A DNA stretch of 63,715 nucleotides, filler included, from Choristocarpus tenellus KU-1152 (lineage: Eukaryota > Protista > Phaeophyceae): assembly GCA_964200185.2 (NCBI GenBank). It is 9 parts of 9 records of this genome, joined end to end, with 100 filler letters (N's around TTAATTAATTAA, not from the genome) between each part and the next. Parts side by side here need not be neighbours in the genome. Positions count along the whole stretch, not along the records: positions 26,924 to 29,618 come from CAXNAD020025578.1; 8 more parts are not named here. One strand, written 5' to 3'. How positions within the stretch are numbered: position 1 is the first letter of the stretch; every line of letters starts with the position of its first letter. Both the position numbers and the translations under genes were made by a program. Under the pieces are notes generated by a model, which saw nothing but the letters and a program-made list of their open reading frames with translations, searched no databases and was not told where the DNA came from. This document shows, piece by piece, positions 1-63,715 of this stretch.

Positions 1-527
1 TTTACTTCGGGGGGGGGGGGGGGGGGGGAGAAATGTTTCCTGTATGTGTATGTTTTATGTAGTAGAAAAAGTGCGTATTTATTTTGTTGTCGACCAATCA
101 AATTTTCTGAACAAAAAATAATAAATAATGTGCGTTAGAGTGCACAGGTGTCTGTCTGTAGGTAGTATGTCACAAGTACTTGGTGTGAATGTCTGTCAAT
201 GTTGTTCAACATCAAAATTTTGTTCTGAGAAAAGCGCCTTGTCAACGGAGGCATTAACTGCGTTTAAGTTGAGTGTTCTTTTTTCTTTATCACATTATTT
301 TTTTTCTTTCGGAAATGATGACTTTAATCATCAGATGTACACACACACGCACACAACACGCACACAACACAACACACAACACAACACACAACACACTAGT
401 ACCGAACAACACAGGTTTCGAGAATATTCTCGAGTGTATTTTGAGAATTTTCTTTTGCACCTCTCAGAGTTTTATTATGTTGCAATGTGCCCCCCTTTTG
501 TGTGTGTGTGTGTGTGTTCTGTGATAG

Positions 528-3500
528 GTGAGGATAGGTGTGCTCCTGGTGGCGTTGTTGTTCTTCAACAACATCTTCTTTGCCGCCCAAATCCTCTCAC
601 CATTGCCACGCTTGTTCTTCAGGTGAGAAGGGACCAACTAAATGCTCTCTCTCTCTCGCTCTCTCTAGTATTTCTTGCAACTTGTCCCCTCCTAAGGGTG
701 ACTTTAGGTATCTATCCCCTGTGTAGGCCGTGGATAGGGATGTATCAAGAGCCATTGTTGATTTTTTCTTCTTTTTGTTCGGTACACAATTTGGTGTTAC
801 AATATACATGCACAAAAGTGTTACAATTTGGTGTTACAATATACATACACAAAAGTGACTCAAGTATCTTCGGAGAGGTCTGCAAGACAGTTGAGACAAG
901 ATGGTGAAATTAATTATTATTTTAATCATTATTATTTGTTATTTTTTAAAGATTAGTAGAGCTACGGTTATTATTGTACGATATGGAGGGATTTTTGATG
1001 GTAGGTTCCAGTTTTTAAAATTTTGTGAGCTCCCAATGGCAACCAGATTCCCTCATGGGAGATGGAAATGGAAATGAATGTTGATAGTAAATACAATAAA
1101 TGGAATACTCTCAAGGAGGTACTGGCATCAGCATGTCATCTTACCCTTTGATTGTACATTGTTTTGGTGTACCCTACAGTGTCTATGTCATCTTCCTGGC
1201 AACATTCCTTTCTTTGATACTCTTCTATTGGCTGGAGCTCTTTGGGGACCTGGCAGCTGGTAACATGCAGGTTAGAAGTAGTGAATAGAAGTAGTGAATA
1301 GAAGTAGTCGTGTAATCAGTCAGGTCAATTTCTACCATGTATTGCATGCCATGCTTGGAGTGAGGAATGATGCACAAGATGTGGAATGTGTTTGCATTTA
1401 TTGCGTGTTTTTGGATGTGATTGCATCATGTATTGTGGATGAGAGTGATAGTCAATAGTGCTGTGTTTGGACTAAGAACAAGAATGATATTGTTTGTAGT
1501 AAGAATGATATTGGAAATGGTGTAGTGCACCAAAACAGCACATCCCTAAGTTTTTTTTATTTTTTTATTATAGTAGTGATTATTTTGTTTATAGATAAAC
1601 TTGGTGTAGTAGTGATTATTTTTTTTATTGATATTCTTGGTGTAGTAGTGATTATTTTTTTATAGATAAACTTGGTGTAGTGATTGGTTTGTTTATTGAT
1701 ATTCTTGGTGTAGTAGTGATTATATTTTTTATAGATTAACTTGGTTTAGTAGTTATTATTTTGTTTATAGATAAACTTGGTGTAGTGATTATTTTGTTTA
1801 TTGATATTCTTGGTGTAGCATTGATTATTTTGTTTATTGATATTCTTGATGTAGTAGTGATTATTTTGTTTATTGATATTCTTGATGTAGTAGTGATTAT
1901 TTTGTTTATTGATAAACTTGGTGTAGTAGTGATTATTTTGTTTATTGATATTCTTGGTGTAGTAGTGATTATTTTGTTTATAGATAAACTTGGTGTAGTG
2001 ATTGGTTTGGTGATGCTTAGTTTCTATGTGGTTCTATCTAGATGTGGACTAACTCACTGTGTGATGCAAGGACTGTGCTTGAAGTGGACTTGTGAGTATG
2101 GCCTATTAATAGAGTACAACCTGCAGTTGGGTGCTCAGTTGTCCCTAAGTGTATGATGGTAGTGGTATCAACAGTTTGGAGGTTACATTTAATTTGCATT
2201 ATGTAAAAGACCGTTGAAGTAGTAGTGTGCTCCAGTTGTATTTTGATACTTTTGTTGATACAGTTGTACTTTGATACTTTTATTGATACAGTTGTACTTT
2301 GATACTTTATTGATACATTTGTACTTTGATACTTTTATTGATACATTTTTATTTTGATCTTTTTATCGATAAAGTTGTACTTTCTGTAACTGACTTAAAT
2401 GCAATCTCACCTTACGTTCCCTCTGTCCTGTGTATTATGTGTATGTATGCATGGATGTATTATTTATTTATTTATAATTATTTTTTATTGTTTTATTTTT
2501 GTTGATAGGGAAAGGATACTGCACAGGACTGGGAGCGTAACCGCAAAAAGACTCTTCTGGAGTACCTACCAAAGCTCATCCTTGTGGGTCTGATTTGGTT
2601 CTTGACGATCCTCGTCTACATGTATGTTGATTGGTTGATGCATTCACATGACTAGAATGAGTCATTGACTCCTATTGCATCTTGTTGTGGGTTGACTTAA
2701 TAATTTTTATTTGGCGTATTAGTACTGGTGTATGTTTGTTACAGTTAGTTACTAATAGTGCTGGTGTATGTTACAGTTAGTAGTTACTAGTAGTACTGGT
2801 GTATGTTAGTAGTTACTAATAGTACTGGTGTATGTTTGTTACAGTTAGTAGTTACTAGTAGTACTGGTGTATGTTAGTAGTTACTAATAGTACTGGTGTA
2901 TGTTTGTTACAGTTAGTAGTTACTAGTAGTACTGGTGTATGTTTGTTACAGTTAGTAGTTACTAGTAGTACTGGTGTATGTTAGTAGTTACTAATAGTAC
3001 TGGTGTATGTTACAGTTAGTAGTTACTAGTAGTACTAGTGTATGTTTCATACAGTTAGTTACTAATAGTGCTGGTGTATGTTACAGTTAGTAGTTACTAG
3101 TAGTACTGGTGTATGTTTGTTACAGTTAGTATTTACTAATAGTACTGGTGTATGTTTGTTACAGTTAGTAGTTACAAATAGTACTGGTGTACATTTGTTA
3201 CAGTTAGTAGTTACTAGTAGTACTGGTTTATGTACACGACTGACAAGCTACTTGCTACATTGGTGTGGTGGACACTCTCCTTTCCTTACTGGTACAATGT
3301 GAAGTAAGGTTTTGTTAAACTATTGAGGCGGGCAGAGCAACATTAATCTTTGTCTCTTACACACTTTTTTGACATGTAACTGCAGGGGGGTATCCCCTCC
3401 TAATTTTTTTCCACAGGCTGTGTGAGTAGGGTTAGGGTTTGTAGGTATTAATATTAATATAATCAATCATGTCGGGTGAGTATATAGTGTGTTCCTTTGT

Positions 3501-6500
3501 TCAATCACATTTTTGGTGTATGTAGTACTTGGAAATATTCAACAACAAAAGCATTGCGTTCATCTCCTGTATGCGTGTGTGCTATTGATTGAAGTTTTAG
3601 TGCATGCTTCTTTTTTTCTGATGGAAGTTACAATGTTCAATGATGAACAGTTTTGCTCTTAGTCATAGTTGCACCTGTTGTCTTGACTGTACTGTTAGCA
3701 TGGAACGCATGTTTCAAATAGAGCCGGTCACTCCATGGTTATTTGAAATATAATAGGCGTTGGTGCCGGCGGACTCTTTGGTTTCAAAATTGGATTAATG
3801 CAGTAGTTCTAAATGCAGTTCATTGAAGAGGGTGAGGGTGAGAGTGAGTTACAATATATTGTGTCCACACCCTTTATTCTACTCTGCTTGCTTTTTATTT
3901 TGGGGGATGTATCCAATTTGTTGTATTTATGTATGTTTGATATTTGATATTTGATATTTGATATTGTGTACAGATATGTCCGTGTGAAGCAGACTGGTGA
4001 CCCATCATACAGCTCATATGACGACCTGACATCCTACACCAACGTGAAGGTGATTGTTGAATACGCCTGATTGGTGGAAATTTCTTGGCTGAATTTGTCC
4101 CGTTTTTTGATATGTGTTGCTGTGGGTGAATTTTACTTGACGTTTATTATTATTATTGTATCCATTGATCGATTTCATTGGCTGACACCAGATAGTGGCA
4201 TGACTGTGTAGTCACCTCTGTATGGTGTAAGAAGTAGAGGGTTTGAAGGATTTCAACTGTTGAAATTGATAGATTTTGTAGTTTGTGCAGGCTTTGGTAT
4301 GTAGTCCATATTCTAGTCCTGGTATCGATTGTGACAATCTCACTTGAGAAGTGTTGGCTCTGTCAGAGGATACCTCAAGTTTAGTCTAGCAGTAATGAGA
4401 GATACATAGCCAGTTTAGAAGCTTAGGACGATAGTCATTTTGGAGGATGATAGGCCTGAAATACTCATGTTTTGTTGAACTATGGGATCTGAGATTTTAA
4501 GTAGTATTGAATGAAGCCTCTGTAGTATGCTTGGCAGCACTAGGACAAGATTAAGAAAAGGTAGGGGTTTGAAGCGGGTGAAGTCACCAATGCAATGTAT
4601 TCAATGTATTCAGTATTCACAGGTTAGCTACCAATTTGAAGCACACTTTTCATCTCAACTTAAGACTTTCTTGCCCACTCTTGCACCCCCCCCTTATTTA
4701 TTCCTTTTACCTCTTCCCTCCTACACTCTTTTGTTTATTATTTCCCTTAAGATTTTGAGCTTAACTTTGGCAACAATATACTTTGGGTGGCTGGGTTTCC
4801 TCATCATGGGGAGCTTCCACCATGTGAGGGATATGGGCATTGAGTATAAGTTCATCCTTGGTATCACCCTCTTCACAATCTTTGGGTCCCTTGCTGCTGT
4901 CTACACGGGAGCTCTGGCACCAGACCAGGTTTGTGTCTTTCTTTCTTTTAGAGTGTCACCCTACAAACTCTAACCCTAACCATCAACTATCTTGTGTTGG
5001 ACACAATTGTTCTCTTTTTTTGGCAAGTGTATGTTTTGTGTTTGTGTGTCTTTGAACACAAGGGTTGATAGGTGTGCAGAGGTGACGTAATATCATTTTT
5101 TATTTTGCTATCCTTTTTCACTTTGTTATTATTATTCTTATTATTATTATTGGGTAAAAGATTGATCGTACCGTTTCAGGTCAGGGGCAAAATATTGTGT
5201 TTGAGATTTTTTAACCCCTGGAGGCAGTCTCTCGTTCTTTTCAAGAAAATCCCCAGGCTGTTGTATTAAGCACCTCAGCATCCAAGTTTTTCTTTTTATT
5301 AAATTTCCGGTAGATGCTCTTGCTTGACTGCTCCTCACTCTTGGCAGTGATGTGTTGTCTGAGTGAACACGTTTTAAGCAGTACATTTCTTTGTTTTTCA
5401 TCTATGTATATAGTTTTGTGTTTGTACTGTAGAGTCTAGTCTAAGTTGGTTGCTTTAATTTCTCCTGTGTGTGCTAAGCGGCTGTTTTATGCTTAACTGT
5501 CACCTTCTTAACATCACTGTTTCATGTACCCCCCCCCCCCTGCCAGTTGCGATCATGTTTGTCCAGGTTAAATGTAGTGTGTAGTGTAGTTAAGTTGATT
5601 GAATCGTTTTGAAATGGTGTATCAAAAACATGACAAAATATATTTTGATTGACAATGACGATTGTAATCGCAATGGCAATCACATCACTATCATGATGTT
5701 GTGGAATCGGGTTGCGTTTAGAAGGGTTGAATAGTTGACAAGTAGTTGATAAGTACTTCGTACGGCTGTAGTACAAGGTGACTTTATTGATAGTATCCAG
5801 GCAGTGCATGGTTGTTGCCATCAAATGCCATCAAACTCCTTGTTTTTACCCACCTCTCAAAAACGTATTGTTGATTGCCATGGTTGGTTGTCTCCCTTGT
5901 CATTGTGTGATTCTGGTGTGTGGGGTATCAGCATGGTGCCAAGGTGTTCTCTTTCTTCTATGGACTGTTCAATCTGTACGTCCTACTGCTTGCCTTCTGC
6001 TACACCCCTGTGGGATCAGTCTATGGCAATATCCAAACACAAGATGAGGTCAGTGAGGTCTAAGTTTTTTTTGGAGGCAGCGGTTGTGGTTCTTGGTTTT
6101 CTTGATTTTGGGAAGACCTCTTGTCTGTCGCGTCTAACCCTAACCTTGTTGGTCCTTCCTGTGGGTATGTTATGTGCATGGAGGACTCTTTTGTCCATAG
6201 CACCTTGTGATATAGCACTCTGTGATACAGCACTCTGTCATATGGAGGGGATTGGTGTAGGTGAATTGAACTGTTAATGTTCAGTCCCAGCTTGAACCTT
6301 TAAAAAAAATGTTTTTGGAGTGGTACGATTTGTGTCACTGCAATCATTGAGGTCGTGTCTTGCTGAGTATAGCTTGATGCGTCATATGGAATGGTACTGG
6401 ATGACACACCTGTGACTTGACTGACTGAATACTGAACTGTTAACACATGAAGCAGACTTTACACCAAACTGTGTAAACATAAAATCAACAGTCGAAGGCG

Positions 6501-6769
6501 GGTTGTCTTTCTATTCAGCATTACCATGCTTCTGTTAGTAGTGTTGCTATTGTGAGAACACTTTGGTTTTGCACACCCCCCAAGCACCTCACACAGTTTT
6601 GACTTGTGTGTGTAGGCTCTAATCTCATTCCTCTTCTCCTGCCCCTGACCTCAACTTGTGTGATGCATGTGCTGTTGATGTATCATATTGATAGATGGAA
6701 ATGATCCCTAACACTGGGAAGGAAGACGACTTTGCAATTGTTGGCTCCAGTCACCAGCAGGCAGTCTAA
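528..6769 (+). CDS. TMEM181/Wntless-like multi-pass membrane protein, 5'-partial, 7 exons (~528-622, 1180-1259, 2509-2621, 3974-4049, 4751-4927, 5931-6048, 6696-6769)
   Basis: GT-AG exons splice in phase to ...LILFYWLELF...EYLPKLILVGLIW...GDPSY...FFYGLFNLYVLLLAFCYTP...QQAV*, resembling TMEM181 motifs (LLFWL, FYLPK, FYGLLNFY..LAFVYSP). Confidence 0.75.
1570..2010. repeat. Intronic minisatellite, ~36-bp unit (TTGTTTATTGATATTCTTGGTGTAGTAGTGATTATT)
   Basis: About 12 tandem copies seen directly; explains the repetitive ORF 1761-2156. Confidence 0.9.
2235..2382. repeat. Intronic minisatellite, ~27-bp unit (TTTTATTGATACAGTTGTACTTTGATAC)
   Basis: About 5 tandem copies seen directly. Confidence 0.85.
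2719..3232. repeat. Intronic minisatellite, variable 26-39-bp unit (TAGTACTGGTGTATGTTTGTTACAGTTAGTAGTTAC)
   Basis: More than 12 tandem copies with internal length variants. Confidence 0.9.
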
Positions 6770-8374
6770 GGACACAACTCACAACTCACAAACTAAAATC
6801 AAAACCTGGCTTGCCGACATCCCTTAGCTATGGGATGGTAAGGAATGGAATCCTAGTGGACACATGTCAAGTTCTATTCTATAGATTGGGTAATTACCTT
6901 CCACAGTAACTGGCTGGGGAACCTTGGCAATTCTGGGTCTCAAGAAGAGAGTTACATTTCGTATTTGATGGATATTGATGGCACACACACAAGGGGACTG
7001 AAACTTGGGTCTACTAACTCACCCCATGGTGGGCATTGGTTTGTATCTTAACTCCTAACCCCAGTAATGTACTGCGGAGGGTTAAGGTGACTGGGAGCAG
7101 AACATTTTGGGAAGGAGCTGTGAGCAGAGTGTTATTGTCTGAGATACTCAAAACCATTGCCCCAAAATACATGTTGGAGTGAGAGCGTCGCTTGCCCTCA
7201 CACTATGTGGCTATGCAGTAAAAAACCTAATTACAAAGCAGAGACTGTATGTGAGAGTTACGTGCATGTGTCATTGGACAGAAAATGGTTGTGTTGCCAG
7301 GAAGGTTGCTGTGCTATTTTTTCAGGCGTTTTTATGAATGAACTGTAGTGAGTGTTTGCGTTTTTTTCTATGTGTGTGCTGTGCACCGTGGTTAGTTTGG
7401 TATTCAGTGACTTTATGGAGTTGCAAAACTTGTGATTTAGTTGGGGGAGGTAAGTATTCGTTCTGTTTGATTTTTTTCTTGTGAGGGTACATCATTATGT
7501 TATCATGTTATCACTACTTGATGTCGCACAGATACGCATTGGTAAGAGATTGAGGAGGAATTGAACGGGGATGATCATGCATGAAAATAGTATAGGGAAT
7601 AAATCTGCAAAATTAGGAGGAAATATGGCAATGTGTTGATGTTAAACATCATGCATAGGGCCCATGGAGAATGATGACTATAATACGTAGCACTCCATTT
7701 ATTGCTGGGATGGCTTTAGCGGGCGATGCTCCTGACTGATAGAGATTGCTATCATCACTAGGGTGAATTTTGTTCAAGCCTCTCTCTGATGCTTTGATTT
7801 TACTGAATCGAGTAACCTCACAAGAAATGAGACAAGGTTTTCCACCTTGTGTAATGATATCCTGCTCTGGCTGAAACATTTCTACCTCACCCACATACAT
7901 ATGGAGTAAATATGTACTACAAGTGTATACTATATTTAGACATGTAGCTCTTGTCAAGAGTTTGACATACCACAGTAGTCATACTTCACTTTGACCTTAC
8001 CGGGAAAGATTCGTTCCGTGCACATTCAGCATGCATGAAGCTACATAAATGATGTGGTTGAAGAAATACTGATACTATTTATTGGAAATGAAGTCGTAGG
8101 TTCGAGCACAAGGCATGCACTCAGTTAGCATTAGGTATTGGTGCTGAACAGTATAGTGAGGTGAGCCCAGAGTCCACGTTCAGTCCACTTTCTAGTTTGT
8201 GGAGAACAATGTGTTGAAATACCAAGTACAGTACCTTTAGCTGTCAGTTGAGCTGGTTCCAATGTCAATTGGAACTTCACTTGAACAAGGTGGAGCTCAA
8301 GAAATTGATGTAATTACCGCAGCCAACATTGATAAGCTTATGATTAGTTAGGTAACTTGGTAATTGAATCAATC

Positions 8375-8437
8375 CTCACAACAAAGCAAGTTGGTACATG
8401 CCAGCCCACTTGCAAGAAGGCTTGCTCTCAGTGAAGG
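8375..8437 (+). pseudogene. Orphan fragment resembling the E3-binding domain of a 2-oxo-acid dehydrogenase E2 subunit
   Basis: Translates QSKLVHASPLARRLALSEG then a GT; ASPLARRLA is the E3-binding signature. No intact flanking exons found. Confidence 0.3.
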
Positions 8438-11415
8438 TCTGTTTCGACATCCCACAAATTTCTCTTACTTCGAGCTCAGTAGCGTATCGGTGTATACGTT
8501 ATGTTTTTTGTTCTCTAATCTATCGGATGTTTTCGGTAATTTGAATTATTGTTCCTTTTTCACGAATTTTGTCTGATCATATGGAAGTGTTGAATACAAA
8601 TATGAATCTCTTCACATACCCACAAAGCTGTTACTGCGATTTTCCAATTGCCAGACAGGCACAATGGATGCAAAAGGGAAGGGAAAAATTCAGATAAGAC
8701 GAGAAGTCATTTTTTTTGTAATACAATTTAAATTTTTTGTGACAGTTCCCCTTGGACACTCTTGCTTCTCCAGAAATTGAGACACTTTTTGTTACAAACG
8801 TACAGGTGAATTAGTGTTAACGTTCCAGCAGTTGCTATCATGGATTCTATGAATATTGTTTTTGATGGGTTGGAAGTTAGAAATGGTTAGAGTGACGCAC
8901 GCCTCGTCCCATAATTCCTTTGGTAGGCTATGTAAGTGTTGATATATATGAACACAGTACTGTCGGGATATATAGTAAGCACAGTACAATTTGAAACAAT
9001 TGGTTCTCGATTTGACTGTTAGCACTTTTGTGTGGAGATGTTTGGAAGGAGTTTTGGGAAGTTGTGCTTACCTCAATTTTACATTATTATTTGCACTAAT
9101 ACTTGCATGAGTAAGAGGGTGTACGTGTGTAAGAGCACTTAGGGATAAGTGGACTACGTTTTCATACATCATGGGAGTCCTTACCTACTCGAGGACATCA
9201 CTGTAGATATTTAGATTCAGGTTTCTGCATTCCAGTAGATTCATGGGACATTTTTGCAGTGCTGCATGTTGATTGGTCATGCAGGTTCACTGATCGGCTC
9301 AAATATATCTTAGAATGCCAAATCTAATATGTCCAAGTAGGCAAGTTCATCCTTTTGATTCATATATGTATACTATAAACATGAAATGGGATTTGTGTTG
9401 TTCACTTGAATGTGAAAATGTTTCCAGACACACAACCGCTGGGAATTTTGCTGTTCACACTCCACCAACCCACCCAAAACTTTATTTGTTGCAGTAACAG
9501 TTGCTTGCATGTACATCTATTGACACACACGCTGAGTGTGTGCGCGGGAGAGTGATTCTAAAGAGCCACCATCACAGTATTTACACGTAGTAGTAGTAGT
9601 AGTAGTAATAGTAGTAGTAATATAATAGTACTAGTAAAGTGGGTTTCCCCTGTGAGGTGTGGCGTCACTGTTCTAGACCAGAGTGCTTAATGTTGAGGTA
9701 CATGGTAAAGGGAGGGTACAGATTGCTCCCAAAAGAATGGGGCGGTGGTTGAGATTACATCCACATTCCTCGTTCACTCCAAATGTCCTTGGTCTACCTG
9801 ATCAATGCTCCCCTCACCCACAACATGCAAAATGCACACCAAAGGTGTCATTGCGCCTCATGAAGTCACGAGGATTTGTTAAGAGTATTTTGGGGAGACG
9901 TACACATGTAAAACGGAGTGGGCAGCTCTATGTTCGAAGTATTGTGCACTGGAGTCCATTGGCCTACTGTTGTGTATCCAGCGTCATGGAAAAAAAACTG
10001 CTACTTGCCTATGATGCTTCAGTTGTAGGTTGTGTTAGCCTGTCCATTTTCACAAGGTATACGCTGCTCCACCTGTACATAAAATTAAATCTTACTATTT
10101 GTTGTGTCTGCAGCAATATCTTCAAATGACTGTAGTAAGATACTGCGTAAGATACATTAGGTACGTGCTTCCCTTAAGCGGGGGGGGATTCATCAGCACA
10201 GTGACAACATTTGTGTTCAATGTTTTGTGTTAAAACATATTGTGTTCCTACAGTTGGTCTTACAGCAATGATGTGATAGGTTCTCTTATTATTTCCACAC
10301 AGGAGGGGCCTGTCAGAGAAACTTGAAATTTTGAACCAGTTGAAACATCATATTTTTGATGTATTTTGAAGTTATTCAATCCATACCCCTCATGATTTCC
10401 ATCGGCATCTGTCAGCACAAATATCATAATACTGCTCCCGTGCAAACAGCATGAGACCTCCCATGAGGCACTAGACACGATTAAGTTTACCTAGTGAGGA
10501 AAAAAACTAGACAAAACTAGACGGAATCGTACCAGGACCTCGGGTTCAGTAGAGGTGAATACCAGTAAGAACTATGCCGTACTGATCAACAATAAATAAT
10601 CCTTTACGCCTAAATAACTAGTTATCTCCTTTATTCAAGTATATCACGTATCCACTTCACCAAGTTCGTGAAAGAGTGTACTCTGCAAGTATATATATAC
10701 ATACGTGGCAGTTTCAGCATTAAAAAATATTCAACCCCTGTAAATCCTCCAGGAAAAAACGGCTCCAACAAATCGTACCATCACTTTTGAGAGTTAGTTA
10801 CATCCGCTGAAGACACTTACCTTGACTCCCTAATCGAAAAGCCTTGACCTCCCCCCACACTCACACTGCTGCCAATGCCCAAAAGCCATTGAAGTAAAAA
10901 AAAACATGCGGGAGTCTTGTCTTTGATTCATTGCAGTTTTTAGTTTGTAGATTTTAGATTTTTTCAGTTGGACCAGCCTGTAATATAAAAAAAGTCTCTC
11001 TATTCCATCTGTGGTAGCAACGACACTAAAGTCCTCAGGAGTGCGTTCTGGAGTGCGCTCTGGAGTGCATCACCAAAATTGACACCGACCAATTTGGTGC
11101 TGTGCCTATCAACTCATCTGGGGTACAATACCGTAAGGCAGGAGGTTCAAATCAAACGTTGTCTCGAGGTTGAAACAAACTGACTTACATGGTATTTATT
11201 ATTTTGAAGTGGATCACAACTAGGTCCTGTCTCCACACAACGTGAACCCAATTCAAAGTATTTCTGCACTGGTCCTCATCTTGTGCTAAGCATCAGCAAT
11301 CAACAAAATATGGACTGTGAAGTATCTCTCCTATTGCCAACCACAGCACACAGCCTTCCCGCCTTTCCAAGTCTGTACCACTCAATAAACTTCACTATTA
11401 CCACAAGATGGTTCA

Positions 11416-11589
11416 GGGTCAAAGTATCTGGGGGGGTTGTGAGGGGGTATCTGTTTCGGTCAAACTCTTTTTTTGCTGACATTTCAAATCTGACACACGT
11501 GCGACCAAATCACACCAAAAAAAAAGTGAAAATTGAAAAAAGGGTGGAAAACGGATGCCGACACTCCTCCCCCAGATACACTTCAATCC
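11416..11589. mobile_element. MITE family A, full copy, imperfect TIRs GGGTCAAAGTATCTGGGGG ... CCCCCAGATACACTTCAATCC
   Basis: Inverted termini; internal sequence nearly identical to the copy at 26723-26823. Confidence 0.75.
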
Positions 11590-11907
11590 TTCACTCAAAC
11601 TCGAGAAACAAATGAGCTAGATCAGTCTGCAACTGGGCCTCACAACTTGACACGAAACTTTAAACACACCAATCAAAAAAATAAAAAAATCTCAACCACT
11701 GGGTAACTACACAATTAACCACAGCGACGGCATTATTTTTCCCGGGCGGGGGGTACCTAAAGTGCACACAATGGTTCCTAAAACGTGGAAGGCGAGAACT
11801 ATCCTCTTCGATCTACGCAACTCTTCAACTGCAAAGGACAACTCCAGCGCCACCAACTCAAAGGTAGAAAGGGGTTCCTCTTGCCCTCGCAAACCACGCC
11901 TGCCTGC

Positions 11908-14900
11908 CTATTGGGCATCGCGGCCACCCTGCTTCAAGAAGACACAGCGGTAAACCCTCTGTCCCTTCCCGTACGTGGCGACCTCTCGTTCCGTCATGAC
12001 CTTAAAAACAGGCGGTTCAGAAGGCTAGGGGTTAGAGAGGTTAGGATTAGGGATGTGGGCTTATGTAGAGGCTGGGGACACAGGAAGGCTAGTAGTGCTG
12101 TGTGCTTTGCGCTGTACTCAAGTCGCCATGGTGAAACAGCACTGAAAGGTATTTCGCACCCACCACATAGATAGATAGACACACCTCCCACAAGATCAGT
12201 ATTTTGGCAGGAAGCATAAGCTGTTGTACTGGCGGCATTAGTGCGTGCTGACAAAAATGTTGTCCTTACTAAAACAAAGTAAAAGGGGGGGGGAGTTGAA
12301 TTATACCTCCAACTGATAACAAAACCAGTGCTGCAGACATTCCTAAATTTGTTCCTACCCCTCAGTCCACCCCCGAAAGCGCACACTGGTGGCATGTAAA
12401 ACCCCTTTCAATGCATGACTTTTGAGACGGTTACTCACTCCCATGGGATTCTTCTCCTCTCCTTCCATCCACTTGTTGAAGTCAGGTTCACTGTCAGTAA
12501 GCAGGTCTGCTCCACGCAGATAAAGAGGAGTATGAGGGGCAGAGCGTCTGAAATTCATAGATATTTCATAGATAAATAGAAGAACACGAGACATGAAACT
12601 TGAAGATAAAATCAAGTCTGACAGGTGGTTGGTGTTTCCAATCAAGAATGGTGATGGAGCTGCAGGGATAACACAACCGATGAGGACCATACCTACGCCG
12701 CGAGAAACAAATCAGGCTGGACTGCACACCACGCAGCTGCAGGAGTTTGTAAACGAGTCCTTTGCCGTATACGATGCCGTGCTTCTCTGAAGGAGTTGGT
12801 CTCCTCTCCCATGCCTCTTAATCGCAGAGACACAGACTACCACATGCCCATTCCTAGCGATTGTGCTTTTACACCATGCTTTTACTTACCCTTTGACACC
12901 ACCAGCAAATCCCTTTCTTGTGATGGCACACACACATGAACACGCAGTTCTGGAGGCAAAAATGAAGAACCTTACAGACAAACATCTAGCTGAAGTTGAA
13001 GTTGAAGTACACGCTATCGTTTTGCATTAAGCAGAGAGGGGACAACACACACCTGACTTCTCACGGACCATCTCCCTCATTTCTTCTAGCACCTCCAGAA
13101 CGTCACCCTGCATGAACAGCTTGCCACCAGGTACAAGGTGCTTTTCTATGGTTTTGACAAGTTTTGGCTGCGAGGAGAAAAGAAGCCAGAAAGATCAAAA
13201 TCACCACAACATCATCGAATCAGACTGTGCACCAGACACAACAAAGTAAGCATAGCCCAGCCTTGGCCATCATGACCTCGATTGTGTTGGTGGGAATCCT
13301 TCATGGTCACACCATTAGCAATTAAGCAGCCTCCATCTGCTGATACAACATAAATCTCCCCATGAATTGCTCACCACCAATGCCTCAATCACTCGTATGT
13401 CACCTGAAGAACACGCCTTTTGTGATGCTTGGACTTGAAGCAGGGGTCCTGGGGTAGTAGGAGAGATTTCATGTCATGACTAAACTCTACAGCTAAAAAA
13501 TATGTAGGGGCGGGCTGACTGAATGCCGTCTTAGACCAAATGACTCCACAAGGATCCGGGATAACAAGTAGAGGCGAGGGTCGTCACACTTAGTAAGAAC
13601 TGCAACTAATAATGGTATTGATGTCCCTTCAGTACCAACTTACTGAGATACTATTACATATTGAGTATAAGGTACCAATGCACCTCAAGCAACGCAACAC
13701 TTGCACAATAAAAATTAGCACTTTAGAATTGTAGAGCAAGGCAGCCCTAATGTTGCAATGGACAGGAGCTGCTACAGACCAAATATGGCTGAATATTCTC
13801 GAGCAAAATTTCAATTGAGCATTAGAATGTCTGAAATGTGCGTGTGTGTGAAAGATACAGTCAGCTTTTCCAAAAACTCACTGGGAACTGAATGCTTATT
13901 GTCTCAACCATTGCCCCTTGACTGGCTGCTCTTGACAGAATTTTCTCCAGGTCCACCTGTGATAAGATCCACAAAGAAAAAGGCAATCCATTTGAAGGCC
14001 TTGAGGACACAGAGCAGTCTGAATCGCAATCAACAGAACTGTCAATTTCAACAACAAACTTCTCAGAGCAACATCCCTGGGAAGGTGTCTGAACAGAGTG
14101 TCCAATACACGCTTCAGCTTGTTGGATCACCCAGTACTCACATTAGCATTGCAGCAGATGAAATGAAGATTTCGTAACCTTGTCCCAGCTGCCCTCACCA
14201 GGGCTGTCGCCGCCACAGGTCGCCTTATTTCAAGCCCAAGAAAATTTTGTTCCGGATGTGCTTCCGCCATTGACTTAGCAAATGTCCCCTTTGCACAACC
14301 TTTGCAACATTGGTAGGACGTCGTAACAAACCATTGGGTTATCGAGAGAACTCAACTAGAGGAGTTCATTACAAAACAAGCGATTGAGTTACTATAATTT
14401 CTCCCGGTAGATCAGTGGGTGCAAGGCAATATAATGACTTGCTTTCAGCAATGAATCTCATCTTTGAAAAATGTGCGTATATCAGAAAGACAATGTTTCC
14501 CTGCCATAAACCGAGCTATTTTGCGTCTCTATTATACTGCCCATCATCCTTACCGATATCCACATGAAGGGGCCGGTGTGGATGCTCAAAAGAAGTCTCA
14601 TACCAGTCCCCAGGAAGAACAACCGGCGCCTGAAATGATGCAGCCAAGGGATTCACATGCTGCCGAACTGATTTTTGTCGTACACTGCCGCAAATATGGG
14701 AGGATGGGGTAGAAGAATTCCTCGTGCATCAAACAAAACATGTGCTACCCGATTACAAAGGCACGAAAATGCGACGAAGTTCATCAGAATCTAAGCACAG
14801 TGGATGACTGGGAGGGTTTCTCTATTGGGCTTTCTGTACCACACCAGGACCTGATCTCACCTCCCTCCTTCGGCCATCTCCTTTAAGTGCCGTTGCAGCG

Positions 14901-15135
14901 CGGGTTGAACGACGACAGAACGACCTTTGATATTCACGATACCTTTTCTTTTCTGAATTTCTTCATCCTCGCTTTGGTGTCCCAGCGACAACGAGCAAGC
15001 CAAACTCTGTCGTTGAATTAGTCCATCGAGGCGAACCCTCCTGCGCCCGAGACCAACTGTCATGGGGGAAAAAGCTCGAACGTGAGCCAGCAACTGCAGC
15101 AGCATTATCAATTGTAGGGACTTACAAGCAGTCAT
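11908..15135 (-). CDS. trmB: Plastid-targeted tRNA (guanine-N7)-methyltransferase, TrmB family, 8 exons
   Basis: Spliced product contains VRQHVNPL, LHVDIGCAKG, NFLGLEIRRP, NLHFICCNAN, ISIQFPDPCFKSKHHKRR, LVPGGKLFMQGDV, NPMGVMTERE and VYRCVF. N-terminal hydrophobic signal with VRA|FSP heterokont plastid motif. Confidence 0.93.
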
Positions 15136-15302
15136 CTGATAAATCTCCACACCTTCACGGTTTGCATGGCAGGTAGAAGTGTATCATATGAGGTGGAAGG
15201 TGGAAATGGGGGTGAGAGAATGATGGAAGGCGTTTCGGGAGTTTCACACAACACCTTTCAACTTTTTTCACACACACAATCTTGGTTCTTGATCTAATCA
15301 AG
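15136..15302. promoter_or_regulatory. Putative bidirectional promoter between trmB and DNAAF4
   Basis: Divergent start codons only 167 bp apart. Confidence 0.6.
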
Positions 15303-18300
15303 ATGCCTCTAACTGCGGATTATACGTGGACTGAATCGGATACCAATCTCCAGGTGCAAGTACCATTAAAGGGTAAAAACCCTGCTGGGGTGGATATATT
15401 TGGTGAGTTTAAACAGGACAAAGCAATGCATTTGATTGCATACATGACATAGTGGGGTCACGATAACAACCATACCTCAGACCGTTGGGGAAACTTTTCG
15501 ATCTTCAGTTAAACTTCAATTGATACATTGGCTTCAGAAGTACCGATTTTGGATCTTAACGCTGGTCTAACTCGCGATGCCTCTATCTCCTCGTCAGCTA
15601 CGGAGTGTTTCCTCAAGGTATCTTTTCCTCCATATTTGTTGGAGGTGGATCTGCACGGTTGCATCGACACCACACTAAATAGGGCGACAGTCCAGAATGG
15701 CACCCTTATCATCAGAGTTAAGAAGAAAAAGGGTCACACCGGATTGTGGGGTGCTCTCGGATTTAAAGCTAGACGTAAAGGCGATCCCAAGATCAAGGAG
15801 AGGAGGCAGCAGTCAATCCATACGCAACAAAAACACGAGCAAGAGGTGACACACTTTGCTCCTTAAATTATACTGTTGGTGCTATGCTAGGGTAGATATC
15901 CCTCAATCCGATGTAAAGTATTCAAATCTATAATTAAAAAAATAGACATCCAGCCAAGTACTGAGGCCTATATCTTTCCATAGATGGGTTCAACTAGACC
16001 AAATACGTGCTGATTTTCGTAGAAGGATATGACTTTCTTCATTCGCGGTTACTTTTGGGTCGGGAAGTAATTTGGTATATTTAATATGGGTCTAACTTCC
16101 AACACTTGAAGTGCTTCCATAGTTGAAAATATATCATTGAGGAAACACTTACATGGTGGACACTTTCCTTCTTGTACCTGTTACAGTGGTATTGTGGATT
16201 CGACAAGCAAGGGAGTGTCTTTCAAGCAAGCCACCTGCACCATCTTTCCATCTTAAGCTGAACATACATTTTCCTGGCACAATGTTGCTGCCTACTTCAG
16301 CTGATGCAGCGAGTGGGGCAAAGAAAACATGATGATGAGCGCCTGGCACTCCGCAGTCAGATGTCTGTAGAAGAGGCTGAGAGGACGCGCATTGAAGATC
16401 TTAAGGCCGAGCAGAAGGAAAAGGCAGAGGTATGTAAAGAATGTAGGCCAAAGGATTTCATTGCTCTTACTTTCCTGGTGCATTGAGCCGTTCTGTTGCA
16501 TTCATGAAGAACTTAAATTTGCAGTTCTAAATATATTTGTCAATATGAGTGTAAAGAACCCAATATCCCTCACTTCACCATCCACATCTCTTGGTGGGGA
16601 TGGGAAGTAAAGCATGGGAAAGAACAGCTTTCTACCTTAAGTGGCTTACGCCCTTCAAGCTATTGTATTTAGGATCATTACAGTATCAAAACTGCCAAGT
16701 CTATGTCAACATAATGTTGAGACTTTAGAGTACTAGACCCCTGTTGAGAACTTTCATTGCTGAGAATAATCAGAAATATCCACACATTAAGGCAAACAAA
16801 AACATTAGTTCTTTCCCATTTTTGCGTCATTGATGACAGCCCATGTAGCGAAAAATTACGAGGATGGGACCAGCACTTCAACCTTATTACTGTTCAAAGT
16901 GGTTGTCAACAACACAAAACAACAAACATAACATTGTACTATGAGAGAGGTGTGAAGTCATACTTTGTCTAGAGTGGGATAACACTATTGGAGAAAAACA
17001 TCACGCATCTTTCGGAGAGAGTTGTGCCTGAACCTCATATATTCATCTCACCAGCAAGTACTGCAGCTTCTGAGATTAATGCCACCTGGTTATCTTCTTT
17101 GTGAGAGCGATCCATTTTGGGAGTATCCTGTTCTAGTGGGTGAAGGGGAGTTGCCAGGTGGAAGCACACCTATATTCCGGGATCCAGATACGGTGTGCAC
17201 TTACTGATAAAGTTGACTTTATGATCAGCATGAGAAAAATGTCCTGTCTTGTGCCATTAAGCTCTTGGTATTCATGGGTTGAAATACGCATTAGCCTCAT
17301 TCCTAGTTCCTTGTCAAAGAATTAAACAAGCTCATGAGATCACCTACCCACAGTATTGACAACAGAGAGTGCACAAGCATGTGGCACTTTCAACTACCCA
17401 AACACATGAATGGGTTCAAGTCCTCTTGGTTGGCTCTTTTGCTACCTTTGCTGCTGTGTGCATGTATGACGAATGCCCTTGTCCCTTATCTTTGGTTACT
17501 GCATTACACTGCCAGGAAGAGGTGTACCATGCATTTACCGAATTAGCAACCAAGCAAGGAAGAGAGGAAGCTCCACAGCAGTCAACTCTACAACAGGCAT
17601 CAAATACATGTTTGAAAAAGCCGGATGCTGATGAAAAAAATAGATCACATGAGGAGAGTCAAGAGGACATGTCCACAGAAGATAACATTTTCCTTGAGGT
17701 GTCGGATCTCAAGGGTAAGGGTGAGGGTGAGGAAACTCTAGCAAATGAAAACGACATTGAAAAAAATCCCCTTGCTCACAAAGAGGATGAAAATCTAGGC
17801 CCAGAGGAAGATGACTCGACCGACATGCCTGCCAATGTTGAAGAGGCTGACGACCCCTGCGATGACTTGAGTATGTGCTACGTCCCTGCACCTAGGGCAC
17901 TAGCCAAGGTAGAGGTTGGATTCACGGCACGCTTGTTCCCAACACCTCTGCGGGAGTCGAAGGCAAAGGAGGAGTCTGAGTGGATCATGAAGAACCGCAA
18001 ACACCTGAGTACTAACCACGCGCTGACAGGGAAGCTTCCCCCAACAGACCCAGTGATAGACATCAGTGAGAGCGACCCTGTTTGACTGAAGGGAAGAGGA
18101 GATGACCTGTATCGTGGGGGGGATTACCGTGCAGCTATAAACGCCTACACAGCAGCCCTTGGTGCTGATCCTGGTATGGCATCATCCTTCTCAAACCGCG
18201 GGGCATGTCGCCTGAAGCTTGGCCAGCCAGCTGAGTGTGTGTCTGATTGTTCAGCGGCGATTGAGATCCTCCAGTCACTCCCAGCAAGTGGGGAGAGTCA

Positions 18301-18937
18301 GACAAGAGCATTGGCACGGCGAGCTGCAGCCCAGAGTGAAATTGGACACTACCAGCTAGCCCTCAAGGACTACCATGAAGCACTAAACCTTAGCCCTGGC
18401 GATACTGATATTGAGGCTGATGCAGCTTGCATTGAGCCCCTGGCGAGGTGTGAAGGGATGAAGAAAGAAGCTGCTGCCAAATTTGCCTCGGGGGATATTG
18501 AGGGTGCCCTCAACTTGTACTCCCTGGTTTTGGAAGTGGAACCTAGCTTTCCTTCTTGCCTCTCCAACAGAGCTGCCTGTCACCTTGCCCTTGGAGGTCA
18601 TGAAGCATGTGTGCAAGACTGCACAGAAGCTTTGACTCTCCTTGCTGCAGATCCTTTGACCCCTGAGAAGAGTCGGGAAATATCAGCACCCCTGTGTGAG
18701 CGACCACCTCCACCAGGGTTGACTCCACCAGCTGGTTCCAATAAACGGCGACAATGGGTGCTCTCCACCATAATTCGGAGGGGCATGGCCAAGGTTAAGC
18801 TTGGGGCACTGGAAGATGCATTGGCAGACTATCGTGCTGCAGGTGCTATTGCACCAGAGGACAAGGCGGTGGAAAGCGACATAAAACAGCTGGAGCACAG
18901 GCTAAATGAGGAAGGCAAAGAAGCACTACGTCACTGA
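15303..18937 (+). CDS. DNAAF4: Dynein axonemal assembly factor 4 (DYX1C1): CS/p23 domain, coiled coil, TPRs; 4 exons; in-frame TGA at 18083-18085
   Basis: Exon 1 MPLTADYTWTESDTNLQVQVPLKG; exon 2 FLKVSFPPYLLEVDL; exon 4 VGFTARLFPTPLRESK...EWI and DPV*LKGRGDDLY...AAINAY...SNRGAC, matching DYX1C1 motifs FPTxLRES and PxWLKxKG. Confidence 0.88.
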
Positions 18938-18959
18938 CAGGTTTTCTTCAAGTTGGCTC

Positions 18960-19160
18960 ATATTACAGCCCGATTCCCAAATACAGTGGGTCAAGCAAGT
19001 CATAAACTGACCTGGAGAGGAAGGCCTTCTGTGAACAGGTGTTGCAGTAGACCCTTGACCCTTCTCTCTATCTATATCAGTTGTCTCAGTGAAAAGCGCG
19101 AACACCGCATGAGAGTGCGATGACTCTCGGTTCATAGCTGTCTCTCCCATGTGTCTGCTG
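18960..19160 (-). pseudogene. Orphan kinesin motor-domain fragments
   Basis: RHMGETAMNRESSHSHAVF resembles switch I (NxxSSRSH) with R>H. A VYDLLDP piece follows, out of normal order and with stops. Confidence 0.6.
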
Positions 19161-19675
19161 CAGGACACTTCACAAACTTTGCTCTGGCCAACTTGGCCTT
19201 TCTTCTTCAGTTGTGTAAAAACTAAACTAAAGGCTCTACCTCGAGTAGCTGTTGATCATTTACCTTGTGTTTTGAACAATGTAAAACGCTGTCTGACGAA
19301 GGGAAGGGAAATTTTCCTGGGATCACTGGACTTCATTCCGAGCAATGCCTTCTGTTGTTTAATTCAGGTTACTGCTATGTTACGATATGCTAGGTTTGCC
19401 AAGTCACTTTCCTGACACACACAGGATAAGTATCAGATGATTCATCTAGACACTGTCACAATGAAAACTGCTCGAATTTCATAGAGCAACAGAACGACAA
19501 TCAGGTCCCCACCCACAGTAACACACATAATGACCACGCCCGACTGTTAGACCTGGGAGCGAATCACAGCCTCACAAACTTCATCGCAGAGGATATTGAC
19601 AGTTTGGAGGACTCCTGGTGATGGGGGCAACAAGGGATGCTACACCCTCGTGTCCAGGGACACAAAAAGCGTGCT

Positions 19676-20247
19676 TCAATCTCTTTCCCTTGGTTGAGAC
19701 AATGTATAAATCAATAGAGCGACTGATGTCGCCACGAGGAAACCCAGTACAATAGGAATTGCCAGGATGGCAGGGCTGTTGACAACACTGCCAACAAGCG
19801 CTGTCAACTCTCCATCTGCGTATGCAGGGGCGATCGGGCCCGCCAGGATAGTCATTGCCGCAATCGTTGAGGCATATTCACGGGAGCGATCGTGGCAATC
19901 GGTCTCCACACTCATAGAAGCCAACCTGCAATTGTCTGGTATTAGAGAAAAGAGTAATTAGGGATAAATTTATTATCAATTGCTAACGTAAAATTTGGAG
20001 GATCTAGGTTAGCAGGGTCACATCAGGTGCCGTCATCGAAACAGGACAAGGCTTCGAAGAAGGTGATGAGTAACGCACCTCCAACACGTTCCCCTGTAGT
20101 GATCCTGGAGGTCGTCGCAAGGGCAGTCCTAGCATTCAGAGGCCTGGTGACCGTCAACTGTGGGGTGCGTGGAGGAAGAAATGCCATGCATGTCGTTGAA
20201 AGTATCGCTATGACTAGGAATCCTATCCTCCACGCGAATGCCATCAT
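19676..20247 (-). CDS. Small single-span thylakoid membrane protein with tripartite targeting, 2 exons
   Basis: Signal peptide (..STTCMA|FLPP), R/T-rich transit peptide, hydrophobic AYA|D thylakoid signal, ~46-aa mature part with one TM helix. Phase-1 intron ~20078-19937. Confidence 0.75.
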
Positions 20248-20619
20248 ACCGTCGGTTTCCTCTACGTTCTTGGCAACGCTGTTTGTCAGGAGGTTACAGC
20301 TATCGACTCTTAACAAACTTGTTACCTGCTATCAACATGAAAAAGTGAACCTGAGTCTCACTACATGTTTTTTTTTTGAAATGAAGTTCGAATTAGGAAT
20401 TATCCAAGGTGCCCAAATCAAGTCGAAAGTCAAAGATGAGGGTTGCTCAGATCCTCCCCATGATCTGAAAGGTATACCGAAAATTTGATGTTACTCACAG
20501 GTGAACTTGCTCACTAACCCGACCTCAGGGTGTTGGTGAGAGAGTGAGAAGGAGAATTTTTAGAGATAAGATTGTGACTGCCGGGACAGAACACGTTGAA
20601 GGACTTTGTCGCTGGGGAT
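20248..20619. promoter_or_regulatory. Putative bidirectional promoter between the thylakoid protein and OSCA genes
   Basis: Divergent ATGs ~370 bp apart; locally CpG-rich. Confidence 0.5.
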
Positions 20620-23600
20620 ATGGGGATGGTGGAGGACAATACTGCAGTCAAAAGTGGCACAGTGTTCATCCGTCGGTCTTTATCATTGCTTGTACCTGAT
20701 CGGTGAGTGGATCATACCCGATTTTGAGTCCAGTTTGCCTTCTTTGCTGAACGGAACACCAATGTTGCAGGTTATCCATTCCCATCATGTGGGTTGGGTT
20801 ATTCTCTCATTCGCAGCACTTGACTCCGTTATACTTCGAGCGTCTCTCTCTCTCTCTCTCGCTCTCGATATCGCTCTCGCTCTCGATATCGCTCTCGCTC
20901 TCATTCATGATTGGCACTTAAGAGGGGTGTAGGTGTCTGTGGAAAATTTGGTTGGCGAGTGGAGACCACATATCTGTATCCTATTGAATACCCCCCCCGC
21001 CATTGCGTCGATGGGATCATAATGTCTTTTGATAGAGGATCGAGGAAAATAACTCTCACATATCCCATGCTGGCCATCAATTGCTATATATTTTTTTTAG
21101 CTACGAGGACGCATCGGCTTTCCGTCAAACAGAGTGGGTGGATGTGAACACCATATCGGTGACCATAATCGCAAATGTGGCCTTGGCCCTCCTCTGCCTG
21201 GCCTACTTTTGGAGCTCGCGTAAGCACAATGCAGGGTACTTTTCTAGCAAAAGGCGTCGTCTTCCTTCTAGAACCCCTCCAAACCTTCCATGTGGTGGAT
21301 TTTTCTCTTGGATCTGGTAAGGACTACTAAGGGAGCCAGTAGATGATGAAAAGGCTGATAGAAAAGAGATGTAGTATTCTATGAGGAAGAAGCAGGGATT
21401 GCACTAGCTCAATCTTTCTTATTCCTTAAAAGGAAGCAAAGGTATCGGTACTACCTTGAGCTTGAGTGAGTGATTTGCACCCCTATCCAACTGCAATCAT
21501 TAAAGCTTCGTCATCCTCCTCCACTTGTGCAGGCCCCTGCTGGCTATGACAGAGGATGATATCTTGCGATACGCAGGCTTTGATGCTGTGATCTTTCTCC
21601 GTTTTTATAAGCTTGCATTTAAGGTCAGTGGTTTCAGTGCTGTCGAGGGTGTCGATCACACTGTGAGGTGTGAGGGGAGAATGTTGTATTGGGTGAGGGG
21701 TGGCACTCACATGGTAGTGGGTAAGGATATATCTGAGGTGTGATGAGCTCCATTAAAAAATATATATAATGGGTATTATTGATGATCCATGCCATTGCAT
21801 CGAAGCTAGATTTCAGACGTGGTAAAGTGAATTGGCAGTATCTTAAGGTCGATAGGTATATTACCTTTGTACAATTAGTGAAATGCTTTGGCTGTGTGCT
21901 CCTGGAACCTGATTGGATGATTGTGTGTGTGTGCGTGTGTGAGTATTTGATAAATATAGCACATGCTTTCCATCTTTGCCATGCGACCAGTTTTTGTACC
22001 AAAGAGCACTCACTGTGTCCTCCTCTCACTTGCTGTGTGTTGTGTGAAGGTGTTTGGAGTGTTCTCATTTTACGGGTTGCTGGTGATCGTACCAGCCAAT
22101 ATACAGGGGGGAAGTCGGTCGAGCAGTTATGAGTACCAGACAAACATCAACACCTTCAACCGACTGTCCATGTCCAACATACAGCATTATGATCCACGCA
22201 TGTGGTTGCATGCCTTGGGAGTGTATGGTCTGACTGGAATCACCATGTATTTCCTTATCAAGGAATACAGGTGTGGTTGCAGAGTCTCCTTATCCCCGAA
22301 AGGCATCAACAACTGTAGGAAGTTTTATTTTTAAGAAATATTATAGGAACAATTTCTGACTGTTTCTGATCTAACTTTCAGGGTTCGTTCTTGTATAGTG
22401 GGGGGAAAAAAACCTTCCCAAATATTTAGTTACAATGATGGTAATGATTATGGCATTGTGAAGTTAATTATTTTTTTTTTAAAGCCTGGATGGAATGTTA
22501 GGCACATTGATGTAATAAAAAGCAAGGTCAGCAACAGTTTGATCCATATTGACTAATGATCTAATGACAAGTTTGTGAGAGCAGGCATTGATATTGATGT
22601 TTTTTGACATAGAGGGGTTTTTCATGTTCCGAAAAAGGAAGTAAAATAGTGAAGTGCAATACCGGATGCATCTCTCTCCAAGTGTCCTCTCCTCAATTTT
22701 TTTTCTCAGGTTTTATACAACACTGAGGCACAAGTTCATGAGACGCAAGGCTGCTCACCTGCGAACCATAATGGTGGAAGGAGTACCCCATGAAATGAGA
22801 TCCAACACCAAGCTCTTCACATATTTCAATACGCTGTACCCTGATGAGGTACACTACTAGTGTTGTGCCATTTATCTTATTTGTTTTTTGTGAAGTATGT
22901 ATTGACAAGATAATGGTTCTGGTTTGGTCTTGACTGACTGCTCTTTTTTGCTGCGTGAAGTAGGAGGATTTGATACGATTTTGAGACCATGTCTCGAGTG
23001 AATTGACCAGTTTCTTTGTTGCAATTCAGAGTTGATTGGTTGATTGATCGGTCCAAGCTCTCTTCATGGTTTGTTATTAATATGGTGTGTGTGCGTAAGG
23101 CATCTGTACTACACGTGTATGCATAAGGTCCTCTCTGTGTTCAGCATGTTCTCATTCCCATTTTTTTGTATTGTTGCCTTATGCTGTGTGCTGTATGCTG
23201 TGTGCAATTGGATCCTACTCTCTTGGTGACATAAACATGTAACTGTATTTGGTGGTGTTTTGGTCAGGTTGTGAGTGTCCATACACCCCAGGACATTTCT
23301 CACCTCAGGAAGCTCCTGGATTTAAGGCATGAAGTCATTGCACAGCTTAGGGGAGCTCTGGAGCGCAAGGCAGTCAGAGGGCAGGAACAGTACCACACTT
23401 GTGAGTAGTTTTTTATTTTATTGTTTTTGTTCTGGGCACCAAGGGTGAATTCGTTTGTGCAGTTTTAGGGTTATGACCTAGAGGTACATATAGTTTTAGG
23501 GTTATGACCTAGAGGTATACATAGTATTAGGGTTATGACCTAGAGATATATATAGTATTAGGGTTAAGACCTAGAGGTATATATAGTATTAGGGTTAGGG

Positions 23601-26403
23601 TTAGAGGTATATTTTTTGACAGTGTTTAGATAAGGTCTTGGCTTGCTGCTTCAGGGCATTTCAAGATCTGAAACCTTTATCATGTTTGACACAGTATTTT
23701 GCAGCAGCATTTTTGACGATTCTTATGTTGGTTGCTATAGCATCCATTTGCCCTGCTGTTGAATAAGAGAGCGCCTTGTACCTCCTGTAATGGTGTGTAA
23801 TGGTGTGTGATGGTAGTGGGCATACGTGGCCTTGGTCAGCGAGTGAACACAGTGGACTATTGCTCACTCCGGCTACAGCGCCTGAATGAAGCTATCGCCA
23901 AGGAGCAGTCTAAAAAGAAGAGGAAGCAGAGGATGGCCTATGCTGTCAGGGCACAGGTCAGTTTTTTCTTTTGGGCTGAGACAATCGTTCCAAGAACGTG
24001 TTGAGTGTGTTGGCGTATTTATGTTTTTTCTTTTGTGGAGTGGAGTGGATGTGATGCATGCATTAGTTCGGATATTGATTTTTTTTCTCAGCAGTACCTT
24101 GAGGCTGCAGTCAACACCAATGCCGTGCACCCATTTGTAGCAAGTATACCCTATGTTTGATGCCCTTGGACAAGAAGAATGAGGAGGGGAAAAGGAATTT
24201 AAGTATGAGCAAAGAGTCAGGGGTACATGGTGTTTGTCCAGTGTGCTGAAACTGGTCATTGCCATCTAGTAGTGAACGCAAAGATTCTGTCTGAGAGAAG
24301 TGGATGTACGCTTGTATTTATCATTGCTGTGTTGGTACTTTTTAAAGATAGTAGATACAACATGCATGTGCTTGAACTAGGAGAATTATTAGAAAGTACA
24401 TATTATTTGAACATCTTTTTTATTTCCATTTTACCAACGTGTCTTGATATTTTTTATATACCGTCTCCCCTTCTCTCTTTCTATTAATAGTCTATATCTG
24501 TGGTGGATATGAACTACGACTTGGGATCTATGCCGGAGAGAGAGGCTGGCCCAATCGAACGGTTGGTTTTAGAAGAAGATGGCCATTCGGAGAGTGATTC
24601 AGAGAGCAGCAGCAGCAGTCATGGTGTAGTAGTGAGGACCAGGAGATCTGGAACAGGGGAGGGGCAGTGGTGGAGTGGGTCAGGTGGCTCAGGCACAGCA
24701 AAGGTACTGCCACGATCTCCACGTATGTCTATGGATCTACCAAGGACTGGGGATAGTGCCAGGAATGTGAGCCCCTCCCCTCGTATCTCTTTGCAGCTCT
24801 ATGGCTGTGAGAGGTGGATTGCTGCACTTCTTGAAGGAAGTGTAGCAATTGTTGTGGACTGGGAGTGTGCTGTTTCTTGTCTTCATTATCTCTTTGGCAT
24901 GTGTTCATGATGGTGTCAATGATTGACTTTGATTGGTTGGTTGACTGATTAGTCTTGGTGCTTTCCTTGGCATTTGAGATGTCATTCAGGACCTGGAACA
25001 TTTCTGTGTGGATTATTTCCATCAGCACTAGCACCACCTCACCACTTTAATGAGGACATGGTCATTAAGTCATGATGAATATATTTATGTCACAGTGTTT
25101 TAGTACATGCTATATATGCTAAGTTAGGGTTAGTGTGAGTTGTGAGTTGTGTGTTGTGTTGACATCTCAAGTACAAATTGGCAACTCTTTCACCCTCTCC
25201 TGTGTGGTACTCTCAGAATGTACTTTACACAGCAACGTCTGTCTCCTCCCACTCAACACAGCGGGGCTGGGTACAGAAGAGCCCTACCCGTTCAGACCAC
25301 CATAGGAGAAGGAGCCAGGAGCATGTAGTCAACGGAGGTCGACCTCGGAGTGCGTCTGTACCATCAGAGAGGACATCACTCTTGACCACAGAGATGAAGG
25401 ATTTAGATGCCTTGGCCACCAAGTTACCCCAAAAGAGAAAGAGGAATCAGGAATCTGACCAGGCACCAAGGGCTTTTGTGATCTTTAAATCTTTCGGGGC
25501 TGCTACAGTGGCACGCCAGGTTTGTAAGGCATGTCTGTATGTATTTTTTTTAGGGCCGGGAAGGTGGAAGGGATACCAGCTTTTTGCATCACATGCTAAT
25601 ATTTCATGATTGCCACATTATTATTATTATTATTATAGGTATGAGGTAAATAGCGCTGGACCTCTCACTTGGATTATGGAATCCGACTCAATTTTTTTCA
25701 CTCCCATGTTGGCCAAGAAGTCATTAAAGTGTGGTGAATTGTAGCTATTAACTTACTAGGATATGATTAAATCACAATTAATCAAAAGATATCAAAATCT
25801 AGAGGGATTACTATGGGGGAGGGGTTGTGCTCTGGAGAGTGTGGACTACTATACAAGCAAGATCACTGTGTACTCCCATCATAAGGACATGAAGGCACCA
25901 ATTTTTTATCATCTTTTTGTCATATTTTTTTGTAATAATCCCATAACTACTTTCTCATCATGTATACCTCAGACCACATCAGCTTGTTTTTAGTATTTCT
26001 GTATTCATGTATTTGTTGGTCAAACACCCCTGTGAAGGTGCCTTTTTGTAGGTCCTTAACTATACTAGTAACAGTAGTGCTCACATGTATGGTTAAAGTT
26101 GTCTACCACTGCACTCTTTTTATGGATACTCTATTTTTAAGGGTAATGTGATGTGCTGAGGATGGAAATGTTTGATTCCACATTGAAGTTTTTTTTTTTT
26201 TAATTTGTGTGTCCTGTTCGTTCCTTTTTGTATTTTTTTTGTATATTTGGAATGTCTGTCTTTCCACATACAACTTTGGATGTTCTCTATCCCATTTTGA
26301 TTTTTAGGTTCTACATTGTGCTCGACCAGGGCGGATGGCTGCTATGGCTGCACCAGAACCGAGGGATGTGTACTGGAAAAATATCTTTGTCACCCGCAGG
26401 CAG
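20620..26403 (+). CDS. OSCA/ERD4/TMEM63 (CSC1-like) mechanosensitive cation channel, 3'-partial, 10 exons seen
   Basis: Exons give FFSWIWPLL..EDDILRYAGFDAVIFLRF, LVIVPAN, FNRLSMSNI, RMWLH, RTIMVEGVP, YFNTLYPDEV, AFVIFKS...ARQ and AAPEPRDVYWKNI: RSN1_TM and PHM7_cyt motifs. Confidence 0.93.
23460..23610. repeat. Intronic ~32-bp minisatellite containing TTAGGG (ATAGTTTTAGGGTTATGACCTAGAGGTACAT)
   Basis: About 5 tandem copies; the last reads TTAGGGTTAGGGTTAG. Confidence 0.85.
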
Positions 26404-26722
26404 GTAGGTCAAGAGTGCAATACAGTACAAGACAATAAAGTGGTGGTTATGGTGTTAAAGCCATTTTTTACTTATGAAGTGTTTGACGAAGGGGATTTGT
26501 ATAGAGTGAAACAGATTGTTAAAATGGACTGTTGTAGAGAGAGGAGGGATAATACCATACCGTTGGTAGCTATCCCAGTAGTAGTAATAATAATAATAGT
26601 AATAATAATAATAGTAATAATAATAATGAATGCGTGATGAAACATTTTAGATTGTGGAGGTTGAGATCATCTATGGTATTGATGCTTGACTGTATTACTT
26701 CTTTACAAGTACGGTAGTAATA

Positions 26723-26823
26723 GGGTCAAAGTATCTGGGGGTGTGTGTGTGTGTGTGGTTTGTGAGGGGGCGTCCGTTTCGGTCAAAAAACGTTTTTTTT
26801 TGCTGACATTTCAAATCCGACAC
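26723..26823. mobile_element. MITE family A, truncated at contig end
   Basis: GGGTCAAAGTATCTGGGGG...TTTCGGTCAAA...GCTGACATTTCAAATCCGACAC matches the 11416 copy. Confidence 0.75.
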
Positions 26824-26923
26824 NNNNNNNNNNNNNNNNNNNNNNNNNNNNNNNNNNNNNNNNNNNNTTAATTAATTAANNNNNNNNNNNNNNNNNNNNN
26901 NNNNNNNNNNNNNNNNNNNNNNN
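26824..26923. other. Artificial contig linker N44-TTAATTAATTAA-N44 (also 29619-29718, 34944-35043, 37837-37936, 47791-47890, 50501-50600, 54391-54490, ~60296-60395)
   Basis: Eight identical 100-nt spacers carrying a six-frame stop palindrome. Confidence 0.98.
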
Positions 26924-29618
26924 CAGACAGGGAGGATACGGGCGAAGGGGGTTCTGTCGGCAGTGTTCCTGGTGCGGAAGAAGAACAAAACGGCCATGGA
27001 GGGTGGAACGCGGGCGTTTGCTGTACTGAATGCAATCCTCCACCTACGTCTCAGTGAGTAATGTAGTTGTAATGGTGCACGTGTAGGGCGGAGTGTAATT
27101 AATAGCGCAAGATTGGTTTCCATCCAATCCCCCGAACGGATAGATACGTTGTATCTTTTCAGCGGCGCATGCCATTGAATCCATGGTATGTTGTGGGGTT
27201 CCTCTATGTGCGGCGCTGCGGTTGCTACCCCCACGTCTCTTTATTTGCCACTGTCCGATTGTGTGTTAATGCATGTACATCAACGACTGTTGTATCTCAC
27301 CTGTACTACTTCGTACTGTTTTGCGCGGCCAATTTCGTGGTCCTTCGTAACCGTGGATCCCCACGTTGCGCTGTTGCGCCCAATTAATGATCTGGAAAAA
27401 TACTATACTGTCTGTTTAACGCTCTGATTCGATGACACACGCGACAGGTATTCGTGCCCAAAGTGCTCCATCACGCATATGGGCGAGTGTGCCTACCCGG
27501 AGATTAGAGACGACAAGAGGCACAAGGATCGATTATGTATCAAATGCCCCATGGCACAGGAGGGCAGTGAAGGTTCTGGATCAGTGGGGAACGAAGCGGC
27601 GGGTCGGGGCAGGGGCAAGGGCAAGGGCAAGGGTAAGACTCGCGCAAGGAGCGCGGGCGGGTCACCCATGACGCAAAGCCTTTTACGTCCCCCCTCACGC
27701 AGCGAAACGGCCGACATGGAGAAGTGCATGTGGGTCTCGGCATGGTTGCACATTATACAGACACAAAAGACGTCTCTGCGTGTTTGTTTTCACGTTGGTT
27801 TGCACATAGGTCTTGACTGCTTGTACATCATGTGAATTGCTCGTCCTTTGTACCTTGGATGTGTCGTTTTTTTGGAGGGTTCCATGGGCCATGGAACTTA
27901 GTGTTTTGACGTCTACCCTACTTCCACGAGATGTATCTGATGAGTCTGGCATTGTGGAGGGTACGGCCTGACATTTTGGAGATGCCGTGGAAATACTGTC
28001 AGGAACTCACTTAATGAAAAGATTGCCTGCACCGTAGCTTACTATGCCGTCCTTCTTGTCGTGCTGTCTGTCTACTGTGTCGTGTGTCATGATGTCCGAG
28101 CAGGAGTGAGAACACTGCACTACACGATCTTTGCCCTCTCGACCCCACGGTATCCATAGACAAACTTGGTGGTTTCGCCTTCCGCAACGCACCAAAGCTC
28201 GCCATAGTGTCCATTGCCGCCGAGCCAAGACTCCTCATCGACGAAGAGGCGACCAACGCACACCTGCGCGAGGTGCTTCAGTGCTTGCGGCCTAAGATGC
28301 ATCCTCAGAGGGCACCATCGCGCTCATTGTGCCCCACCCGTGGAAAGCGCAATTACACCGCCTAGTAGGTGAGTTGCAGAGTTCGCAAGTGCTGGAATAC
28401 GAGGTATATTGCGAGAGACTGATGCGATCCGGGTGACCGTTATCATTCCGTCCGTGTGCCGATCGAATATTGTGCGACCGTTCAGGAGATGCGGATTAGG
28501 TCGTGTGTATTCCTTTTTCACTTTCCCCGTGTTGTTTCATGTCCTTCGTACCTTCTACTTCCTTTTGTGTTGCTTGCTCTTTCCCCGCGGCAACTATGTA
28601 CTTATTTGTTTCATTGTTCGCCAATCGCATGCTGGCATTACTCGTCTTCACTACATTGTTTTTGCCACATTTACTTCTATTATTACTTAATTTCCTATTG
28701 TTTGCAATTTTTGCATTGGTTATTTGCCTTGCGTTCCACACTCATTATACTATTATAACGTTAGTGGTATGAGATTTCATGAATCCCTATGATAACTACT
28801 TGTGTGATGTCACTGTCAAGTTTGACGCATGCCGGACCCATGCGCTCGCGCCCGCCTTCTCTTCATTCAGAGGCTCTTATTGTGTCGAAGGTGGGCTTGA
28901 TTGTGGAGGATCATCCCCTAACCCTAATATACAAGATGAGGAAGGGGGGGCGCCCTCAATTAGGCACAGATAACCATCTCAGATTTTGTCAGGACATGAT
29001 TCTTCTCGCGCACAACGATGGGACAATGTTCACATGCAATAAGCGAGTCACCGTCAACAACATCTTTGGCCACGAGCGTGATGCATCTCCTCCGGCACCC
29101 CAAACCATGTTGGACGTCGAATACGAAGGTGTTGCAACGGACATCCCCATGAGGGCCCTCCACTTCCTCGTTAACAGGTTCGTTAATAACGTCACACACA
29201 TCCTTCTTCACAGAAGCAGCGATTTTTTTTTGTATAGGTGTAGGACATCGTCAAGCAGTAACAGAACGAGTTGGGTAACCGTTCAGGGGCGTCAATCCAT
29301 CCCACGAGTTTGTTTCCCGAATCGGTACATTAAGTGTCAAAATGCACCAAGAGTGTGTTGCCCTGTATCGGAACGTTACTCATACATTGCGACATGATGA
29401 ATCCGTGCGCAATACAATATACCACGTTAGGGATAATTTACGAGCTGCCCTCCTATGATAGATAGGTACACGAATGTTGGGGACACCGTCGTCTCCTACA
29501 GCGCAGAGAGGCACAATGTGGTGGAGGCAGCCCTTGAACGGAGCAGGAGGGTGGAGGTGTTCGTGTCCAACGCGGCGTCAAAGGACGAGGTGAAAGAGAA
29601 GATGGACACATCCTTCGG
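26924..29618 (+). pseudogene. PHD-like C4HC3 zinc finger + basic GRGRGK motif + degenerate beta-class N4C/N6A DNA methyltransferase-like domain; 6 exons, two 2-bp frameshifts, both ends truncated
   Basis: Exons 26924-27053, 27448-27723, 27878-27960, 28104-28368, 28871-29177, 29466-29618. Segments LREVLQCLRPKMHPQGTIALIV, GLIVEDHPLTLIYK, DMILLAH, NNIF and IPMRALHFLVNRYTNVGDTVV...AALERSRRV follow the N6_N4_Mtase motif order. Confidence 0.6.
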
Positions 29619-29718
29619 NNNNNNNNNNNNNNNNNNNNNNNNNNNNNNNNNNNNNNNNNNNNTTAATTAATTAANNNNNNNNNNNNNNNNNNNNNNNNNN
29701 NNNNNNNNNNNNNNNNNN

Positions 29719-29991
29719 CTGAAGGTTCAGGCCTCCTGTGAGACTTAAATGTCTTGTACATCCTGTCCAATTTGGTGCACTCCATGCCTTTCTTGTTGAA
29801 ATATATCAGGTGGTAAGCTATACTCATCCTGAAGAACCTCTCCACAATTGCTCTGGACAGCTCCTCTTCCTCCTTTAAGACTGATAGAAATGTTGACTCT
29901 CATTCCAGGCAAAGTGTAGTCACAGTGGCCTCGTACATAGTTCTTCGCCCGCCCCCAGACCATCTCTATCGGGTTCAATTCAAGGTGTCCT
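29719..29991 (-). mobile_element. IS630/Tc1-mariner (DDE_3, Sagan-like) transposase C-terminal remnant, frameshifted
   Basis: HLELNPIEMVWGRAKNYVRGHCDYT...ERFFRMSIAY...YKTFKSHRR in two frames. Confidence 0.8.
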
Positions 29992-30100
29992 GTGAGGGGC
30001 AGGCCACAACTTGGAGGTCATTGTGCGTCACAGTGTCCTGTGATTGGCTTAAACAGTATTAAGCCGAGGTTAGCCCACGTACCGTTTTGGCGGTTACCAA

Positions 30101-30409
30101 TCTTGATTTCTTTGAAAAGGTTGCCCAACGAGTTAATCGACGATCAGCATATCAAATGAAAGCTCTGAATCTAGACTACCGATTTTCGCGAAGGAATTTT
30201 TTCGGAAAAATGTATACATTTGGTCGTGATAATTAATTCCGGAACATTTCCAAGGTTGTGTCGAAAACGTTCGGTTAAGATTTAACCTTACCAAAAAAAA
30301 AATCCGTAAGAATTCCTTTCCGCAAATCGGTAGGTTAGGTCAAGAGGTTTCATTCGATATGCTCTTCGTCATTTAGCTCGTTGGGCAACCTTTTAAAAAA
30401 AGATCAAGA
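30101..30409. mobile_element. Foldback/MITE-like element with ~110-bp imperfect inverted arms
   Basis: Left arm TCTTGAT..AAAAGGTTGCCCAACGAG..GCATATC.AATGAAA..CTACCGATTT..AAGGAATT is the reverse complement of ~30300-30409. Confidence 0.8.
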
Positions 30410-31432
30410 CTCGTCTCATCCTAGAGTTGACTACCGACACTATAACCTCTTAGATGGTGTAGGTCATCCGTCCGATGCAGTGGTGAATGTGGTGTTTAGA
30501 ACACGGAGACGATCGTTTGAGTTTTCCTACAGGGTTGGGTCCAATTGGTGAAGGGGTTGTGTGTATTCTTTCGAACAGCGCATACATCGGTGAATTAACC
30601 GAATCTTTTAAACGAAATGCGGCGTGTCGTAGCTCCTACACTCAAGAACGTTAAGGCATTCTTCTCCGCAATACTTACTACTGTTCTTCACTTCGTTCTG
30701 CACTTTGTTTGCCAAAAACGCGCATTACTTACTACTGTTATCAATCTTTCGTTCTTCACTTTGTTCTTGGCTTCGTAACCAAAAATGCGTGCTACTGTAG
30801 ATGTGACACTTCCTCTGTTACAGATGTTTAACTAGTGGCTACTGCTGCCCACACCTTCAGAATCACTGTTAAACAACCACAATCCTGTTACCTGATCTAA
30901 CTCCTCCGCATTTATGGGCAGAATGTGCAATCATAACATCGATATCGCAAACCGTTGAAGTGGGTCGGTGTTAGTTCAAAGATTGTTGCTTGAATGCCAT
31001 ACAACTGTCTGACATCGTGAAGGCAGAATGCACATGCGATCCAGTTATATGTGAACTTTGACGGTCAGGTACGTACCTCAGATCCTCGATTGATGATCAG
31101 AGGAAGTCGGTTGGTTTTTTTCTTCCAGTGGTCTATGATTCCGGGTCATCGAAGAGAGTGTATGAGAATGAAATCATTTGCATTTGTACACAAGGCTTCA
31201 AGAGATCTGAAAATCAAGCGGGTACATGGGAGAGTGGTTCCATGGAAAGGGTATGCCTTTTATTGTCTCATTTACAACCTATCGCATATAGTAACCTATT
31301 ATTCGATTGTGGCAATTGTTGCGTTTTTTTTGTACAATGACCCCCTTCTCGCTCACCCTATGATAAGAACTAGAAATAGTGCATTGAATGGTAATATAAT
31401 GAAACAAGAATACTCTCACTACCCTACTGCAG

Positions 31433-31534
31433 GGCGGCATCCCTCAACACCAACCGAGCAGCAGGATTCAGATTCTTCACCCTCGAAGAACTTCAGGAAC
31501 TTGCAAGGGGAGCAGGGTTCACGGAAGTGGAGGT
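31433..31534 (+). pseudogene. Orphan exon resembling the C-terminus of a class I SAM-dependent (Methyltransf_11-like) methyltransferase
   Basis: AG-bounded exon reads GFRFFTLEELQELARGAGFTEVEV. No upstream SAM-binding exons found on this contig. Confidence 0.45.
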
Positions 31535-31619
31535 AACAAACCGTGCTTGCTAAGTCTGGCTGATGTGGAAGGCGCCATCAAAAGATTGAAATATGTATAT
31601 ATATGTGTGTGTGTGTGTA

Positions 31620-31651
31620 TCCTAGCCCTAGCCCTAGCCCTAGCCCTAACC
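31620..31651. repeat. Telomere-variant microsatellite (CCCTAG)4 CCCTAA
   Basis: Seen directly. Confidence 0.85.
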
Positions 31652-32289
31652 TTATCTGAGGAATACTCTTGAGTACTGCAACGAAGACATTACTAGCGTG
31701 ATACCATATATATAAATTTTGTTATCATTATTATGAACATCGTTTGTTGTTATTTATCTGCAATGGTTTGCTGTTTATTGCTTCTTCAAAGTATTTTGTA
31801 AGGGAGTTGACACCCATGGTTACTTGATTTGAGGTTTGGTGTGCGATTCCTGGTGAGGTTTTATGACTGTGATTAATAGGTTGTTGTGCAGGAGATGTGT
31901 TGCATCCTGTCCTTGCTTGTTAGATTGGGTCAAAATCGTATCAGTTCCTGTTGTTTTCATCATTATCATCAGTCACCAATGGTGAAACTACTTTGTTGAC
32001 CAAATTTCCAGCAAGACAAAACCTCTGAGGTCGAAATGAACAGCAGGTGCCCAGCACTCACTCTCTTCAATGACATATCTAGATCTTGATTTGTGATAGT
32101 AGGCTATGTAGTAGCTGTAGCTGTAGAATGATTGATGACTCACTCGAATTTGTGTTATCTTCTTTTTTTTTTCCTCTATCTTTACATTTATTATATTCTG
32201 AGTGATCCCCAAAAAACTGTGGTCAAGAGTAGTTGAGGGGAAAATGCATGAAGAAAAATCTCAAGAAAACACTAGACACTGTACAATAC

Positions 32290-33470
32290 ATCAGAAGAAA
32301 AAAAGAGGAAATCTCACGTGTCTCGAGGTGGCTACGAATGGCCAGAGGTCCCATTAACAATGTTTTTACATCGTGTTTGCGAGAGTCTTTGCACCATTTG
32401 TGTGAGTATTGGCCTGTATCTGATGCCCAATACTTTTTTGATCTGGTGTACGGGCAAGAAGCTAAGAGTGTGGGTCATGAAACACTATGCGAAGGTGTTT
32501 CAAATGGTTTAGGGGATAATCATCAACGGAATTATCAAACACCCCTCATACTAATGTCAAGGTAAAAATGCGATATCGATTTTGTATGGGTGTTTGATGG
32601 TACTCGAGGGATGCAGATCTTTGTAGCCTACTACTGTGTTTTGAGTCCCGAGGATGGTTTCATGGAACAGCCTCGGGAACAACAACGGTCAAATAGAAGA
32701 ATCGCTCCTTTTTTTTTCATTGACGTAGGTCTCAATTCCATTTCACAGTATCATCCAGTGACGTTGAAAATGGTTGTGTTGCCCATACCAAGCAGCTCGA
32801 TCGCACAAACAGATGGACTCTATAGTGCAGTTTGCAAAGGACTCCACTGAAGCAGTTTAAGGAACAGAGGTCCGTTAACTGATCCTGAGGTTGGGTCGTA
32901 TGATGTGCTTCGTCGTGCTTGCATTTCCTAGCTGGGCGCATTCTTGGTAGTGTTGTGAATAGGCAGTCAAAGTTTAGGAATCTTGATCGACACTGATTCT
33001 ATATTCTATACATTAAACGATATGAAAGTGGTTGTATTCGATGTCGAGTGTTGGCAAGAAGTTCAAATTTAATGTCCAATCTCATGTCTTACTTTTAGTA
33101 CGTACAGTCACGAGGCTTCGGCTACAATTATAGAATGACAGTTGTCATTAGGAACACCTCCAGTAGCCTTTGTTTCTGTATGACATGTATGTATTGTGCA
33201 TGTATGTATTGTGCATGTATGCATATCGAGAAGGGGGTGCATTGTTGTTCCCATTCCTATGTCGGTCTCCTACAAGTTGCCCTCGATTTTACGTGGAAAT
33301 TTCATTTAACACCTTAAACCGTCTGTAGTAACCAAACCCACCTATGAAGTTGCTTGTGTCAACTATCGACTATATTGTCTGCAGGTCATGACCTGGCTTT
33401 CATGTACAAAGTTTGATTTAGGGCAGACATGGGGATGCTTTTGAATGATGCTACTCGTGAGATGATGAGG
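32290..33470 (+). mobile_element. Heavily decayed PIF/Harbinger (HARBI1/DDE_Tnp_4-like) transposase remnant
   Basis: Fragments EEISRVSRWL, ESL..DLVYGQ, VFDGTR..I...QQR and GRHGDA resemble HARBI1 motifs (F.DGT, GR.HD) but with stops and frameshifts. Confidence 0.3.
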
Positions 33471-34777
33471 CTTGGAATTCTGTTCGAAGAGCACAATATA
33501 CTTCTATAGAGTAATTTAACACCATTCGGAACGTGTTGGTTTTAGTGAGTAATTCCACGGATCTGTGCACTACTCATTGTCTAATAGCAAGTCTATAGAA
33601 CAAATTCGACCCTGTCTAGAGCTCTAGGTGCTTATTGAGGGGTTGGGTAGTCTATCGCTGTATGATGGTGCATGGTTCACCCATGGAGCGTTATACCTCA
33701 AATGTTTGACTCACAGGGTGGTTGTGATGTGGTTGTTGGACAATTGCACTTGTTGCTTGCATTTTCTGGATGTTGATGGATTCAACAGTATCTAAAATCA
33801 CACCACCAGCCCCATCAGCACATACCACCAAAAGCAGCAACGGCAAGCGCTTCCCTCGTGTATTTAACAGTGTGTGGTTGAGGATTCCGGTTTTTGAAAG
33901 GTCATTAGGACTTTCTCTTCATAAGGAACAATTGATGGTAGCCATCCCCAACTCTGATTCGTCCTGTGGGAAGATACCACTTTAGTGATTGTGTATCTCC
34001 AATCGTTTGGTAGTATATTTTCTAGCAAGTGCATAGATGTGTACGGTCATTATGAGTGGTGTTGGTAATTACATCACATCAGATGAAGAACAATTCGAGG
34101 GGGTATTACTACCCTGGGAAACTCCTATGCCTTCCTGTGTTGCCTTCACTCAAATGGGCGTAGGTTGGGAAGTACAGAGTTATGAGGCTGCTGTAGAAGT
34201 CTGGAAAAAGCTTATACCCTTCTGTAGTTGTTTAAGACAAAAATGGTCCATGAGTACTAGATAAGTTATCTGAATATTTTGTTTTTTACTTTTTCATGGG
34301 GTGTAACAATGGCGGTAAACATTTCGGGCGTATTTGTCTATTCAAACCAAGTATTGCTTCCATGGTGTGGAAGATCTTGTTATATCCAGGAATGTAGTGG
34401 TGTACTTAATGAATTGTGATTCAGGTTTAAAAGCTTTTGCGTTATACTCCATTATGTATTTTACCTGTTTCTTTAGTTTTTAGGAGCTCTACAGTGCTGC
34501 TCTGTGTCACTATGGTACAAAATGTTACTGTTTTTTGTAACCCAACACAGCCAACATCATTGGATGATATTCGTTGTTGTTTTTTCTCAGGTTGTGTGGA
34601 TGGATGTTTTCGTGGGGGGAAAAGGAATAGTTTACAAGAGAACGCATCTACAGAGCTCAACCTTTAGCAGATGTTTACGAGGGAAATTAATCCTAGAGAA
34701 GTGCTATTGTGCATTTAGTAGCACTGTGAATTGGGACAGTTGAATTGACTGCAGTTCGGTTCATTGAAATATCTGAA

Positions 34778-34943
34778 TGCTCAAAGTATCTGGGGGGGGT
34801 GGCAGCTGTCCATTTGGGGCCCATTTTTCCATGTCGCGATTTTTGGGTTATTTGGTTGCATGCGTCGGATGGATAATGTAAGTGCACTTCTCCTGGTCAG
34901 GGCCCAAATGGACACCCTGGTGTAGACCACCCCCCCCCCCCCC
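34778..34943. mobile_element. MITE family B, truncated at contig end
   Basis: GCTCAAAGTATCTGGGGGGG..GCTGTCCATTTGG..CGGATGGATAATGTAAGT; reverse-complement match to 40364 and 60396 copies. Confidence 0.8.
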
Positions 34944-35189
34944 NNNNNNNNNNNNNNNNNNNNNNNNNNNNNNNNNNNNNNNNNNNNTTAATTAATTAAN
35001 NNNNNNNNNNNNNNNNNNNNNNNNNNNNNNNNNNNNNNNNNNNAAAAAAAAAAATTCTTTTTTTCCAAAAAAATTCGCCCCCTCAAAAACACGTACCCCC
35101 CCCCCCCCCAGATACTTTAACCCTCATCAAACCAGACAGTGCTGTTACACCAAGTTGCGAAATTATACGCAACTATGTTTGACATCTTC

Positions 35190-35447
35190 GAGTCAAAGTA
35201 AACCAGAGGTAAACAGTTTTTGACCCCTTTGCATTTTATGACACTTTTTTGTTTGTTTACATTTCACCCATATAATATGGGTGAAATACTAAGATTGACT
35301 TTGAAAGCGTTGATCTCTCTACTGTTTAATAATTTTCGCCACAATTCCGAAAAATCCCGACGCGATTTTGTTCCAAAAGCCGAAATTTGCACATATTTAT
35401 CACCATCCTTGGAATGCAACCTCGGTACCTGTCGCATACTTTGACTC
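35190..35447. mobile_element. MITE family C, 258 bp, TIR GAGTCAAAGTA...TACTTTGACTC
   Basis: 11-bp inverted termini; homologous to 44308-44564. Confidence 0.75.
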
Positions 35448-36629
35448 TTTGTATCATTATATCAATAAGTCTCAGAATCATATAATCAAAATTCCAACAA
35501 GACACTACACTGTTTTAACAACTAGTGCTGCACATGAATTATAGTCACTAGATCCACCTCTTTTTTACAGGTACTACTCCAGTCCAGGGAACTTGGTTGT
35601 GTATGAACACAGAAAAAGCTACGTAACATATACAGGGCCTGGACAGCTACTATATACAATACTCCATATAGTGGAGGTATATTCTTTGGATAATATAAGT
35701 ACGTTTCCTGTTTCCGTGTGTATTTGTAGGAAGAAAAGGACGAATTGATATTGAAATAGTGTTCTTGATGTGTGTGTGTGTGGAACATCTGTTTGTTTGC
35801 CTTGCCTTTCTTTGCGTTTAAACTACCCCTACCTGGTTTGCCCTCGATACTGAAAAGCACAGAGATTACATGACTTCCCCCCCCCATTCTCCCATGACAC
35901 TTCTGGTTACTATTTGTTGGGGGTCATTGCTAAACCTGAGGTGCCTACTTCGGTGCTTGATTCTGCATTTTGTTACAGTATTTTCACATGTTGCTCGAGG
36001 TGTACCTATCTTTCCATCTACAGAGTGTGGAAAAGAAAAGGTGTTGATAGACTAACATCGTTGTTATTATCGCCTGCTTCATCTACACTTATATATTGAA
36101 GAATTGTTAGGTAACATGCACCATAGCATTTTCTATAGGCAATCACCACTTCTCTTGAAAAGCTCTTTATAACATTTAAAGCAAGGAATGTACTTATCCC
36201 CTGCAGCACAGCAGGCTAAGGGTCATAGTCATGTACTCAAAATTTCCATAATATTAGTAGGAGAAGAGGGTATGATAGACTCTGCTGTAGAAAAAGTAGA
36301 GCTTTAGCCATCTTCCATTGGCTCACTCCTATGATGTGTATTTGAAAAATATCAAATACATCAACAACGGAGAATCAAGAAGTTCACAACTCAGAATATA
36401 GGATTCCATTCTATCTAGCATTGCCCTCGAAATGTTCGGTCATATTTGTCCCGTAACTTTCGTTATCCTGGACAACATTGAGTTTAATTTGGTTTATAAT
36501 GACCGTTACCTGCACAACGTGTCGGGACAAGTACTCTCTAATGTCTGTTGTCTGATAACACTCATCCTGGCGTCATTCATCATGTGCACACCGTTTGAAA
36601 TGGAGTTATCTGATTTTGTTCCATCACTC

Positions 36630-37300
36630 TGTGGTAGCTGCAGGGGCATCTGATTAGTGGTACATGACTTCAAAGTGCTTCCCAAGATTGTTGCATGGTG
36701 GCTTGGGGAATACATGGAACGAGAGAACACATACTCCATAAGGAAAATTGTGGTTTTCAGTCCCTATGTTCCGAAGTGGACATGATTTACACCCTACGTG
36801 CCCTCCAAGAGCTCGTCCGTGAAAAAAAAATGACTCTACTCATGTGTTTTGTAGACTTACACACAGAAATTGCATGATTCTGTTGATTTCTCCTGTGGGC
36901 TGTGTTTGCCAAGTTTGAAGTGTCTGAGAAGATGATCACACTTATCTGCCAATTTCATGATGGAATGCGGGCATCACTCGTCTGCATGGATGACGGAGAG
37001 TGTAAGGATTGATTTTAAGCAAAGCCTTTTAAGGTGAGGATTCTTACTCCCATCCTTCTCGACATCTCCTTCACCACATTCAACATTAACCCAAGTAATC
37101 TCGAAGGACCTTATCATCATCAAGGGAGGAGGGAGCAACAGGGAGTGAGGCAACACTTGAGTGATGTGCTCTATGCGCTGCTGATGATGCAGGCGTTGGG
37201 CCTAATACCCAAGGAGGTTTGATCACGATGATGACAACGATGGTGAGGGTGGTCAGTCGTTTGGGTTGACTGTGCCTGAGATTTAAACAGAAGCCGTGTG
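36630..37300 (+). mobile_element. Decayed non-LTR (RTE-like LINE) reverse transcriptase
   Basis: CGSCRGI*LV..KVLPKIV, ENCGFQ..SEVDMIYTLRALQEL, MCFVDL, DSVD, LICQFHDGMRA, DDGE; stops and frameshifts. Confidence 0.85.
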
Positions 37301-38099
37301 CATTCAACCTTAAAATAAGAGGTGAAAAACTGCTTGAAGTCTTGTTATGTGATAGTTGTGTCATATGGACATCCCGCCAGGTCCACTATATATATATATA
37401 TATATCACCAGGAACCAACCAATTGAGAGGGAGGTAGGGTTTAATTTCAGGATCCTGAGAAAGGGAAAAAAGACGACATTTTGTACAATTACAGAAAGAA
37501 CTTTTGAATAATTGTGGTGTCACTTTGTATGTGGAACGGTGGATTACCGATTTTGCGTACACTATTGTGCACACCAAGCAACGAAATAGAGTTGTGTACA
37601 GTGCAAGAGTGAGGCTTTAAATGTAAAAGGGTCATACCTGCCTACCTCTCAACTGGTTTCGCTCCGTCACAAATTCCTCCATGCTGCATCAGAACAAACG
37701 GAAATACACAGCTCACACACTGTTGTCCTACGAAATATTCTCTTGTGGAGACTGGGTGTGACAGTCTTGGGGCGATTGTGCAAAAAAAGAGACTCCTGTT
37801 CCCAGGGTTAGAGCCAAAGTATCTGGAGGGAGGGGGNNNNNNNNNNNNNNNNNNNNNNNNNNNNNNNNNNNNNNNNNNNNTTAATTAATTAANNNNNNNN
37901 NNNNNNNNNNNNNNNNNNNNNNNNNNNNNNNNNNNNTAGGAGGTATCACTGGGATCCGATAACCTTACTCTCCCACTGGGGACTCTAACCCCCGCCCCCC
38001 TCAACAACCACGCCAAACCACACCCGATTCTTGCCCCATCTGCACTTCCCAAATAGAATCCCAGGTATACCCCTTTACCACCTCAAACCCCCTTCACCT

Positions 38100-40170
38100 G
38101 GGCTGTACCATATCAAAACCCTTCACCAATGCTGGGTTAATCGGGTTCAACTTTGGCTGGGATAGCCAGCCAGCCTTCCAGAGGATGCGTGCTTGGCATT
38201 TTTGCCTGGTGAAATATACTGGCGAGATCACGTCCATTGCCGACTCTACTTCCATCAATTCTAACAAGCTCTTCCTGCCCCCTGTTTCGGCTCACAATTG
38301 GCATTTTCTATCTTGACAGATATGGTTCGCCACTCATAGTCTTTCAATGAAGAAGTAGCATATTTTGTGCGACTATTATACTAGTTGTAGCACAACAACG
38401 TAATTCCTAGTGTGTGCAAAGTATCATGCTGCAACCCAGCACGTGATGTGTGTATGTATAGTACTTTCTGTAACAGCAGAAAAAATAGACTTGGATGAAG
38501 CCCAAATTTGTAACACACTTGTCGACACTATGCCGTTCAGTTGGTTGATCGATTCACTAGCTCATTGGCATTGTCTTCCTGTTGTATAGTATCATCCCAT
38601 CTAGACGAGGCAGATTTTATATGCCAACTTTCCCAGTACCTCTCTGACACAGGTTTAGCATCTTGGAATTATGTGTTGTATATGGCTCCCCTGAGCGCAT
38701 TACTTCTTGAGTAGTGATGTGGAACATACTGGGCAGGGTATCTCGATGGTGTTTCTTGTTGGTGCTCACAAAGTATGCCATAATGATTGCATTGAAGTTG
38801 AGAAGCCAAAATACCAAGTCTCTATTCAATTGTGTTGCGATTCCCTCCAAAACGGGCATGGGCAAGCAACAGAGACTAAGCTACTACTACACTCTGCCTG
38901 GTCTCATTGGAACATGCCACACATTGTAGTATCTACAGGAAACAAATAGTATTCTATCTGGAGGAACGGAGTACTTGCCTTTTGTTAAAGCACCTCTCTC
39001 ATTAGCCTTCCTTCCTGCACCAGCTGGAGGATCCCGCTCCAAGCAAAATCAGGCATGACAAGGCTTAGAGGGAAGTTGTGTTTCGAGGGCATCCTTTAAC
39101 TATTTGATGGTATAGTAGACAATGTGCTGTCCTTCGTGCTCTCAATAATATGTATCCTAACCTCTCCCCCAAGCTTAGGCACCACTATACCACGAATGCT
39201 AAATAGGCCCATATCCATCCAGCCGTTCATGTGTGTTGATGATGCGTGACAGCCCGCACAACACAATTTTCGACACTCAGGAAAGGATACCACCTGCCTT
39301 TCTTTCCATTCAGAAGTTCCTACTCTATCGTACAACAGTACCAACCCAACCAACCCGTGTTTGCATAAAAGATTTTGTGACCTTCCGAATGGAAGGTCTT
39401 TCCGTTTTGTGACCCGCTTTGAGGTATTACTTGAAGGATTGCTGGCATTGGCATGTCGAACAGGGCCTACTCCTCACGAGGAATCCCATGGGGTCCAACC
39501 CCCACTGTGATTCGTTCTGTGGGTAGATGTCATTTGACCAAGTGTGCTCATCGTCACGGCTGGTGGTGTATTTTTCAGCGAGTGTACGTAGGGTCACTAT
39601 TGTTAAATAGTGGTACATTTCAGGCTATCCTTACTCCACACTTTCGAAACGGACACCTCAACCATCGAACTTGTCCGCACCTCAATATCAAACAAGGTGG
39701 GGACTGGGAAGTGCTGACCATATCAGATGTACGTACTCTTCCAGCCACCCCTAGCAAGGATAGCCCTTTCCCAACTAAGGGAGTTTCCCCTGTTTTTTCT
39801 ATCTCTTTTGGGACACATTGAACGACCGATTCATCTTTCTTTTTGTTTGAAGTGAAGGATGTGGCACAAGTTAGGGCACTTCAACGACAATTCACCACTA
39901 TCATTCCCGCAGGTGTTCCAAGCCATGCAAATTCTGTCCGTTTTTGTGTAATGATACCCAACTTTCGACATGTTCGCTGCAGTTCCACTTGCACCAACAT
40001 GTATGATAGTGTCATGTGCCACTACACAATACATGAAACACATTCGTTCTAAGGTCGATGCTACGAAGAATGCAGCGCATTGTGGGCAACATAGCGCCTC
40101 TAACAAAATGCTCAACATGATCCAGCTCATTCCTTCCTTGAGAAAACAAGAGACTATCAATGCACAATAG
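38100..40170 (-). mobile_element. Decayed Ty3/Gypsy LTR retrotransposon (gag/protease/RT fragments)
   Basis: PMPVLEGIATQL...VF (RT start) and FPVPTLFD (protease-like); many disruptions. Confidence 0.5.
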
Positions 40171-40363
40171 CATGCACTGCATAGTAGTTGTACAGAAATA
40201 GGTCTAAATCTGCACAGTGGTACGTGACAATATCACACAATGTTCAATAAAATTTTACAAAATCGCCCAGGTTAGCATGACTTGGAATGCATGGGCGAAT
40301 CACATGGTAATTGTGCCAGTTAAAGATCTCTACCTTTGGCTGACATACTTCACTTTCGCACAA

Positions 40364-40547
40364 GACCCAAAGTATCTGTGTGTGTGTGGGGGGGGTCTAC
40401 TCCAGGGTGTCCATTTGGGGCATAACCAGGAAAAGTGTACTTACATTATCCATCCGATGTACGCAACCAAATCACCCAAAAATCGCAACGTAAGAAAATT
40501 GGCTCCAAATGGACAGCCGCCACCCCACCCCCCAGGTACTTTGATCC
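40364..40547. mobile_element. MITE family B, full copy
   Basis: CAAAGTATCTG...CAGGTACTTTG inverted termini with subterminal GTCCATTTGG/CCAAATGGAC inverted motif. Confidence 0.8.
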
Positions 40548-42699
40548 ACAAAACTTGATGAATCGGTCAATCCATGCGCCGCAATACGTGATGGGAAAAT
40601 TGGAGGGTGCCTCTGTAACAGCACGGGGGGTTCCTTCAGTAGGGGTGATTCTAATATCAGTGACAGGCCTATTTATATCCCTGCTGTGCTGAAGCCTGAA
40701 CGAAAATGTTATGGCGTTATTCTAATAGGTACTGCTAAAAGCAAAAGGTGAGGAAATGAGCAGATGCTGAATGTGTTACGAGTTGATAGCTAGGTACAGC
40801 CCTCCTTTCCTTGCAGTCGTGAAGTTGGCATTACTTTTACAGGTACATGATCTCCAGAGGAGACCCCACACCAATGACAAGGACATAATACGTTATGTGC
40901 CATTCTCTGTGGGAATCAATACTGACCTCGTTTGTGCCTTTGTTATGAAGCTGGACACACAGCCAATATCAAGCAATTCTTCCACTCACGATGCAATATT
41001 GCTCTTGTAGCCGAAACACAATAATAAAAACATCTATTCCACAAATACAGTGAGTGCAACACCAGGAAAAATCTTCACATTCTTGGAATTGGGTATATGC
41101 AAAGATGCATAGTTTGTGTTTAGTTTGTATGGATAATATGGTCTCATACTAATGCCTGAAAACGGCGGCACCTGTCAACTGACATTCCTCTTTCATCCCG
41201 AGTGGTGGGCACATATGCTGGAGGAGTGAGAGGAAAAGTTGCAGGGTACTCTGGAGCACATTGAAAGCCCAACTATGATATAATTATCGTAAGGATTCAA
41301 TCTTACAAACTATTTTCCACTCCGTATGTAAGTTCAGCTGTCAAGTATGGCAGTTAGGAAGGCGACAGAAATAAAAGTATATATATATATTTATCTAAAC
41401 TGCTGCGATGGCTTGCACGTACGAGTATATAAATCTAAGCCGATGAGATGGCCTAAAGGTATGAAAAAGAAAATCTAAATCAATGAGATGACCTGAATGT
41501 CGTATCGACATTGGCTTGCAATGAGTCAGAGTAAGGGCCCAGCAGGAGGGTTAGTAACCTTCCAAGAACACCCTATTTTGAATAGGGCCTTACTCCAATG
41601 ACTGAGAAAGGTGCTCTGCCGACATATGCAATAGTTTTCTAGGTACTGATTTCTCCGACAGCAAAACAAAAAGAGACCCTTCTTCAGCCTCCACCGCATT
41701 TATCACTTGGCAGTTGACACAATGCTTAAATGAGGGCCAAGTCTTTGGACTTGAGCATAAGCTCCTCATGGAAGAAAACATGTTGCCAGTAGGAGGGGGG
41801 GCATTGTTCTTCTCCCTTCCTTACAGTGGGGATTCTTTGCTCGATCTGGACCCAACTCAACTCAGTTGCGCTGGACTTGTAGCTGCAGGTCCACTAACTT
41901 CATTCATCCTCCATAATTTATTGTGAATAACCAAGGCATGTGATCCTTGCGACCCCACAGAAAGCAGTGTTTCCGGCCTCCAGGGTAATGGACAGGGTCC
42001 TTGTATGTTCAAAGCTAAGAATCGTTGTTTTTGCAGGGGGAGAAATATTTTTTGGAAGATCAGAGGATAGGACACACACACACACACACACACACACATT
42101 GTGTATTATGAAAAGAGGTATCGAGAAAGACAGCACAAGGGTATATTTGGGTACACTTATGGGTACGTTTGGTTTTGGGGCTCTTGTGATTGGTGATTGA
42201 GAACCTGTAGGAGAAATGGGTTCAAGTACACTTGCTAAGTTAGGTTTTGCAGGCAAGCTAGCAAAGTCGAACCCAAAGGCGATTTTCCGGTTGTGGTAAA
42301 GTGGATCTAGTACAGCACAATACCAGAGATGATCTGACAAGTTACGGATTACAGTAGGAACGGTGTGGCTGCTGATAGATACTCAGATTTCCGCCAGCAG
42401 AAGGAGTATGCCACTCTCTCTGATGCACTAACATAGAGGGGCCTGATTGATTGTGTGCCGACTCTTCAAGTGAAACAGTGTTATGTATTTGCATTATGCA
42501 AAAAATAAGAAGAGAGATACATTGTGGTACCAACGTACTCTATGTGAGAGGTGACACCTCCTTGCAGCTGGTCAAAGAGCGCGTGTGTCATTGATGGCTA
42601 ATAATTTGGTGTGCATTTTGATGTGCATTTTCCTCAACCTAATATTATTCTCACACAGTCATCTTGGACTTCATTTCCGCACTAGATACTCCGAAAAAG

Positions 42700-43900
42700 A
42701 GGGGTCTTGTTGCCAACAAGACAAGGAAAATCTAGTGTGCTGTGCAATCCTGTTTAATCTAAGCACTTTTGCAATATGAAATCTCCTTACAATCAAAGTA
42801 GAATCCCCACATAACATATCTTAGCCTAAGATCGACTATTTCTTAGTCACATCATTTCATTACACATTCAATGTCTTGTCAACAGATACACATCCACTTC
42901 TCTTGAAATTTTGACCATTGGCAACACTAAAATGGTTGACTTAAGGCTGTTATATATGTAGTGGTGGCATATGGCATTGTCTAGCCTTGCAATACATTCT
43001 TCCTTACCTGCTGAGTGAACCTACAAAGGAAAAGCAATGGTTCTGGTGTATCTGTATAGATTTCTCTGCATTTCGTGCTCAGGGAATGAAAATATCAACC
43101 CTGCTTTCACAACAAAACCATGTGCTGCATGGTGTATGCTACCAATCCTTAATCAGCAAAGACAAAGCCGTCCACAACCAAGACTTTGACTGTTAGGATA
43201 CTATAGAATGCATTCCCTCTCTGTCGATTGGCAAAGAGCAACCAAAACATACTATATAGGGTTAGGGTTATTAGGAACAGTGGAAGCTTTGTATGCGCAG
43301 TTATGTTATGCGTTATCAATGTGCTCCGTAAGGGGACACTGTGGCATAAATCATACAACACAACTACAGTAGCTACGTCTGAGTCAACAGAAGCTTGATT
43401 TCACCCATTGCAAAAATATTTCGCAACTACAATTCCCCTCCCCAAGGCTGCTTACTTATGTCATATTTTCTCACCTTAAGTCAGTCATTCCATTTTTGAT
43501 GACCTGTCCTCAACATCACTTTCCTAAAAATATACCTTGCTATTAGTATTCATAGAAGAGCCCATACAGTGTAGCTCATTCTGCAAGGGCCACAAAAGTG
43601 TCTGTTGACAACAGCTATCACCCACCTTGGGATACCACGGACATCAACCTTGACCTCTTGGATATCCTCACATGAATCCCCCCATTCCTCTACCACACCG
43701 GTATTTGGCATCACTGAGACTCTTTGTTCTTCCATGGCACCACCGATGGTATTGCCTAGTATGGCCCTGCCTCTATGAACAGAGAGGCGATGCACAGCTC
43801 GTGTCCGCAAGTGGATGGATGACACGCTAACCGGGCAAGAAAAACTTGAACAAGGGGGAGGTTGGTTGTGAGCACAATGATCGACAGGTACGGATATACG
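42700..43900 (-). mobile_element. Possible decayed Ty1/Copia RT/RNase H remnant
   Basis: Weak similarity (GFVFAD.., KH-like terminal region); highly degenerate. Confidence 0.3.
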
Positions 43901-44307
43901 TCAGATAGTTCTCACAAGTAGCTTGAGCAGTTGCAGGTGGTTTTGTCCACTTCTGAAATACCCTGCATGACTGAGCTCTGATTTCACATGGAAGTTAACT
44001 CTGGGTTATAGGTATAGCGAAATGGCAATGAAAAGGATAAAATCAGAAAGCTCGCATAGATGATTTTTTGGCAATGTTGAAACTGTATGCAATGGTGAGG
44101 GTATTGCGAAGTAATTTCTTGGGTAGCACTTCTACGCAGGTAATATCAAAGACTGCAAAGTTCTAGGCTCGAACTAGTATCTATAGTCATAAATCTACCT
44201 CAAGGAATTGTCAGTGTTTAAACACCATGGATTGAAAGTAACCCTGAGTTAGAAAGGTTGACTGATTGACCGGGAGATTGGGGGGAATTCTTCCGCCTAG
44301 CTAGTGT

Positions 44308-44564
44308 GAGTCAAGTAAACGAGAGGTGCCCAAGTTTTGGTCGTTTTGCATTTCAAGCCAATTTTTCAATCTTTTGAAGTTCACCCCTATTTCTATTGAT
44401 GAAGGTTAAGTTTGACTCAAGAGTGTTTATTTCTCTATCGGCTGAGACCTTTCTGACCCAATTCGGAAAATGTCCTATACGCAGTTTTTTGAAAGTTGAT
44501 TTTTGCACATATTTGTCAGCATCCTCAAAATGCAACTCTGGGTACCTCTCATTTACTTTGACTC
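44308..44564. mobile_element. MITE family C, second copy
   Basis: GAGTCAAGTAAAC...TACTTTGACTC; shares TTTGCACATATTT..CATCCT..AATGCAAC..GGTACCT with the 35190 copy. Confidence 0.75.
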
Positions 44565-44733
44565 AGTGGAGCTTGTACTGCAGAGCAGCGAGCAAGTAAA
44601 TTCGTTCCTACTCAGGAGTACTAGATCATTGGGAGCATAGCAATCCGAACTACAGAAACGTGTTAAAGTACAACGATAAGGGATCAACTAGATTCTATAT
44701 TTACATGGACATGAACGACAATCGCGACACTCA

Positions 44734-45538
44734 CCTCAAGTGAATCGTCTGAGGGAACAACCCCGTTGTCACAGATAAGCTCTCTTTGTTCGTGGTGGAA
44801 TTCATCGACTGAGTTATTTTTTCCCTTGCCAACAAATGTTTTTTTAGCCCGGAATCCCCCCAAGTGCTGTTAATATCGAAGATCAGATTCGAGAGGTCTC
44901 GAGGTGGACCCTCGGAACAAATTGTTTGAGGACGCGACTCCCCGACCTCCCTCTTTTTTTCCAAGTCTCCTTGGTCCAAAACTTTGCGAGGGCCTGATTC
45001 GTTGTCCCTATCGCCCTTATCCGCTTTATTCAAAGCATGTTTCGCGATGAGCATCGACGCTGGGCCCGGAGGGATTAGTTCATTGGTGCTTGATTGCAAA
45101 CGACGGGACGAGGCCGAGGTGGAGGCTAATGCTTGGTGCTTCGCCAGGAGCTGTGGATTAGGATTCGGAAAAGCTACCGGTGGGGAGATGTGGGGGCGGA
45201 CGCTGGCTCGCACCGTGTAGGGTGGAGCTACCAGCTCAAGTTCATATTCTCGTGTGTCACCTCCAGGTACTCGAGTCGTACTTTGAACCCTTTCGAGGTT
45301 ACTCCTAGTACTGCTGCGACCAGTGCTCACAACGTTAATCTTCTTCTCGTGCTCAGTTTCAGTAGAGAACTCCGGGGAAACAAATGGGTGATGGAAGCCG
45401 ATGGGGGTAGCAGACTCTATGGGGGTGTGGCAACCAAGCTTATCGGTATAATGTCTTGTCGACCACCCGGTTTTAGAATTCTTCCCTGTGTCGAGGTTGA
45501 CTTGAGGATCTGGAGCTATCATTGTGTACAAGATGACT
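44734..45538 (-). CDS. Probable large exon of an unknown S/T/P-rich protein
   Basis: Stop-free for ~267 codons, bounded by a tAG acceptor and GAG|GTGAGT donor; no recognisable domain. Confidence 0.35.
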
Positions 45539-48173
45539 ATTTATGCGGAATACTCTTCAAAGGAGCGACCAGAGTCTATCATTCCCACATCCCCAATTTG
45601 GTTCAGAGTCACCCATAGAGCATTCAGACTGCTCTGTTTTAGCGTTTCGCTTCGCCGAAACGTAACCGTCTCATCCAAACAAAGATGATAATACCTAACG
45701 ATAGTAACGACAGTAATGACAGCAAAGTACGACGAAACTACAGGAGTTTGGAGAGGTCATGCACAGTAATCTATGTATGCATGTCTGATTCATACTGTTA
45801 TATGTACCAATCATCTCTTAACTATTTTTGTTTTTAGTGGAATCGGGGAGTCTTTCACAAGGCCTGCAACAAAGCAATTAGGCGAGGGGAGTCGTGGTGG
45901 TCATAACAGCAACAACCTAAGTAAAGTACTCCGAATATCAAATCTATCACAGGAAACATTCATTTCACTTTTTCGACGGCACAGACAGCATAGATAGGGA
46001 GTAGTGGTGGGCATACTAGCACTACTTGCGTTTCACCATTATTTGTCCATAAAGTGTTCGTAACCAAATAGGAAACTCATACTTGTTTGAAGTGAAAGGA
46101 GCGAGGAAAGTGGGCAAAGGAACCACTCATCAAGTAGGGTCCTTGGGCATACAGCGAAATTTGGTGCGTGAGTCCAGAAAAAATGAAAGTCCTCGAACAG
46201 CCAATTTGAAAATTGAAGTTGCTTTCGACTTGCTCCTGAAGGAGTATGATATTGACATGCAGCTCATCATCATCGGCAATCCCATAAAAAGAACAGCTAC
46301 GTAAAGAGCACAGGGTAATGCAGGGTAGGGCGGTCACAGTCAACTAACTTAGCTGCCAAAATTTCAAGATCAAGTCTGTTAAAAAGGAGTCAGGTGAGGA
46401 GATTCAGTGAAAAAAAAACACACACACACACACAGTTCTGGAGTTAGCTCTCTTGGTTCTATTAGTAAATCAATATCCTGAGGCACTAGTTTATATTTTT
46501 CTCTCCCCCCTTCCACCCAGACGCCCTCTGAAGTACCAATTAAAAAAATTCGCATATAGGGTTTTAGGAGCTTCAACCGCTTGAAGCAAGAGGACACAGA
46601 ATGCACATTGTTATTTGCAGAGAGAGGTGGCACAAAAAGGGTGTTGGGAGAGATTAGGGTAATGGAGGCCACCACTGTGAAGTCCAAAGAAGCTAAAATC
46701 GCCCATCACTCCCAAAACCTTTTTTTGTGGGAAAATCGGGCTGAAATTTCATTCTCCACACAGCAGGGTTCAATAGGCTTGGACCGAATCACTATTGAGA
46801 TCGTCAACGATGAAGGTGAATACATGGAGGTGTATGGTGATTGGTCACCCAGAGTGACAGCACAGGAAGCTTGATAACATATTCGTGCAGTAGCCTGAGG
46901 CAATGACAATTCCGCCCTCATCACAGCAAGGGTTTTCACCACCTGCTAAGTAAGGCCTCATCAACTAGGACTGTGCAGGATCCACATCAATTCAACAAAA
47001 GGTCAGCACTACGAACGCCGATAACGAATCGCAGCACGCACAGCTGAATTAGTAGTAGGTTGCCGGGCACACAGTGAGAGGTAGCCCCCTAGATACGGTA
47101 AGTCACAACTCACAAAAAAGGGGTGCGTCGTATTTTAACTGTTGTTCCCCTTGGTTGAAAAAAAGATAACATACATTTTGCTACCCTGAGAATCGCTCCT
47201 GCAACAGCAAACTCTACTCTCTCCCGTCGTCACATCCTCCCTACTTGCCTATCGGTTGCGAAATCACCTCCTACTGCTGCGTTGAACCTCACACTAGAAG
47301 ATAAACGGCTGACCAATGACATCAATAAAGGCAAACAGCAATTAGTGAAGGTACAAAGCCATATGGCAAGCTGTATTAATTTCGGTATACCCCTTTGTTG
47401 TGTGCCGGTGACCAGCCTCATAGGTACAAGTAAAGAATGTCATTAAGCCAGTCAGAGAACCCAGCACAAGGAGGCCTCTAAAACCAATCAACATCACAGA
47501 AAAGACACAATCTCATGCACAAAGCAAAACATTGGTGGGACAAGCCAGGGAGCAGAGCGACAGAAAAAACAAGCACAGGCACCACAATCAAAAGCAACAA
47601 TTAAACAACACGAACGCCTCAGTGACCCCCCAAGTCGTTCTGATCAAATCAACAAACTGGAACCATTCACCACCCCTGAGTCACAACTGAGTCACACAGC
47701 AAACCTGCCAACTATTACCACACCCTCATTGCCATCCCCTCCCTCTCCCTCCCTTCACCTCTCTCCTCAACTAACCCCTACTACAGGACCNNNNNNNNNN
47801 NNNNNNNNNNNNNNNNNNNNNNNNNNNNNNNNNNTTAATTAATTAANNNNNNNNNNNNNNNNNNNNNNNNNNNNNNNNNNNNNNNNNNNNCCCAACTACT
47901 CCGACCCAAAACCAATACAGTGTACCTCGGGGGTGGAAGATCGAACAAGGATACGTAATTTTTTTGTTTTTGTTTTTTTTAAGAAGTTATGAACAGCTCG
48001 GGATCCAAGGAGAGGGGAAGGACCAGATAAATATTTTTATTTTCCTAAGCATAACAGGTGTGACAGGAAGTCAGTCAGAGCAGAAGGGGGCATACGACAA
48101 AACCGTGTTTGATGGGGAAAGACACCAGCGCATCGAGTCCGTCATTTACTTGGGCACACTGCCGCCCAATCCC

Positions 48174-48355
48174 TCAACAAGGTTGGGCCTTCATTCGTGC
48201 GTATGTTTTATCCTTGAGAGCTCGACCAATCCGTTCGTTGTTTGCTGTTCGAGACAGGAGTATATGGTAGCACACTGCTTTGCAAAGCACGTTGCACAAG
48301 GAGCTAGCCAGCCTTGGCAAGGAGGCAGAAAAAGTGGTTTGTTAACACAAGGCGG

Positions 48356-48386
<31 letters not shown>

Positions 48387-49815
48387 TTTTTATTATTATT
48401 ACTACTACTAACAATAATATACTCCCCTCTGTCCCATAACATAAGTCTGCGCCTTTATTTATGCACGTACCTCTTCAATTTATTTATTACATTGGATTAC
48501 TTGGAATATTTTACGTAAGAAAGGTAGGGTTGTATGTATTTGAAGAGTATAGGAAGGTCTGAACCGTGTTGAAATGCAGGCTACTCATCTTTTGTTATCT
48601 TTTGTGATAGTGAGTGTGATACTCCCTCCGTCCCATAAGTAACTGTAAGTAACTGTTTGTTTCCTTCATGCAAGTAACTCTTCGGGATGACCTCTGATTA
48701 AAAAAAAAAAAAAGGATTTTTGCATTGGAATACCTTTCCTCACTTTTCCTCAACGTTGTCAATCCAAAAATTAAGTGCCTTGTTGTGGGCTTACGCCCGC
48801 TTAACTAACCCCTGTTCCATATTTTCAAAACAATTTCAGGATATTATTTTTCAAATATAACTCATCTTACCTAAAATTTTACGAGGAATCCCAGTTAAGA
48901 GTAGGAAATCACTATCATGTATGCATTATTATCTTAATCAATCCCAGTTAAGAGTAGTATCACCATCATACCTGGTGGTTTCTATCCTTTCCATAGACGT
49001 GTCGCATTATGTCCTCTGGAATTAGTTCATCCGTCTGAAGGGCAATATGATCCTCCTTCAGTTTAGAAACATTCTCACCCACTAGGAACTCCACCGTGAA
49101 ATGCCTTTACAAAAACAAAAAAAAACATACACACAGACATAGAGACAGAAAGGCATTACACACTCATGCACACACATGCACACACACACATAATACATAC
49201 ATACATACATACATACACAATATATAAATACACACAGACATGCATACATGCAAAAATACATACACATAAATACATAATACATACATCCACACACATGCAC
49301 ATAATACATATACAAACAAATTCACAAACATAAATATGTAATACATAGACACACAAAACCTGCACTTACTCAATCAACGTTAAGTACACAAATAAAAAAA
49401 AAGTTACTTAGACAAAAAAGAAAATAGAAAAATCAGTAAAAAAAAATAATATCTCAAAATGAAACAGAAAATGAGAAAGAAATCTAAAACAAGATGGATC
49501 GAAATCAAATCACAACACAAGAAGTAATGAGAGAAAAAAATAAATAATGTAGAAAAAAGAACATACCATCAAAGAAGACAGAAAAACAATCAACATAAGA
49601 AAAAAATTAATAGCATTAAAAAAAGAATGATATAGAAAATTCAGAAACAAAATAATAATGATCATACAAATACAAGCAAAATGTATCTCCCTCATATATA
49701 TATATAACTTATGGGTGACACCAAATGAATGCATGCAGCACATGCACAAGACGTTCGTTCATTGGACCGATTTGAGCTATACCACGTATACTCTACTGCA
49801 GCAGCTACCACCATG
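48174..49815 (-). CDS. 3' exons of an unknown gene
   Basis: In-phase exons HFTVEFLV...KDRNHQ | ALNFWIDNVEEK | LASSLCNV...AQPC*. AC-rich introns fit minus-strand transcription; the upstream junction is unresolved. Confidence 0.35.
48620..48638 (+). mobile_element. Stowaway/mariner-type TIR (TA-CTCCCTCCGTCCCATAA); degenerate second copy at ~48420
   Basis: Matches the Stowaway terminal consensus preceded by TA; partner TIR not found. Confidence 0.55.
49125..49360. repeat. Degenerate (ACAT/AC)n microsatellite tract
   Basis: Seen directly. Confidence 0.85.
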
Positions 49816-51009
49816 GCAAACCTCAAAACAAACAACGCTGACCCTAACCCTAGTGCAGTGTAACACATCAGCTCAAAAAAAAAAGACTACACACAGATGA
49901 AAGATAACACGCCTTTTGGTCATGGAAACCTAACTTCGTCCGCGCCTGACCTCTTTTTTTTTAACCACAGGGTCATTTCCACCGACACTACAAGTTCATG
50001 TCACTTTTTTATCGCCCACCGCCTTCCATAATTATAACGAAAAAAAATACTGCACTTCATTTCTTTAAAAAAAAGAAAGGAATATATACATATATATGTA
50101 TACATAAACCATCGTCATCGGGATTCATCAAGTGCAGACAGACTCCACATATGAACATTTGAAAATAAAGAGGAAAAAAAAAACATGCAGAATTATAGGT
50201 GCGAATAGGAGACACCGGCTCTAAACAGAAAAATAAATTTTAAAAATGGAAGAGAAGTAATATCTGCTAGGAGCCCCAGTCAATACCGCACAATTCTGAT
50301 AGAAACGTTTCCAGAGTGTATTCTCAGGGTGTAAAAGGAACAGATATTCTGAAGAAATAATAATAATAATGGTACAATATACTTCCTACTCACAAGGGTT
50401 AGGGTTATGGCTCTACATCACAATCACTCCATACAGTTCAGGTGTAAGCAGTTTACGCATCTCAGCAATTGGGCCTTGTACTCCAGGGGGGGGGGCGTAC
50501 NNNNNNNNNNNNNNNNNNNNNNNNNNNNNNNNNNNNNNNNNNNNTTAATTAATTAANNNNNNNNNNNNNNNNNNNNNNNNNNNNNNNNNNNNNNNNNNNN
50601 TTTTTTTTGTCCTTTGGGTGTTATTTGTTTGCTTGTTTGGGGCCCCAATGTGACCCTTGGGTTTTCCCCCCCCCCCCCCCCCCCCAGATATTTTGGGTCT
50701 TCTCTCGTTGTGGTGTTCCCAGTCATTGTAAGAGAGCACATAAAACTAGCTCCCAACCACTGCCTGTGTGGAATGCACAGAACCATTACAACGACACCCT
50801 TCATAGTAAGTGCTATAATCAACCCTCCTCAGGTTCCCCCACTGAAAATATAACGTAAAGATCAACATCACAAAAGAATAGTTGACTATATGTATAGCAA
50901 ACGGAAGAACTGTGAGATCATTGGGGAATAGAAATCATTCAGCAAAACAAGTGATAAAACGTAGCCACGGCAACAGGCGAGAATGCCAGATTGTTGGTCC
51001 TGCGCCAAC

Positions 51010-51744
51010 CCACCCTTGTTGCAGCTCTGACGGCAAGATTCCTCTGCCTCCAAACCTCCCTCTCTAGTCTCTCCTCAGTACGCTGCAGGTCAAAGACTCG
51101 TTGAGTGGTATGCTTTGCCCATTCCCGACTTGCCTGGCCATTGGTCTGTTCCTGAACCTTACCCCCACAGATTGAAGCATTGGGTATGAGAGGGGTAGGG
51201 TAGAGGCTGTGCTTGAGGGTAAGAGGGGAAAGACATTGACTCGTGTTAGATATTGCGGTGAGACTTAAAGCTGAAAGCTAAGATCAGGGTTGCAATGCCA
51301 ACCAAGGATACATTTGGGGACTGCTACGACCAGGGCCAGCTGGGATGTATTGCAATCATGTGTTGAAAGTCATAGCAACTGCACAATGAGAATTTAAGAT
51401 TGAACAGCGCTCGAAGGGCTGTACCTGTGTAATCAGGTTCAGGACAACCATGGCCGATGGACATGGTACTCATCACATCACTAAACATGAAGGTGAAGGA
51501 TAATTGACGGACTTGATGGGCACATATATGTGCTATGCGAGGGTGGGTTGGGGAAAGGATAGGATCAGTCTTATGATTAGTGATAGGTCACCTTTTTCAT
51601 ACGGGACAGAGCAAGTCTCTCCTGGGCCTTGGCTATTGCCGCGGCTTTCCGCCGTTGCTCCCTGCGGGAAATTGCATTAATTAGGGGCCTAGTTGTTGTC
51701 AGCAGACTTCCATTGTCTTAAACATTCATTTTTCCATGCAATTG

Positions 51745-51787
<43 letters not shown>

Positions 51788-54390
51788 GCTTCCCTAAGTC
51801 CTTCTACTAAACCAGTGCGAAGTCACCAAAGTGCTGTCTTGTTCAACTGTTGGTATGAGATTATCCATACAGCACTAGCCACATTAGGCAGGTGTGATGA
51901 TCCAGTGCACCATGTAATGCTTTGGGATATTAAATGTGTGAAGGATGAGGACATTTTTGCTAGACTTAAAGCTACATTGATCGATGATGGTGTGCCTTCA
52001 CTAACCAGACGAATCCCATACCATAATTTGCCCCAAGTCAAGAACGTCACTGAAGCTCTGTATCAAAAGGCACAGACAATGCCTGATCCATTGGGAGTGC
52101 AGGACAAAACAGCCAGTGCTAGAAAAACAATAGACATACGGAATTTTATGTGTAGGCGGCATATTTTACATATAATTTCAAACCGAGTTCCTGCCACAGC
52201 TTTTCATTTCAAACTATAACGTGGGACCCACAGGATGTGCCTATGAATAGATGCTAATGTTGCTAGAATGAGATTATCAAGGCATCGCTGCAAGAAGTAT
52301 TCCAATGGATTGCCACTCATCTCTACCAATCAGAACTGCTTGTTGACGAGGAAGATGAGCACGAAAGTACTTCACTGTTCAGGTGGTCTGTGGATTGATA
52401 CAGGGGGGGAAAGGGGGGGGGTCTGTGACTGACAGTTCCACGACTCACTCTGCCTCTCTTAGCGCTCTCTTGCATGCTTCCGGCCTTGTGCTTAGCCTCC
52501 ACTTTTCGTTGTCCCAGTCACCTTTGTCCCCTCTGTTGAAGACATAATAACACCAGGAGATATATTGGAAGCTCATTGCCAAGGACAGGGCTATTAACTA
52601 CGTATTGATGTGTCATCTTTGAGATCGCAATCGGAAGTTGAGGTGACACCAAGATCTGCCCTTGAAACTAAACATGATATGCACTATCACAATTCTGCAA
52701 CACTTTTGAGACGTCAGAAGTCAAGAGGCTGTCTTGCGCCCACAAAACCTTTTGACTTTTTCTTGGAGTGGGACAATCCTGTGGTGTCTCCACCACCCAA
52801 CACACGATTTTCTGACTCTGCTTTAGCAACTATACTCCCCATCTCCAACTTGCATGTCTTTTTTAAACCCACTGCCACAGAGGCCATGCCTTAACGAAAC
52901 TCCTTTTCGTCCGCTGTCAGTCAAGCCCACAGGGCGCTCTCTACCCCCATCTTCCCTCCTTGAGTGCAGATCAAGATATTTGCTTTCTCCTGCTGATCTG
53001 TTGCCTCCCCGATTTATGTGTGCAGATGACGGGCGTCTCAAGACTCTGCCCTGGCGGTGGTTGTCAAGGGGATATATCTTCCCCATGAATTCACCTTCAG
53101 TGTAAACTTTAATGTTGTGGCAGCCCTTGTCTCTTCCCTGAGGAACAAGAGGGAAATAGTCCTTGACATCTGTCACACTAGCGTAGCTTGGCAATGACTC
53201 GCTCTTAGTCCATATTTCAGTTGGCATAGTCGGTGCAGCTCTTTCATTTGCAAGGCTAGCACGCAAATTTGTACCACTCACCACTCCCACAGCATTCGCC
53301 ACTCCACCACCAGTGCTACCACTATCGCACATGATTTCATCGTATGTTGGGGGTGGAATGCTTTCGTCCTCATCTTCCTTTGCATTGCCTTGCTCCTTTT
53401 TTGTGTGTTCAAGGATGTTCTCCTTGTTCTCGGTGGCAACCACAACTTTGCGGTATAGTGAATAAGGATCACCACCCTCATGCTCCCTTTGGGTACCCTG
53501 CTCCTCTTCACTGTAAAGGGGAACACCGCCTTGATCACACTGCACACCTGCTCTTTTGTTTATTCCTACTGGTTCCAATTCTGCTGAGACTGGTTCTTCC
53601 TCTTCCTCCTGTGCTAGCCTCAAGCTGCAACTAGGACTGGGTTGGTAGCTGTCACTGGCATTCAAGGTAGGTTTTGCACCTCCATCGGCCCCCCCATCGC
53701 CTTCACTACAAGCAATGTTCTGGTCAACCCCAAGGGCTATTTCATCCCCAACATTGCAATCAATTGAAGAATTGAGAACCCCACGCACAATCAGTTTCCA
53801 CATCCCTTGAGCATTCTTCTTGGTCAACAACTCTGTCTTGCCCGATACAATTTCTCCCTCCACATTCGCCATCAACCCTGTAGCTGCTACAGGCTTCACG
53901 CTCACCAACTCCAGCCTCCACAGAAGCCATCGTACCAATTTTGCTTGTGCTGGTACACGTCCTTCTGATATCCATTTTCTTAGCCCAGCATCTGCCACAG
54001 CACCTCCAGGGCCTTGGGTGCTATCTGTGCCATTTCTTTGCCCTTTGAGATTGCCTTGGGTATCCCTTTCTATCCAGCTGTGGGGCAGGATTGTTCGTGA
54101 TGGAAGGTGATATTTGAAAGGGATTGGCTTTGAACTTGGAGTGAGGATGGGCTAATCGTAGTGGGATAGTGCTGAGGTGAGGTCAGACTGCATCTTAGAC
54201 CAGCATCAACCATGAAAACAGGCATATGGGGTTTGTGAGGTTTTTATGGGAGGGATAATCGACCATACGGCCATATATATTGCTTGCCCATGTAGATAGG
54301 ACAACCTATTTGTTTGCAATTGCGGGAGGTTTTATCTTGATAGATTTCCTCCAGGTTTACCTCAACAGAGCGTCTTTGAGCTTCCTCCGA
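51010..54390 (-). CDS. Multi-exon unknown protein, internal fragment with a ~1.2-kb disordered exon and coiled-coil-like small exons
   Basis: 391-aa ORF extended to a cAG acceptor at ~54078. Upstream exon RRKLKDALL|; downstream exons such as GDWDNEKWR..ALREA and EQRRKAAAIAKAQERL. Confidence 0.6.
51748..51785. repeat. (GA)n microsatellite
   Basis: Seen directly. Confidence 0.95.
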
Positions 54391-54490
54391 NNNNNNNNNN
54401 NNNNNNNNNNNNNNNNNNNNNNNNNNNNNNNNNNTTAATTAATTAANNNNNNNNNNNNNNNNNNNNNNNNNNNNNNNNNNNNNNNNNNNN

Positions 54491-56162
54491 GTGATTTTCC
54501 CCCCCTACTACTGCTAGGTCCCCCACCCTTGCATCAATCTCACCTTGTTCGTTACGTGCATATAATTGTCCCAATACTCCTTTGTGTACATTGGCCTTTG
54601 TCATGTTTGCATTCTTCCCACTTGTTCTGTTTTTATCTATGCCATTAGCACTGCCACAGGTGGACATCCCAGCCCTTAATCGCTCTCCCCCACTCTCATG
54701 AAATGCAGGAGAGCGAGGTAAACTATCACCCCTTCCTTCCTCCTCAACATCCCTCTCATTTCCATTCCCATGGAGTCTACCAATATAGGAATGGAGAGGG
54801 GTTATTTTTTGTATGGGGCACACAGAGAGCAATCCACGATCTTGCTCCCAATCTCATCGGCAGGGTGCGAATATGGCCTGAAAGCGTATGGGAAATAAGG
54901 GAGATATTCCTAGATGATACACAAGACAGGTACCTAAGAGTTCAGAAGTGTCAAGTCAACAGGAGGGCAAACAGTGCTTGCCACCCAATATATTCCATGT
55001 CACTTGGGGCCCACTAAGACACAAACTACACACCTTGTGTTCAAAGATGTCACCAAAGTATCTGTGGCCATGTTTTTTTTTTGGATGCATGTTCCTTCTT
55101 TCTTGTTAGATGCCGCAATCAATGGTGATCCTTTCACATCTCTCAGGTGTGATGATGCCTTCCCAATGTGAGACCAGCTCGAACGGGTCTGCTTTAAGAT
55201 GTACACTTTGCAGAGTTAGCCATACTTGGCTCATTCAGAGTGGATGGAGGAAGGGCAGGTCTCACATCATTCCTACGTTCTAGGTACATGAGAGATGGGA
55301 TGTGCTGGAGCAACTCCAAATGTTTTAAAATTGTGCTAAGGAGAGAAGCAAAGGTGGTCCGCTCAAATACGGTGAGGATCTGTCCCCCGTGATGAAAAGG
55401 GTAGAACTTCTCCCGAAAGTATGCAAGGAGTGCCAATTAGAGCGTATTTACATAAATATCATCACGATGACGCAACGTGCGGAAGGTTCTTTCAAGAAGG
55501 TTTCTAAAGCTGGTAGCAGTTGCTTTGAAGTAACTTTTCTGGCAAACAAATGTAGTGGTTCTCACGAGAAAAGGGCGAACTTCAGCAACCATGGCATCCA
55601 AATTGAGAATTTTCATAACCAAGAAGGAATGATAACAATTTTTTCTAGCCTATTTGTGGGAGTATTTTCCCTTACTACATTCAGATTTAGTGGAGTATTG
55701 CTACATGCTCGTCAATGAGGCAGGTTCATCAATACGGGTACACGTGCACTGACCACACTTGCAATGCCTAAACATGCCCGCAAACTCGAATTAACTATCA
55801 CCAACATAATATTTATTCAGAAGGGGAGGTGATCGTAGTGTGACAAGCTATGTATAAGGTCGTATTTTGATTTAGATAGTAGCTACCTCTCTTGGATATC
55901 TTGATATTGGTGGGCGGACCTATCATACCTTGTGAATGCTCGTCAGGCAATCTTCGAGAAGGAAAAGTGTCGCTTCACTGTTACCGTTCCTTGCCTTGTA
56001 GTTCTTCTTTGTTGAAACTCTCTCCATCTCGAGCGTTTCCTTGCCTGAAAGTGCTGCAGGTCGACCCACAGCTTGTTTAGCTCGGCCATCTTTTTGTGCT
56101 CTCTCCATCTCAACGAGCATGCCATCGGCAAGGCTGTACAAGGATGTCTCAGTGGCTTCCAT
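54491..56162 (-). CDS. Unknown multi-exon protein, 3'-partial, divergent from the LRRC9-like gene
   Basis: MEATETSLYSLADGML...LEDCLTSIHK | ARKNCYHSF...RHRDDIY | ILTVFERTTF... exons with GT-AG boundaries. Confidence 0.55.
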
Positions 56163-56441
56163 CTCATGTTCCCTTTATACTCACCCCCTATCCTTGGAGC
56201 ACTTTGCGCATAACAGGTATCGTTCGGTTTGCGAGCCAATGCTCATAGGCCTTTGCATTCATCCTGCGCTGTATCCAACATGTTACCTAAAGTTGTTGCT
56301 ACAATACCCCGAAACCGTCAAGAGGAGGCGTTTGCTCTTTGGTTATACTCAAGAACGAAAGTTCTCAACGGTTTGCGTAACCCACTGGTACAGGAACCTG
56401 TCGGTACCCACCATTGGCGCGTGAAGGCATCACTGGTAGGA

Positions 56442-58856
56442 ATGGATCCTTCATCCATGCCTACGGCTGGTCTTGCCCATGATGTTGCTGGCACTATGGA
56501 AGAAAAGAGCCCACTTTCGCCATCCAAGGCTCGGCGTCTATCCCCAGAGATGATTGTGAGCATGGAGACTGCTGTACTCTTGTGTCGACCTTCCTCCTCA
56601 GGATATATAGTTAATCACTTGTATGAGGTGGTGTCGTAATCTATGGGCAATCGACTGTTTCTAGTAGTTGGCGTGGGTGTCCTTGTAGCTTCGATATATA
56701 TATATATATATATATACATACATACATAGGAGCGCAGTAACATTCATGGCGCACAATTTGACAGAAGCCCAGAGCGAGCGCAGCCGGTCCATTAATTTTT
56801 CATCCGTTGGCGTAGTAATTTGCGTGTAGCACCATTCCTAGGCAAAATAATCTTAATTGCTTACACGTACCTCACTATGATCTCGATGCTTGGAGTGTGA
56901 GCGTCATGCACACACACATACACATTCCACCGTCGATACTCTCTTTTGGTCCTTGTTGTCATGTGGGGCAGACCGTGGCCACAGGCGAGGAGAATCTGGA
57001 GACATTGGAGAATTTAGAGATGATATTTGGAGGCGTTTCTGAAATAGGCGGGCTAGAACGCTGTACTAACCTGAAGAGCCTGACATGTGAGTGTGGTGCC
57101 GCCTATATCTCATATTGCACAGAATATTTGGTCGATACATACAGGAAGAAGAATAAACTGGGACTTGGCATAACTATTGCCGGGAAGAGTAATTGCTACT
57201 TGCCCATTTTGGTTGGGTCCCCTCATTTCTCCGATCAAGTACTGAGCACTTACGTGAACAAACTCGTCCAGCATCATTTGGCGAGTGATCGCGTACTCTG
57301 GCGCCCTCACCTCCTCCCCTCTTGAACACACTCCTTCCTCTTGCAACCCTTCTGCTCATGGTTAGTGATCGATTGCGGACTGCGCCGAATATCCAATTTG
57401 GAACCTGTAAGCAACACACTGGTCAAGTTGTGTCTGTGTGACCAGGTAAGCCCATGAACTACACCCTTCTCAGGCAAGTGTGGATAGCGAGGGATGTGGA
57501 TGAACATTCGCTTTCTTTTCACTTTTATGGTGGGTTCGTCACTAAGTTGTCTGGGCAATTGATACATTCTATGTTTTGTGGTACCAATTCCCCAATCTCG
57601 TGAAGGCTGTGAAGCAAGGATATGTGATGATCTTACGTTTCCACACATCATTTCTTTCCCATCTGCTACCTAACCATCGCTTGCGTTTACCCACCCCAAT
57701 CGATCACCAATCGGCTTCATATTATTACTCCTCAGTATCTTCTCACCTGCCCCCACTTTGACCTCTGCTAGGGCCTCAAGAAAATGGAGAATCTGTGCCT
57801 GCCCAGCCTGCGCGAGCTGTACCTCCACCAGAACAGCATTACCAAGATTGAGGGCCTGCAAGGGTGAGTTGCCAAAAGCAATTGCAATTCCTTTGTTCAG
57901 GAGGTGGCTTGTCTTGATTCATTGGTGTAAATCACAAATCAACAAACACCCTGCTCTAGTTGTGAAATGTTGGATCACAGAACAGTGTTGACTATACTGT
58001 TGCTACTGAAATTGTACAAACAACTTTTGATTCCTGCCTCCCTCCCTCCATACCACTACACCCCACCCCACCCCACTTGGCACCTGAACGCTTGTGGAAC
58101 CCTCAGCTGCCCGTCCTTGCAGCGCCTTTGGCTCTTTTCAAACAAGATTTCAGCGATGGAGAACTTGCACTATTGTGGTGCCCTGAAAGAGTTGTGGTTG
58201 CATGACAACAGGGTGAAGCGAGTGGCAGGACTTGACTCTTTAGTGCATCTACAGGTTTGTACTGTTTTTCCTTGAGCCATCGATCGGACACAGTGTGTGA
58301 TAGGCTGATAGGCACTCCTCCTGCAGATACAGTTACATGCCGGAGTATTTTGAAGACTATTTGAAGAGTATTTTGAAGAGTATTTGAAGAGTATTTAAGA
58401 CTATTTGGTGCGACTGTCGTTTAGTAGCGTCAGGGAAGGACGAACTAGCAGAACTCTTTTTGTGAATATTCAGTGAGTATTTCGAAATGTACTTGACAAT
58501 GGGAGAATGCAAATGGGCCAAGGCATATAGGGCTGCAAGAATGTCAAGGTGGGCGATTCCCCGTCGTATGTCTCGTCTGGGAGACACAAGAGGATAGCTT
58601 TTCGGCATCGTGTTCATGCTCTTTCAGCTATTTTCATTCCCGCCTAATTCCTATACACACTCCCTCCCCTTGGGTCCTTCTGGTTACTTAGAATCTGGGG
58701 TTGGCAGGAAATCCTATAATGGAGCTTAAGGATGTGCGGCGGTTGGGGTCTCTGCCGTCGCTGGTTGAGCTTACTCTGGATGATGTGCACTTTGGGACCT
58801 GCCCAGTGGTAGAGGTCACTGGCTACAGGCAGTTCATAATGTGCTTCCTGCGTCAT
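56442..58856 (+). CDS. LRRC9: Leucine-rich-repeat protein, LRRC9-like (SDS22-type LRRs + LRR cap), 3'-partial, 6 exons
   Basis: Exons IGGLERCTNLKSL, LPSLRELYLHQNSITKIEGL, LQRLWLFSNKISAMENL, LKELWLHDNRV and LGLAGNPI..LPSLVELTLDDVHFGTCPV..YRQF splice in phase. Confidence 0.7.
58346..58406. repeat. 12-13-bp tandem repeat (GTATTTTGAAGA)x5
   Basis: Seen directly in an intron. Confidence 0.8.
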
Positions 58857-59696
58857 GTGAGTCCCAAGATATCAGTATCAGTTGCAAAAATACTGATTGG
58901 GCAATAAGTAGCGTTTCTTGTTGGATTTATTTGATGTGCAAGTGGGGAAGTAATTGTTAAAAATGTACAGCTTCTGGTGCTCCAGTGTAGTGCGTTGATA
59001 GTGTTTATAGTGTGTTCTCAATGGTGTATATACATACTTCCTATGGTGTGAATGGTGTTTAACGTGTGTTCTCAATTGGTGTTAATGTTACAAATCGAAT
59101 GGTGGATTGTGCCCGCAGAGTGCAAACATTAAAAAAAAAAGAGTTGGTGTTGTCAATAGTGTATGAAATACTTGCTACTGTAAGAGCACAGAGGCAATGT
59201 TCAATATGTTTCTTATTACAACAGTCAAGAGCTGTGCATCAAGTTATTTCTAATAGTAGATAACATTAGAGAGTGCCCACCCCTACGACACGAGTGCATG
59301 CGTGTGTGAAGGAGTGGGTTGACAGGACAATCGGAAAAGGAATGATTTTTGACTTCGCTGGTGTGGGGCCATGGGCACACATTTATATTTATATTTTTAT
59401 TGGTATTATATATTATATTTATATTTTTATTTATATTGGTATTTCAATGCGTTCGATTGGTACCACTTCTCTCACGTTTGAGTGAAGGAGGTGAAGCTAC
59501 GGTGCCACTGCTTCAAGAGTATATCCCAAAAGTGCCCTAACTGTAACTGTAACTGTAACTGTAAACGTAAAGAAAAAATAATTTGAAGTGAATTGTCTCG
59601 AACTGGAACCCAACCTGTCTGTCCCTCTCCTCGCTACCCCCTTCCTTCACCAGCCGCTTACATCGTGTCTTGTGCTTTGATCACCCTCTATCTTAC

Positions 59697-59720
59697 TTAG
59701 GGTTAGGGTTAGGGTTAGGG
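59697..59720 (+). repeat. Interstitial telomeric repeat (TTAGGG)4
   Basis: Seen directly; not at a contig end. Confidence 0.9.
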
Positions 59721-60395
59721 TGTGTTCGTCCTGATGATGTGCCTGCCATGTTTGTGTTCTTGTCTAAGGTCTGGTCTTTCCACCGCTCCCTGTTCCCTTT
59801 TCATCAGTCGTATTTTCTCTTTTCAGTAGGTAGTATATTCATGGAGTAGTGCAGCATTGAGTGGTGTTTTGTACAAGAGCCCGAAGGCTGTTGTCGCACA
59901 AGAGTGTGGTTTAAGAGTGTGGTTTGCTTTCCATTGACCCTTTGAGCAGTGCCATTTTGTAGGTGTTGATCCACCTGATGTTTGAATGTATATTATTCTT
60001 ATACTGTGCTGCTTGCAATAGTTTTTTTTTTGTCTCTTCCTCTACCCCTTCTTTTGGTTGTTTTTGCTTCTGTTCCGAAGATAATTTTTTTTCTTGTAGG
60101 AAAACAAATATGGAACAGAACATAAAAAAAGAACATTTTTTTTTTCTTTTTTTTCTGCGCTTGAAACCACTTCCAACTGTGTCTTCCTACTGCTCACATA
60201 TTAGAAAAAATTCTGACAGCCCGGTGTCGACAAATTCAACAGTAGAGGTGGTACCAATTTCTGTTAAAAATGGCCAGGCAGAGTAGAGCCCCCCCNNNNN
60301 NNNNNNNNNNNNNNNNNNNNNNNNNNNNNNNNNNNNNNNTTAATTAATTAANNNNNNNNNNNNNNNNNNNNNNNNNNNNNNNNNNNNNNNNNNNN

Positions 60396-60597
60396 GGGGG
60401 GGGGGGGGGGCGTGAAGGTCTAGACCAGAGTGTCCAGGAAAAGTGCACTTTCATTATCCATCCGACGTATGGAACCAAATCACACAAAAATCGTGACATG
60501 GAAAAATTGGCGCCGAATGGACAGCCGCCACCCCCTCAGATACTTTGAGCCAGGGTCAAAAACGGACGCTGGCACCCCCCTCCCAGATACTTTGAAC
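60396..60597. mobile_element. MITE B copy nested in the right end of a MITE A copy
   Basis: B ends CAGATACTTTGAGCC at ~60551; it is followed by AGGGTCAAAAACGGACGC..CCCAGATACTTTGAAC, which resembles the A right end. Confidence 0.7.
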
Positions 60598-60757
60598 GTA
60601 CTTAGACAGGGAAAAACTCTTACTGCACTTCTTCGTTTGGGTTATCTTACTTGCTTGACGGTCCACAACAACTTAGTGCACTTTCTGACCTACCCAATGC
60701 CGCGTTCTATGGTGGACAGTACTAAAATTAGTCTGTTATTCGATTGCTCCTAACCAG

Positions 60758-63103
60758 ACTCTGCTGGACGAGATTGTCCGAAACGAGAAAGCATGGCACA
60801 TGTGGTACAATGAGAAGGAGCCAGAAGATGTTGGTGTGCCACATTTTGAAGGACGCCTGGCCGCTGACCCATCTGTAGGAGCATTCTACAGGCTGATCTT
60901 GGTCAGGTGATGAGCGTTTAGGTGTTAAGGTGATTCATAAGATACAGGAAATTTAGGTAGGAACAAAGTTACTCCCATTCCTTTAATCACAACAAAAAAT
61001 CAAACCAGGGTTCAGGCTAGGGCCGAACTGAATTTCTACATCTACCACTGACTTCGATCATGGTCGGAATTGACTTGTCATTTTATGATATGAGTCTAGG
61101 CCGCATCCAATTTAATGGGAAACAGAAAATATGAGCTACTGCTCAAACTCTCCACACTCACATATGCACAGTTCTTGTCTTCAAAATGTTGCGTTCACCC
61201 TTACTGCTTTTTTGATCATTACTTTAGAGAAAAATTGACACAACACAACACTACCGTCCTCTAACAATTTGTCCTAGATCACTGCGAGAGGATCGCACAT
61301 TGTTGGGCGTGAACAACTTCATACGCACCTCTGAAACCGTGGAGGAGGAGGGTGGTGTGCGCCTGCCTTGCATGGGTCCCCGCTTTGTGGAGCCCCTTAC
61401 AGACACGGTGAGAGGAGCTGCTACCATTAGATCCTGAATATATCTTGTCTTTTGTGTATCTTTTCTTGGTGAAACTGTGGGCTATAATTTTGGCAAAGCA
61501 CATGGTACACCTTCACTTTGATTCCTAAGGCTTGAAACAACAGATTGATCAATAAAGACAGCAAAAACTGCACAAATCGACAGAAGCAGTAACCACAACA
61601 GAAAACTGGTGACTCTACAATAGAATTCGACTGCAGAAATCCAGTGAAAGTTAACCCTGACCAAACCCGTGCTTGCTGGACGGTAGGTTGAGTCTTTGTT
61701 CAATGAGATGGACTTTTCAACCCCAGTTATTTTCCTTCTCAGTGCTGGAGCAGACCCAACAGATGCAGTGGAGGGATTGGCTAGGAAGAAGAGGCACGAA
61801 GTGGCCTGCGTGAGCATGGGAGAAGTGAGTGTAGCCTGATTTTCAAATGTATTATGCTCTATCAGTCTGAAAGTTTGGTTGGCGTACCTAGACAAAATGA
61901 TGACCGAAAAATTGGTGGATCAGGGAAAAGAGGATTCGGAAGGAGCCATGATGCCCTCCACCTTCGAATTGGGAAGTTCATCAAACTGTGGAATGCCAAA
62001 ACCCAAGCTTCAAGTATTGACCCTCCGTAGTACACAAGCACCTCAGGTTTAGCAGCGATCGAAATCGACAGGCTTCTACGATTCCCTCACACTCACCAGG
62101 GTCAAGCAGCTGTGGCTTCTAGAGCTATTTCTGCAGCCATGATAAGTGGAGGGTGGATACTACTCCAGAACTGCCACCTAGGTCTAGAGTACATGGACAC
62201 TATGGAAGATGCACTAACAAAGGTGAAGTGATAATTCCGTGCCTCCATGTGAGAACTAAGATGAACACTGATGCCAGAGGTATCAGTGTTCCAAGGCTGT
62301 CAACATTGCAATAGTGGAATTCCCTCCCTGTGAAGACAACTGCAAGTGAAATGCAAGAACCCTTAGGCGGAATGGACCGTCCACACTTGTGTGCACAAAA
62401 CCAACCCCCATCAACATGTACCACATGCAGTAAGAATACGGTTATGGTCAAACATTTGACAGGAACCCCAGTCGTGTCGCTTACCTCTTGTTGCTTTTTT
62501 TTCTGGTGATCAAAACATGCATGAAGATCGTGGCACTACAATTACCTCTCACTCTCTCGTATGACTTTGTCTGCCAGGACACCATTCTTACACCAATTTT
62601 CTTGACTCCAGACTCCCGGAATGCAAATCCCCTAACTGTGGACGTAGTAGAACATCTATCAGGTGTTCACTAGGCCCCTGCCCGAAGTCTCCAACACCTT
62701 TTACAGAACATATGTATATATATCGAAAACGTATTCAAAATACTGGGTTTATACATGGGGATAAGTCCACTGTCTTCAAGATGATCGCCACATCGCATGT
62801 ATTGCACTGTTCCTAATCTTACTCACTTTTTTACTGTAAACAAGAGGCAGTGTAGAGAGCACGCACCAACCACAAAACAACTACTTATAGGAGCACTCAT
62901 GGTTTGCCATGATTGAAACTTCACTTCCACACTACCTGCAGGCCTGGCCAGCGTGCCATCCCGATTTCCGACTCTTCATCACCAGTGAACCCCACCCCAA
63001 GTTCCCCATCGGGCTGCTCCAAATGAGTACCAAGGTCACAAATGAGCCTCCCAAGGGGCTGCGTGGTGGCCTGCTCAGATCATACACAGTCATTGTTGAT
63101 CAG
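60758..63103 (+). CDS. Axonemal dynein heavy chain (outer-arm gamma/DNAH5-8-like), AAA6-region fragment, 5 exons
   Basis: W..WY...EPE, RLILVRSLREDRT, TPVIFLLSAGADPT, VSMGEGQ, GGWILLQNCHLGL, HPDFRLFITSEPHPKFPIGLLQ and KVTNEPPKGLR; all exons in phase and intact. Confidence 0.93.
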
Positions 63104-63660
63104 GTACTTTATCATGCCTTAGCCGTCCTTCTTGTGCAAAGGACTGAAGTAGTTTAGAGTAGATTTGAAGGTGTAGAACGTTCCATGCATCGCAAAAGGA
63201 TTTTCCATTCCTCTTCTCGCTTATGTGATCATGTGGCAACTCAGAGGTCAATATCAGACCTTATGAGAGTCAAGGTCGCAGTCAGCATGAAGAACGGTCA
63301 TTCAGCCAGTATTGTCCTATTGCTTAGATATTTTCTGAGACTGATACTTGAGGAAAATACTTCAAAATGTTGCCGCTCAAGACACCACTGGTATCTTATC
63401 GATACGAGGCGGGTAATGAACGGACGAAACGGTCAAACAACAGTTTTACAATCCATCTCAGTAATGTATTACTGATGTGAAAAATTCTTCAAAATGTTGC
63501 TAGTCGACTCACATTTAATGTGGTAATCGACTGATACAGATAGTGGGAGGGTGAAACGGTCGAAAGATCTATCCAAGCAATGTGAAACTTATACTTCCGC
63601 AAAATGTTTCAAAACCGTCGCACTGCTCAAGACATCATGGGGCTCTCAAGGACAGGCTCA

Positions 63661-63715
63661 GGCTCAAAGTATCTGGGAGGGGGTGGTGGCTGTCCATTTG
63701 GGGTCAATTTTTTCA
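63661..63715. mobile_element. MITE family B left end
   Basis: TCA|GGCTCAAAGTATCTGGGAGGGGG..GCTGTCCATTTGGGG. Confidence 0.75.

Follow-up and report, generated by a model that had tools for sequence, protein, structure and literature searches.

The present study suggests that a brown algal gene family expected to write DNA methylation instead encodes a methyltransferase fold that has lost its catalytic motifs. The piece analysed (positions 26924-29618, from CAXNAD020025578.1, Choristocarpus tenellus KU-1152, assembly GCA_964200185.2) lies within a window of 63,715 nt, by which we mean the whole stretch of joined DNA. The piece is very probably an internal part of a decayed copy of the accessory gene that a giant Sola1 DNA transposon carries. 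In the alignments, the SAM-binding and catalytic motifs are lost in every family member examined, and the protein is in all likelihood non-catalytic and would not methylate DNA. The sole amino-methyltransferase (MTase)-like gene reported so far from brown algal transposons was proposed to be a writer of 4mC/6mA, and our study corrects this expectation. By the canonical mechanism, the members examined could write neither mark; this is in keeping with reports that brown algae lack DNA methyltransferases.

Six-frame translation and a listing of splice sites gave a spliced gene on the plus strand, both ends of which are cut by the piece edges. An earlier note on this DNA, made from the sequence alone, had read six GT-AG exons. 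The spliced gene and its GT-AG introns stand, but the exons number five, separated by four introns, as given by spliced joints in the RNA-like run X4, by splice sites conserved in the homologous loci L002 and L006, and by the distant copy L087, whose exon-intron structure is identical. Exon A (26924..27053, +; 5′ end cut) encodes an acidic/glycine linker and the first cysteine pair of a zinc finger, CTEC (27022-27033), with an X4 joint at 27051>27447; exons upstream of it exist in L002, L006, and L087. Intron 1 (27054..27447, +; GT-AG, phase 2) lies inside the finger at a position identical in L087, and the finger is likewise split in L010 and L011. Exon B (27448..27729, +) carries the remainder of the C4HC3 finger (27455-27547) and the basic GRGRGKGKGKGK linker (27602-27637), and is followed by intron 2 (27730..28103, +; GT-AG, phase 2; X4 joint 27730>28107 and a loose end at 28100). 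Exon C, the third exon (28104..28368, +), starts the MTase fold with strand 4, which ends in the degenerate motif IV SIAAE (28210-28224), a helix, and strand 5, as assigned from the family alignment and the secondary structure of a homolog model. This exon opens SENTALHDLCP; the GVRTLHY reading of the earlier note was in the wrong frame, and one of its proposed frameshifts does not exist. Intron 3 (28369..28870, +; GT-AG, phase 1) is matched by the X4 joint 28366>28869 (GT..AG, depth 345). Exon D, the fourth (28871..29177, +), holds strands 6-7 with the conserved GGRP..HL[RK] loop, an invariant His, FTCN, and a motif-X-like P..AL.FL.NR. Intron 4 (29178..29465, +; GT-AG, phase 2) is matched by the joint 29175>29464 (GT..AG, depth 363) and is spanned by the P0001 and P0068 gene models. 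Exon E, the fifth (29466..29618, +; 3′ end cut), contains strand 1 with the degenerate motif I SYSAERH (29494-29514) and strand 2, in which the motif II Glu is replaced by Val (29563-29565); its register comes from the family alignment, an hhalign match (E 2e-4), and reference motifs.

In run X4, exons were covered to depths of thousands, against tens to hundreds for introns, so the family is transcribed and spliced. Since the joints stem from family copies, the support that they give to the four introns applies to the family and not to the piece copy itself. The observed joints also rejected a mini-exon at 27931-27960 in intron 2, which they do not use, and a donor at 28404. Further X4 joints without GT-AG ends (26949>27575, 26982>27517, 28288>28962, and 28308>28870) probably stem from copies with deletions or from chimeric assembly of paralogs. 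Intron 2, itself about 92% conserved, contains a 19-nt near-perfect palindrome (27879-27897) identical in L002 and L006, which is possibly a binding site or a chance occurrence. Besides, two introns of one gene (L006 467-728 and 4503-4844; L002 213-471) share a 260-nt segment that contains an 80-nt tandem unit and was not found in other loci. The sole frame break in the piece is a copy-specific 2-nt (AG) insertion at ~28307..28310 (+), which shifts the frame so that reading stops near 28366. The insertion is absent from L002, from L006, and from most covering contigs (280/311 by depth in X1; 3213/4877 in X2). The piece copy is thus a broken duplicate, a pseudogene, of which we see the middle of the gene.

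The finger in the piece, CTEC-x9-CPKC-x3-H-x3-C-x15-CIKC, has a C4HC3 set of eight ligands shared by L002, L006, L087, L010, and L011. Its six exon B ligands are invariant in all of these, and the finger together with its intron is conserved in L087, L010, and L011. The versions in Ectocarpus, Pylaiella (P0055), and L007 lack the finger. The spacing C-x3-H-x3-C departs from the canonical PHD spacing C-x4/5-H-x2-C, and the two finger halves, searched exon by exon, had no Pfam PHD match. Therefore, the PHD-like label given earlier holds for the C4HC3 ligands but not for the spacing, and is a resemblance by ligand pattern only. The basic GRGRGKGK linker was confirmed in the piece.

Gene models and loci, among them those of Ectocarpus, Pylaiella, and Scytosiphon, show that full-length homologs of about 1,100 aa comprise a ParB-like domain, a helical region, an acidic and then a basic linker, the MTase fold, and a tail, which is about 400 aa in P0047, P0052, and P0054. 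The ParB-like domain is N-terminal and lies outside the piece; it is present in L087, of the same subfamily, and in L003 and L008-L011. Its LDG..R motif is invariant in five homologs, its profile matches to ParB/DGQHR are weak (PHROG ParB, E 0.0025), and a single-sequence fold of this part reached pLDDT 41. A conserved C-terminal tail domain with no Pfam match is common to all long members (L087 6459-7355, P0054 248-389, L004, L007, and L010).

Sequence searches against Pfam, NCBIfam, PHROGs, and PDB gave no MTase match, an Atlas search with exon D alone had none either, and no PF01555 match exceeded the gathering cut-off in the piece, exon by exon, or in natural full-length homologs. Folds were made from the natural homolog records P0047, P0052, and P0055. 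The AlphaFold model of P0047:408-671 is of low confidence (pLDDT 51); with it, Foldseek ranked beta-class MTases first (RsrI, HpyAVI, and CcrM; best E 4e-4). The exhaustive aligner VIA also placed beta-class MTases first, at a middling Z of 6.8. The Atlas model of P0055 aligned with N6_N4_Mtase (PF01555) clusters at TM 0.64-0.74 over 205-233 residues. Furthermore, hhalign matched the C-terminal half to YhdJ-like enzymes (E 2e-4 to 6e-4), which sets the register of motifs X-I-II. The C-terminal domain is accordingly predicted, from models of homologs, to adopt the beta-class amino-MTase fold, a permuted Rossmann fold with motif order IV to X-I-II. Thus, the Cys/His finger, basic linker, and C-terminal beta-class fold of the earlier reading all found support.

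The motif IV signature [DNSH]PP[YFW] is absent in 9/9 exon-3 rows. At the end of strand 4, where DPPY would stand, the piece has SIAAE and homologs have NVGAF, NVGAY, NIAAF, DLTRE, or NPGAE. DPFxGxG of motif I and the Glu of motif II are absent in 10/10 exon-5 rows; the former is replaced by an xGAE/xSAE type and the GIE glutamate by a hydrophobic residue in most members. The positions assigned earlier to the rewritten motifs IV and I agree with ours, motif I by the hhalign alignment (E 2e-4) and motif IV by strand position rather than a significant profile alignment. Under the established amino-MTase mechanism (PMC4738411), a protein that lacks the prolines, SAM loop, and motif II Glu should be incapable of methyl transfer. 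What stands in their place varies from lineage to lineage, as would fit a release from catalytic constraint. Could the protein still be an active amino-MTase, or another transferase, with a rewired site that marks its own element, as proposed for Sola1-1_Ec32 of Ectocarpus? Apart from the published prediction (PMC12477816), this idea can draw on the first residue of motif IV, which is N/D/S in all members, on an F/Y four residues on in one subgroup, and on an acidic residue that is nearly invariant in the loop of motif I. However, neither proline survives, nor does the Gly-rich SAM loop or the Glu of motif II that binds ribose; the replacements vary by lineage, and we consider an active enzyme improbable.

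Across about 35 divergent members, the surface-loop residues GGRP, HL[RK], and FTCN rank among the best conserved, and the best-conserved residues of the fold lie in the strand 6-7 loop. Mean column identity in the family is about 20%. L087 (43-74% identity) retains the same five exons and phases with open frames and splice sites intact. Over the MTase exons, omega between the piece and L087 was about 0.35 at about 60% identity, which indicates purifying selection on the MTase-fold domain. Long selection as a pseudo-enzyme, as suggested in the earlier note, is supported by this value and by the family-wide loss of motifs. One may argue that the fold is a relic that serves the ParB-like domain only as a folded spacer or for dimerisation, and that it has no nucleic-acid or chromatin role of its own. 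The moderate omega, the low column identity, and the loss of the finger in several lineages would suit such a relic; the conservation of the surface-loop residues would not, and we give the idea slightly less credence than an active enzyme.

Four public runs mapped to the piece revealed a high-copy repeat, with 2,262 (X1) and 2,669 (X2) contig variants at 80-99% identity. Two C. tenellus contigs align to the whole piece at 91.6% and 88.9%, their introns as conserved as their exons, which points to that species or a close relative as the origin. Omega from copy to copy was 0.5-0.8, which fits the expectation for decaying transposable element copies. Thus, the family is multicopy and recently amplified. 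A search with exon D returned 41 proteins of 1.8 billion, two of them low-complexity chance matches; the best E value, 1e-25, argues that the feature is not a product of chance. The named homologs of this exon are all brown algal, namely Choristocarpus tenellus (closest, 85%), Ectocarpus, Scytosiphon, and Pylaiella, in line with the algal origin assumed earlier. The family spans Discosporangiales to Ectocarpales, a range wider than published that includes the earliest-branching brown algal order. In ENA assemblies, the P0028 cluster (L010) has 131 near-identical members on contigs of up to 2.2 Mb; this finger-bearing family, from a different alga, was amplified recently.

Transposase exons lie just upstream on the opposite strand, head-to-head with the accessory gene, in L005, L009, and the finger-bearing L010; in L004, a DUF7869 transposase (Pfam E 5e-22) precedes the accessory gene on the same strand. 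By eye, the transposase motifs at these four loci correspond to those published for Sola1-1_Ec32. Thus, the suggestion that the gene is transposon-borne is upheld by a Sola1-type transposase beside homologs. No transposase was seen in the fetched flanks of the piece copy or of L002, L006, L007, L008, L011, and L087, the C. tenellus contigs being short. Terminal inverted repeats (TIRs) and 4-bp target site duplications were likewise not seen for the piece copy, for the short C. tenellus contigs, or in four other loci, and the fetched flanks of homologous loci had no convincing TIR pair. If the genes were instead a host multigene family, domesticated or ordinary, or the cargo of a virus, this would account for the lack of a demonstrated TIR and for four homologous loci without a visible transposase in the fetched DNA. 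This explanation is nevertheless very unlikely, given the thousands of 80-99% variants with neutral-like decay, the 131 cluster members on many large contigs, the head-to-head transposase at three loci, the spliceosomal introns, and the exclusively brown algal names of exon-4 homologs.

Some features of these loci deserve mention. The Pylaiella copy at L004 9926-12846, downstream of the same-strand Sola1-type transposase, looks 5′-truncated, with no ParB or exon-3 equivalent. Tandem duplications of 131 and 211 nt (L005 9777-10034; L001 2167-2581) lie between the transposase and the start of the accessory gene; they may recall the repeats beside the ParB-type PAG3 of Plavaka or may be assembly artefacts. 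In L009, a Peptidase_C48 (Ulp1-like) gene (20883-24195) follows the accessory gene 4.5 kb downstream and may be extra transposon cargo or belong to the host. A 357-nt "repeat" in the same locus was taken as runs of N, with no blastn self-match, and was discarded.

Overall, the best explanation, and in our judgement a fairly probable one, is a non-catalytic DNA/chromatin-binding accessory protein of the Sola1 transposon. As to its actual role, we infer that it may serve as a self-binding chromatin or transposition helper, for which we see about an even chance. The ParB/helical part, by DNA loading, and the retained basic strand 6-7 loop of the MTase fold would bind the element's own DNA. The MTase fold would act as a dimer and nucleic-acid-binding module, dimerising as beta-class MTases do, and the finger and basic patch would contact chromatin. 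In this manner, the protein could help the element to evade silencing, to remain expressed, or to load its transposase. A bolder proposal, tentative and on balance doubtful, is that a ParB clamp, pseudo-methyltransferase, and zinc finger have been kept for hundreds of millions of years as a sequence-specific anti-silencing or insertion-guidance device derived from a phage-type ParB-methylase. The accessory protein is a candidate factor in the persistence of giant transposons in a lineage that has lost DNA methylation and PRC2, and with them 5mC and H3K27me3 silencing.

Beta-class and MT-A70 enzymes act as dimers. METTL14 is such a dimer case (PMC4738411), and the earlier note envisaged a METTL14/DNMT3L-like partner of an active MTase. 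Such an inactive subunit would pair with an active amino-MTase encoded elsewhere, by the host or by a different transposon, and direct 4mC/6mA towards the element. The red algal Plavaka elements, which carry an N6_N4_Mtase gene (PF01555) and a ParB fusion gene, also speak for such pairing. However, no active MTase was found in the fetched flanks, no plausibly placed ORF with canonical motifs was found in loci L001-L011, and all family members examined are degenerate. Moreover, DNA methyltransferases are reported missing in brown algae except DNMT2 (PMC13076208), with DNMT1 only in Discosporangium, which weighs against the partner idea. We therefore regard such a partnership as having little chance.

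Among known systems, the beta-class amino-MTases (M.RsrI, CcrM, M.MboIIA, M.PvuII, and bdelloid N4CMT) share the permuted Rossmann fold in the order IV...X-I-II-III, but their DPPY/SPPY, DPFxGxG, and GIE motifs and the Pfam PF01555 match are absent in the family described here. METTL14 and the second MTase domain of fungal clade 4 are likewise dead MTase folds, the latter fused with PHD and other chromatin domains; in contrast to our family, where none was found, an active counterpart is known for them, either a partner protein or the first domain (PMC4738411). The inactive N6A-MTase domain of the DIRS1 retrotransposon is similarly a transposon-borne fold that has outlived its catalytic residues, but it is a PCIF1-like unpermuted fold of independent origin in a retroelement polyprotein (PMC4738411). 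Red algal Plavaka PAG2/PAG3 belong to giant DNA transposons with ParB-like and N6_N4_Mtase domains, for which self-binding and modification are proposed (10.1101/2025.02.11.637652). There, however, the domains sit on two genes (MTase with SET; ParB with 2OG oxygenase), the MTase is Pfam-detectable, and the element is EnSpm/Plavaka (10.1101/2025.02.11.637652).

The closest system is Sola1-1_Ec32 of Ectocarpus, a 21.5-kb element with a gene of 1,104 aa for a ParB-like and N4C/N6A MTase protein opposite its transposase (Dinatale et al. 2025, PMC12477816). The published prediction is that this protein makes 4mC/6mA; binding and modification of the element's own sequence were suggested, and the gene was called Ectocarpus-specific (PMC12477816). 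An undescribed DNA-modification system, as the earlier note had it, is not supported, because this ParB and MTase accessory gene of Sola1 was already described (PMC12477816). The gene type is already known; the literature searched mentions neither the family-wide motif loss nor the finger subtype. By description, our family resembles Sola1-1_Ec32 in its brown algal host, its ParB-like and amino-MTase parts, its homologs of about 1,100 aa, and its position opposite a Sola1 transposase with matching motifs. It differs from the published account in the absence of the motifs in all members examined, in its C4HC3 subgroup, and in its broader range. Our study thereby widens the family to the earliest-branching brown algal order and adds a zinc-finger subtype to it.
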